NCBI GenBank assembly: GCA_030141605.1
Contig: JAQGDQ010000084.1
Span: 248,001-312,000, forward strand
Direction: 5' to 3'
DNA length: 64,000 nucleotides
Origin: Tubiluchus corallicola
Lineage: Eukaryota > Animalia > Priapulida
Positions 1 to 64,000 of the stretch are shown here, piece after piece. Below the pieces are notes generated by a model that saw nothing but the letters and a program-made list of their open reading frames with translations, had not been told where the DNA came from and did no database searches. The position numbers and the translations under genes were made by a program. How positions within the stretch are numbered: the first letter of the stretch is position 1; each line of letters starts with the position of its first letter.

Positions 1-400
1 CCGTCTACATTTTTCGTCAATTTTTGCTGCAGCAGCAAAAGCTGCAAATCAAGTATTCATCCACTTTAGCTTTAATTCACATGACGTAAAGGTGCTTAAT
101 AATTTGATTGCTAATCAGATCCCAGAAACCTCAGAAAACGTGAGAAATGTGACTAGGCTTGGAAGAATTTACAAAAATTGTTTTACACTGCTTGCACTTT
201 TGTAAGTTTTAGATTTTTAGGACTTTTTTAGACTCTAAAATCAGGCATTTTTACTAAGAATCTCTTCACTTTATAAAGACCTCGTAAAACATGTAAAATG
301 CAGGAAATGTTTGGTTTTCGGGGCTCCACCGGGGAAGCTTAGAAGCCCCCTAGTTGACTCTTGTTTCCCAACTTTGGTTCATCGCGGAGTGGCAACCCTA
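1..400. mobile_element. Right-hand end of a putative DNA transposon remnant
   Basis: Ends in TGGCAACCCTA (reverse complement TAGGGTTGCCA), a common TIR type. The other end is not visible. Confidence 0.3.
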
Positions 401-994
401 ACGTGATTTATGTGCCTGTATTTGAATCGAAGAAATTTACTCAACTTTATCATTGTCAAGGGTACATCCTGTAATACTTTAGGCAAACCTGGCACGAGAT
501 TTCATAGCAAACTAATACACCAAATCATAGTAGATAAAGTATTTTTACTTTTTCATATTATTTTCACTGTGATAGTAGAGGAAATTTATTTTTTATACTC
601 CCTTCCTTTCTTTAGAGTTAGAAATATTAAAATTACAATGTCTTTAAATATTTAATTGTTAAAATAGTGCAGAGAATGTCGTTTTTCCAGTAAGTTAGTA
701 ACAGTAAAAAACTAAAATTATATCGATTCTTACATACAGCACGTACAATTAGTCAAAGAAAATATTTATAATTAAGAATCTTATGATTATATACAAGAAA
801 AATACTTATTTTTTACAATTTATACATACTACATGTACATTAATAGTAAATTATGGTAACACAAGAGAAAAATAAATATGTCAACGTAATTTACATGTAA
901 AACAGTAAAAGTGGGAAAAATTTATGCAATATACGTAAAAATAACAATCGTCATTAGCATCAAAGACACGTGCTTCTGCAAGTAAGGACCGCGC

Positions 995-1095
995 ACAGTA
1001 AAAGTGGCACAGGTAAAAATGGCACAGATCAAAATAGCACAGGTAAAAATGGCACAGATTAACATGGTACAGGTAAAAATGGTACAAATGGGAAA
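995..1095 (-). repeat. Short 14-15 bp tandem repeat (AAAATGGCACAGGTA)
   Basis: About 6 degenerate units. Reverse complement of the array at 3298-3461. Confidence 0.75.
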
Positions 1096-1541
1096 ACGTG
1101 CAAGACTTATAAAATATAAGTTTAGAGTTAGCTAGGGTTACTATGAGGGATAAACATTTTCAATAATTTTGCCTCTGCCATGGTAGTTATGCTTGAACAC
1201 TATTTCTCTGTAGCACTAACCCTATTATGCAAAAACTACCGAACATATTTCCACGAAACATTTTTTTTTGCATAAACATATTTTGTTACTCTCAGAATTA
1301 ACAATAAAGCTTTACAAGTGCTTAACTAACTTTTTCTGAGGTAATAAATTAAACTTGACGCACAGGAGAAAGTTCACAAATATATCGTAATGATGCCGTA
1401 GACAAAAATAGTGAAATTACATAGGTAAACTATGGCATTTTACAAGTCATTACAGCGTAGAATATCCAAAGTGGTTTCTTAGTTCCTGTACTTATTGCTT
1501 GTTTCTGTCAGTAGAGCTTTATTAATAGATAATGGTAAGGC

Positions 1542-1964
1542 CAGGGGCGTATTAACCAATAGGCTGTGTAAGCTATAGTCTAGCGCGCCAAAGTTTGAGA
1601 GCGCCACATTTTAAAAGAAATTCTTATTGTCCTCAGAAAATGTGAATACTTTCATATTCATGCAAAAGGCGTATTTTATAACACACCACAGGCAATTTGT
1701 GAGCTCACCGCTTTTATAAGTGCCACATAACGAACACGTATTGCAGTTGAGCAGCTTGCTTGAATGTAATCGCTATACCAAGAAATGTATTTAATAATGA
1801 CCACCGGGAACCTACGTTAATGGTGTTTCTAATACACCAAAAGTAATTGTTCATTCTTCTCATTACATAAATAAACAAAAATTCGCAATAGATAGGAACA
1901 ATATTCACAATGGGCTGGACAGAACTATCAGCCTAGAGCGTCTTAAAGCGTTGATACGCCCCTG
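1542..1964. mobile_element. hAT-type MITE (family F)
   Basis: TIRs CAGGGGCGTATTAAC / GTTGATACGCCCCTG with a perfect 8-bp TSD GGTAAGGC on both sides. Related copies near 9320-9480, 13700-14110 and 41211-41760. Confidence 0.9.
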
Positions 1965-2575
1965 GGTAAGGCATCCCAATCATATATAAGTAATTTCATT
2001 ATTTCAACAGCAGTTAAGCTATAAAAGTTTAAACAAACAAAACTGTATAGAATGTGGGTAAGGGACAAGAAACATGGTCAAGGGGAGTGGTGAAACTTCC
2101 AAAATGGATGTTTTTGTCGTTTTTTTCATAAAACATGACCAAACATTCGTGGAGCACTTCGTAGAGGTCTCAGGCGGAGTGTTGTAGCTTTTTTGGAAAG
2201 AAGAGGACTTGGCTACAAGATAAGGTAGGCTCCAATCGGACAAACAACAACGAGTTAGTTTCAGGCTGCATTTTGAGAAATTTTCACTCAGAAAACTGTG
2301 TAACGCTGTTTGTAACCTTTGCTTGTACACGTATATAGCCTTATGAGCTGACTTAGTACGTAAATACGCACGTTCATTAGTCTATTACCATCGTCCAACG
2401 GCTAAAAGAAATGTATACAAACACTAAGAGGAATGTTCGTGCATTATTGATTGTAATTCTGCTTAATGAACAAAATATTTTGTGAGCCGTTGCTAGTCTA
2501 TATAATACGAATAAATGTTTTTTGCTTGTTTACTTGTTTATCCGTGTTTCAATCAAAAGAATCGGACGAACACAT

Positions 2576-3177
2576 TTAAGAGAAGACAGGATGATTTTTC
2601 ACATACCCATTTTCAAGTATGATAAAAAGTATACATTTTAACACGATTAGTACTGCAAAGGTATATCTGATGATTAAATAATAGATTAAAAACTTAATCA
2701 ACGGCAGGCGAGCCCAACTATTGATAACATCACAAACGCACGTAATTTTCAACAGCAAAAACATTACACAAGCGTGTTGCGCGTGTTTGTGAAAGCGAAA
2801 ATTGAAGTTCAGTGCTACTGTAAGCTATTCAGGGCGTTGTACCAAAATTAGGCTAGTTTTAAGATAAAAATTTAAATTTCATATTTACCGCTGTGTTCAC
2901 GCATGAGCTGTCGAACGTGTGTAGTTCGTCACAAACTAACACACCTGAACTGAGAGGTGTAGCACCTGTTTTTTGTGCAGTGCGTTTTCCAAATGCAGGC
3001 GCTAGTGCACATCTAACTAGCAAATGGCGAAATGCGTGTAACAGCGAAGATGCGTTTGTGCGCTAATAATTCTTTCACGTAAGTCCTTCTTTAAAAAACT
3101 AGTATGTTTCTGTTCAATATTCTGAATAGTAGATTGTTTTGACCTACAATCTGAAATTGGGTCCGGTTTTGCTTTAA
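2576..3177 (+). mobile_element. TTAA-flanked Kolobok-like MITE, family A
   Basis: TTAAGAGAAGACAGGATG...GGTCCGGTTTTGCTTTAA. About 600 bp, with several homologous copies in the window. Confidence 0.8.
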
Positions 3178-3297
3178 GTATTTAAATTAGTAGAGATCTC
3201 CCTCCTACTGAGTGCGTTCTAGTTTCATTGGAGAAATTATTTGCATAAAAAACATATGCCATGTTTTCCATCGCTTCCATTTGCGATATAATTCCTA

Positions 3298-3461
3298 CGC
3301 CATTTTTTCATGTGCCATTTTCACCTGTGCCATTTTACCTGCGCCATTTTACCTGTGCATTTTTACCAGTGCCATTTTTACCTGTGCCATTTTACCTGTG
3401 CCATTTTTACCTATGCCATTTTACCTGTGCCATTTTTACCTGTGTCATTTTTACCTACATT
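3298..3461 (+). repeat. 14/15-bp tandem repeat (TGCCATTTT[T]ACCTG)n
   Basis: About 11 units read directly. It explains the repetitive ORFs at 3212-3669. Confidence 0.9.
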
Positions 3462-3869
3462 CAATGAGAATCAATGCCAATGTCATAATACGATCCGGAT
3501 AATGAGCCGATCTATCACCTCCTACCGAGTTTCTTACCAAAATGATGACGTCACTGTCCAGCATCATCAATTCATCTTATCAGAAACGGATGCTTCAGAA
3601 AGTGCCCTACTGCTGCATATCACGTATTCATCTCAGCTAATTCACAAGAATCCGAAGGCAAAACGATAATTATGTTTTCGTTAACGCTTACAATTAGCAA
3701 CACGAGGCATTGTAAACGGCATTATGTAACATATGTAATGTTTCATTAGTAAATGTTACTGCTCTGTGCATACAAAAGTGTGATATCAGATGTTTATATA
3801 TATTTCTTATTATTCGAGTTTTTGCAGGCGTGATACGTTAGTTCATACTTGCCGATGCCCACGTAATAA

Positions 3870-4240
3870 ACATTTTCACAGTTCTAGCGATTGATGATGA
3901 TCGTGAAGAAGTCAACGCTTAAGTGTACCAGACAACACTGTGTACACTTGACAACGCTTCGCAGCCCATGCTATTGTAATAGTAACAGTTTTAACAGCTA
4001 GCTAGAACCTTACCTAGTTCATTTTTCTTGTTCCCAAACAAGATCACCCTAAGCACAGACTAATTCATTTTTAAGTAAAGACCACGTAAACCAACTGAAG
4101 TTACTGAACTGATGCAGCAGACAACTTCTCTTTACCCACATGTCACGTGACGGCTGTAGTTAAGACGCGTTGCTGTGGTACACTTAACCTTTGACCTACA
4201 GCAACTGCGCGTGCGCACAACGAAACTATGGAAAGGCTCA
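3870..4240 (-). mobile_element. Family D MITE (TIR AGCCTTTTCACAG-like)
   Basis: Reverse-complement homolog of 13290-13660, 18182-18560 and 54123-54736. Confidence 0.7.
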
Positions 4241-4959
4241 TTGAACAAATGAAGTTTTTAATAATTCACTGATTCTTTGTGGGTATCAATTTAAAATTTC
4301 TTGTCACGATGTTTCCTTCTTTAGCATTTCTGTAGTCTGTGAACGTTAAGACTGACCATTCATAAGGCGTCCAGTACAACATTAGCATAATAATGGTTAG
4401 GATTAAGTTCTTCGTTAGGTATTTGGCCTATCACACGTAGGCCTAGTTTCGTCAATAGCATCTTCAACACGTCTGTAACAATCTTAGTCTTCTCTGTGAT
4501 ATCTAACATGCGTCTTGTAACCTCGTGATTCGTTTAGTAAACCACAACGTCGAAATAATGTTTGTATTGCACTTTGCCTACATATTGCGTCATCCCCCTT
4601 TTCCAGCATTACTACGTCAATAGAATATGACGTCAAGAGTAATTATTACGTAAATTGACGACCACATGAATGATGACGATTAAAATGATCATCGCCGAAC
4701 CCTTTCGGTGCGTCATCCTTAGATACGTGTGTTGCACTCGTGTGTTTATACGTTTATGCACTCGTGTGCGTTTATACGTGTGTGCACTCGTGTGCGTTTA
4801 AACGTCATCCTCGTCTATGCCTTCTGCTACGTACACTGCAAAAAAAGAAATTTATTAAATCTCATTTATTTTCAAAATTCTCCATTTGCAGGATAAGACT
4901 GCACTAATATATTTAAAAATACACTACACATTAAAACTCAGTAAACGCACACGTGCATA

Positions 4960-5552
4960 CGGTAGATATAGCAGAAGCTTAGACTCCTTTGCGTTCAACC
5001 TTTTACTTGGCAAAGTTTGTAACTCTTTCCTATATACAGTTGGTTTAGCCAATAGTCATTACTGTAAGTGTCTTACAGATATATACAAACGCCTGAACAC
5101 TTTGTATTTGGCTACCCTTTCATATATGTATAACAAATATATTTATATGCATATAAATATATATATAACAAAGTTAATACACAATGAATATATTAATGAA
5201 TGCGCTTTGAATTGTGGTAATTTTGAAACTGTTGCAAAAATAGCTACATGTTGTACGAAACTATACTTTTTAGCAGAAATTTCGTGAACAATATCAATGA
5301 AGGCTGCACATGCAGATACATCGCGGAAAATATACAAGTGTTCTAAATTTAGTGAAGGTATAACGTTTTGCAAGAAGATTTAGCGTTGTTAGTAATCAAA
5401 GGGTAGTCAAATACTAAGTGTTCTGGCGTTTGTATATCTGTAAGGCACTTACAGTAATTACTATGGGCTAGACCAATTGTATATAAGAAGGAGTTACCTC
5501 TGCCAAGTAAAAGGTTGAGCGTAAGGGATTCCAAACTTCTGCCATATCTACC
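4960..5552. mobile_element. Foldback/MITE with ~160-bp terminal inverted repeats
   Basis: 4960-5120 (GGTAGATATAGCAGAAG...GCTACCCTTT) is the diverged reverse complement of 5398-5552, with a ~280-bp spacer. Confidence 0.8.
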
Positions 5553-5717
5553 AGTTGGCAGACGCAGGGCTGTGAGAGAAGACATCGCATTTTCTATATT
5601 CCTTCCGTTAAAAGACCTCTGAACCAAAGAAAGCAAAATAAGAGAGCAAAATGAATAGATATATCATTCTCTACCATCTGAAATACCCCTTACCTAGATG
5701 CAGAATAGGGGGGAGAG

Positions 5718-5722
<5 letters not shown>

Positions 5723-5764
<42 letters not shown>
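5723..5764. repeat. (GA)n microsatellite
   Basis: Read directly. Confidence 0.95.
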
Positions 5765-5768
<4 letters not shown>

Positions 5769-6284
5769 CTATACACATAAATAAAAACATGATTTCAAAC
5801 AAACAATAAGTCTGTCACGTGACAAAAAACTACAAAGATTTGCAAGACAATCAAAAACTACCGTGAGTTAAATACGTTTTTTTTGGCGTACCGATAAAAC
5901 CACCATGATTTTACAACTTGACTGTAAACTGATTTGCTTCTAAAGAATAAATAAAATAAATTGGCTGCCATAATTGATGCCGTTTCTATAAATAAATTTG
6001 CCTGCAGTGACAAAAGCTGCTGCTAATTTAAACGTACATGATCAATGTATAGTGTACAGTACGTTTCTGCTTAAGGTATGTTTTATGATATACTATAGTT
6101 AAATCGTAAACGTATAAACTACAGCTGTTTATACATTTATAGGCTAAACTTTATGCTAAGCGCAACTATTGTAAAAAGCTTTCGAGGAAAAAACAATAGG
6201 ATTTTAAAAACGTTGAAAAATCAATGACCTCAGTGTGAACGAAGCATTATAAAAATGCTGCAAAAGTTTGAAGAAATTCCTCAT

Positions 6285-6962
6285 CATGCGTGTGAACACA
6301 ATTTTCAGCATCACAAACATTTCACGAGCGTCTGAACACAATTTTCAGTAGCACAAACATTTCATGAGCGTGTGAACATAATTTTCAGCAGCACAAACAT
6401 TTCACGAACGTGTGAACATAATTTTCAGCAGCACAAACATTTCACGAGCGTCTGAACACAATTTTCAGCAGCACAAACATTTCCAGAGCGCGTCAACATA
6501 ATTTTCAGCAGCACAAACATTTCACGAGCGTGTGAACATAATTTTCAGCAGCACAAACATTTCACGAGCGGGTTGCACGTGTTTGCGAAAACGAAAATTG
6601 AAGTACAGTGCTACTGTAAGACATCCAGTGTAATATACACAAACTGGACCAATTTTAAGTTCAAAAACATAAATTTCAAGTTTATTGGTGTGTTCGCGCA
6701 TGAGCTATTGAACTTGTACACAACGTCACAACTGAACAGCTCTGAACTGAGAGATATAGCACCCGTTTTTTTGTGTGGAGATGCAGGCGCTACTTCCCTA
6801 AGTAGCGAATGGTGGAAATGCATAACAGAGAAGAACTGGTGCCGCGAAAGAGAAATTGGGTTTCTGTGGTAATAATAGTACATTCCCTTTCAATATTTTA
6901 TACAGTAGATTCACTGAATTGCTTTGAGCTATAGTTTATTATTGAATCCCCTTTTTCGTTTA
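6285..6962 (+). mobile_element. Truncated family A MITE with an internal 40-bp minisatellite (about 7 copies, 6285-6575)
   Basis: Unit CATTTCACGAGCGTGTGAACATAATTTTCAGCAGCACAAA runs directly into family A body sequence. Confidence 0.8.
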
Positions 6963-6984
6963 AAGAAAAAGAAAAGTGATACCT

Positions 6985-7644
6985 GAAGTAGGTTTCAGAA
7001 AAATCACCTTAAAAAATTATTCTACTTTATAGCAATTTTATGCATGTATCGCACTCGCGTTGAAAGGAATTTTTGTTGGTTTTCATTTTTAATCTTTCAC
7101 AATACTGTTCCGAAGTCATTATTACGTGACGTTATCTACGCAAAAGTAAATCAGGGGAAGAAACGGCAATGTTAAATTATGTCTCAAAAACTTTCCATGC
7201 AAATCTATATTACTTAGCATTTCATTTACCTACTGGTAAGACTTATGTAACTAGAAATAATAATTTTTAAAAAATGTTCGTGCCAATTGGTAAAATGTCG
7301 CTGACTCACCCTCCAGGGTGAGCCACTCACCAGCGAAAGACGTATTTTTAATCTTATTGACAAAATACACTAATTTTAAATTTTACTTAGTAGCATGTAT
7401 GCTACGAATGCTCTGATAATTTTTTCAAATTTCACGTACGTAATGTTATCAAAACTTGTTTCAAATCACTTATCATCAAAATTGCTCCGCCTAACTGTCT
7501 TTGCAGGTCTTTAAATTTGCAAGTTTTATACAGCGTTACTGCCGATGCAAGCCCTATATGTAAAAAGGTAGTACGCAAGTGGTATAAAATTGCGAGATGA
7601 ATTTTTTACACTTTATGTACGTGGAAGGTTTTCTTGTGCTTTAA
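6985..7644 (+). mobile_element. TTAA-ended Kolobok-like MITE, family C
   Basis: Ends TTCTTGTGCTTTAA. Homologs at 20855-21415, 26430-26971, 34800-35067, 40318-40640, 46773-47275, 55480-55860, 58740-59423 and 61170-61492. Confidence 0.7.
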
Positions 7645-8197
7645 ATTTTGTAGACGTTGCACGTATTAGAACTAGTCAAGTCTTCTATGAGGCAATGTCT
7701 GTCGTGACGCTAAAGTTGTCGCTGGGGTGTTTTGGGGAGAGCGTACAATCGACATTGGCAGGTTTATCAGACTGTTTTTGTAGTTGCGATGTTCGTGTTA
7801 AACAGATGAAATCAATGGATGAAAACATCTGTATTTTACTCAAAATCATAGTCTCATAGTCAATCCACATATACACGAAAATGGTAAACATAATCAACAG
7901 TAGTAAACAAAAGTCAAAGTAAATCCATCAGCCAATATATCATGGCAACCGAGTCCGAACGTTATTATAACCACACAACTGTTTAAGCCTATTGCTTGTC
8001 TTCTAATCTTGCTACCAAGTGTGAAAACTACTACATTCACAGAGAAGCCCAGTAACCCAGTTCCATACAAACATATAGCAGTAGCAAGTACATTCATACA
8101 AGGAAACTTCCAAGTGTACAAACAGATGTCAGCACTGACTTTGTGGTAATGAAAAACAAAAGTTTGAAACTAGAAATCAAAATTAACAATAACAATA

Positions 8198-8781
8198 TTA
8201 ACAAAAAATGCGAAATGACATACTTATCTGAGATCTGTTAGAGCTAGAACTGCTTCCCTTCTGGCAAGGATTTCCTCTTTTGTAAATGCCATTCACGTTG
8301 GTAGCCGTTGTGGCCCAGCTGACGTCCGTCTGTTTGGCTTCGTCTTTTCGTGGACAGCCAAACGCGGCCAGGAAGGCCACCCTGAACCTCTTATTCATGA
8401 AACAGTACGTAATCGGATTGCAACACGAGGAACAATAACCGAGAAGGAACAGATATGATATGGCCGTTGGCGATAGCGTGCTGTATGCAGAGTCACTGTC
8501 ATACATTGCCCACAGATTGATGATGTTAATGGGTGTCCAACAGATGAAGAACTCGAGCACGACAGCGAAGAGCATCTTGATGACTTTGCGTTTGTTGGCC
8601 AGAGCTTTTTCAGAGTTCGTTGCTCTCATTCCTGTCAAAGCTACAGTAGCTGACGATCTAGTCCTTGCACCACCAAATGTTATGATTTGCTGTGCACGTT
8701 TGGGACGTTTCAGATTGAAAATTCTCAGCTTCTTCCTGTTCTGCTGTTTATTTTCTCCCTTGGGGGATAAAACTGTCATTT
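8198..8781 (-). CDS. CCK/sulfakinin receptor-like GPCR, last coding exon (ICL3, TM6, TM7, C-tail)
   Basis: KRKVIKMLFAVVLEFFICWTP and YCSSCCNPITYCFMNKRFR match CCK/sulfakinin receptors. Acceptor TTTCACTGCAG|AA is phase 1, matching exon 3. Stop TAA at 8200-8198. Confidence 0.93.
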
Positions 8782-9924
8782 CTGCAGTGAAAATAGAAAC
8801 ATTGATTTCATTAATAAGCATAAATATCGAGGTAAATAAACTAATTAAAAACAAACATACAATTACAAGCGTACTGAAATATGTGGATATTATACATTAA
8901 AAAGTTGAATTTCTGTAGACATGTTACTTTACTAAGATTTCGTTATCTGTTTTACCAACATCCTGTTGTTTTGGTAAGCTGCATATTTTTATACGAAATT
9001 AACTCATGATTATAATTATCAACAACAAATATTACAACAGCAGAAATGCGACGTCAGAGACATGAGCAACAACAGTGTCGACAATGAGGACGGTCCATCA
9101 GAAGTAAATTTCCACTACTCTTGAAACACCTCCACAAAATGTTAGTGTTATAATAGTTTGAGCTGCGAGCCGTTGTCAAATTTACAGAAATTTGCGTGGT
9201 ACACTTAATGCTTGACCTTTCCACAATGCCATCAATTACTAGAAATTCACAATGTCATCAATTACTAGAAATGTGAAAAGACTTATTGTTCTTGTTTGTT
9301 ACATGGCTTATATATAAAGGGAGACAGTAACTGCCTGTGGTGTGTTATAAATTACGAGCTCTCAGCAACTGCCTGTGGTGTGTTATAAATTACGAGCTTT
9401 ATAAGATTACGTATACGCTTTTTCCGAAGAGAATGAGAATTTTTTAACACTGGACATCTAAAATAGGCCTAGTTAATCTATTGTAAATAAGCCAGTTGCC
9501 ACGTAGTAAACTAACTGTCGTGAATAGAGCGTGTGCCCTGGTCTGACAAGTTTTTGAAGCGGCACCACGATCAACACTGAACCTTTCTTTGGTGCAAGTG
9601 TTAAGTTTCCGTTTAGCATAAAAAGGCATCTTGCTTTTTTTGAAATTACTAGTATTTTTAGCATAGTAAACATTCGACAGACGTGCTGTGGTATTAATTT
9701 GATTAAAATTCGCCGCCATTAAGGTTGATAAATATTTATAAAATCCAGTACAGATGTGGCTGCTACAGCAGGTTTTTGATAAAAGTTGCATTTTTTCCTC
9801 GTGCCAAATTTCACCTGAAAGCAGATTTAACGTTATTATAGATTTAAGATTTCGGGGGCGGGGAGCGGGGTGGGGGTGGGGTAAACTTAACAATAGAATT
9901 TTTCTCTTCGGATTCTGTTAGAAC

Positions 9925-10745
9925 GTGGTCTCAAGTGCCCTCAACAAACATGGTCTCAAGTGCTCTCAATAAACATGGTTTCAGGTACCCTCAACAAACA
10001 TGGTCTCACGTGCTCTCAACAAACATGGTCTCACGTGCTCTCAACAAACATGGTTTCAGGTACCCTCAACAAACATGGTTTCAGGTGCCCTCGACAACCA
10101 TGGTTTCAGGTACCCTCAACAAACATGGTTTCAGGTACCTTCAACAAACATGGCTTCAGGTACCCTTAACAAACATGGTCTCAAGTGCTCTCAACAGACA
10201 TGGTTTCAGGTACCCTTAACAAACATGGTCTCAAGTGCTCTCAACAAACATGGTTTCAGGTGTTCTCAACAACATGGTCTTAAGTGTTTTCAACAAACAT
10301 GGTTTCAGGTACCCTCAACAAACATGGTCTCAGGTACCCTCAACAAACATGGTTTCGGGTACCCTCAGCAAACATGGTTTCAGGTACCCTCAACAAACAT
10401 GATCTCAAGTGTTCTCAACAAACATGGTGTCAGGTACCCTCAACAAACGTGGTCTTAGGTACCCTCAACAAACATGGTTTCAAGTACCCTTAGCAAACAT
10501 GGTTTCAGGTACCCTCAACAAACATGATCTCAAGTGTTCTCAACAAACATGGTGTCAGGCACCCCCAACAAACATGGTCTCAGGTACGCTAAACAAACTT
10601 GGTTTCAGGTACCCTCAACAAACATGGTCTCAAGAGCTCTCAGCAAACATGGTTTCAGTTGCCCTCGACAACCATGGTTTCAGGTACCCTCAACAAACAT
10701 GGTTTCAGGTACCCTTAACAAACATGGTCTCAACTGCCCTCAACA
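9925..10745 (+). repeat. 25-bp minisatellite (AAACATGGTTTCAGGTACCCTCAAC), about 33 copies, inside a dispersed repeat
   Basis: Read directly. Its flanks recur with a single unit at about 61560-61945. Confidence 0.95.
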
Positions 10746-11068
10746 AAAGAATCGGCTTTGGTGCTTTTGAGATATTCGCATAAACCCAAGATGGCGCCTA
10801 CCGTGGCCAAAAATCTGTTATCTCATAAACGATCGAGTCTAAGTAAAAAAAATTATTACTGACTGATAGGAATGGGGGTAGTATATTCCAAATGGGGGTA
10901 GTATCTGATGAGGATGGGGTAGTATATGAAAAATCATCCTGTCTTCCTCTAAATAAACCAAATAGTGTCCTTGGTGCACTGTTACATGTCTTAAAATTTG
11001 GACGAAGACAAATAAACTTGATATGCTACTTGAAAATATCAGTTTTTATTTTACCAAAAGTATCTCAC

Positions 11069-11265
11069 CTTGATTTTCACACTTCAGCTCCAATCTTGTG
11101 CTTCCCCAAAGCTCAACAGCTATGAGAGTGTAGGCAATAAACATGACGAGAAGGGGAAGAAAGTAGAGAACTATGGTAACCATTAATGTGAACGCCTCTT
11201 CACTCTTCTCCGAGGGCCAGCGTTCCCGACAGTTGTAACGTCCTCCTGATAACGCTTGATGACGA
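11069..11265 (-). CDS. CCK/sulfakinin receptor-like GPCR, coding exon 3 (ECL2, TM5)
   Basis: RHQALSGGRYNCRERWP...YFLPLLVMFIAYTLIAVELW. Acceptor CATACTTACAG|T and donor G|GTGAGA. 197 nt, phases 2 and 1 are consistent. Confidence 0.92.
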
Positions 11266-11439
11266 CTGTAAGTATGAACAAACGCGTTCTTAAAACACAA
11301 TAATGACGCTGTTGAAAAAGCTGCTCTCAGTACACGTACCGGTAAAGTTCTAAAGAATGAATATATGATACTAACTGAGTATTGAAAGTAGAAGTTTACC
11401 TTATTAACCAATAGATAATGTATTTGAGAGTTAGTTTTG

Positions 11440-12066
<627 letters not shown>

Positions 12067-12134
12067 GGTAACCTTTACTTAAAAACGAGTTTAAACTCAA
12101 TGGACAACACAAGCCACGAGGATTTTGTCGCCGA

Positions 12135-12230
12135 CTGTAAGCTTTTAATAGTACCCAGTCACGACATCGAACTCACTCACCACGTGTCAGACGGAAAACA
12201 GACGCGTTACTCATTACACTGTACAGTCAC
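12135..12230 (-). mobile_element. tRNA-derived SINE 5' fragment
   Basis: Reverse strand has a GAGTTCGA B-box-like motif and similarity to the copies at 35345-35465 and 23168-23350. Confidence 0.5.
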
Positions 12231-13289
12231 TCAAGTCAGCTAAGCTTAATAATGTCACACAAAATGCCCGTACAAGGGTTCATTGAGTTAACACGCATAA
12301 CCGAGAGCCTCACTCACAAGCTATAATTTCATTTTTCCTGGTTGCTTTGTGTTTTACGTTTTATGAAACTCATACAAGGTACACAGTTTCGAGAGCTTTA
12401 GCTATTAGCACGGACTTTCATCTAAGCACCTTTATTATTTCTTAATGGCATTCTTTAGTGCAGGGTAGGTGCTTTTAGAACTTAAATACATCGGTGTCAG
12501 ATTATGTTAGTGTCTTAAGTGTGTTAAGAAATATCAAAGGTGACAAAATGGCGCTTCTTTTCTGGCGGAGTAACACACTTGAGAATGCCTGGTACACTAC
12601 AATTATCTGTTAGATCTGACATTACTTGCATAAAAATAATGCAGTTTTATTATGAGCTGTGCGCATTAATGCAATAATGCATTATAATGTTATAACTGTC
12701 TTAATCGTTTGAATTGTTTCTCCTTAGATGCTATGAGCTCAGGTAGTGTGTATGTGTGTGTGTGTGCGTGTGCGTGTGCGTGCGTGTGTGCGTGCGCGTG
12801 TGTGTGTGCAGTGTGCAGTGTGCGTCCGTGCGTGCATGTTTGTGTGTGTAAACATGTATGTATGTATGTATGCATTTTTGATTGTATATTTTATTTTGTT
12901 ATATCAATAATTTTATGAGATCAAGAAAATTTAATAATAAAACATAATTACGTTAATGACTAACAATTTTAATTAATTTCATGCAGCCCAGTCAACAAAA
13001 ATAATTATTATTGATTGTTTATTACACAGGTGAACAGCGCATGCGCAGCAACGAGCGAGTGTTCTTCAGTTCATTCTATAACCTCTTTCTCACTGTTTAT
13101 TTGACTCTTCCTTTGGTATATTTCTCCTTAGGTTTACAATGGGTGATGGAGACTCCAAGACATTGACCAAAATTGGATTGGCAAGGTTGGGGGGGGGGCG
13201 TTGGGTGTGTCACTGCCTTGTAGATCACAAAAAACTCTAACCTCAACAACTATGATTCTGGCATTTTGTAAACTTTCCAAACTTGCAAT

Positions 13290-13660
13290 AAGCATTTTCA
13301 CAATTTCGTTGTGCGCACGCGCAGTTGCTGTAGGTCAAAGGTTAAGTGCACCACAGCAACGCATGCCAACTACAACCGTCACGTGACATGTGAGTAAAGC
13401 AAAGCAGTTTGCTGCGTCAGTTCAGCAACTCCAGTTGTTTTACTTGGAGTTTAGTTAATTATGCATTAGTCCATGAGTTGAGTGATTTACTAGCAGGATC
13501 TTACTTGGAAATAAGATAAAATGAACTATGTAAGGTTCTAGCTAGCTGTTAAAACTGTTACTATTACAATAGCATGGGCTGCGAGGCGTCTCAAGTGGTA
13601 CACTTAATCCTTAACCTTTTTCACGATCATCATCAACCGCAGGAACTGTTAAAAGGGGTT
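13290..13660 (+). mobile_element. Family D MITE
   Basis: AAGCATTTTCACAATTTCGTTGTGCGCACGC...GAACTGTTAAAAGGG. Confidence 0.75.
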
Positions 13661-13699
13661 ATTCTCAGCATAAAAGCAAAAAACCTTTTTCCGGTAAAA

Positions 13700-14110
13700 C
13701 TCTTTTCGACGCTCTAGGCTGATAGTTCTGTCCTGCTAATTTTTATTGTGAATTTATGGTTGCTCATGTAATGAGCGGGCTAAGCAATTACTTGTGGTGT
13801 ATTAGAAACACTATTAATCTAGTTTCTACGTTGTCATTATTAATTACATGTATTTGCATAGGGTTTATATTCAAGCAGGCTACGCAACTGCTTGTTGTGT
13901 AATACCTTGCACCTGTTCATTATGTGGCACTTATATAAATGCAGCAGCTCTCAGTGACTGCCTGTGGTGTGTTATAGAATGCGCCCTGTTCATAAATATG
14001 AAAGTATACACATTTTCCGAGAAAAATATGTTTTTTTCTAAAATGTGACGCCGCATAAACTTTGACGCCCTAGGCTATAGCCTAGTTAGCCTATTGATTA
14101 ATATCCCCCC
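13700..14110 (-). mobile_element. Family F hAT MITE copy
   Basis: Reverse-complement homolog of 1542-1964. Confidence 0.75.
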
Positions 14111-14839
14111 CCCCCAAGCATGTGAAAATGGGGACTGTATAGGAATTCTCAAATGATCCTTGAAACCAGATATACGGAAATTAACTACTCGGTACCCTGA
14201 CGATTTTCAACAATTTTCACATTTTAAAGCTGCTTAAACACTGGTTGTCATGCTGTGCGATACGTACTCTGCAAGCAGGGACGATCTTGCTGGGCTCTGA
14301 TTAACTAGACAGTTGGTTAACAACTTAGCAACCGACAGATGAAACGCGAGATCTGGCTGTACGTCACCCAAAGAAGCAGACGTCTGTATTTTACAGACGT
14401 CTGCTTCTTTGTCAACTTTTCTATCCAAAACGCATAATTACATAGACGCAAAACAGATCTGATCTGTAGTTACACGAAAATTTGGCTTATTAATCTTGTT
14501 ATTAAAAGTTGAGTTGCTTTTTTTCGTTGTAAATCTCTTTGGCGTATCGTGACATTTTCATATCTTACGACGCGAATAAAAAAACAAATGAAACTTTTGC
14601 ATTAAATACGAATGCAGCTCGATACTTACATGAGGGAAATTACCAAGTTTGTGGCCTAAATGAAAGATAAAGAATATTACGATGTAATTAAAATTTTGCC
14701 TGTAATGAAATTTCATTATGTTGGGCAAAAATGCAGTGATTTTACCTGTCTGTTTACCCGCCATTTTATATATTTTAATTTTTCATTTTTCCACGATTCT
14801 AATTTTATAGCACTATGGCATAATGTGTTTAAAATATAC

Positions 14840-14990
14840 AGACGGTATAGTATAGTGTTAACGCGACCGCTATTCCAGTGGGAGGCCTTGAGTTCGCAAC
14901 CTGCTCGTACCAAATGCCTTAAAAGTGGCACCTGCTGTCGCCCTGCCTGTAGAAGTGGCGTAATAATAATCTCTGTTATGTTGTTTAGAT
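14840..14990 (+). mobile_element. tRNA-derived SINE fragment
   Basis: A-box-like and GAGTTCG B-box-like head, then ACCAAATGCCTTAAAAGTGGCACCTGCTG, shared with the other copies. Confidence 0.5.
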
Positions 14991-15856
14991 TTGCCAGTTG
15001 ATAAAAAAACTCTTTAAAATTATGTTACTTATTTATCTAAAACCCGATTTTAAATAAAACTTAATATTGTTGTTGTTATTGTTTGTGTTGCTGCTGCTGT
15101 GTTGTTGTTCTTGTTCTTCTTATCCTTCTCGTTGTGGTTGTTGTTGTTTTTGTTATTATTATTGTTATTACAATTATTATTATTATTATTTCACGTACGG
15201 GTTCTTTTGCTGATATAAAATTCTTAATCTAATCTTAATTAACACATTACAATGTCTCTTTTATATTCATATTGTAGGCCTCCTCGTTGCGTTCCACTGA
15301 CGATGGTTACAACAAGCTTCCCCCCCCCCTTGGCCTACTGTGTTGGACATTTTATTGTTTTAAGACTCATTTGCATTGGAATAGACCGATTTACTGCACC
15401 AGGCAACGTGAACGGGTCATTCGTGTTTCACGAACAATCAAAGCAGATAGCGAAATCTTTTTTCCACTAAACCAGAATCTTACTCCATTTATTTTACGAG
15501 CTTTTGGCACGGAAGATCGCATAGCATCAGGCTGGACAAGTAACAGGGGAAGAAAGACTGTTAATTATGCAGAGAGAATTAGGGAATAATTATACTAACA
15601 GTTTTTTTAAGAGAATTAATTTTGGACCTGTAAAAATTAAACAAAATGATTTAAGACAGTTTTAGAGAGCGTGTTAAACAAAATATTTCATTTTCGATGG
15701 AAAAGATGACCATGATCATTCATTGTACTAATCCACGAAGTACAGTAATAAAATTTATTGTGACTATAGGAAATTTGGTTTAGAAAACGAAAATTTCTCC
15801 AGACTGTGCTAAGATCATGTCGGTCGTTCTGGTTTTGGTTAAGTGCTACATTATAA

Positions 15857-16132
15857 GATGGTGTCAGAAGTGGGATTTAAACCTTCAATCCTGATATGAG
15901 ATGCAAAACTTATAAAAATGGACATTTACTTATAAATTAAAAAAATTATATGTGCGTTCAGTGAATTTAGTAAAAACATCCTAGATTTACAATAGTGCAT
16001 AGGATGGTGTCAGAAGTGGGATTCGAAGCTTCGATCCTGATACTAAGATGCAAAACTTATAAAAATGGACATTTAGTTATAAATTAAAAAATAATATGTG
16101 TGTTCAGTGAATTTAGTTAAAAACATCCTAGT
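15857..16132. repeat. ~146-bp tandem duplication, each unit starting with the complement of a tRNA-Leu 3' end
   Basis: TGGTGTCAGAAGTGGGAT at 15859 and 16005. The downstream sequence is also duplicated. Confidence 0.8.
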
Positions 16133-16779
16133 TATATGTGCACTATATATGCATAGTTATATATGCATTATAGTGCATAGTTATATCCTGCTTTAAACAT
16201 TAACGTTAAAATCTGTGAATTACCATTTACTTTTAAAGTTTGTTACGGAGTTATAGTTAACCAAATATTTACATACAACATGTTTTGAGCTGAAGAAATT
16301 ACAAGGTGCAAATTATTCTCAATACTGGTTGTTTATTCCCAAGGCCTGTTACTAAACCATGATATTGTTGGTAACTGCTGATATACAGTATGTTTTTGCA
16401 TTTTCAGATTTGTAAGAATTATTGTCTTAAAGCAAGTTCCAAACTGTGGTCGAATTTCATGGTAAAAATAGCTGTTGTTTGTGTTTACAACATAAATTTT
16501 AAAGTTGCATGAACATGTTACAGGTACTAGTGTGACGAACTAAGAGCTGGTTTATCGAGAATCGCTTTTGTTACCTAAGAATTTGAATAATTTAGAATAA
16601 TCGCTGTAGAGAGAGATGTAGGATAATCAGGTTTGGAAAATAAAGATTTCCCAGGTTGTGCTATCATCATGTCGGTCGTTCTGGCTTTAGAATAATTACT
16701 AGATTAACTGAAAGGGGAGATGTAGGATAATCAGGTTTACAAAATAAAGATTTCCCAGATTGTCGTAACATTATCATGT

Positions 16780-18005
16780 TACACATTTACATTCCAACAA
16801 GCCAAGCAGCGTATCAACAAGAACGGATCACTACATATTTAGGTCGAGCCTGTAAATTACTATCTAAAAAAGGTATCTCTTCTATTGATTACTCAATGTA
16901 TATTCTCATGATCGATATGTCAAAGGCCTTTGATTGCGTTCGGAGAAAAAAATCAGCTTTCCTGTCTATACGAAATCATTGGGCCTGATACAATATACAT
17001 CATAAGTATAATGTTAGAAATTTTTTAAATTTAAGACAGGTGTGAAGGGAAGCTGAGTCAGCCATTTTCTACAAACAAAGGAGTACCTCAGAGTGACTGC
17101 CCAAGCCCTGTACTGTCCACTTTATATCTATACCATTGAAAGACCTGCAAGATCACACAGTTCTTGATTCTGAATTAATACCAACTGAAGTAAGACAATA
17201 ACACAGTTACAGCTTTCTACAAAGTATTATTTTTAACTACTATCCCTATGCAGTACGCTAATGATGTCACTGATCTGGCATGGATTACAAGAAACAAAGA
17301 AGAAGGAGATGAAATTAAAAACTCCATAGAATAGAAACTAAAAAGAATGGCTCTTATACTAAACAAAAACAAAACTGAAGAGTTTCACATAACACGCCAT
17401 GGTGATTGATAAATTGTGGAAAATATGCAAGTATCTCGTTAGTCTGTTAGCAACAGAAGACTCCATATCAAGACGGAACATAATGGCATTATCAGCACAT
17501 TCAAAACTCACAAATGTTTTTAAAATAAGAAGATTTCTTTGGAAACAAAAATTAGAATATTCTCAGCTTTAGTTGAAACTGTATTTCTGTACAACTCTGA
17601 GCTCTGGACATTAAAAGCAAATGATAAAGCTGAAATCTATGCGTTTCAAAGGCGAAATTAGAGAAACATTTTGGGTATCAGATGGTCAAAAAAATGTCAA
17701 ATAAAGGTCAATATGAAAACGTAAAAGAAGAACCTTGGAAAAAAATAAAAAAAACGCTGTTTAAGATAGATTGGGCATATTTTTATACTAAGTGATGATA
17801 ATCCAGTAAAGATAGCTCTTCAACCAGTCATAGAAGCAGCTAAAAAACCTGCAGAAGGACAAATGCTAACACATTTAGATTTTGCACAGAAAGATTTAAA
17901 CACATCAGCGCTGATCCTTAAAGATAAATGCACTTGGGACATTGCAAAGAGTAGGGAGTCCTGGCATAGGGAGGTGAACAGAATCATGTCCCTGGACGTA
18001 TGATT
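16780..18005 (+). mobile_element. Decayed non-LTR retrotransposon (RTE-like reverse transcriptase remnant)
   Basis: IDMSKAFDCV, GVPQ, a YAND-like motif and FLYNSELWTL occur in shifting frames with stops. Confidence 0.8.
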
Positions 18006-18009
18006 CATT

Positions 18010-18082
18010 AGATGATTATGATGACGACGATGATGATCATGATCATGATGATGATGACGATGATGATGATGATGACGATGAT
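18010..18082. repeat. (GAT)n microsatellite at the LINE 3' end
   Basis: Read directly. Confidence 0.9.
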
Positions 18083-18181
18083 TGTAGTTTTAATTAAACA
18101 GCAATATTATACGAGTTACGTTATTAATCAGCAACTTATCACAGTGAAACCATACACATCTACAAACAATGTTACTTGGAA

Positions 18182-18560
18182 TAAGCCTTTTCACAGTTTC
18201 GTTGTGCGCAGTTGCTGCAGGTCAAAGGTTAAGTGTACCACAACCATGTGTCTTAACTACAAACTGTCAGTTGACATGTGAGTAAAGCAATATCGACTGT
18301 CGCATCAGTTCAGCAACTTCAGTTGTTTTAGTGGACATTACTTAATTATGCATTAGTCTGTGCGTAAAGTGATTTAATAGCAGGATCTTGCTTGGGAACA
18401 AGAAAAAATGAACTAGGTAAGGTTCTCGCTAGTTACTGTTACTATTACAACAGCATGGGCTGCTATACGTTGTCAAGTGCGCACAAATACGTTGTCTGGT
18501 ACACTTAACCTTTTACATTTTTACGACCATCGTCAATTGCTGGAACTGTGAAAAACCTAC
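18182..18560 (+). mobile_element. Family D MITE
   Basis: TAAGCCTTTTCACAGTTTCG...GGAACTGTGAAAAAC. Confidence 0.75.
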
Positions 18561-19320
18561 TATAGTGAAAGCCTTGCTGTCAAGCGTACAAAATTATAAC
18601 TGCAACGTTCTGTCTCGTGTTCACGTGTAATAATTAGAACTTTTAATAAAATTAATCACATAGAACGGCTTGTTGTCAATTATTTGTACTAGTTGCAAAT
18701 TTTATTCGTGTTTGTTTAAGCAGTTTTACTCATTACAGACTAGCAGATTTCTTTCAAAAATCTCACATCACGAAAATCACAATAATCTGGACGCATTTAA
18801 TCACATTGTAAGTAAAATATCGTGTTTTACACTTTTTAATGCTTATAAGACCATTCTGTTACGAGTTCTTATGATGTAAATCAACTGTGAACTAAAAACT
18901 CAAAAATACGTTAATTATCGAGCTAGCGATGACAGAAAAACGTCTATGACAAACGAAATTAACGGCCAAATTCATTTCGCAACAAGACGCCTTACGTACT
19001 GGTCAAAGCGGCTTATGAGGAACCTACCACCCATTACAGATGACGGCTTATGATAGACAAGCCACGGTTGGCGGAAGACGGCAAGTGGATTATCTTCGTG
19101 TGAGAGGGACCATTGGTTAGTGTAGGTCTAGGTTCGTTTTTCTTGACGCGGCTTTTTCTCCTCGTGGCTTGCACTTTACGGATTATGTCCAGCTCAGTGT
19201 GACACGGGCTTAATACAGCGTTGCAGATTTATCTTTTCGGAATCAGGCTCGATTTACGGTTACTGTCATGGGCACTTTCAGGAGGTTTTAAGAAATTCTA
19301 AAATTGAGAAATTTTCTTAC

Positions 19321-19495
19321 CTGTATACAGCTATGGGCAGAGGTACAGTTGCAGACACGAACCAAACCAAACCAATCATCTTGTAAGCGTGTGACAACGT
19401 CTGCCATCTTCTCGAGAGTAATGGCTGACAAATTGCAAAACACCGTTCTAGAGAAATGGCTACTAGAGTCAGCGAGCTAACGGCTACAGATACGG
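19321..19495 (-). CDS. CCK/sulfakinin receptor-like GPCR, coding exon 2 (TM3, ICL2, TM4)
   Basis: VSVAVSSLTLVAISLERCFAICQPLLSRRWQTLSHAYKMI. Acceptor TTTTAG|CC and donor AG|GTAAG. 175 nt, phases 1 and 2 are consistent. Confidence 0.93.
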
Positions 19496-19608
19496 CTAAA
19501 ACGAAAAAAACGTTACTTATTAGCAATGCAATTTGCTGTGAGAGTTTTGATCAAATAGATCAGATCCCAAGGGCAAACGTCGTTGACTGCATAAGAAAAC
19601 TTCACATC

Positions 19609-19609
19609 A

Positions 19610-19678
<69 letters not shown>

Positions 19679-19689
19679 GATTATTATTA

Positions 19690-19720
<31 letters not shown>

Positions 19721-19725
19721 TTATT
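19609..19725. repeat. (ATT)n microsatellite
   Basis: Read directly. Confidence 0.95.
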
Positions 19726-19769
19726 CAGACATTTAAAGTCATAAAACAAACAACGGAGCTATATTTGAA

Positions 19770-20283
19770 CAGTGGTAGCTCGTGTACAGGTACTGTGAAA
19801 CTGCAGCACCCCCTATTTTCATTCGATATTACCCATAATTTTCAATATAATAAGTCCTTTAGTTCTTTCTTTACACTTGTATGAAACGAGAGCACGTGAG
19901 GGTAGTACTGTTTACATCACAGCCTAGCACAGTGCGCTCCAGCACTACGGTGTTTGGCTGCTGCACGCATGCGGTCGTGCACACATGTCTGCGCCCAGGT
20001 AGAGAAAGTACTGTCCCTCATACAGTTTGTTGTCAATTGTCATGTGCTTACCGTGAATGGATCAAGCTTGAACTGTCACAATTTAGCCTGTTCATAAGCA
20101 AATTTATTTTTTGTTTAGGATTTTATCTAGTTTATGTATAAACTTTCATATGTTTTTTGTTAAAAATTACAATTATAAATGACAACATTAACATTACGTA
20201 CGTGTGTTTCGTTGTACATAATATTAAAAGAATGGTTAAAAATTTTCTGAACCAGCATCCCACTAATTTTAACTACGAGCCAT
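19770..20283 (-). mobile_element. hAT-like MITE, family E
   Basis: Starts CAGTGGTAGCTCGTG. Reverse homolog of 25445-25943 and 47638-48120. Confidence 0.7.
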
Positions 20284-20854
20284 GTGTGTTTATGTGTGTG
20301 TGCGTTCCTGCGCGTAAGTGAGTGTGTGTGCATGTGCGCGTGCGTGTGCGTGTGTGCGCGCGTGCGTGCGTGCGTGTGTGCTTGAGCGCGTTTGTACACT
20401 TATACTTAAATTAAATTTCGGCTGCAACTAGAAGCCTATTTATGTAAATATGTATTTTTAAATATTAATCGTCATCATAAACTTGCCCAGACTTGCAAAC
20501 ATCGGTAAAAATTTGCTTCATTAATTATGCGCTCTGTTTCTAAAGGCATCGTGTTACGCGCATAATTTAAATTTATACGTAATTAATACGGTTATTAATG
20601 TTAATCAAACAGCTACGCGGTTTCACGTTCAATCTCCGTTCTCCGTTTAATTTCCGTTTTTATGAAAGTGCTGCTAATTAAGCTTAATGTAGGTAAACTT
20701 AGCAAAGTTTAATGGACTGATTGATACGCTGGTTAATTGTACAGAATTCCGTGGTTAACTGTATGCAAACGCAAAGAGGAAAATTATTAGAACAATTTGA
20801 CCTCGCGGAAGGATCAACACGATTAACCCACGAAGGATGAAATCAGTCGTTTGA

Positions 20855-21415
20855 ATTAGCACAAGAAAACCCCCCACTTACATAAGGCTTAAGAAAGTCG
20901 TCTTGAAATTTTATATTACTCGCATACTACCTTTTCTGTATATAGGACGTGCGTCGGCAGTAACGCTCTATAAAACATGTAAATTAAACTCCCGCGATGA
21001 CAGTTAGATGCAGCCATTTTTGATGATAAGTCATTTCAAACAAGTTTAGATAACATTGTGTAAAGTTTGAAAAAATAATCAGAGCATTTGTAGGATACAT
21101 GTTACTAGTAAGTAAAATTTTACATTACTGTAGCTTGTCAATAAGATTAAAAATATTTGACAGTTTTTTTTGGTTAGCGAGTGGTGCACCCTGGCGGGTG
21201 AGTCAACGACATTTTACCAATTGGTCAAAGCATTTTAAATATGTAATTAATAATTTTGTGTTTTAGTTAAACAAGTCTTTGAAGAAGGTAAGCGAAATAC
21301 TAAGTAATATAACTTTGTACGGAAAGTTTTTTAGGACATAGTTTAACGTTTCCTTTTCTTCCCCTGAATTACGTTGTGCGTATATGACGTAGAGTAATGG
21401 CGAGTTCGTGTTAAA
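20855..21415 (-). mobile_element. Family C MITE
   Basis: Reverse homolog of 6985-7644. Confidence 0.7.
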
Positions 21416-23167
21416 GCATCTCTCTAATTTAATGTATTGTTACCTGAACTGATGAATTAAAATATGTGCATAATTATTAGAAGTAATTTACATGATTTTT
21501 GCATAATGATATTTACAATGACGATATGAAAGTAATAGTATTAAATCATATTAGTACACAAGAGATATATTGGGCTATTACATTATAAAGACTTAACTAC
21601 GTTTTAGTATAACTGATTAGTAGATGATTATGAACATGTTGATAAAAACCATAACATTATTGTTTCTTTTATATTACTAAGTTAAAACAATAATACAAGA
21701 TAGTCTAACATACCAATTAACCTGCTCCCAAGTATATCCTAGATAAGAAGCTGTGAGATAACCCACACCACTTGGTGGGTTATTATGTTAACTCAAATCA
21801 TAAAGGATTGACCACACATTATAAAGTTTTTAGAAGAAACCTATTAAATGTCAGAATAATTGGATAATTGCATGGTCAGTTGGCACGATGCCAAATACAG
21901 GCTTGCATTTTTATTCACAACCTGTTTGCTGGGGCAGATTCAGGCAGACAGGGTAAACACGCATAAACGCTATAATCGAGATAATGTTTCTCATCACCCG
22001 TTGGTGACGATGGTGTTCCACAGCGTACACAAAGAGATAAATAAACAAGAATTGAACTGAATTATTATTCTTCATAAAGCATCAGCTGGGATCAGCAGAG
22101 CGTGAAGGAAAACGGGAATTGAATGCGTCACTTGGAGCTATCTAAGTATTAATGCGCAACGTACATCACGAAGATATAAAATACATTTGGGACTGCTATT
22201 ATATCCGAGAAGTGATAATTAATCCTTTGTGAATAATCTTCCCTGCTCGATAAACATAATGTCTAGCCATATATGTCTTCCTAAATCATTTATCATACTC
22301 AGTACTTTAGTTCAGAGCGTTTATATTAACTTATAAATTATGAATTATATTTTATATATAAACTTTATTTATTATGAGTGGATTACAACACAGTAACTAT
22401 TACTGATCACAGTACTTCCACTATGTGCAGTGATGAAATATACAATTAGTTGGTTCGAGTATGCAATAACTCAAAACAGTTAATTCGATAATACGACTAG
22501 TTCATTAGTTAATACCTAATTAAAATTTACAAAATTCATACAATAGATACGATAACAGAAACGATTCTCGATGTACATAAGCCTATAAGCCCATGCAAAG
22601 TACAAGTTGTACATTGTTATGTACAATATTGCTACTTAATTCAGAAATCCAATACATGTGGAATTAATACAATTAGTGTAGTATGACAGTTATTACAGCA
22701 GTACATATAGTTGTTTCTAACATAAGTTGTTCATTAATGAGTACTTGATTGAAAGACAGCCTACATAATAACTTAAAACACAATTATACGTACAATCAGC
22801 TAACAAAACGTTTGGTAGACTTTATGTAGTTCTGCAACAATTTGAAGAGAATGTCACTGGATGGATGACCTGATCTGAGTTTATGAAAACTGTCCTTGTA
22901 AATAATAGCAGGTTTAGGGTTGTTGGCGTGTAATTCTTGAATTACTTCGATCATCATTGTAATTGGGGCATACTGATTTAGTACGAACTCCTCATAGGTT
23001 CAACAATCTACTTTTAAAAGCAAATGAAGAAAGGAAAGTCTGTCTTTTTTCAATTGATAAATTATTCCATAGGCGGATCATGGAATATTGCATTTATATT
23101 TTCGTACGGCAGAGTGGTATACATAGTTGACTATTATAAAATACGTTCTACATATTCACTACACACC

Positions 23168-23350
23168 AGACGGTACAGTCTAGACTCTAGTGGTAACACG
23201 CTTCGCTTTCCAAGTAGGAGGTCGTGAGTTCGGTACTGCGGCCGGGTGATACTAAAGACTTTAAAAATCGTACCTGCTTTTTCCCTGCAGGGCGCGCGGA
23301 ATTTAGGGTAAAAGTGGGGTAGTAATAATCTCTATTACGTAGTTTAGCAC
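23168..23350 (+). mobile_element. tRNA-derived SINE; a second tRNA-like head follows at about 23395-23480
   Basis: A box TAGACTCTAGTGGTAA and B box GAGTTCGGTAC, then the core ACTAAAGACTTTAAAAATCGTACCTGC shared with 14840 and 35345. Confidence 0.65.
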
Positions 23351-23584
23351 AATCTATGTAGTGTGAATTTGTTATTTTACAGTTGTCCTAGTTTGTCGCG
23401 GGGATGGGTAGTCTAGTAGTGTAGATTTCGGACTGTAACCACGCAGTCTTGAGTTCGAAACTAGCGGCTGTTAACGCCAAGACATATACCCTACGTGTTA
23501 TTCGTTATTTGTGTGTTGCGTCCTTACCTGTATTGTTGCTGGCAGTGGGAGTTACTAAATAACCGTTAGTGCTAATGCTGTTTC

Positions 23585-24142
23585 TTAAAGGAAAAGTTCA
23601 GCCATCTGGAAAGTTGGGCTTGTTTCAATGTTCACAAAAAATGTTAGAAGGATTTAGTAATAAAACTGCAATAAGCGTCTTGTGTAATTGGTAAAATCAC
23701 TTTAAAGTCGCGATCACTTCATGCTTGTCGCTGTCATTTTCAGCGCCCATTCTTCCACCAATGACGTCATTCGTGTTGAAGAAAAGTAGCGCTCTGTCAG
23801 TCTTTAGTTTAATAAGTTTTTACAAAAAAAATTAGATAGCTAATTCTGTAATATTTTTGCGTGAACATTAGGTAAACTGCAGAAGTTTGAATTAGTTTAA
23901 GCAGCGCGCACTTACGGAAAGCCACGATGCACTCACGAAAATTCACGAAGTCTCCGAGTTACGTCATGATTTTCAAGTGAATGTCGGCAATCACCGCGCC
24001 TCAAAAAATTCTATTCAGAGGTAGTTTATTTTAAATTTATGCTTTATAAGCAGCTTTTTGCAAAATTTCTTTGTTACATTTTTCAAAGTTTAGGTGATAA
24101 CAGTAAAATAAAACGTACTGTGTGAATTGTTCTTTCCTTTAA
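23585..24142 (+). mobile_element. TTAA-flanked Kolobok-like MITE, family B
   Basis: TTAAAGGAAAAG...TTCTTTCCTTTAA. Homologs at 30230, 39733, 43835 and 63608. Confidence 0.85.
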
Positions 24143-24591
24143 ATGAGCGACGATAAATAAATCTTATCTTTGCCTTTAATCAAAATTATTATTACATTAT
24201 TACACATCTCTGCCATTATACGTGATGACAAGGCGACAGACTTCAAGATACGTACCCCCAATGTAAACTGCACAACTGAAACAGTGGCCACGCCCTATAT
24301 GAATCTCACAGCTGAAGCCAGTGTCTACTTTGATCTGACATCAAGGTTGACATGATTACAAGCACACACTTTAATCAAGTAGCAACATTTATTAACAATA
24401 TCAAGTAACACTAATTTATTACATATACTGAAACTAGGTTATGCAATCAACCTCATTTTCCTAATCTTCTTATAGTGCTGTACAATGTAAACATAACATA
24501 ACAAGCGTGGCTAATATAATCCATCTGGCAAATGGACAGAATACTAACTATATAGGATTTATAGTAGTGGAATAAACTCACTGGATTAGTT

Positions 24592-25238
24592 CAGTGGTTC
24601 TTAACCTAGGGTACGAGTACCCCTTGGGGGTACGAAGCAGTTAAGCCAAGGGTGCGCGAAAGCTGTGTCGTGTGACATGCCAGTATGTTCTGTTTTGCTG
24701 TACAGCGTACGCGTACGGAGTACGAATTTTACGGGAGTATCGGTCACGTCCTGTGAGGAAAGTGTTACGTGATTTGAATCCTTAGACATTATGATTGTTT
24801 GCATTTTAAAAGGTCATTATTTGTGCAACACAATAGCGTTTTTCGTTTAATTCACTGCACACTGCCTGGCATTGGTTAATTTGTTATATTAAATAGACAT
24901 TTGGCACGAAAAATACATTGGCGGATTGCAGTAGGCGAGGTTGACGGTTTTTGGAAAAAGCGGCCATTGTGGCTACTTCTAAGTTCGACCGCAAGTTCGT
25001 CTTCTGAATTGACATCCGATTGTCTTTTTTCCTGCGTTTTATTCTTGAATAATTGTATAATTAATTCTTAATTAACGCTTGTATAATTAATTCACGCTTG
25101 TACAGTTAAATCATACAAGTAAAAATGTTTTCTAGAAACTCATATTGCTAAAAAATGTTAATTGGTACGCGGCAGTAATTGGTACGATGACCTGAATTTT
25201 GAAAGGGCACTTGGCTAGTAAAGGGTTAGGAACCACTG
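24592..25238. mobile_element. hAT (Charlie-like) MITE
   Basis: TIRs CAGTGGTTCTTAACC / GGTTAGGAACCACTG. TSD GATTAGTT / GATCAGTT matches 7 of 8. Confidence 0.85.
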
Positions 25239-25444
25239 GATCAGTTGCAACAATAAATAACAAAGCAAGGTTTGAAAATGGTTAAAAACTCGCATTTTCA
25301 CGTGAACAAAAAGTGTCATTAAGTGACATGCATTACACGACATTGACTTTGATTTTATGTTACAGAATCACAAGTTATTCACAAAATAAATATTCTAGCA
25401 TATCTAATTTTAATGTATATCTAGTGGTAATTTTAATGTATATC

Positions 25445-25943
25445 TAGTGGCGGCTCGTAGCTAAAATTAGTGGGGTGCTGCAAAATTAAAAATTTTTAGC
25501 CATTGTTATAATACTGTATAAAACGAAAAAAATATAATTATGTAATTTTAAACAAACAAACACTTACGAAAATTTATACATAAACTTGATAAAATCCTAA
25601 ACGTATTGTTTGCTAATTAATAGCCCGAGTTGTTGCAGTTCCAGAATATGCCGGTACGCAGTTTTTAAGCACGTGACAACATGCACTGCATGAGTGACAG
25701 TACTCTAAAGTGCAGCGTCTTATGTCTGTTGGCCGCATGCGCATAACAGCCAAACACCACTTTGCTGGAGCTCACTGTGCTGACCTGTAAAGCAGACAGT
25801 ACTACACTCACGTGCTGTGGTTCCGTAGAAGTATAAAGAAAGAACTGAAGAAAAAAGGTTTATTATATTGAATATTATCGATAATACTGAGTGAAAACAC
25901 GGGGTGCTGCAGTTCCACAGTACCTATACACGAGCCACCACTA
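25445..25943 (+). mobile_element. hAT-like MITE, family E
   Basis: TIRs TAGTGGCGGCTCG / CGAGCCACCACTA. TSD TGTATATC / CGTACATC matches 6 of 8. Confidence 0.8.
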
Positions 25944-26967
25944 CGTACATCCCAAAAAACCTTCCACACAAAGCTATATTACTTAGCATTATGCTTGCCG
26001 GTTTGAACAACGTATATAATTGAAAAAGAAAATTCTTAGTAATTTAAAATATTATATAAATAAAATATTTATAACCTGGTAAAACGCACTTCATCAGCCT
26101 TGCAAAAACCACCTGGCAAATCAAAAACAACTTGGATAGCAAAGATAAATGTACAACAACTTCAACCAATTCTATCTTTAGGTGTAGAAGAACTTACACT
26201 GTTAGCTACAGATAGAAGTGGGTGGAATACTGATAAATGTTGATATCTCTGTGCCTACAGTAGATCGAATGAGACTTCGAAGAAAAGGCAGCACACGTAC
26301 AAATGTCCAGTAGCAGACCGAATAATGGACAACTATAGTTTTATTGTTTCGCCATTTTGAAAACTGGCTGTTGGGAAAAAGTCGTTACTTCCTTGCTACA
26401 TTTTAGAAGGTATGAATTTTATATGCATTTAAAGTGGAAGAAAATGCAATTTTAAAGTATGCCCCAAAAAACTTTCCATGCAAAGTTATGTTACTTAGCA
26501 TTACGCTTACTTGCTTTAAAAAGACTTATATACCTAGAAAAGAAAATTCTTGGTAATTTAAAATGTTTACGCCATTTGGCAAAACGCCACTGACTCACCT
26601 TCCCAGTGTGCACCACTGATTCACCAAAAACACATTATTGATCTTACTGACAAGATAAAATCATTTAAACTTTTGTGTTGTTAGCAAAGATTGCCCTACA
26701 AATCCTCTATTTTTCAAACTTTGCACAATGTTATAACAATAAACCCAAATAAATAAATAAATGTTATAAACAATGTTAGAAACTTGTTTCTAGTCACTTA
26801 CTGGCAAAATAGCAGCACATAACGGTCATCGTTGTAGTTTAAATTTACAAGTTTCAAACAGGGTTGCTGCTAACGCAAGCACTGTATGCAATAAGACAGC
26901 ATGTAACTGATATAAAATTTCAAAGCGAATTTCTAAGCTTTATTTATCAGGAGTGTTTTATTTTGTT

Positions 26968-27582
26968 TTAAAGCTAAACCGGATTCAATCTTAAACTGTA
27001 TGTCAAAACAATCTACTCATTAAAATATTGAAAACACATACTATTCCAAAATGACTTACTTGAAAGAATTATTACCACACAAACACTGTTTCACGTTCGC
27101 GCCACTAGTTCTTCGTTGTTACATGCATTTCGCCATTTGTTAGTTAGACGGGCACTAGCGCCTCGTCTTGTATTGTGTGAGAAACAGGTGATGTACTTTT
27201 CAGTTCAGAGGTGTTAGCTTGTGACAGACTGCACACGTTCGACAGCTCATGCGTCAGCACAGTGGTAAAATTAAAGTTTGAATTTTTATCTTAAAACCTT
27301 CCTAGTTTTAGTACAACACAGTGAATATCTTACAGTAGCACTGTACTTCAATTCACTCTTTCACAAACACGTGCAACATGATCATGGAATGTTTTTGCTG
27401 TTGAAAATTATGTTAGTTTGTGATGTCATCAATAGGTGCCCTCGCCCGACGTTAATTAAGTTTTTTAATCTATTATTTAATTATCAGAAACGCTTTTGCA
27501 GTGTTAATTGTGTTAAAATGCATACCTTCTATCGAACTTGAAAATGGGGTAGTATTTGAAAAATCAGCCTGGCTTCCTTTAA
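26968..27582 (-). mobile_element. Family A MITE abutting a family C copy (26430-26971)
   Basis: TTAAAGCTAAACCGG...CCTGGCTTCCTTTAA. Confidence 0.8.
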
Positions 27583-27947
27583 CATTATTGTAATTGATGG
27601 TATTTGTGGTGCCGACTAATATTATCAATGGTATTAATGACAAGCAAGTTTGAGAAACACCAACCCAAAGTTCTTTTCTATGAAGCCTACAATAATTGTG
27701 GATTGTCAGATTAATTGCAAGTCGATTAATTTTCTTCTGAAATTTTGGTACATGATATATTGCCCCAATCAGCGAGCCAACCAAATAGTTTATGACAGAT
27801 TATAAATGAACAGTGTAAAGAATATGGCGACGTTTACATTGATCCTGGCTCTACTAGTCATTTATTATAAGATTTGCCACAATATTAGTGTTCACGAGGC
27901 ACAACATTTGTTAATTAAAGATGGCTCAACTTGCAGCTTTTCCTTGC

Positions 27948-28540
27948 TAAAGGAAAATGTGATTAAATATTTTTCATACCATATTTTGAAATACTGTAAA
28001 GAGTATACGTTTTAAACGCCTATAATAATGCCAAAGTGATTCTGATAATTAAATAATAATTGCATTAGAAACTTGATTAATGACTGTTGAGCCCAGCTAG
28101 TGATGACATCACAAACTAACATAATTTTCAACAGCAAAATTATTCCACGAGCGTGTTGCACGTGTTTGTGAAAGCGAAAATTGGAGTACAGTGCTACTGT
28201 AAGATATTCAGTGTGATATACAAAAACACTGCAAACTTAAAAGTTTAAATTTCAAATTTACCGCTTTGCTCACCTATCAGCTCTCGAACATGTGCGCTAC
28301 GTCACAACTGAACAATTGTGAAATAAGAGGTACGGTACCTGTTTTTTGTGCAAAGGCAGGCAGAAATGCAGGCGACGTCTACCTAGCGAAGCGCATGTAA
28401 CAGCGAAGAACTAGCCGCGCGAACACGAAATTACCTTCTGTGTTAATAATTCTTTCACGTAAGTCATTCTTGAAAACATAGTATGTTTCCTTTCAATATT
28501 TTATGGGTTACATTGCTTTGAGCTACAGATTCGATACTGA
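27948..28540 (+). mobile_element. Family A MITE, diverged
   Basis: Homologous to 2576-3177 and 42161-42766. Confidence 0.7.
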
Positions 28541-29209
28541 TATTGATTTAAAATTTTAGATCAACTCAAACTTTAAAAGTTGCAAAATCTAACAGAAGAG
28601 TAGAAATGACAGCAGTGATGTTATTGACTGGACAGGTAAATTTTAATGAGTTGATGACTCGTTTTGGATTTACTAGAGATGAGCTTAGTGAATGAGCTAT
28701 GGAAGCCCAAAATCTAGAACTTTTGATACACCAATGTTCTCGAGTTGACGCAAACAGGCGAAATGTATTACTAAATAAACTGGGAAATGAGAAGTTAAAT
28801 CTTGTGTATTGGACCAAAAATGTAAATTTAATATCAGAACAAACTTACTTTTTATCTTAAAACCCTGCTGATAAATTTGAGTAAAATAGGGACTAAATTT
28901 ATTTAGTTAATGAGATTATTGATCGTAACTGTTTGTGGACTTAAATATTGAATTGGGAATTTAGTACATTAATTTATCTGCATTTTTATATTACTAGACA
29001 GGAAACTTGCTTCATTAATAACCTTGATTTTAGCACTCACTTTAATACTCCTTATTTAACATCACTGTAATTAATGTTATACGTACAAATTAAAAAAGCT
29101 AAATACAGAATGAGTAACATGTCATATTGTAGTATTCATTCTAGTATCTGTGTAAAATTGTATAATGTTTGTGCAGAAATTTTGGCCTGCAAAAATACTA
29201 ATAAATGCT

Positions 29210-29312
29210 TATCATCATTATCGTCGTCGTCATCATCATCACAATCACCACCACCATCATCATCATCATCATCATCGCCATCATCATCATCTTCTTCTTC
29301 TTCTTCTTCTTC

Positions 29313-29344
<32 letters not shown>

Positions 29345-29440
29345 TATCATCATCATCACCATCATCATCACCGTCACCATTGCCATCATCATCATCATCA
29401 CCATCATCACCATCATCATCATCATCATTTTCATCATAAT
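29210..29440. repeat. (CAT)n/(CTT)n microsatellite
   Basis: Read directly. Confidence 0.95.
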
Positions 29441-30229
29441 GAGCTACAGTTTCAGATTGGTTACGGTTTTAAAAGAAATGTAGCGAATTTTTACACCTGC
29501 AATAACTGGACCCTCCTGTCCCTACCTACCTGATACATTTATCATTTATAGGCTTACAAAAGAGAAAGAAATGTAAGAAAACATTTCTTACATAAGAAAA
29601 TGAAAGACCGTGAAGCTCTGCCCCACAAAATAGTTTGCCAATTCCGAGCGTTTGATTAGGAGAAGAATGGGAATTAAATAATAATATCATCCATCAGTTT
29701 GGCTTATTAACAATTTATGTACTCTTTCAACGACAGAAAATTCAATTACACGAGCAAAAGAAACATGATTCTGTTAGCACTAATACGGCATGAGAATGTC
29801 ATTATCACGTACTGATCTATATGAACACGGGAAAGAGCAACTCTGATGGTGCTATTTGCAGATATGAAGGTGATGACGATTAATCTTTTGTTTTAAAATA
29901 CATAGTTACGTAATAAAGTTAAAGTGATTTTAACTTAATTATGAGTACGCGCGCACGCACACACACACACACACACAGTAAAATAAACCCAACAAACAGA
30001 ATGAGTTGTTCTTTCCTTTAATAGTGTTGCCATGCAAATGTCATACGTAAGTCTACATCTAATAACATTACACTATGTGGAATTTATTATAGCATATCCT
30101 GCAAACGACAGCAAACAACTTAACGACGTCTAAGTCAGGGTCAAGAGCTGAGCTAGATTATTAGCTGTGTTGTGATCTCTATTAAGCGCCTATATGGCTT
30201 CACATAGTTTCAGAAATCAGTGAATACGA

Positions 30230-30646
30230 TTAAAGGAAAAAACAACCCATTCAGTATGTTGGGTTTATTTTACTGTTATCACTTAAACTTCTATAACAAC
30301 GAAATTAGCAAAGAACTGCCTATAAAGCATAAATTTAAAATATACTACCTCTGAATAGAAATTTTCAAGCGTGGATGTTACAAAATCAGCTATTTAATTT
30401 TTTTGTAAATATGTTTGACGAAGATTGACAGTGCCCTGCTTTTCTTCAAGACAAATGACGTAATTGGAAGAAGATGGGTATTGAAATCGGGAGCGTCCAA
30501 GCATGAAGTGATCGCGACTTTACTAATTACGTGATTTTACTAATTACACGAGGCGCTTATTGCAGTTTTATTACTAAATCTTTCTAACACTTTACACGAA
30601 TATTGAAATAAGCTTTGCTTTCCAGAAGGCTTGACTTTTCCTTTAA
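30230..30646 (-). mobile_element. Family B MITE, internally deleted
   Basis: TTAAAGGAAAAAAC...GACTTTTCCTTTAA. Confidence 0.8.
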
Positions 30647-31313
30647 CACAAGTATGCAGTTTTCTGGCAACAGTGGCGGATAGTTGCTGTAAAAATGTCG
30701 TACTTTAATCATCTACATTTCGTAGAACACGCCTTCACATTGGATCTAATTGCAAAATATACATATTCACTCGCTGACATATATACTTTTCTTAGTTAGG
30801 AAAATGTCACAAATTTTTTTAAGCCGGTGTAAGTAGCCATTACTTATGAACGAACTACGTTTTTTGCTTGACGGTGCAAAATTATTCCATAGGTTCGACA
30901 ATGCAAATATGAATAGACTTCAACATTTCTGGTAAATGTTTTTGGGAGCATTGTCAAAATCCACAAAGCGTGGCATGAAGCCATGTCATCCCAAAATTCC
31001 TGAAATTTCATTGTTTTATCGATTTTCTCTCCCCATACTCTGCGTGTGTTTGAGACAGGCTCATTTCTTCAGCTGGTCGTTATCTATATACTTAGGTTTC
31101 AGCAGCATGTTACTGATGCGGCACATAACCTTCCGAATACTTTTAAAATCGACCAAGCGTGGCACCAAACCTATCTACTGCAGAACAATTTTCTCTAGAG
31201 CGCTACGCAAAGATTAGCCTGCAAATCTCTTACGTGCTAATGTCTGGCTTTCCTATTCATTTAAAACAGATCTACTGTACTGCTGACTCATTAAGTGTAA
31301 CGGCTTCTATAAT

Positions 31314-31917
31314 TTAAAGCAAAACCGGACCCAATCTTGAACTGTAGGTCAAATTAATCTACTCTTTAAAATATTGAAAGAAAACATGCTATTTTTTCAA
31401 CAATGACTTACGTGAAAGAATTATTACCACACAAACACAATTTCACGTTCGTGCCACTAGTTCTTCTTTGTTACATGCATTTCGCTATTCCCTAGTTAGA
31501 CGGACACTAGCGCCTGCATTTCGGATGGTGTTGCACTACCCCTCAATTCAGGTGTATTAGTTTATGACGAACTGCACACGTTCGATAGCTCATGCGTGAG
31601 CACAGTGGTAAACTTGAAATTTGAATTTTTATTTTAAAACTTGCCTAGTTTTAGTACAATAAACTGAATATCTTACAGTAGCACTGTACTTGAATTTTTA
31701 CTTCCGCAGATGCGTGCAACACGCTCGTGGAATGTTTTTGTTTTTGAAAATTATGTTAGTTTGTGATGTCATCAATAGTTAGGTGATTAATTAAGTTTTT
31801 AATCCATTATTTAATTATCAGAAACGCTTTTGCACTATTAATTGTGTTAAAATGAATATTTTTTATCTTCGCTTGAAAATGGCGTAGTAAGTGAAAAATC
31901 ATCCTGTCTTCGTTTAA
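31314..31917 (-). mobile_element. Family A MITE in the first coding intron of the GPCR
   Basis: TTAAAGCAAAACCGGACCC...CCTGTCTTCGTTTAA. Confidence 0.85.
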
Positions 31918-31935
31918 AGGAAAGGCGGTACATAC

Positions 31936-32308
31936 CTTGCAAATAAGCGAGTATGGTGCACACTGCTGCTCCAAATATGAAAGTCCTCAATATGCTTCCC
32001 ACCAACGTGAAGGGCATGCAGAAGACACCCAACAGCAAGTCGCTGACGGCCAAGTTCAAAAGGAAAACGTTGGTGACGGTCCTCATGCGTTTATTCTGTA
32101 TCAGCGTCACAATAACGAGAACGTTTCCCACGAAAGAGAGCACAAATATGACGGCGTAGAGAGCAATTCTCAACTCGACGCTCATCTCCGGAGGAGTGGG
32201 CGCAACTTCCGGAAGTTCCCCTCTAGAAACGTTCGACGTTTGATTTAAACTTTCGTCCACGCTTCTGTTTATCGTATGAAAACTTTGTTCGGTGGGTAAA
32301 ACTGACAT
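31936..32308 (-). CDS. CCK/sulfakinin receptor-like GPCR, coding exon 1 (N-terminus, TM1, TM2, start of TM3)
   Basis: LYAVIFVLSFVGNVLVIVTLIQNKRMRTVTNVFLLNLAVSDLLLGVFCMPFTLVG is typical of CCK receptors. N-terminal sequons NRS, NQT and NVS. Donor G|GTATGT. Start ATG at 32308 (GCCATG context); alternative ATG at 32329. Confidence 0.93.
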
Positions 32309-32701
32309 GGCGACAGTGAATAATTTCATTAAATTTTCTAATAAGTGACTCCACTCATCACTCCATTGCTTCTGAATCACTTCAGTTCATAGACAAGCTT
32401 TAATGTAAAACGCTAAGTAACTTTGTCCATTCAGCTAAGTGCACGATTTCATTTTTATGTGAAAACTTTGTTTTCGTTGAGTTTTGTTCTGACGTGGACC
32501 AAACTCAGCTGCTCTTCTGCTCACAGAATTCCTCTTCGCTGAAGCCAAGTTACAGGTAATATTATGCGCGATGCTCCTGACACGCGAGTCACACACGATT
32601 GAAGCCGCCCTGTTTAGTAACTAATTCACCATCCAACTATAGGAAAACGATTGCCTTCCAAATTTCAAATCTAGAATATAAACCATATTCTGTTTAGTAC
32701 T

Positions 32702-33105
32702 AATTGTAACAACTGTAACAATTTGTAACAACTCTAAGAATTTGTAACAATTGTACCAACTGAAACAACTTAACAATTTGTAACAAGTCTAAGAATTTGT
32801 AACAATTGTACCAACTGAAGCAACTTTAACAATTTGTAACAATTGTAACAATTTTAACAATTTGTAGCAAGTATAACAATTGTAACAATTTGTAGCAGTT
32901 GTAACAATTTGTAACAATTGTACAATTTGTAACAATTATAGCAACGCTAAGAATTTGTAACAACTGTACCAACTGAAACAACTGTAATAATATGTAACAA
33001 TTTTAACCACTATAAGAATTTGTAACGATTGTAGCAACTGAAACAACTGTAACTGTTTGCAAGAATTGTAACAATTGTAAAAATTTGTAAGAATTGTAAC
33101 AACTA
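32702..33105. repeat. Low-complexity degenerate (TTGTAACAA[T])n repeat
   Basis: Read directly. Confidence 0.85.
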
Positions 33106-35344
33106 TCACAGCCAGTAAACACCACAGGGTGCGCCACACTATACAAAAATTCTGTGTTTGTATTAATAAAGCTGTAAGATGATTACTGCTTCAGCTGCTT
33201 CTACTGCTTCCGTTGCCGCTGTCGCCGTCGTCACCGTCGCCGCTACTGCTACCACCACTGCAAACCGTTCTTGCCCTAGCTTCGTTTGCGTACTTATTTA
33301 CCTAGAACTTTAGATAAGATTTTTTCAAGTTTTTTTCTTTACGGAAGCCATTTTATTTTAGTAGCCAAGCCATTGCCCATGTCGCAGCACTGATTTTATC
33401 GATTATGACGTTTTTCTGAGGAAATAAGCCCCGTAATGCTCCAAGACGAGCTATGTAGAAAGCTAAAGTGGAATTACAGATAATTTTAACCGCAGGATTG
33501 TTGCAATGGGAGAGAGCAGTTCTTTGAAACGGACATCGCGTGATGAGAACGAATGTTCTCGGTTATTAACGTACTCTCAGAAGGAAGACAATTACTCGCT
33601 GGCAAGATTGCTGCTAGACTTGACCACGGCATCTGAGCCACTCTCTCCCTAGGGAGCGACTGATAGATGGATGAGTTCTCGCGCGGAGGTAAATTACCGT
33701 CCAACGCGCGTAAGAGACGGTCTTAAACAACGCTTAATAAAATCACAGTGAACAGGCAACTCCCTGGAGTATAATCTATTTTCAATATACATATGTTTAT
33801 TATAGCCATAAGTCTTTATTTCTGTCAGCTAGAAGCTTTTAGTATTAGGCGGCAGCTATTATGGTAATTTGTTCAGTCGTCCTTTCCTTTAAAATGAAGT
33901 CCAACACATAATTATTTTTACATTTCATCTGGTGCAAAGCATAAATTCATTCAACACCGTTTTTGGAAAGTTTCAATTATGAGCAAGTTGTCATAGACGG
34001 CGGAGGACCTGCATCTTAATGCTGCATTTTTTGCATTTTTCCATGCTGCGTTTCCGCAGTATTCAAAAACATTAATAGTTTTTGAATACAAGACGTCTCG
34101 ACGCACTATGGTCAGCACGTACGCTGTAGTTTAGCATTCACTGATCGACTAACTGACTGACTCACTAACTGACTCACTTTTACTCAGTTACATTACAGTT
34201 GAACTAAAGTCTAGGAGAAAGTTTCCGCTAATAGTTTTTGTATATAGTTTTATAGCTTCGTATTCACTGTTGAACTCACTGACTGACTAACTGACTGACT
34301 AATTTCGCTCAATTATTACTGTTGAACTAAAGACCAGGACAAACTTTTACAATCTCTTTTAGGCGGAAAACAATTAGCGCTGAGTGTCACACTAATTTCT
34401 TCTTACGGGAATAAGTCGGTTTGTTAGAAAAGCTTTTCCAAAAATGGAAGTTTTTGCTTAAGAATTTGTTGCAGAGCGTTTTGCGACACGATAAAAATGT
34501 CACGATAATATTCTTTTCCGGATCGTTGTTTCCAGGAAATATTTTTTGCAAATGAATCGTCATTTCTTTGAAAATTTGCTTTTTATAAAATGCACAAGTT
34601 TTTAAAAAACTAAGAACAAAAATTAAAGGGGTAGAACGCTTACGCTTACCATTTTGAGAAAGAAGGTTCTTATTAGTCTAAAATGTTCACGATAACAGCA
34701 AGAACGTCACTGTTTCAATATCTCAATGTACACCAAAATACATCATTGGTTCACCAAAAACATATAACGTATTTTCGTATTGACCATATAAAGTAATGTA
34801 TACTTTTTGCTTAGTTAGTGAAACGTGTTTTAGGAATGCTTTGATTATTTTTTCAATTTTTACACAATGTTATCTAAACTTTTTCAAATAACGACTTACC
34901 GTTAAAATGGCTGAGCCTAATGACAATTGCGGGAGTCTAAATTTTCATGTTTTATGCAATGTTACTGCTAATGCAAGCTCTGTGTGCAATAAGGCAGTAT
35001 GTAGATTATACAAAATTTCAATACGAATTTTTAGCTTTATGTAAGTAATTGGTTGTCTTGTCCTTTAACCTATATACGCTCTCTACACGTCTTTCAAAGA
35101 TAAAAACAGGTAAAAGCAGCGTTTATTTTGGCCCTCCATTCAGTTGCTATCAGGCACATCGCATTTTTGATGCCAAGCACCACTACCCTGACCACTAACT
35201 TCCTCCCTTCGTCTTCATAACAAAATTATTTTTAATCACCCCAGAAACGCCCTTTTTCAGTTCCAATTTTCAATTTAGACAATTAATTGAATGTTAATTT
35301 TATTGTTAAATACGTTTATTTCCACAAAAAAATTCTGTAATCCC

Positions 35345-35465
35345 ACAACAGACGGTAACGCGTTTGTTTTCCGTCTGGGGGTCATGAGTTCGCGGCCAGG
35401 TCACGCCAAAGAATTTGAAAATAGTACATGCTGTTGCCCTACCTGGCGCGTGGGTATTTAGGATG
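35345..35465 (+). mobile_element. tRNA-derived SINE fragment
   Basis: GAGTTCG followed by GCCAAAGAATTTGAAAATAGTACATGCTG. Confidence 0.55.
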
Positions 35466-35723
35466 ATGGCCCGTTTATACATAAAGCGGGAAACCGCGCG
35501 GTTTCCCGCGCTGATTGCTCACTAAGCGATTTTTCTTATAAAAGCCGCGCGACTTGCCTAGTTTTTGCAAGCAAGCAATCAGAAGTGAGCTTTGTTAATA
35601 CGTCATCAGCAAAAGCTCTGCTTCAGCAGAAACAAAGTGATTTTTACACGTGCTGATGAGATGCACAATTGTTGATAAAACTGAAATGGAATATTATAAA
35701 TGGAGGAGAATCCAATACTATAT

Positions 35724-36153
35724 TGTACTACAGGACTGTGGTGAAATGAAATGTAATGCTAGCAGGGGAATACAGTAGACTTCTCAGGTGTGCATGTGAA
35801 CGTAGCTTTATCTAGCACAGACTCGTATTCTGACCTTGTGTTAGCAAAAGCCGCTAGTCACGTGCACACCTGAGCTTATAAAAAGGGAAGGTCTGCTGTA
35901 GACCCTTGTCAGTGGTCGTGTCTTTCATTGCAGCTCTGTTCACATTTCACAGGCTTGCCGCTAACTCCGTTCTTCTAGGTAAGCTGTTTGTTCCTTATTG
36001 GGGGTGTAATATGTAGTAATAAAATTGTCATTTCGCGTCTATTGTTCGGGTTTTGTTTTGGTTAAGGCGTTGAACGACTTAATTGAGACATGCCGCAAGG
36101 TGTGGGCCGCGGTGCCATCCGTCCTGCCTCCGTTAAAAGCGGACAGCAGTCCA
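35724..36153 (+). mobile_element. Solo LTR, ~430 bp
   Basis: TG...CA ends (TGTACT...AGTCCA) with ATAT on both sides. Internal TATAAAAAGGG and AATAAA. Near-identical copy at 51852-52279. Confidence 0.8.
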
Positions 36154-36253
36154 ATATGATAAAAGCTTAACTGAGTACAAAGACAGTACAAGAAACATCT
36201 TTTACAAAACAATTTTATCTGTTTATCTGTGATTCTTTCTCTGTCTTTCTCTT

Positions 36254-36256
<3 letters not shown>

Positions 36257-36330
<74 letters not shown>
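36257..36330. repeat. (CT)n microsatellite
   Basis: Read directly. Confidence 0.95.
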
Positions 36331-36334
<4 letters not shown>

Positions 36335-37757
36335 TTTCTTTCACGTTTCGCATTTTTATAACACTAAAATGTCACGAAAAATGTACGAAGATTTTATATC
36401 ACACTCATTCTGAAACGCACCCACTCGCTTCATTCATGTAACAAAACGCCTTGAATCTTGAAAATGCGTTTCGAAGATATCTGCCATTGTTAGCCCACGG
36501 CAACAAGCTTTCTCTCTTTAGCTACAACCACATTCAAAGCTTTTTCCAGTCACTGTAGTCTTCAATATTATTTCTGGGCGCTTTTCAACAAAAATCTCAC
36601 AATTATTCGTCAAGAATTAAACATATTTTCACTTCCTGGTGCATAGTCACTCCAATAATGATTGCTTATAAGCTTGAAAACAGTTTTAATAACAAATTCA
36701 GCGAACAGATCTTTTGGACCCCCAAGAAAGAGGCGCCGCGAGATCTCCGCTAATGAAAACGATGCCACGCACCACTTTAGATTGCTTGCAAAAGGGCGCG
36801 TCTACATCGTGAAGCCCCGTGCACTCCCCGTAACTGAAATTCTCCAAGACTGCGTACGCCACGGGCAAAACGGTTTAATTTGTGGAGAAATTTATCGTTT
36901 CCTCGTCAGGGCTAATGATGGAGGCAGAGTTATTTGAACGCCACGACCTTAATTAACTCTTATTTTGACTGGATCAAAAAACTTTTTGTACGTGGGCGTT
37001 AAGCTGCTGTTATATACTGAGCGCACACTTATATATTATCTTACGTTGTCACAACGTTGTTCTTCCAAGTCAACAGTCTGTCAAGAGTTTGATCAAATAT
37101 TATATTAATTATAAACAAAGTACTAACACTATTGTTTTCTTATTTTATGTTTTCTTTTGACTTCTTTCTTTCTGTTTTCTTTCTACTAACCGCAACATAC
37201 ATCTTCTCTTCATCTTCATTCTTCGTTTTTTATTTCACGGCGGCTTAACAAGGTCCATTTACAGCTACCACCATGCAGCAAATTTCAACACTTTAATATA
37301 CATGTTTAAGGAGTCAGAAATTATTTTTATTTTTTTTCAATTATAGAAAAAAGTTGTTCATGCAGTTTGTTTGTCTGCTGGTGAAATAAAGTGAATTTAA
37401 ATTTGAAGCGTTTGCGCAACCGTACGAACATTTTGTTGTGAGAGTGCTTTCAATTTTAATAATTTATTTACTTACTGTTCAAAATCTTACACAAACTCAA
37501 CGTTAAAGAAAATGGGTTTATCATAATCTTATTATCAGCATTACGATAAACCGTCTGAAATTTCCAAACACCGACAAACAATTGGATTCGCTCCTCCCTG
37601 TCCCCTTTAATCAAAATCTTTCCCGAAATGGATTTCGTCTGAGACTGGCTACGAAATACGTGCCGCCTGGATGAATCCTGTTTTTAGTTAATGGATTTTA
37701 TACGTTGGCAAATCGGCACAACCAGAAAATCCGAAAAAATCTGCTACAGAAACGTAA

Positions 37758-38500
37758 ATTGAAAGTGCCTCTGCGGGGATATGGGGTTGTCAAGCAAGCA
37801 GGGGCGGCTCCAAGTTGAATGTGCCTCTGCGGGGATATGGGGTTGTCAAAGCAAGCAGGGGCGGCTCCAAGTTGAATGTGCCTCTGCGGGGATATGGGGT
37901 TGTCAAAGCAAGCAGGGGCGGCTCCAAGTTGAATGTGCCTCTGCGGGGGATATGGGGTTGTCAAGCAAGCAGGGGCGGCTCCAGGTTAAAGGTGCTTCTG
38001 CGGGGGATATGGGGTTGTCAAGCAAGCAGGGGCGGCTCCAGGTTGAAGGTGCTTCTGCGGGGGATATGGGGTTGTCAAGCAAGCAGGGGCGGCTCCAAGT
38101 TGAATGTGCCTCTGCGGGGATATGGGGTTGTCAAAGCAAGCAGGGGCGGCTCCAGGTTGAAGGTGCTTCTGCGGGGGATATGGGGTTGTCAAGCAAGCAG
38201 GGGCGGCTCCAGGTTGAAGGTGCTTCTGCGGGGGATATGTAGTTGTCAAAGCAAGCAGGGGCGGCTCCAGGTTAAAGGTGCCTCTGCGGGGATATGGGGT
38301 TGTCAAAGCAAGCAGGGGCGGCTCCAGGTTGAAGGTGCTTCTGCGGGGGATATGGGGTTGTCAAGCAAGCAGGGGCGGCTCCAGGTTGAAGGTGCCTCTG
38401 CGCGGGATATGGGGTTGTCAAGCAAGCAGGGGCGGCTCCAGGTTGAAGGTGCCTCTCTGCGGGATATAGGGTTGTCAAGCAAGCAGGGGCGGCTCCAGGT
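37758..38500 (+). repeat. GC-rich 56-58 bp minisatellite, about 13 copies
   Basis: Unit ATGGGGTTGTCAAGCAAGCAGGGGCGGCTCCAGGTTGAAGGTGCCTCTGCGGGGAT. Confidence 0.95.
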
Positions 38501-38994
38501 ACGCTGACGCCTTAGGCAGCAGTATTTTTAGCCGCCTCAACAGACAATCCCTCCCCCCCAAGGTTCCCATCACACCTACAAAATAGAATGTTTCTTGTAT
38601 AATATCGAAAAGAAACAAATTTTTTTTTTCAAAAATGGCTTACGTGAAAGAATTATTACCACACAAACACAAACACACATTCGCGCCACTAGTTCTTCAC
38701 TGTTACATGCATTTCACCATTCGCTAGTTAGACAGACACTAGCGCCTGCATTTCGGAAATGCATTGCACAAAAAACAGGTGCTGTTCCTCTAAGAAGTAT
38801 TAGTTTGTGACGAATCACAATCGTGTCTTGTTTAACTCCCACTGAACATGAAACAGATTTCCTGTTCCTAGGTTTCACTGTTTCCCCCACGGTTTCCGCT
38901 TCGTCTCATGGCACATTTGCTGAACATGAAACACACCACAGGCAGTTACTGGACCCAGATTCTATATAAGTGCCACATAACGAACAGGTGCAAG

Positions 38995-39475
38995 GTAGTT
39001 AACGGCCGGTGAGCCCAACTATTGACATCACAAACTAACAGAATTTTCAACAGCAAAAATATTCCACGAGCGCGTTGCACGTGTTTGTGAATGAGAAAAT
39101 TGAAGTACAGGGCTACTATAAGATATTTAGTGTGTTGTACTAAAACTAGGCAAGTTTTAAGATGAAAATTCAAATTTAGCATGAGCTGTCGAACGCGCAT
39201 GGTTCGTCAGAAACTAACACATCTAAACTGAAAGCTATAGCACCTGTTTTTTGTGCAATGTGTTTGGAAATTCAGGCGCTAGTACCCGTCTAACTAGCGA
39301 ATGGCGAAATACCAGTAACAGCGAAGAACTAGTGGCACGAATGCGAAATTGTGTTCGTATGGTAATAATTCTTTCACGTAAGTCATTTTTGAAAAAAATA
39401 GTATGTTTCCTTTCAATATTTTTTTAGAGCAGGTTGTTTTGACCTACAGTTTAAGATTGGGTCCGGGTTTGCATT
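38995..39475 (+). mobile_element. Family A MITE, 5'-truncated
   Basis: Homologous to 2700-3177. Confidence 0.75.
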
Positions 39476-39732
39476 GACGATAGAGCTGGCCTTGCAAGCA
39501 ACATGTTTTGGCACTGATCAAACTTAACAGGTTTTTCTTCTGAGCGAAAACTGAAATGAATCCGTCATCTCTCGCTGTCATGTCTTGTTTAACTCCCACT
39601 GAACATGAAACAGATTTCCTGTTCCCAGTGGGCTTCCGGTTTCACTGTTTCTAGCATGGCTTCCGTTTCTCGTCTCGTGTCACATTTGGTTAAATAAGTT
39701 GATTTCACTGTTTTCAAATAAAAATGTGAATT

Positions 39733-40170
39733 TTAAAGGAAAGAACGAGTCACTCAGTATGTCGGGTTTATTTTACTGTTATCACTTAAACTTAGAAAAA
39801 TGTAACAAAGAACTTTGCAAAGAACTGCCTATAAAGCATAAATTTAAAATATACTACCTCTTAACAGAAATTTTCAGGCTTGGCGGTTGCCGCCATTCAC
39901 TTGATAATTATGACGTAACTGGAAGTCTTCGTGAATTTTCGTAAGCGAATCGTGAGTTCCCGTAAGCGCGCGCTGTTTAAACTAATTCAAACTTCTGTAG
40001 CTTACCTCTGCAGCAAGAATGGACATTGAAAATGGGAGCGTCCAAGCATGAAGTGATCGCGACTTTAAATTGATTTTACTCATTACACGAGGCGCTTATT
40101 GCAGTTTTATTACTAAATCCTTCTAACAGAAATAAGCTTAACTTTCCAGAAGACTTGACCTTTTCTTTAC
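39733..40170 (-). mobile_element. Family B MITE
   Basis: Starts TTAAAGGAAAGAAC. Reverse homolog of 23585-24142. Confidence 0.75.
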
Positions 40171-41210
40171 GCTAAAGCATACGCAGAAAATAAACAATTC
40201 TGTAGTTCTATGACACAGGTGTTGTATACTAGCGTCCTTGACGACAATATGTGACCTTGATGACAATGATGAAAGTGACTGCAGAATGACGTAAAAACGC
40301 TAATGAACTTTTTTATTAAATAACAAGAAAAGACTTTTCATGGATTATTTCCGTCTTGAAATTTTGTATCGCTTACATGCTGTCTTATTGCATGCAGAGA
40401 TTGCGTTAGCAGTAACGCTGTATAGAACTTGTAAACTTAAAGCTTCCGTTAGGTGCAGGCATTCTAAAACACGGGGTAAAATAATCCGAGCATGCGCAGA
40501 ACACTCTTCAGTAACTAAGCACAAGCATAAATTACTTTATATTGTCAATAAGGTCAATAATGAATCAGTGGTGCACGCTGGGAAGGTGAGTCAGTGACGT
40601 GCTACCAGGCGGCGCGAATATTTTAAATTTTTCGGATTTTTCTTTTACGGCTATCTTTCAAAACTAACCAATAACAGTAGACAGTAGTAACATAACTATA
40701 TGAGAGGCCCGGATGAAATGTAAAATTTCATTGATAAAATGGAATGGCGCAAAATAAATTTTTGCAGTATCAAATCCTGCTGCTTCTACGAATCGTGTTT
40801 AATTAATAGTTCAGAAAATCTCTATCTACAGAATAGTCAGTGATTAAAGTTTTGGCACAAATATGACACGTTACTGCATTGTAGGATTAGCGATGCTCTT
40901 TAACACGTAACGATGAGTAAATCAGGCCTGCTTTTTCGGGTCGCCTCGTATCTCAAATGGTGGAGTTGCTACAAATTCAAATCCAGTTGAAATTCCCTTA
41001 GTGACAAACAACAACCCACAGTCTCTTTCTTCAACTAGCTGTACATCAGTAATTAATCTGCTCAGCTAAGATTTCTAAAGTTTATCGAATGCCGTAATTA
41101 ATGAGAACAGTGAAGAAGAAGCTTCGTTAAAATCGCACTATTAGCAAAATCAAATTATCCACAAACTATGAAATTATTGAACGTTTCCGTTTATTCAGCA
41201 AGAAACAGGC

Positions 41211-41760
41211 GCAGGGACGTATCAAAAAATCGGGTGCAGGGGCTTATCAAGAAATAGCGACGCCCTAAGCTGATACTTCAGTCCCGCCCATCTCTATTGT
41301 GGATTCATGATTGCCTATATACGAGGTGAGAAACACAATTACTTGTGGTGTGTTAGCGTACTACATATCCGGTTATTTGTTAATTACATTTATTTACATA
41401 CCCTTATTTACATGCAGGCTGCTCAACTGCTTGTGGTGTACTAAGTTTATGCCATAATTACACCTATAGTTACACAAAAGTGTGCAAAAAGTGTGCGTCT
41501 TATACAAAGCGGACTCAGTAACTGCTTGTGGTCTACTACCTTTTATGCAATAATTACACCTGTAGTTACACAAAAGTGTGCAAAAAGTGTGCTTCTTATA
41601 TAAAGTAGACTCAGTAACTGCTTGTGACTTTTTGTTATAAAATGCGCGCTTTATATGAATTTGAAAGCATACACATTTTGCGAAGAGAATAATTTTTTTT
41701 CACACTGGGTCTTCTAAAATTTGGCGGCCTAGTTAGCCTGTTGATAAATTCGCCTCTGAT
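41211..41760 (-). mobile_element. Family F hAT MITE relative with an internal ~95-bp duplication
   Basis: Starts CAGGGACGTATCAA. Shares body sequence with 1542-1964. Confidence 0.6.
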
Positions 41761-42160
41761 CAGGTGATTATTAATGAGGATAAGATAATTGGTGGTTCTT
41801 CTGTCATGCCACTGTTGGCATGGACTACTGCTGCAGCTATAAATGACCGGGTGAACCGCTTTGATTCTTGCCCAGAACCGTTTCATTCGCCGTGCCGATT
41901 CGGGCTGTTTACCTCGTAGGAGGACATACACGTATCAGAACATCAGAACACGTGTTCAGATACGTCTGCTGATGTGGTAGTTCACCCTAGAGGCATAGCC
42001 TTGACATTGATAGGCACCTGTCTTGCCACAGCTATGAGTAGCACCTGCCGCTGAATGTTGGATTCAACATTGCAGGTCGAGAAGTTGGTGGGTTTAATGG
42101 TTCTAAAGATAACAGCCTGAAACGTTTTCTATTTATTTATTTTCAGCGTTATATTTAAGG

Positions 42161-42766
42161 TTAAAGGAAAACAACATGATTTTTCATATCCAAGCATTCT
42201 GAAGAATGGTAAAAGTCTAGATTTTAACGCCTATAATAATGCTAAAGCGTTTCTGATAATTAAATAATAATTTGAAACTTAATTAAGGGCTGGCGAACCC
42301 AAATAGTGATGACGTCACAAACGAACATGATTTTCAAAAGCACAAACATTCCATGAGAGTGTTCCACATGTTTGTGAAAGATAAATTGAAGTACAGTGCT
42401 ACTGTATAACAAAAACTCGCCAAAGTTTAAGTTAAAAACTCGAATTGCAAATTTGTTTACTGTCGTGCTCACGCATGAGCTCTCGAATGTGTGCACTACA
42501 TCACAGCTGAACATCTCTGAACTGAGAATTGCAGCACCTGTTTTTAATGCACGCGTTTCTGAGATGCAGGCGCTAGTGTCTGTCTAACTAGCAAATGGCG
42601 AAATGCATGTAACAGTGAAGAACTAGTGGCGCAAACGTGAAATTAGATTTCTGTGGTAATAATTCGTTCATCTAAGTCGTTCTTGAAAAAAATATGTTTC
42701 CTTCAATATTTCATAGAGTAGATTCTTTTGAGCTTCAGCTTAAGATTGGATCTGGTTTTTCCTTAA
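42161..42766 (+). mobile_element. Family A MITE
   Basis: TTAAAGGAAAACAAC...GGTTTTTCCTTAA. Confidence 0.85.
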
Positions 42767-43834
42767 GTCTCGGTGTTTGGTTGGCCTATTTAGAATGAAA
42801 TGATTTCAATGTTGTTATAAGATTTACAATTCGTTCCTAGCTGTTTAAAATAAAATGACGAACATAAAAATTATGACTGTGAATTGTATATATCAAAGAA
42901 TTCCAATTAGGCGTTTAATTAAATTCACAAAACAATAATTATGGTTTCATTAACGAAATTATTTCAGCGTTACGAAAAAGCCAATTTTAGCAAGATGCGC
43001 AACTATATAATTCACGCAGAAATCAAAGCATAACAGGCACCTGCCATAGATGCAAATAACACAGATAATGCACTTAAAGAAAACCATAGATAAATGTTAA
43101 TTCTGCACCACAGTGACAAAGGTTACGATTAGACGTCACACTATGAGTTAGCGCAAAACATCTAAGGTTTAAAGTAAATGAACGACATTTTAGTTTATCT
43201 AATCTAGTATTTCACGCTCTTATTTTATATTTTACATTTTTACAAAACTAACTCCTGGGACAGTCAAGTGGGAAAACACGTAGATGCCCTGTACCACGTG
43301 ATAAATGAGGGAGAAGCTCATTAAGCAGGCTTACTTGGGCATATCCTGGAAAATCTAGTTTGGGAACTCAAATTCAAATTCAAATTCAGTTTATTTCACC
43401 AGCAAACTACAATAATACAAATATACATGTACAACATCTTGTATAATTGAAGACTGCAAAAAGAAATAAAATAAAATAAGTTGTGACTCCCTAGAAATAC
43501 TATATTAAGGTGTTGAAGTTTGCCACATGGTAGCTAAACAGAGATCTTGTTAAGCTACCACGAAATGTGAAATAAAGAATGAAGAAGGTAGATGATGAAG
43601 AAGAGAATAAAGAAGTACTATGTAGGGAAGTTTTCAAAAAACCACTTTTTGTCTAATTACGAAGTTGGTGGTTAGGTTTAAAGATAATTCTATTTAAGAT
43701 GTAACATCAAACTAGGTTTGAAACAGACAGTTCAGTTTTACAACAGCTATATGTTCTCCCTGAAGACTATAATGGTTTGTAGCATTATTAAGTCTGCAAT
43801 ATACTTTATATTACGTTCACGTTTGCAAATTACT

Positions 43835-44836
43835 TTAAGAGAAAGAGCAAGTCGTCTGGGAAATTAGGCTTATTTCAGTGTCTACGCAAAATGTTAGAGG
43901 CATTTTATACAAAAACGTGAAAGTGGCTCGTGTAACTAGTAAAAAACGCATAAGTCGCTATCATTTCACGCTTGAGTGTTCCATTTAAACGTACACTCTT
44001 CCACCAGTGACGTCACTCATCGACTGAAGAAAACAGCGAGCTGTCAACTTTCGTCTAAAGTTTAATGATACAGTGTAAAAAATATATAAGCTAATTTTGT
44101 GATGTTTTTCATGAACGTTAGGTAAGCTGCAGAAGTTTGAATAGATTGCAAGCTTACGAAACGCCTCGATGTGGTTACGAAAAGTCACGAGATCCACCAG
44201 TTACGTCATGATTTTCAAGTGATTTGTCGCCGCGAAGATATGCTTCATAGGCTGTTTTTTGCAAATTTCTTTTTTCATATTTTTAAAAGTTTAAGTCTTG
44301 GGGTGTGCAAACTGCGGCCCGCGGGCCACTTGCGGCCCGCCGAGAGAATTTACCAACCTAATGAAAGTGCGGCCCGGGCGATTAATTGAGTGTATCCAGC
44401 TGAAGTCCGTGCCACGATCCCAAAGATAGTGCGGGTAGTTTTTTCTACTAGATCGGATGCCATTAACCCTCACAAGACGGTTGTAGCTTAATGTCACTGT
44501 ACTACACAGACTGTGTGATACACATTACTAATATGCATTGTAATGAAATTACCACTATCTGTCCTGAAAGTAGAAATATATGGTTTGTAATGTAAATTTT
44601 AATAACTTCTGAAATAGTTTCTTGAGTGTAGTTGTAATGATGTACGCAGGTGGGATGCAAAAAAATCGTTATTAGGCCTTTCTGTACTTGGCTCCTTGAT
44701 CAAACTGCCTGTAGCCCGCAGGAATTGCGGGAAAATTTAATGTGGCCCGGCTAGTCAGATAATTTACACACCCCTGGTTTAAGTGATAACAGTAAAGTAA
44801 GCCATAACACACTAAATGACGTGTCTTTTCCTTTAA
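43835..44836 (+). mobile_element. Family B MITE interrupted by a nested hAT MITE
   Basis: TTAAGAGAAAG...CTTTTCCTTTAA. The family B body resumes after 44776. Confidence 0.75.
44297..44776. mobile_element. hAT (Charlie-like) MITE
   Basis: Perfect 8-bp TSD GTTTAAGT. Ends GGGGTGTGCAAA / TTTACACACCCCTG. Subterminal GCGGCCCGC repeats. Confidence 0.88.
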
Positions 44837-45247
44837 TTAACATGCAGTCACGGTTAAATGATAGTTTATATATGTTGCACGTTGAACTGTAGTAGTTATC
44901 AGTTAGAAAATGGATATAATCTTTTTGCAAGGAGATAAATGAGGAAAAAGAGCTTTAATAGGAAACCAACAGGGAATTGTTAATATGGCTAGAGACTGCA
45001 TCGAATGCTTAGAATGCAATGATTTTAGTTTTTTAAATACAGCACAGTACAATCAATTCTAGATTACATTGTTACATGTTAATTTGAAAGAAATTGTACT
45101 GCTAATATATTTTATAAGAAATATTAGGCCCATTAATTCTTATTATTATCGTTTTGTTGTTCTTATTACTAATCGTGTGAATAATCTTGACTGCTAACAC
45201 TTTTTTATGAATTACTTATGTAAAGTATATTCGAAATAAAATGGTGT

Positions 45248-45252
45248 TAATA

Positions 45253-45283
<31 letters not shown>

Positions 45284-45349
45284 CGACGACGACGACGACG
45301 ATGACGATGATGATCATGACGATAACAGTCATGATGAAGACGGCGACGA

Positions 45350-45385
<36 letters not shown>

Positions 45386-45439
45386 TGATGATGATGACGA
45401 CGATGTTGATGATGATGACGATGACGACGATGATGATGA

Positions 45440-45490
<51 letters not shown>

Positions 45491-45540
45491 TGATGATGAT
45501 GATGATGATGATGACGATGATGATGATAATAATAATAATA
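45248..45540. repeat. (GAT)n/(GAC)n microsatellite
   Basis: Read directly. Confidence 0.95.
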
Positions 45541-46029
45541 TATTCGTATTGCCATTTCCGACAGCTGGATTTCGAGTTGTATATAAAAAACGTTGCAGGA
45601 AAACGAGAAGCATTGCACTTAGTTGACTAAACGCCAAGATCAATGGCTGCGTTTACAATCAATGCATTTACCAAATAATAAACATGCCACGTTATGAATG
45701 TGTACTGATTACGTTTCATCAGTTAGGCTTTTCATAATGTAGCACGTTTTGTCAACAGAAACTAAAAGCATGCAAGATAATAGGAAGGTGACACAAACGG
45801 CAACGGCTAATACGCGTTCTTATTTACGGCATGCATTATGTATGGAAAGCTCAATGTCTTTCAATGTCTTATCACCTTGCAAAATGAAGACGCGTTTAGA
45901 TAGAATGGCGTGCGAGAAAAATAGAAGCAATACGTATGTCACGCTTACAATCATAAGAAAGGATAGGTAGGAAAACAGATGGCCAGAGGCAATCGAGCAA
46001 GATTGTATATTTTTCGTGTGGGGAATTTA

Positions 46030-46590
46030 GGCATGCAGGTACATCGGCACTTTTCTAAACACCGAAGATGATATTAAAAGTAGAATGCAACAAGCAATGC
46101 ATGCTTTTCTTCACCACAAGAGTGTATTAAATAGCAAGAAATTAAGTCTTAACATAAAACTTCGATTATTTAATGCTTACGTTACCAGTATATTTATGTA
46201 CAACAGTGAAACGTGGGGTTTAACGATTACTCAAGAAAAGCAGATGACACATTTCATAAAAGTCTTCTAAAGAGAGTTTTAAAGATAGATGGCCATATAC
46301 AATCAAAAATGAAGATTTATACTCTAGAAATTCCTTAGAGTCAGCATCAGGATTCAAAGATAAAAATGCCTAGGACATCTTCTAAGATTACAAAATGAAG
46401 CACCAGTAAGAATCGCCTTAAAGGAAGCCTTAAAACCTTGCAAAAAACCACCTGGTAAACCTAAAACAACTTGGATAGCTAAGATGAATAAAGATATTCA
46501 ACAACTTCAACCAACTCTATCTTTAGGAGTAGAAGAACTTACACTGTTAGCTGCAGATAGAAGTGGGTGGAATACTGATAAATGTTGATA
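46030..46590 (+). mobile_element. RTE-like LINE 3' remnant
   Basis: KLRLFNAYVTSIFMYNSETW and PPGKPKTTWI segments with frameshifts. Confidence 0.75.
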
Positions 46591-47637
46591 TCTCTGTGCC
46601 TACAGTAGATCGAATGAGACTTCGAAGAAAAGGCAGCACACGTACAAATGTCCAGTAGCAGACCGAATAATGGACAACTATAGTTTTATTGTTTCGCCAT
46701 TTTGAAAATTGGCTGTTGGGAAAAAGTCGTTACTTCCTTGTTACATTTTAGAAGGTATGAATTTTATATGCATTTAAACTGGAAGAAAAGACAATTTTAA
46801 ACTATGTCCCAAAAAACTTTCCATGCAAAGTTATGTTACTTACCATTACGCTTACTTACTTTAAAAAGACTTATATACCTAGAAAAGGAAATTCTTGGTA
46901 ATTTAAAATGTTTATGCCACTTGGCAAAACGTCACTGACTCACCTTCCCAGGGTGCACCTCTGATTCACCAAAAACACATTATCGACTTTGCTTAGATAG
47001 TGAAGTGTGCTACGAATGCTCTGACTATTTTTTCAAACTTTATGCAATGTTATCTAAATTTGTTTCAAACTTTATGCAACGTTATCTAAATTTGTTTCAA
47101 ACCAGCTAACATCAAAATGGCTGCGCCTAAAACAGACATCGTGGAAGTCTAAGTTTATGTATTTTATACAACGTTACTGTTAATGCAAACCCTGTATGCA
47201 GTAAGACAGCATGTAAGTGATATTTTGTTTCAAGACGAGTTTTTCTACCTTTGTATAAGTAAAGACTTCTCTTGGGCATATCAAGCAAGTCATATGTCGA
47301 CTCTGGCTTCACTTAGAGGCGAGCATTAATGATGAGTGGGTTACGGTCTTGCCACCCACATCCAGCAAGTCTTGCCGCCTAACCACAAGCTGACACTCTG
47401 CGAGAAGTGTCGAAAGTAACTCACCAACACGTTCACACTAGTTAGCAAATCAACAGTCAAAGAGTTTGCAATAACTAGCCAACGGTAATTCAGAAACTAG
47501 TTCACACTTGCGAGTTTGCTGTCAGAGAGAAAACTCGCTAGTTTGAGCGCCCCCTAACACTGCTAGCAAACAAAATCGATTCGATTGATTGTAGGCCTCA
47601 TATGATCTCCAATCTCTATCAAAAACTATGTGACAAG

Positions 47638-48120
47638 CAATGGCAGCTCGTAGATAAAATTAGTGGGATGCTACTTCAGAAAATTTTTAACCATTGTTTT
47701 AATACCGTGTAAAACGAAACAAACATAGGTAATTTATTTGTCATTTTAAACAAACAAATATACAAACATTAATATATAAACTACAGAAAATCTTAAACAA
47801 TTTTTTTTATTACGAATAGCCTAAATCGCCGCAGTTCAAGAATATGCTGGTACACTGTTTTTAAGCACGTGGCAACTGACAACAAACTCTGTGAGCGACA
47901 GTACTTTTTCTATCTAGCAGCAGACTCTAGCAGTGCAGCGTGCTGGGTCTTTTCTCAGACATTAGCGCATAACACACCACTGTGCTTGGCTGTGAAGCAA
48001 ACGTGCTTTGGTTCTGTACAAATATAAAGAGAAAGACTTATTATATTGAATGTTATCAATAATATTGAGTGAAAATAGAGGGTGCTGCAGTTCCACAGTA
48101 CCTATACACGAGCCGCCACG
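47638..48120 (+). mobile_element. Family E hAT-like MITE
   Basis: CAATGGCAGCTCGTAG...CACGAGCCGCCAC. Confidence 0.7.
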
Positions 48121-49129
48121 TTTACCAAGTATCTTTGCTCATAATCACTACAAAACTCCTCTCTTTTTCCACTAAACGAACGATTAAATCCAATACTGAA
48201 GACGAAAGTTATAAAACAAAAATGGCAACTCTTAATAAACACCCTCCTAATTAGTGCGGAAACAATTCAAAGGAATTTAATTTCCAGGCAAGCAAAGTAA
48301 ACGCTGCAATTAGAGCGTTCTGGGAAAAACTAACAATATTTAATGAGGAGGAGTAATTATTAATTGATTACAGCGCCAAAGATATTGGGTAGAATTCGTG
48401 ATTTATTTAGTATCGACCGTGTCACGCGGCGTAGTGAGTTGCATTATTAAGTTCTCACAGTTTTCTATGAACTAAGTAAACTTGACTTTGTCTCTGTAAG
48501 TTTCATCAATTATTAGTTTGTAAAGGGTTAAATTCATAATACAATATAAATTTTAACTCACGCACACATATGTATATATAATTACATACATAACTCAGGC
48601 AAAATTTATCCTGGTTTTATCGTAAATTTTAGCAAAAGTTCTTGTTCTTATATATTTGCAAGTAAATCGTGCATGTAGAAAAGTTTGTCATTTTTAACAC
48701 TTTCCTAATAGAGTAATCTAAATAATCCCAGTGAATAAATTCTGTTATTATAGACTTTACTTATTATAAATAATTGCTAAGATGTTTTATAAGCAAGTTT
48801 GTGGTACATGTATTAAGGACATAGTTATAATTTACCGTGTTGTATATATTATTTGATAATAATTCTTTCACGTAAGTTATTTTTGAAAAAAAATAGTATG
48901 TTCCCTTTCAATATTTTAAAGAGCAGATTGTTTTGACCTACAGTTTAAGATTGGGTCAAGTTTTGCTTTAAGTTAGTAGGCTACTCTTGACCCCCAGGCG
49001 TCAGAGAAGATCTTAAAACCCATTTATTGTTACTTCCTGAAACAAAGAAGACACTTGTCAAACCGTAGAAGTAATCAATTCATGTCCGAAAGCTACTAAG
49101 TAAAATATTATGGCAGCACAATCACTACT

Positions 49130-49350
49130 GTTCACTTTTCCGTAAGTACGGTTTGTGGACTCTAAGACAGTTGTGTTGTAGTTCTACAAAAGTGTGTTAT
49201 CAAAATAAAATTGTTGTGAAAAAAAATGAGTTTTTCTTCAATGCCTCTGTTACGAAGAAGTTGTTCCATGTAATTCTCATGGTGCTAAAAACGTTTGAAA
49301 ATCTGTTACTGTATGCTGTAAATACTCAAGCAAAACACCTAGTCACCTAG
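49130..49350 (+). pseudogene. Decayed duplicate of the TTLL4-like gene 5' end
   Basis: 49171-49254 aligns with 49778-49861 (MSFSSMPLLR vs MSLSSMPPLR), followed by an in-frame stop. Confidence 0.7.
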
Positions 49351-49811
49351 CGCTTGAACTGCAGTTGGTGATGACCTTGTTCCTCCTGTGAAAAGCAACT
49401 TCAAAAGCAAACCACTGGTCAAGTGATTAAATGTTAAACTTCTAGAAACAACGAGGTTAATTGTAGCGGACGAAGGGGTGACAGATTCAAAACAAAACTG
49501 CATTGTTAAGCTATTAATGCATATGATAAACATACTGTACCTGCTTACAAACAAAACTGTACTTAACATGACTGTTTCTACGTAGATTACAGTGCGCAAA
49601 ATCCAGGTAAACATTATTATGAGTACGTGAATGGAACTATTAAGTCAATTATGCGGAGTTATTTGAGTAAAGTGGCGCTTGTTTTATATACATTTGAATA
49701 GAAGGTTTTTGAGTCAATTAAGAGACTGATTCTATTCACCGTGAGTCTAATGAACGGCGCCTACTGTATGAGACCTTTGTGTTGCAGGTCTAACAAAAGT
49801 TTGTTATCAAA

Positions 49812-51515
49812 ATGAAATTGTTGTGTGATAAAATGAGTCTTTCTTCAATGCCACCGTTACGTTCTTTGCCTATACTGATTATTTTATTGCTGTTAAAGCG
49901 ACAATTAACAATTACAGCTGGACAAAATATGGAACTTCTTGTCGACCGGTCGTCTATTAGTCACTGGCTCACACTGAATGGACAACAAAACGACACAGAC
50001 GCATCATGTGTTCGGACACTTCCAGCGGTCATCCCAAGTATTTTTTCAAACGTTCCATCTGTCATGAATTTTGGCTTGTATGGGCAAATAGTTCAGGAAT
50101 TGCCAAGCTATTTGAAGAAAAAACTCAAATGGAAATTTAGTGCAAAGGGTGGCACTGCAGATATACAATACTTAAAAAGGATGCTACTGCTTTCGAATTT
50201 CCAATTCACAGACAGTCCTGACTGGATCGCTTACACTAGCATGTTGTACAATAAAACGATGCCGGTCCTCCACGAAGGAGGGAAATTTAACCAGCTCCCA
50301 GGCTCCCAGAAGGAAGCCATGCAAAAAGACACTTTATGGAGAAACATGAAAACTCTGATCTCAAAACACGGACAAGAAGAATTCGATTTTGTCCCACAGA
50401 CTTTCATATTACCAGAAGAATTGTTTGAATTTTATGAGTACTATGGCAACCAGAAAAATCCAGGATTGTGGATTTATAAACCGTGGAACAGAGGGAGAGG
50501 CATCGGTATTGAAGTCATCAACTCGACGATCCAGTTACCAAACGCAGAAATAGTAATACAAGATTATATATCAAAGCCATATCTTCTCGATGGCTTTAAG
50601 GTCGATTTGAGAGTATTTGTTTACGTTTCATCGCTAGATCCGTTAAGGATTTATATACACGAGCTCGGAGCTATCAGAATTGCTACGGAAAAATATTCCA
50701 CTAATTCACTATATGACAAATTCATTCATATTACCAATGTGTTCATTCAAAAGAAAAGTCCAAAATATGACTTTTCAAAACACATGCAAAGTTTGCAAGA
50801 TCTTTGGCGTTACTTAAAACAGAAGGGCATCGATACTAAGCTTATTTGGCAACAAATCCAAGATTTAGTTGTAAAACAGTTTATTGCTGGTGAAAAAGTT
50901 TTGTACAATATGATGAACGCCCACGGTAAGAGCCCTTATTGTTGCAATGAACTATTTGGACACGATATTATCTTAGATGACCAACTGAAACCATGGTTGA
51001 TGGAAGCTAACACCTTTACTGCATTTGGAGATGATAATATCGGAGAGATGTTGCGAGACCGACTCAATTTAGCTGGATATCGTTTGCCAGAAACACCGAG
51101 AATTCGTATTAGCAAAACTGAGAGTAATTTCTCGAACACTTTTGAGCACATCGTAGGACCCACGTTACCAAAGCCATTATCTAGTTCAACTCTCAAGCCA
51201 CACGAACATTTAAAGCGTCTCCACTTTACAACTAACGCATCAGAAGAGGAAATAGAATCTCACATTCTAGACGATCTTACACCAGCTGATGTACGTGAAC
51301 TAGTAGAAGCAGAGGATGAGTACCAGAGACGAGGAGGTTTCCAGCGAATCTTTCCAAGTCCGAGATCTCATAAATACCTTAGATATTTTGAGCAAAGGCG
51401 TTACAGTAATTTACTACTCGATGCCTGGACAAGGAAGTATCATAAGAATCCCAGTAAAGGATGGGAAATATTGGAAAAGTTATGCAAAAACATCAGCAAT
51501 GCTTGTGATTCATGA
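49812..51515 (+). CDS. TTLL4: TTLL4-like tubulin-tyrosine-ligase-family ATP-grasp ligase with an N-terminal signal-peptide-like segment; uninterrupted CDS, likely start at 49833
   Basis: PSIFSNVP, KDTLWRN, FVPQTFILP, WIYKP..RGIGI, QDYISKPYL, KVDLRVFVYV..DPLRIY, ELFGHDIILD..LKPWLMEAN, and the TTLL4-type tail LTPADVRELVEAEDE..RRGGFQRIFP. It is probably a divergent paralog, not the canonical ortholog. Confidence 0.9.
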   Translation: MKLLCDKMSLSSMPPLRSLPILIILLLLKRQLTITAGQNMELLVDRSSISHWLTLNGQQNDTDASCVRTLPAVIPSIFSNVPSVMNFGLYGQIVQELPSYLKKKLKWKFSAKGGTADIQYLKRMLLLSNFQFTDSPDWIAYTSMLYNKTMPVLHEGGKFNQLPGSQKEAMQKDTLWRNMKTLISKHGQEEFDFVPQTFILPEELFEFYEYYGNQKNPGLWIYKPWNRGRGIGIEVINSTIQLPNAEIVIQDYISKPYLLDGFKVDLRVFVYVSSLDPLRIYIHELGAIRIATEKYSTNSLYDKFIHITNVFIQKKSPKYDFSKHMQSLQDLWRYLKQKGIDTKLIWQQIQDLVVKQFIAGEKVLYNMMNAHGKSPYCCNELFGHDIILDDQLKPWLMEANTFTAFGDDNIGEMLRDRLNLAGYRLPETPRIRISKTESNFSNTFEHIVGPTLPKPLSSSTLKPHEHLKRLHFTTNASEEEIESHILDDLTPADVRELVEAEDEYQRRGGFQRIFPSPRSHKYLRYFEQRRYSNLLLDAWTRKYHKNPSKGWEILEKLCKNISNACDS

Positions 51516-51851
51516 ATTTAATACACGGCTGTATAGTTAACTCTCTGATAAGTTATTTTTACATTTTTTCTTTCCCCATTCTTGCAACTTATTAGGGAAA
51601 ACAACTTTATCCTGAAAAAACTGAAATCACATTCTGATTTGGTGTGTAAATGTTCAGTGAAATTTAGGTTTTAGCACCAATCTTTATACCCCATATTGTC
51701 TTTGATACACCATATCCCATATGCATTTTATACCCATCTTAATAGTAATGTCAGTATAAATTACCCTATTTCTAAAACCTATTTATTATTATTTATAATG
51801 ATAACTATATATTTATTAAGACCTATTTATTGATGTTATTTCAAAACATAT

Positions 51852-52279
51852 TGTACTGCAGGGCTGTGGTGTGAAATGAAATGTAATGCTGGCAAGGAAT
51901 ACAGTAGACTTCTCAGGTGTGCATGTGAACGTGGCTTTATCTAGCACAAACTCGTATTCTTACCTTGTGTTAGTAAAAGCCACTAGTCACGTGCACACCA
52001 GAGCTTATAAAAAGGGAAGGTCTGCTGTAGACCCTTGTCAGTGGTCGTGTCTTTCATTGCAGCTCTGTTCACATTTCACAGGCTTGCCGCTAACTCCGTT
52101 CTTCTAGGTAAGCTGTTTGTTCCTTATTGGGGGTGTAATATGTAGTAATAAAATTGTCATTTAGACTCTATTGTTTGGGTGTTTTGGGTTTGGTGCTGAA
52201 GGACTTAATTGAGACATACCGCACGGTGTGGGCGGTGTTGCCATCCGTCCTGCCTCCGTTAAAAGCGGACAGCAGTCCA
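51852..52279 (+). mobile_element. Solo LTR, same family as 35724-36153
   Basis: TGTACT...AGTCCA with ATAT on both sides. Confidence 0.8.
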
Positions 52280-53199
52280 ATATGTACATGTATTTACGAT
52301 GGAAACATCTTGAAAAAGGATGATATTATAGGCGTTTAACCATCAGACATGGATTGACCTTGAAAATCCTATATTTCGACACTAAAGTTATTATCCGGTC
52401 TGCTCTTATAGCTAAGAAAATAGTTCTTAAAAGCTAGCAACAGCCATATTGTTAGCCATCTTGAAAATTGCAATGGATTGATTTCATAACCAAAATTAAT
52501 CACTTTAACGAGCTCTGGCTGTGCGTATCATGCTTTTGAGTCAAAACGAACGCTTTTCCTCTTTTCTGCTAAACTAAATACCCATTTCTCTTGGTCAAAT
52601 GGCGGCCATCTTTTTCGATGTCATAATTTCTGATGTTCAAATTTAGAGCCTTTCTGGCTCAAATTTCGGCGTATTTTGGATATGTTATTTTTTTAACCAA
52701 ATACTACAAGGAAACACCAAAAACCATTTTCTTGGGTTTCTTATGGTAAGTCAATAAACTGACCGTACTATAAGCAACTGTGTATTATAAAATGTAGACT
52801 GTCATATTTTACTGTTTTTACTGTATCTGACTGTTGTGTTTTGTTTCTCTCGGAAGGCTCGCAAAGAAAACCAGAAAACACTTCGTCAAATTAAACTAGT
52901 TTATTAAGCGAGAATTCTACAATGCAAAAGTATGAAGGAACGCGAAATGTTTACAGTAAACGTGAAGATCAGGAAACGTTTGAGTGTATCTGAAAATACA
53001 TGTATACAAGAGAATGTGTATGTGTACGTCCGTGCGAATCTGCGTGTGTGTGTGTCTCAGCGGCCTGCTTCGCCTTATATCGGGTGCCAGGGAACATTCT
53101 AGACGTTTCTTTCTAGAACATTCTACAAGGTAAGACGATTATTCTAACGGAACATTCTACAATGTTCTATTTAATTCTAATAGATGCCAGCGATCTCCA

Positions 53200-53986
53200 C
53201 AACACTGACCCAACATATCGAATGACCTATGTAGACGACCTTTTTAGCTCTAAGCTGTCTGCGTGTTTATGAGGCCAGCAACGCCTTCACTAGTCACTTA
53301 TTCCGTGATGATATACGTCTTGCACCTTATGATTGCAGTTTTGCAATTAGACATACTAATTGACTTCTGTTCGTATCTAGCTAACTTGCTTGACATGCAT
53401 GGTTATCGATGGTAAAGTGTGCAAACATTGGATTAGTATTTTATTGAACAATTCTCTTCTCAATTACTGAATCGCATTACGAAAGGCTTATTGAAACAAC
53501 TACATTAAACTTACTTTTTAATAGAGGAACTAAATTATTTCGGTATAGAATAGGCGAACAAAATACAGATTGCTGTCATTGTAATAAAGCAACTCCTCAA
53601 ACACCAGAACACGTTATATTTGACTGTGATTTGGTAGACCATCAATTTCGAATGAATATAAGACAAATTCTGCCCTCAGCCAACATAAGCGAGATTTATC
53701 TAAAAAGAGATAAAGATGTGTGCCAGGCATATGTAAATATTGTTAGAGATGTTGTGCGGAAAAAATTGTTACAAAGTAATTCAAATTATATTCACAGAAA
53801 AACAGGTACTGAGTTAATCGTTATATAAGTTATAGTGTAAACTATGTATATATTTTAAATTTATTCTTAATTGGCATTATGTATAATCTTGTCATCGTAA
53901 ATAGTTACATTTTGTAAACGCACCTCTGCAAATAGAGGGGAAACAATGTATTCATTGTTTAATAAAAGACTTATAATAATAATAAT
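53200..53986 (+). mobile_element. 3' end of a non-LTR retrotransposon
   Basis: YVDD remnant near 53225 and zinc knuckle CCHCNKATPQTPEHVIFDC at about 53571-53627. AATAAA is followed by a (TAA)n tail at about 53961-53986. Confidence 0.7.
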
Positions 53987-54122
53987 GAAACGCTTACGAT
54001 TGTCTAGATTATGTATTTACTATTTTACTTCTGACTCTGCGTGGTGATGAAGATGTGAAAGGGCAGCTAAAAGAGCATTTTTCAAGGGAAATATTTTTTG
54101 ATTGTTTCTAAATTCTCTGTGA

Positions 54123-54736
54123 TAAGCCTTTTCACAGTTTCGTTGTGCGCACGCGCAGTTGATGTCGGTCAAAGGTTATGTGTACCACAGCAACGCGTCT
54201 GTACACAGCCGTCACGTGACATGTGGGTAAAACAAATCTGTCTGCCGCATTAGTTCAGTAACTTCAATTGTTTTATGTGGACTTATGTATTTTATCATAT
54301 TAGTAGACAAGAGATATGTTGATCTATTACACTGTAAAGACGTAATTACGTTTTAGTATAACTGAGTCGCTCTTGGTCAAAGTTTAAGTGTACCACAGCA
54401 ACGTGTCTTAACTACAACCGCCACGTGACATGTGTAAAGCAGAGTCGCTTAGCGCATCAGTTCAGTAAGTTCAGTTGTTTTACGTTGGCTTTACTTAATT
54501 ATGCACTAGTCTGTGCATAAAGTAATTTACTAGCAAGATCTTGCCTTGGGAATAAGAAAAAATGAACTAATAATTGGGAAATAAGCTAAAATTTTAGCCA
54601 GCTGTTAAAACTATTACGATCACAATAGCATGGGCTGCGAGGCATTGTCAAGTGTACGCAAATACGTTGTCTGGTACACTTAACCTTTGACCTTTTCACA
54701 ATCGTCATTAATTGTTTGAACTGCGAAAAGGCTTAA
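54123..54736 (+). mobile_element. Family D MITE with internal duplication
   Basis: TAAGCCTTTTCACAG...CTGCGAAAAGGCTTA terminal inverted repeats. Confidence 0.8.
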
Positions 54737-54907
54737 TGTTCAAAGCATATGGACGTACCTTTTAGTCCAACTTTTTCCAGTGCAACCTAAAATTGTTAAA
54801 AAAAATTCTCACAACAAAGGTGAAAAATTCTTTAGTCTTAGTATCCCCAGCTTGATGCTTTTACATGGAAGAAAAATGGATCATTTATATGTGAATTAAC
54901 AGGGTTA

Positions 54908-55260
54908 CCGTATTTATTCGAGTATAGCGCGCAAAATTTTCTACCTAAAAAAAGACGTCAAAGTTTGGGTGCCCGTTATAAATGAGGGCTGGGGGGAGGC
55001 GCAACTGAGGAAATAATCAATAATATTTGCGTCATCAGCAGACTTTGTCAGACGGTGCTACGTCTAGACTGTTTGTCGGACGGTGCCTGGCCCATGGAAA
55101 TCCAGCAGCTAGCCGAGAATTCACTATACCAGAGACGAATGTTAGAGACTGGAGTTGTTCAACAACGTTTGTCACTTGCAATGCTTGGTCTGAGCCGAGA
55201 AATAGTGAAACCGATTTTTAATCGAAATTAGGAGTGCTCGTTATACTCGAATAAATACGG
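54908..55260. mobile_element. Tc1/mariner (pogo-like) MITE
   Basis: Perfect TIR CCGTATTTATTCGAGTATA flanked by TA on both sides. Confidence 0.88.
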
Positions 55261-55395
55261 TACCTAATAATATAATAGCCAGTCTCGTGTCTGTTCTACA
55301 TAACAAAACAACAGAAGCAACAACGACGAGGACGAGGACGAGGACAAGGACGACTACAACGACAACGACAACGACAACGACAATGACAACAGCAA

Positions 55396-55426
<31 letters not shown>

Positions 55427-57085
55427 AGCAACAACAGCTGTCTATTGTGTTGTGTTTGGATTGCATGTTTTTAATGGAGTGACGTTGTACAAAAACTTGT
55501 AAATTTAAACTCCCTCAACGACAGTTAGGCGCAGCCATTTTGACAGTAAATTGTTTCAAAGAAGTTTAGATACCATTTCGTAAATTTTGAAAAAATAATC
55601 AGAGCATTCCTAGCACTCTTCACTAACTAAGAAAAAGTGGAAATGATTTTATCTTCTCAGTAAGATCAACAATGTGTTTTTTGGTGAATCAGTGGTGCAC
55701 ACTGGGATGGTGGTACAGTGACGTTTTACCTGCTGACGGTTTTACCTGCTGCTGAATTTTCTTTTAAAGTTTACATTAAGTTTCAAAACGGGTAGGCGAA
55801 CTGCTAAGTAACTTGCATGAAAATTTTTTACGGCATAATTTAAAATTCTTGTCCTTTAAATCAGGGATTCAAATCAAAAACTCCATACACCAAGTTGAAT
55901 GTTTCTATTTTTCTAACCCATCACTGTTCATAAGAAAATTCATAATTTTTGTTCAAAACATCTTCTAAATACTTGAAAACAAGAAGGACACCGTGTTTTT
56001 TTTCATTTCTAAATGCAATTTTAATGTGAGAACAAAATCGTTCATAAGTCGGCAACTAGCTTTTCCTGATATTCACACAATTATCCTGAATCTCCATTTC
56101 ATGAGGATCATTTTGATACCAAGTTCATCACTCTATGTTATTTCTAAGGTGAGATAATCCATGTTGAAGTTGAGCTGCAGGCTGCGCAGTGAAAAACATA
56201 ATCTTGAGAAAATCGCTGTTAAAGTTCGCCATCGCGTCTCTACAAAACACTTAGCAACCGCACAAAATGTTGGTTGCTATGGACTTTGCAAGAGCAAATT
56301 GAAGTTACGTTTAAATCCAGTAGATGGCTCTTCCTGACCAAGATCTGGTCTTGTCAACAGAAAAAACCTGAAGCAAAATGGGTTCTTCCACGAGCTACAA
56401 CGGGGAGAAAATACAAGTTTTATCCACAGTTGCAGAAAAGTAGGTAAGGAGTTATAAAATTAGATTTTTAGTATTTTTCAGCATTTTCTTGATAATTTGA
56501 TGCCAGAATACAAAACTCCAATATATTTAGCATTTGTTTTCATAAAAAAAATGTAAAAAAAATCGACTTTTAAGCAAATTTTTGGTGCGTTCTACTTTGG
56601 AGCATGATAACATAGTTTTTTAAAAAAACTAGTTATTAAAACTAGTTAGTTAAAACTATGCCGAATTATGGACGGAAGCATTATTGGTTATGTCACAGCA
56701 TCGCTGCAGGTTAGCTAAAGTTTTTTAGCCGCATTGCACAGATTTTCTTTATGAAGCTTAATCAACCAAAACAAGTAATTAGGCTAATCTTCTCGCGGAG
56801 TTATTGTGGACAGCTAGATTAATTAAATCGAGAAATACGGGCAATCTTTGACGGAATGTTCATTTCACTGCCATTTCGACAAACGAAGTAAATTAGCGTA
56901 ATTTTATCCTAGTATTCAATTTGATCAATTTGATCAATTTGATCACGTATGATCAATTTGAAAGCCAGGATAGGATAAATTACTGTTGATTTGCCTCGGG
57001 GGGGGGGAAGCTCATGTACCGCCCTGGACGCCTCAAGCACTTAGGTACCCGTTACTGCATAAAAGATCTAAGAGAGACCCTTTTA

Positions 57086-58031
57086 CATTGAAATATTGGA
57101 TCCGTAAACTGGAAATGTAGAGAAGCCATTGAAATATTGGATCCGTAAAATGTAATTGTAGAGAAGCCATTGAAATATTGGATCCGTAAACTGGAAATGT
57201 ACAGAAGCCATTGAAATATTGGATCCATAACTGGAAATGTAGAGAAGCCATTGAAATATTGGATCCGTAAACTGGAAATGTACAGTGGCCATTGAAAGAT
57301 TGGATCCGTAAACTGGAATTGTAGAGAAGCCATTGAAATATTGGTTCCGTAAACTGGAAATGTACAGAAGCCATTGAAAGTTTGGATCCGTAAACTGGAA
57401 TTGTAGTGAAGCCATTGAAATGTTGGATCCGTAAATTGGAAATCTCGAGAAGCCACTGAAGTATTGGATCCTTAAACTGGAAATGTAGAGAAGCCATTTA
57501 AATATTGGATCCGTAAAGTGGAAATGTAGCGAGAAATCATTGAAATATTGGATCCGTAAACTGGAAATGTAGAGAAGTCCATTGAAATATTGGATCCGTA
57601 AACTGGAAATGTAGAGAAGCCATTGAAAGATTGGATCCGTAAACTGGAATTGTAGTGAAGCCATTGAAATGTTGGATCCGTAAATTGGAAATCTAGAGAA
57701 GCCACTGAAGTATTGGATCCTTAAACTGGAAATGTAGAGAAGCCATTGAAATATTGGATCCGTAAACTGGAAATGTACAGTGGCCATTGAAAGATTGGAT
57801 CCGTAAACTGGAATTGTAGAGAAGCCATTGAAATATTGGTTCCGTAAACTGGAAATGTACAGAAGCCATTGAAAGATTGGATCCGTAAACTGGAATTGTA
57901 GTGAAGCCATTGAAATGTTGGACCCGTAAATTGGAAATCTAGAGAAGCCACTGAAGTATTGGATCCTTAAACTGGAAATGTAGAGAAGCCATTGAAATAT
58001 TGGATCCGTAAAGTGGAAATGTAGAGAAGCC
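57086..58031 (+). repeat. 41-bp minisatellite, about 23 copies, with higher-order variant blocks
   Basis: Unit CATTGAAATATTGGATCCGTAAACTGGAAATGTAGAGAAGC. Confidence 0.96.
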
Positions 58032-58063
58032 TTTAACAATTTTACAAAATCACCTTAAACCAG

Positions 58064-58066
58064 GTG

Positions 58067-58098
<32 letters not shown>

Positions 58099-58204
58099 TG
58101 TGTGTGTGTGTGTGCACGTGTGTGTGTACGTGTGTGTGAATGTACGTGTGCGTGTATGTGTGTGTATGTGTGTGTGTGTGCGTGCGTGCGCGCGCGTGTG
58201 TGTA
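58064..58204. repeat. (TG)n/(TGCG)n microsatellite
   Basis: Read directly. Confidence 0.95.
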
Positions 58205-58739
58205 TATTTATACTACTAACCCTGCAGTTTAAAGACTGCAATTACAACTTTGAAACCTGCATGAAACTTTTGCACGTCAAGAGCAAAACGAAGACCTAAT
58301 CGAGTCTGTAATGGTTATTTACTGCTGTTTGAGTAGAGAGAAAGTTCTTATCGTTCCCATTAGTGCTAGAAAATAAGTATAGAGTAACTGTCCTTGAGTG
58401 TTGTGAGTTAACTAGATTCTCTGTGTTCGCAGCGTGCAGTTTTCCAATTGGCATCATTTAGCTGTAAAGTGACGTTTACCATACCAAACATGGGGGCGTT
58501 ACCATACATCGGGTGCGTTACCATATATCGGGGGACACAGAAAAAAATTGTCAAAGTTTAGGCTGCAATGATGTTAGAAGCAATTAAGTTACAAACTTGA
58601 AGTTTTCTAGCAGAATTTTGCAATACTTTCCCTTTTGGCTCCCAAATTTACTGGTTTATAATTTTAGTAGTTTTTGAGTTACGACCGATAAAATTTTTCC
58701 ATGTTTAAAATTTACACGCCTGTACAATTGCATTTAGAT

Positions 58740-59423
58740 GACAGGAAAAGGGGTACCTGTAGTAGGTTCCAGAAAAATTATATAACTTTACAGCAATTTT
58801 ATGAGCATATCGTACTTGCGTTGAAAGGATTAATACATTGTTTTCATTTTAAATCTTCCGCAATACTGTTCTGACGGCGCCATTACGTGACGTCATATAC
58901 ACACAGCGTAAATCAGAGAAAAAAAGGAAATGATAAATTATGTCCCAAAAATCTTTCCGTGCAAATCATTACTACTTAGCGTTTCGCTTGCCTCCTAGAA
59001 AGACTTATGTAACTAGAAAAGAGAATTGTTAATTATTTAAAATGTTTTCACCAATTGGTAAAATGTCGCTGACTCACCATCTCCAGGGTGCGCCACTCAC
59101 TAACCAAAAACGTATTAAAAACGTATTTTTAATCGTATTTACAAGATACAGCAATCTAACAAAATTTACTCAGTTTGTGACGTGTGCGCTACGAATGCTC
59201 TTATTGTCTTTCAAACTTTACTCAGTGTTATCTAAACTTGTTTCAAACGACTTATCATCAAAATGGCTACGTCTAACGGTCATCGAGCGAGTTTAAATTT
59301 ACAGGTTATATACAGAGATACTACCGATGCAATCCATTGAGGCAAAAAGGCAGTGTGTAAGTAATACAAAATTTTAAATCGAATTTCTTAGCTTTATGTT
59401 TATAGAGATTTTCTTCTGCTTAA
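58740..59423 (+). mobile_element. Family C MITE
   Basis: Homologous to 6985-7644. Ends TTCTTCTGCTTAA. Confidence 0.75.
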
Positions 59424-59662
59424 AGAGAAGATTTATTTACTTCGGTGGAAAAGAGCCACATTGATACATAAAGCACTCACTAGATGGCAGTAAAACAATA
59501 AAAAATCAAACAGTTACGTCATGGTTTTCATTACAATAGATAGCGAACAGATAAAGAATTATTATCATGATGAAAAGTGTGACTGTGAAATTCCCAAAAG
59601 AGATAAAGAACAACAGCCACACAGAGCACTTTGATGTTGAGGAACTGAAGGCAAAAATTGAT

Positions 59663-60141
59663 TGAGCGCTGAGACCAAAGATAATGAGAAGCTGTATCGA
59701 GCGCTGAGACCAAAGACATGAGAAACTGTATCGAGCGCTGAAACCAAAGACATGAGAAACTGTATCGAGCGCTGAGACCAAAGACATGAGGAACTGTATC
59801 GAGCGCTGAGACCAAAGACATGAGAAACTGTATCGAGCGCTGAGACCAAAGACATGAGGAACTGTATCGAGCGCTGAGACCAAAGACATGAGAAACTGTA
59901 TCGAGCGCTGAGACCAAAGACATGAGAAACTGTATCGAGCGCTGAGACCAAAGACATGAGGAACTGTATCGAGCGCTGAGACCAAAGACATGAGAAACTG
60001 TATCGAGCGCTGAAACCAAAGACATGAGAAACTGTATCGAGCGCTGAGACCAAAGACATGAGAAACTGTATCGAGCGCTGAGACCAAAGACATGAGGAAC
60101 TGTATCGAGCGCTGAGACCAAAGACATGAGAAACTGTATCA
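59663..60141 (+). repeat. 34-bp minisatellite, about 14 near-identical copies
   Basis: Unit GAGCGCTGAGACCAAAGACATGAGAAACTGTATC. Confidence 0.96.
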
Positions 60142-60257
60142 GCTGTTAGATGAAACTTTTTTGCTCAGTTTGTATTGAAAGTCGTGGACATATAGAGCCC
60201 TGGCTGGAACAAGAGGAAAGCAAAACATATCGACCTTTAATTTTTTTAACTTCTTTT

Positions 60258-60608
60258 AACAAAAACAACAACAACGACGACGACAACGATGACGACGACA
60301 ACAACAACAACAACAACAACAGCAGCAGCAATGAGCACAACAACAACAACAACAACAACAACAACAGAAAAAGAAACAACAACAACAGCAACCACAACAA
60401 CAGCAGCAACAACAACGATGACGACGACAACGACAACAGCAACAACAGCAGCAGCAACAGCAACCACAACAACAGCAACCACAACAACAACAACGACAAC
60501 AACGATGACGACGACGACGACAACAACAACAACAACAGCAACAACAACAGCAATAATAATAACAACAACAACAACAACAACAATAACAACAACAACGAGA
60601 ACAACAAT
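60258..60608. repeat. (AAC)n-rich compound microsatellite
   Basis: Read directly. Confidence 0.95.
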
Positions 60609-62114
60609 CAGAATTGTCATCAATACTATTTGCTGCTGTCTACTGCTGGTACTGCTGCTGCTGCCTCCGCTCGTACTACAGCTACTTAGCTACTTAGCTT
60701 ACTGTTTCTTGTGATACGTTAGTCAAACAAACGTAATTTGCCATAAAGACATTTGTTGGAAATATTATCTATACACCACAATTACGTAGATACTACCATT
60801 TCATCAAAATTAGCAGCAGCAGTGCTGACACAATTTTAAACACCACTGCTAGCAACCTACATTCGTTTATGTTCATTTGATTTACGGTGGTTAATTTTCA
60901 ATAAGCTGGGTCTTGGAATAACCTTTGAATAATGTTTGCTCGCGGTCTGCCGGTGTCAACTAAGTTAAGCCTGTAATTTATTTTGTAATTGTAATTAATT
61001 CCATGAGAAATTTCATGAGTTTTGTTAATGTGAGAAATAATAAAATGTTTAGAATGCTCTGCCTGATGAAGTGATTCATCAAGTGGTGGTGGTGGCGATG
61101 GTGGTGACGGCGATGGCGACGACGACGGCGGTGGTAGTGGGGATGCTGGTGATGCTGCTCAAACGAAAAAAAAATGAAGCTTGAAAAATTCGTCTTGAAA
61201 TCTTCTATGACCTACGTTGCATACAGAGCTTGCGTAAGCAGTAACGCTGTAAATTTAAACTCCCGCGATGACCGTAAGGCGCAGCCATTTTAAAGGCAAG
61301 TTTTTTGAAACAAGTTTTGATAACATTATGTAAACTCTGAAGAAATAATTAGAGCATGCGTAGTACAGTTTTGCTAATTAAGCAAAAGTTTAAATTACAC
61401 AAGCCTTCCAAACGGTTAATACTAAGTAACGTAACTTTGCATGAAAAGTTGTTCGGGACATGCTTTAAAATTCTTTACACTTCCTCTTTAAACTTGAATG
61501 CAAAGTCAATTGCCGCTGCAGAGTCAACTTTTTCGAACAACCTAGATGAAAACTGCAAGAGGTCTGAAGTGCCCTCAACAAAAAATCGGCCACAATCGGC
61601 TTTGGTGCTTTTGAGATATACGCCATCTTGGATTGCTGCGTGCGCTCGTACATCCAAAATGGCGCATACTGAAACCAGGTCTAAGATCATAAAGCAAGAT
61701 GGCGCATACAGGGTCCAAAAATCAATCAATTATATACCCAATATTTGGCCCCATTAGGCGCCATCTTGGATTTATGCGTGTGCTTGTAAGTCCAAGATGG
61801 CGCCTACTGGAGCAGCAATCAGTTATATAACCGATTGTTCGTCCCAGTAGGCGTCATCTTGGATTTACGTGTATCTCAAAAGCATCAAAGGCGATTTTGT
61901 AAGAACTTGAGACCACGTTCTAGTTACAGAGTCTGAAGAAAAAAGTGTATTCCAACTTGTTCTAGGTCCCCCTTACTAGGAGCCATCTTTACCCACCTGT
62001 ATATTTTAGTAATGACTCACACGTTTCAAATTTCTGACTAATAACTGCAACGTGCCGTCTGGTACTGTAATGTTATTGTAAATAATCTTACACTTAAACA
62101 ATATATATTTTCAA

Positions 62115-62342
62115 AAGCCAAATAGGTAATAATTAAGCAGAGCAGAAAACAAATTGATGCAGTAACTTAAATACTAATTATGTATTTAACAAAAGACAAA
62201 TAGGTAATAAATAAGCAGACCTGAAGAAAAGAAATTGATACAGTAACTTAAGAACTAATTATGTATTTGCAAAAACCAAATAGGTAATAATTAAGCAGAC
62301 CAGTAAACAAATTGATACAGTAACAATTAGCTAAGTATTTGA
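62115..62342 (+). repeat. ~80-bp tandem triplication
   Basis: CAAATAGGTAATAA[T/A]TAAGCAG recurs at about 62119, 62197 and 62277. Confidence 0.8.
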
Positions 62343-62804
62343 AAATAAAGTTACAGGAACTGAACTGCATTGTACATTAAGAGAAGGCTTGTTAGGGTAC
62401 ATAAATAAACTTTCTTTTATTAATAAGTCCCAGTTATTTGTAGCTCTTCTTATAAGTTATTTATTGGGATATTCTCATACTTATCATGGCTGCCCTTGCC
62501 TATATTGATGAACACGTGCCATATAATTAATAATTAAACGCGTGCTACTAATAATCTATACATAAAATGCATGTCCCAATCTTTACAGACAGTCCACCAC
62601 CCAATAGCAATTTATTAATATCGCATCAACGCATCTTGTGACGGCTTCAGGCTAAATTCTCTTATACCTTCAACGAAAAAGCAATAACCCGGTCTAATTA
62701 CATTCTCTAATCTCAATTAATCCGAGCAGGTAATCATTATTGAACTGGAAGACCTCCTTTCTTTGTAAAATCATAATTACTGGATTGACCACGAGTGTGC
62801 ATGA

Positions 62805-63440
<636 letters not shown>

Positions 63441-63607
63441 GGTACAATCACATCAAATAAACAAGCAGATCAACAAGCAAAATAACATTAATTAACAAAT
63501 TAGCTGAAAAATACAAAATACAGGTGAGAGTAACATATGTTCGTATGGCACACAACTCATTCCTGTCAAAAAAATCAAAACAACGTTCTAAAGCCTATAT
63601 AACTTCT

Positions 63608-64000
63608 TTAAAGGAAAGGTCAAGCTTTCCTACGAGGTTGGGCTTATTTCAATGTTCGTGAAAAATGTTAAAAGGTCTAGTAATAATAGTGCAATAAGCG
63701 CCTCGTGTAACGAGTAAAATCACTTTAAAACCGCGATCATGCTTGGACGCTCCTATTTCAATGTCCCGTTTCTTCTTCCAATGACGTCATTCGTTTTGAA
63801 GAAAAGTAGCGCGCTGTCAATCTGCATCAAAAGTATAATACGTTTTTAGGTACGTAGCTAATTTTGTAATATTATTTTCGTGAATATTAGGCAAACCGCA
63901 GCAATTTCAGTTAGTTTAAGCAGCGCGCGCTTACTGGAACTCACGATTCGCTTACGAAAATTCACGAAATCTACCAGTTACGTCATATTTGTCAAATGAA
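63608..64000 (+). mobile_element. Family B MITE running off the window
   Basis: Starts TTAAAGGAAAGGTCAAGC. Homologous to 23585. Confidence 0.8.

Follow-up and report, generated by a model that had tools for sequence, protein, structure and literature searches.

The window, by which we mean the whole 64,000-nucleotide stretch of DNA analysed, is animal DNA with a GC content of 36%, long microsatellites and, on the minus strand, a multi-exon gene for a rhodopsin-family GPCR. Exons of the latter lie at 8198-8896, 11046-11400 and 31847-32386 (minus strand), the first and the last being recognised by Pfam 7tm_1, and we would liken the receptor to the CCK/sulfakinin receptors. On the plus strand, a coding sequence at 49812..51515 specifies P0001, a 567-aa TTLL4-derived ATP-grasp ligase which is collinear with TTLL4 proteins over residues ~68-560. 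Its 567 codons are uninterrupted and the coding region is without an intron. Following an in-frame TAA at 49791-49793 upstream of M1, the reading frame stays open from position 49794 as far as the stop at 51515, and it contains in-frame Met codons at 49812 (M1), 49833 (M8, the first residue of the sequence cited in the initial annotation) and 49848 (M13).

Repeated DNA surrounds the gene. A 440-bp element is found twice in the window (51848-52284 and 35720-36158; 93% identity), with one copy situated just 3′ of the P0001 gene. Further downstream, a 126-codon open frame (53448-53828, plus strand) carries the pattern C-x-x-C...E-H-V-x-x-x-C, which resembles the zinc knuckle at the end of non-LTR retrotransposon proteins. 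At 46793-47130 and 55525-55847 the gene is flanked by members of an interspersed repeat family in opposite orientations. These were considered as the ends of a gene-carrying transposon, an idea that was rejected because the two copies are 67% alike and at least seven further copies of the family are present in the window.

The 5′ end of the gene has been duplicated. A candidate 5′-UTR splice acceptor, recognised by sequence only, consists of an AG ending at 49787 and followed by the in-frame TAA (49776..49793, plus strand), and therefore an exon joined there would add no coding sequence in frame. About 600 bp upstream lies a decayed second copy of the 5′ end (~130 bp; 49126..49254, plus strand), which matches 49724-49861. 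It keeps the acceptor-like AG and the ATG of M8, lacks the ATG of M1 and has a stop before M8, which hints at M8 as the older start. A frameshifted hydrophobic continuation of this copy past 49254 was also considered and is not significant (p 0.57). The DNA between the two 5′-end copies (49295..49790, strand unassigned) is a multi-copy interspersed repeat represented by many diverged contigs of run X1, 68 of them at position 49737 for example. Translation of P0001 likely starts at M8 or M1.

The TTLL4-type core (residues ~68-560; 50013..51491, plus strand) is defined by alignment to TTLL4 proteins. It includes a Pfam TTL domain (PF03133, residues 157-401; 50280-51014, plus strand) with an E value of 1.6e-64 and a score of 218 bits against a cut-off of 20.1, and TTL is the only domain that Pfam finds in P0001. 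The initial annotation had placed the start of this core some 60 aa downstream of the start, and homology does begin at residue ~68-70, about 60 residues after M8. The best named relatives are animal TTLL4 proteins, which are 37-42% identical over residues ~68-560. The closest relative is a Logan protein, P0002 (57-60% identical), which starts at residue 124 of P0001 and is thus uninformative about the leader. A profile search added no close relative beyond P0002, and a metagenome scan with P0001 and P0002 gave 156 pattern matches with no relative among them. The structure model of P0001, built from 146 sequences, is confident, with a pLDDT of 86.7, residues 1-61 being mostly low; its best Foldseek match is TTLL6 (6vzt; E 6.5e-30), and by sequence the best PDB matches are TTLL6 and TTLL7.

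The proposal that the protein is nested in TTLL4 agrees with a 50-row LG+C20 quick tree (rows selected from a set of 101, with contig L002 added and no glycylase included), in which P0001 lies inside TTLL4 as against TTLL5, TTLL7 and TTLL13 with SH-aLRT values of 97 and 96. A 101-row FastTree likewise puts it in TTLL4. In the 50-row tree P0001 and P0002 occupy a long branch, and one side of a branch with a support of only 68 holds P0001, the Lingula and JGI proteins described below, and three further divergent rows. An AU test rejected a nesting of P0001 with the clade surrounding Haliotis TTLL4 (p 0.009, for a group picked after the tree had been seen and with long branches in play); a group of P0001 and Lingula alone was not rejected (p 0.19). 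By these trees a common origin of P0001 and the Lingula family is neither shown nor rejected, and long-branch attraction could give such a pattern.

Ahead of the core is a predicted signal peptide spanning residues 1-37, or 30 aa counted from M8 (49812..49922, plus strand), as delimited by hydropathy and the (-3,-1) rule only. The initial annotation had described a leader with a basic residue, a hydrophobic core of about 10 residues and a small-residue TAG|Q site, and had pointed to a KRQ directly after that core. All of these are present: R16, an uncharged run at residues 18-28 with a 10-residue hydrophobic core at 19-28 (49866-49895, plus strand), KRQ at residues 29-31, and G37. Two candidate cleavage sites are compatible with the (-3,-1) rule, namely ITA|G (after A36) and TAG|Q (after G37), leaving a c-region of 8-9 residues that includes the KRQ. 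By simple rules the leader thus has a basic n-region, a hydrophobic h-region and a small-residue site, with the reservations that the h-region is short and that KRQ falls in the c-region. An Atlas search with residues 8-66 gave no usable match, and one with the whole protein returned TTL clusters only.

The same build occurs in other animals. N-termini were screened in 205 fetched proteins and then in 304. Lingula anatina XP_013397583.1 proved to be a TTLL4-like protein with a signal-like leader, and a search with it yielded further Lingula paralogs; all of those having an N-terminus (6/6) combine a hydrophobic leader and small-residue site with a bare core and a short tail. The JGI metagenome protein P0212 has the same leader, core and short tail, and the Met of the P0212-type leader comes after an in-frame stop in the JGI contigs L001 and L002. 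None of 110 ordinary TTLL4-type N-termini reached a 9-residue hydropathy of 2.75 or more, versus eight of nine distinct N-termini from the divergent branch, with the cut-off chosen after the data had been seen and the eight positives representing three lineages only. The 110 are those of our 135 comparison rows (mostly TTLL4, a few TTLL5-like) that start with Met and have at least 20 residues before the core; the ordinary row P0062, which starts with Val and has a hydropathy of 2.64, falls outside this count. Five divergent rows that lack an N-terminus and two that repeat the leader of P0212 were likewise not counted. The exception in the divergent group is P0021 from Eurytemora, which is without a hydrophobic leader (0.66). 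P0021 is annotated as TTLL7, yet it falls in TTLL4 in both trees. The divergent proteins end 10-16 residues past the core (0 in one partial row), against a median of 62.

The leader might instead be untranslated, that is, a T-rich intron end or 5′ UTR ahead of a cytosolic, truncated TTLL4 retrocopy beginning at M40 or in an upstream exon. The absence of a coding intron is as expected of a retrocopy, the GC content drops from 39% in the core to 32% in the leader, and two AG sites that are possible acceptors, 49898 (phase 0, 58% T upstream) and 49917 (phase 1), come right after the hydrophobic codons. Both sites are weaker than two apparent splice acceptors in the nearby GPCR gene, which are T-rich CAG sequences: the pyrimidine tract of AG 49917 is poor (37%) and AG 49898 reads AAG. 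Moreover, an open Met-led extension of at least 20 residues arose in only 5% of 87,238 overlapping chance 39-codon stretches, and the best 9-residue Kyte-Doolittle mean of the leader (3.43) was matched by just one of 237 independent chance ORFs (ATG-started, at least 25 codons, from the unmasked non-coding DNA of the window). Together with the recurrence of the build in unrelated animals, these figures make an untranslated leader unlikely. Contigs of runs X1 and X2 carry no weight either way, none of them spanning 49833-50006.

A leader that is translated could also act as an uncleaved membrane anchor, giving either a Golgi type II protein or one on the cytosolic face of a membrane. Lysine and arginine after a hydrophobic core can block cleavage or, by the positive-inside rule, favour a cytosolic C-terminus, and P0001 has KR straight after its core; the structure model also draws a helix over residues 20-35, albeit at low confidence. 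Against this, a membrane span usually takes more than ten hydrophobic residues, and the best 19-residue hydropathy mean is 1.79. The Lingula proteins P0221 and P0094 and JGI P0212 also have K or R just after the core, yet possess small-residue cleavage sites. We consider an anchor improbable, and the leader of P0001 is probably a genuine targeting signal.

Two further features listed in the initial annotation have no value as evidence for secretion. The six sequons are real, but they are uninformative: shuffled sequences average 3.3 (P=0.10), and 131 ordinary TTLL4-type cores average 4.8, more than the four in the P0001 core. Cysteines near the two ends do not serve as a secretory hint, since 91 of 135 ordinary rows have Cys at C558 as well, and the other leader-bearing proteins do not share C66 or C565.

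To examine the active site, positions of TTLL6 were mapped onto P0001 by means of PDB alignments and a preprint on the structure of TTLL6, of which the part available to us names K125, K174, N264 and R241 (bioRxiv 10.1101/2020.06.07.139295). The nine TTLL6 positions K125, K174, D217, R219, R241, N264, D346, E359 and N361 were checked, and all nine ATP, metal and phosphate residues are kept in P0001 (K172, K223, D265, R267, R289, N309, D385, E398 and N400). For D217, R219, D346, E359 and N361 these roles are our assumption; their positions are near-invariant in the alignment. Also kept, by alignment, is R229 (50496..50498, plus strand), at the position of TTLL6 Q180, the arginine that marks branch-initiating TTLLs; it is Arg in 126 of the 135 other rows.

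The donor pocket has been rebuilt. The first of the two glutamate-selecting lysines, K283 in TTLL6, is replaced by M325 (50784..50786, plus strand), which follows a loop ~7 residues shorter than that of TTLL4; the second, K377, is replaced by I410 (51039..51041, plus strand), which follows a loop ~6 residues shorter. These positions are Lys in 129 and 132 of the 135 other rows, respectively; both replacements stand beside deletions, so that their exact register rests on the alignment. In TTLL6 the two lysines bind the γ-carboxylate of the donor glutamate, and according to the available part of the preprint they are invariant in glutamylases and give way to hydrophobic or polar residues in glycylases (bioRxiv 10.1101/2020.06.07.139295). 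With both of them lost, P0001 likely attaches an amino acid other than glutamate. Y265 and S266 of TTLL6 have in addition become V310 and F311. The picture is complicated by P0002, which carries Arg at the position of K283 and has a net charge of +17 in residues 171-330, where P0001 has 0; the donor-pocket residues vary among the leader-bearing proteins. In three divergent TTLL4-type proteins, P0021, P0109 and P0150, the first donor lysine is retained, and in P0109 and P0150 the second is Asn. L001 (13-1599) and L002 (10-1620) are near-identical in their signal-peptide and C-terminal ends and strongly different in the catalytic middle, a pattern that may reflect a chimeric assembly, gene conversion or swapped exon blocks. 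They lack the Arg that binds the carboxylate of the donor (F and L instead), so that they may use an amine as donor in place of an amino acid.

Changes of this kind raise the question of whether the protein, though secreted or lumenal, is a protein amino-acid ligase at all. It could be catalytically dead, or it could join small molecules or cross-link peptide ends through an opened pocket. The loss of either lysine abolishes glutamylation by TTLL6, as stated in the available text of the preprint (bioRxiv 10.1101/2020.06.07.139295). In P0001 both donor-pocket loops are shortened and a proline present in 135/135 rows is T403, which could mean decay; the variation of the pocket among leader-bearing relatives points the same way. 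On the other side stand the intact set of nine ATP, metal and phosphate residues, the retention of 66 of 93 positions with a conservation of 90% or more in ordinary rows (27 are changed), and P0002, in which the same catalytic set persists at ~40% divergence. We regard an enzyme without amino-acid ligase activity on proteins as unlikely.

Other copies of the gene bear on its maintenance, the substitution counts given here resting on the part of the differences that is listed. A contig of run X1 is near-identical over 50229-50869, where it differs at 7 of 641 bases without a gap; of its three listed differences two are silent. Paralogs are suggested by several X1 contigs that agree with parts of the gene at ~80-83% of positions. 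In run X2, which we only guess to be RNA, one contig is 83% alike over 51229-51391 with 28 differences in all, and eight of the ten listed are silent (22% expected). In other diverged X1 contigs (51055-51397) none of the six listed differences is silent, which may mean that some copies are in decay or diverge rapidly. It is conceivable that the P0001 gene is itself a recently dead member of a secretory paralog family whose lesions are not yet visible, given the decayed 5′-end copy lying among repeats 600 bp upstream and the several diverged X1 copies. The run of 567 codons free of stops and frameshifts, and the gapless near-identity of the X1 contig, make this very improbable.

Taken together, we propose, with a probability of roughly 55%, that P0001 is an ER/Golgi or secreted ATP-dependent ligase that attaches one amino acid other than glutamate to Glu side chains in secreted proteins. 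The predicted leader would take the protein into the ER and be cut after A36 or G37. By analogy with TTLL6 chemistry, the γ-carboxyl group of an internal Glu would then be phosphorylated by ATP to an acyl phosphate, and the amino group of the donor would attack this intermediate, leaving a one-residue isopeptide branch on the secreted protein. Because R289, the holder of the α-carboxylate of the donor, is kept, the donor is likely a free amino acid, and a pocket now lined by M325, I410, V310 and F311 suggests that it is neutral (glycine-like or hydrophobic). The ER lumen imports ATP, and secretory kinases work there. The initial annotation had suggested that a TTLL4 paralog was rerouted to the secretory pathway. 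Its sequon and cysteine arguments have fallen away, but TTLL4 descent, the same build in Lingula and the metagenome, and a rebuilt glutamate pocket beside an intact ATP site speak for it, and the idea is well supported by comparison, if unproven.

A broader and much more tentative reading, which we doubt on balance, is that P0001, the Lingula family and the metagenome proteins belong to a single ancient animal subfamily of secretory TTLL4 ligases that has been overlooked. Its members would have expanded independently in several lineages and diversified their donor pockets, and would write undescribed isopeptide branches or cross-links of amino acids or amines on extracellular proteins. If this were true, a writer of the tubulin code would have turned into a matrix-modifying enzyme. 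The targets of characterised TTLL enzymes are cytosolic, ciliary or nuclear proteins; if a TTLL4 branch works in the ER, in the Golgi or outside the cell, some invertebrates branch the glutamates of their secreted proteins with amino acids. The varied donor pockets would also be natural variants for the engineering of protein-labelling ligases.

The available main text of a 2026 review of tubulin glutamylation contains no word beginning with "secret" (PMC13137484). Our literature search, with most subscription journals and supplements outside its range, found no account of signal-peptide TTLL4 paralogs and no report of amino-acid branches on glutamates of secreted proteins. The nearest precedent that it found is C7orf58, the gene name of which we take to be CPED1. 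In the part of the source available to us, the C7orf58 protein is a predicted secreted TTL-like amino-acid ligase of animals, proposed to modify surface proteins (PMC2824669), and in being predicted as a secreted TTL-like ligase it resembles P0001. Its ATP-grasp domain, which was detected in a profile search, is distantly related to TTL and is joined to a cadherin-like and a PC-esterase domain (PMC2824669), whereas P0001 is a stand-alone, close derivative of TTLL4 whose core fills residues 68-560 of 567 with no fusion domains.

The Lingula anatina TTLL4-like paralogs, known by database annotation only, share with P0001 a signal-like leader, a bare core, a short tail and an altered donor pocket. 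They are only 32-37% identical to it, and most have Gly in place of the initiase Arg and Arg at the K283 position, where P0001 keeps the Arg and has Met. On the partial sources available, the glycylases TTLL3 and TTLL8 also combine the initiase arginine with non-lysine residues at both donor positions. They are cytosolic or ciliary tubulin enzymes of another TTLL branch, whereas P0001 belongs to TTLL4 in a tree built without glycylases. TTLL4 itself, the branch-initiating tubulin monoglutamylase, has a core collinear with that of P0001 from the S-L/I-F-x-N-x-P motif to the last helix, and P0001 keeps its initiase arginine and nests in its clade. The two differ in that P0001 has a hydrophobic leader of ~37 aa where a long N-terminus is usual (the median ahead of the core is 237 aa), a C-terminal tail of 13 aa past the core against a median of 62 in ordinary rows, and a less basic core, whose net charge of +3 falls near the 5th percentile of a distribution with a median of +21; it has neither donor-glutamate lysine nor a coding intron. 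By descent, as read from its sequence, P0001 is a TTLL4; by the lysine criterion it is predicted not to be a glutamylase.

Follow-up and report, generated by a model that had tools for sequence, protein, structure and literature searches.

To our knowledge, the TTLL enzymes are cytosolic modifiers of tubulin whose donors are limited to glutamate, glycine and tyrosine. The monoglycylases TTLL3 and TTLL8 carry Met at the position of K283 in mouse TTLL6. The accessible sections of a study of TTLL6 (bioRxiv 10.1101/2020.06.07.139295) describe K283 and K377 as binding the γ-carboxylate of the donor and as invariant in glutamylases, and report that K283A or K377A abolishes TTLL6 glutamylation. According to the same sections, TTLL6 Y265 and S266 hold the donor through their backbone amides, H362 and S363 touch the acceptor, the K283 and K377 positions are occupied in TTL by Glu and Tyr, respectively, and glycylases have hydrophobic replacements at the lysine positions. 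In TTLL3 and TTLL8, which initiate an isopeptide bond on an internal glutamate, both lysine positions are hydrophobic or polar, as described in the accessible parts of two sources (bioRxiv 10.1101/2020.06.07.139295, PMC12340829). In the literature that we searched, with most subscription papers lying outside it, neither a secreted TTLL nor a TTLL4 copy without the donor lysines is described.

We analysed a 64-kb window (the whole stretch of DNA under study) of the priapulid Tubiluchus corallicola. The only TTLL match within it is P0001, the 567-residue product of an uninterrupted ORF at 49812..51515 on the + strand with a Pfam TTL domain (PF03133; E 1.6e-64, 218 bits). The motifs picked out in an earlier note on this DNA are all found where it placed them, within the one open frame 49812-51515; a ~7-residue deletion, a predicted leader, losses of sequons and of basic surface, and paralogue-like contigs lay outside that note. 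The window is otherwise repeat-rich animal DNA of 33-45% GC. It contains, on the − strand, three exons (31850-32386, 19320-19550 and 8201-8896) of one rhodopsin-family GPCR (Pfam 7tm_1), which we take to resemble a cholecystokinin/sulfakinin-type receptor. Tandem minisatellite arrays with spurious long ORFs occupy 9850-10780, 37700-38500, 57030-58050 and 59500-60170, long microsatellites lie near 11.0-12.2, 45.2-45.6, 60.1-60.7 and 62.8-63.5 kb, and a short Pfam DUF6451 match (46031-46267, + strand, E 1.6e-6) is probably a transposon remnant.

Both Pfam domain and fold place P0001 in the TTL/TTLL ATP-grasp family. A structure model of residues 67-561, built from an 83-row alignment (pLDDT 91.4, pTM 0.92), has TTLL6 (6vzq) as its best fold match (Z 39.9, rmsd 2.4, 377 residues aligned), with TTL (8asn) at Z 32.2. 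The closest sequence relative is TTLL4, an initiase-type tubulin monoglutamylase (PF03133): among named proteins the top matches are TTLL4s, with 36-41% identity over ~490 aa, and bit scores against P0001 are 287-365 for TTLL4 rows, 190-202 for TTLL5-like and 150-164 for TTLL6/7/13-like proteins. An LG+G4 tree groups P0001 with TTLL4 (SH-aLRT 98), AU tests do not reject non-TTLL4 placements (p 0.14), and a mixture-model tree does not settle the position. From these sequence comparisons, descent from TTLL4 rather than from TTLL5/6/7 is likely. P0001 and TTLL4 are alike in the N- and C-terminal flanks of the core, the ATP/Mg residues and the initiase Arg. Unlike TTLL4, P0001 lacks K283, K377 and the long N-terminal extension, has two loop deletions, a hydrophobic leader, a neutral core and an ORF without introns, and is multi-copy and on a long branch.

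We mapped individual residues by aligning P0001 to mouse TTLL6 and to homologues, taking residue roles from the accessible sections of the TTLL6 study (bioRxiv 10.1101/2020.06.07.139295). The set for ATP binding, Mg binding and phosphoryl transfer (K125, K174, R219, R241, T263, N264, D346, E359 and N361 of TTLL6) is kept at 9/9 positions, all on the + strand. K172 (50325..50327) corresponds to K125, which contacts the γ-phosphate. The β5-β6 phosphate loop (50475..50507) holds K223 (50478-80), equivalent to K174, and the initiase-type R229 (50496-98) at the Q180 position. The phosphate-transfer arginines R267 (50610-12; R219) and R289 (50676-78; R241) lie within 50604..50684, and the Mg ligands D385 (50964-66; D346), E398 (51003-05; E359) and N400 (51009-11; N361) within 50958..51011. 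In T308-N309-V310-F311 (50733..50744), which corresponds to TTLL6 T263, N264, Y265 and S266, T308-N309 is kept and V310-F311 replaces Y-S. P0001 has the two features of an initiase, R229 at the Q180 position and a residue other than His (T401) at position 362, and the alignment thus bears out the retention of ATP/Mg residues and initiase Arg proposed earlier.

The donor pocket has been rebuilt around this conserved centre. Both donor-glutamate lysines are replaced, K283 by M325 (50784-86, + strand) and K377 by I410 (51039-41, + strand), so that P0001 lacks the lysine pair characteristic of TTLL glutamylases. Lys occupies the K283 position in 255/281 other homologues and the K377 position in 269/281, and both are absent in only 3 of the 273 homologues in which both positions are filled. 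The loop that ends in M325 (50745..50786, + strand) is ~7 residues shorter, with an N264-to-K283 spacing of 16 residues as against 23-24 in 218/275 rows. By alignment and model, a six-residue deletion follows N400 (51012..51050, + strand): the loop from the N361 equivalent to the next helix has 16 residues, compared with 22 in 261/275 rows, and in the model that helix begins at I410. The change is not an assembly error, because the stretch containing TNVF and HMQSL is free of amino-acid change in the X3 contig, which comes from a second study and covers 50229-50869 with seven differences (all listed) and no gaps.

These results uphold the earlier descriptions of a Lys-to-Met change in HKWAL, a loop about six residues shorter and a lost Lys in IKG. 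Other parts of the earlier argument fall away. It had cationic contacts giving way partly to acidic residues, and the K377 position holds a hydrophobic Ile. It had also counted the change from TNYS to TNVF and the loss of SPS as evidence on donor choice; going by the accessible sections of the TTLL6 study, Y265/S266 reach the donor with backbone amides and the partner of H362/S363 is the acceptor. Neither change is therefore direct evidence on the choice of donor side chain. The proposed non-acidic donor gains from the loss of both lysines to Met and Ile, and is weakened by the homologue P0002, which has Arg at the K283 position.

Two described enzyme types resemble the rebuilt pocket in part. 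TTL (8asn, 4i4t, 3tig) shares the fold and the loop length after E-x-N; in PDB alignments it aligns without net gap to the region after N400, with I410 where TTL has Y343. Unlike P0001, TTL carries Glu in place of K283 and attaches its donor to a C-terminal carboxylate, and it matches with only ~51-54 bits. P0001 has neither the Glu nor the Tyr of TTL, only the loop length agrees, and that match is convergent. Met and Ile are of the same kind as the hydrophobic replacements that the accessible sections describe for glycylases (bioRxiv 10.1101/2020.06.07.139295). The pocket chemistry is compatible with that of glycylases; their sequence match is the weakest among the TTLLs (5vlq, 39.7 bits), and TTLL3/TTLL8 are probably not the ancestor of P0001.

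We put the chances at about even that P0001 is a secretory-pathway ATP-grasp ligase that joins an amino acid other than glutamate (neutral, and small or hydrophobic) to proteins other than tubulin. In the mechanism that we propose by analogy with TTLL6 and TTLL4, K172, K223, N309, D385, E398 and N400 would hold ATP and two Mg, an acceptor carboxylate would be phosphorylated, and R267 and R289 would stabilize the acyl phosphate. R229 would favour an internal glutamate as acceptor, that is, branch initiation. The amino group of the donor would then attack, with the donor's α-carboxylate held by R289 and the backbone amides of 310-311. The donor side chain would sit in a pocket where M325 and I410 take the place of the two lysines; glycine-like or hydrophobic donors would fit such a pocket. 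The product would be an amino acid attached to an internal glutamate through an isopeptide bond. ATP is present in the lumen of the ER and Golgi. We infer the translation of the leader and the location, activity, donor and substrate of P0001.

The remodelling can be dated relative to one homologue. P0002, a 465-aa sequence without its N-terminus, shares 57-60% identity with P0001 and scores far above the other matches (577 versus 362 bits, best 150 matches among 1.84 billion representatives). Both loop deletions and the full catalytic set recur in P0002, Phe occupies its K377 position, and the TN-x-S sequon is retained. Because both deletions are common to this 59%-identical protein, the remodelling is old. 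P0001 and P0002 group together at 100%; the stem of this clade measures 0.66-0.76 substitutions per site and its tips ~0.35. At 33 near-invariant columns the consensus is kept at 28 in P0001 and 29 in P0002, and identity between the two proteins is 79% at these columns compared with 52% at 90 variable columns (p=0.012). Run X5 contains a diverged relative in three pieces, of 208, 127 and 230 bases, which carry 71 differences and no gap. This column conservation and the gapless X5 pieces show that the subfamily has been under long-term purifying selection. The top 150 matches in the set of 50% representatives contain no member other than P0002, and none was found with P0002 as query. A search of shorter proteins gave three matches, all ordinary or distant, a search of metagenome contigs gave 0 loci of the subfamily, and the ESM Atlas queried with P0002 returned generic TTL clusters only. 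One 4.5-kb metagenome contig has a distant TTL-family match (L001:1727-2641, 27%).

In run X2, 71 contigs match the ORF region at 80% identity or more. Many of them, paralogue-like and from the same animal, fall on the TTLL4-type C-terminal region (51212..51476, + strand), where up to 11 contigs differ at one site; the long pieces listed are gapless. The loose ends of these contigs still read as TTLL-like coding sequence; in one of them an acceptor-like end precedes 51259, and another has Gln at the position of the initiase Arg (in a 30-base loose end only). Run X6, which we guess to be RNA, matches the ORF only at 51229-51391 and at 83% identity, that is, as a relative. This stacking of contigs, which does not give a copy number, indicates that the animal probably has many TTLL paralogues.

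Such a setting admits an alternative that we regard as serious but rather unlikely: that the remodelled family is real and this copy is a redundant, decaying product of birth-and-death evolution, with Met325, Phe311 and Thr403 partly the result of recent drift. In the two fully listed contigs, X2 49707-50708 (12 differences) and X3 50229-50869, we count 10 nonsynonymous and 3 synonymous variants from codon 40 on, leaving out one further synonymous site in the leader. The resulting pN/pS is 0.9-1.3 on 13 sites; an omega of 0.2 is rejected (p 0.002-0.012) and an omega of 1 is not, and adding partly listed contigs gives 15 nonsynonymous to 3 synonymous. One variant changes the near-invariant D173 (D173Y), one contig is frameshifted by the loss of a single base at 50788 and has 11 other differences, and other contigs are 23 bases longer near the stop. 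The abundance of paralogue-like contigs also fits decay, as do losses in P0001 of conserved pocket neighbours beyond those in P0002 (the equivalents of S266, N268, W284 and P364). Against decay, neither the window copy nor the X3 contig has an altered catalytic residue, and the frame is open for 567 codons. Moreover, the sample of 13 sites is small, the variant contigs may represent alleles or recent duplicates, and the same ratio would result from diversifying selection. The earlier note had named a dN/dS near 1 as the mark of a decaying pseudogene; the ratio is ~1 for the present-day variants, which look neutral, and this does not hold for the subfamily over the long term. This copy may now be under relaxed selection.

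The secretory part of our preferred reading, a luminal ligase with a new donor, depends on the N-terminus of P0001. A signal-peptide-like leader, predicted by hydropathy only, spans 49812..49922 on the + strand, with ATGs at 49812, 49833 and 49848, a hydrophobic core L19-L28 (49866-49895) followed by Lys-Arg-Gln, and a possible cleavage site predicted near the small residues A36/G37. The 10-residue Kyte-Doolittle mean of the core, 3.47, is reached by 0/280 homologue starts and by 3/215 open ATG stretches in the window. Only 71 residues precede the conserved core, compared with a median of 198. A splice-acceptor-like site before the first ATG (49781..49787, + strand) could be the end of a 5′ UTR intron, and a second acceptor-like AG lies inside the leader (49916-49917, + strand). 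An upstream phase-1 signal exon has no candidate in 33-49.8 kb, so that the in-frame leader is the sole one found. A 91-base duplicate (86%) of the ORF start (49771-49861) lies 606 bases upstream at 49165-49254; it keeps the second ATG, and its frame closes after ~15 codons. This duplicate and the AG within the leader leave room for an intron or repeat origin of the hydrophobic N-terminus, and the basic residues that follow the core count against a signal peptide. Met40 is unlikely as the sole start, because a variant contig has Val there. We prefer a leader to an intron or repeat because single contigs cover the region from 49707 and 49760, Met40 varies, the hydropathy is rare against background and parallel cases exist. 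P0001 is accordingly predicted to enter the secretory pathway.

Glycosylation sequons and surface charge bear on the same point. The first catalytic Asn of TTLL4 (the N264 equivalent) lies in an N-glycosylation sequon in 258/281 homologues, and V310-F311 removes this N-x-S sequon from the catalytic N309. A second sequon, on the N361 equivalent in 234/281 homologues, is absent at N400. We compared leaders and sequons in the 165 homologues with the N-terminal part present, of the 285 that remained once 26 near-duplicates, fragments and non-TTL proteins had been taken out. Three of the 165 have a leader: P0001, P0099 of Lingula and the metagenome protein P0296. The first sequon is absent in 3/3 of these and in 10/162 others (p=0.0004, with a threshold set after the values were seen, the query included and 2 of the 10 others misaligned). 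Since leader and first-sequon loss go together, TNVF may have replaced TNYS as an adaptation that keeps the catalytic Asn from being glycosylated in the ER. The total of 5 core sequons in P0001 is unexceptional against a median of ~3, and overall sequon density and cysteine pattern in P0001 are uninformative. The net charge of the core is −2 in P0001, compared with +5 to +32 (median +21) in 72 TTLL4s, and +10 in P0002; P0001 thus lacks the cationic core of TTLL glutamylases. A neutral core suggests that the acceptor is not the acidic tail of tubulin. P0002, with its positive core and retained TN-x-S sequon, counts against our preferred reading. Together, the leader, the sequon loss and the loss of basic surface imply a likely shift of substrate from tubulin to secretory proteins.

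It is decidedly improbable, by comparison, that P0001 is a cytosolic, donor-switched offshoot of TTLL4, convergently similar to a glycylase or tyrosine ligase and acting on tubulin or another cytosolic protein, with a hydrophobic N-terminus that is really intron or UTR. Such an enzyme would be in keeping with the retained initiase Arg beside hydrophobic replacements of both lysines, a combination shared with monoglycylases, with the acceptor-like AG at 49916-17 and with bee TTLL4-like proteins that have the K283M change and no leader. It sits poorly with the lost basic tubulin-binding surface, a leader rarely expected by chance, a Met40 that is not fixed and the joint occurrence of leader and sequon loss in other offshoots. 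We see a slim prospect that P0001 is an ATP-binding pseudoenzyme or a donor-less ATPase, in which the nucleotide residues would serve structure or binding and no ligation would take place: loss of either lysine kills TTLL6 activity, the S363/P364 loop is changed and the bulky Phe in place of S266 could block the site, against which the equivalents of R219, R241, D346, E359 and N361, needed for phosphoryl transfer only, are all kept in both subfamily members over ~0.7 substitutions per site. Because loss of either lysine abolishes TTLL6 glutamylation, it is very unlikely that P0001 is still a glutamylase (or an aspartylase) with other basic residues in the shortened loops compensating, for which P0002 offers its Arg at the K283 position and P0001 the K323/H324 pair adjoining M325; both lysines are invariant in glutamylases and each essential, the K377 loop is deleted, and K323 would need a register shift, yet His-X-Trp/Gln aligns unambiguously.

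Other TTLL4 offshoots with altered pocket loops are simply annotated as TTLL4: two Lingula anatina proteins, XP_013397583.1 (P0099) and XP_013398235.1 (P0146), and P0296. All three resemble P0001 in having no sequon on the N264 equivalent, and P0099 and P0296 also begin with signal-peptide-like leaders; they differ from P0001 in their deletions and residues. P0296 lacks both lysines. P0099 has a shortened pocket loop, its K283 column reads Arg or Lys depending on the alignment, and it may keep one or both lysines. A common origin of the offshoots, P0001 included, is neither shown nor rejected (AU p 0.36-0.52).

K283M is not unique to P0001, because it recurs in TTLL4-named bee proteins (P0007, P0110, P0190, P0193 and P0195-P0209), which have Met (once Ile) at K283, keep K377 and have no leader; P0007 also lacks the initiase Arg. 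A separate donor switch in this conserved bee paralogue is possible. Among metagenome proteins, the TTLL4-like P0016, P0114 and P0155 have Asn at the K377 position and a loop one residue shorter, and P0028-P0030 and P0181 are compact TTL-domain proteins of 348-384 aa with E-x-Q for E-x-N and a short loop.

Tentatively, and with somewhat less than even confidence, we suggest that TTLL4 copies have been redirected to the secretory pathway in several invertebrate lineages and have expanded into a family of luminal ATP-grasp ligases that would place amino acids other than glutamate, or amines (possibly as cross-links), on glutamates of secreted proteins; on the same tentative footing, the paralogues would differ in which donor they use and in whether they initiate or elongate.

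The two-lysine rule of specificity drawn from the TTLL6 structures would find a natural test in a TTLL4 offshoot with a rebuilt donor pocket, and such an enzyme could add a fourth donor to the three in use. Should this copy be decaying, interest shifts to its intact paralogues. If the leader is real, P0001 would represent an undescribed ATP-driven amino-acid modification of secreted animal proteins and a peptide-ligase scaffold with new selectivity. Should the wider scenario of luminal ligases be true, the chemistry of the 'tubulin code' would extend outside the cytosol.
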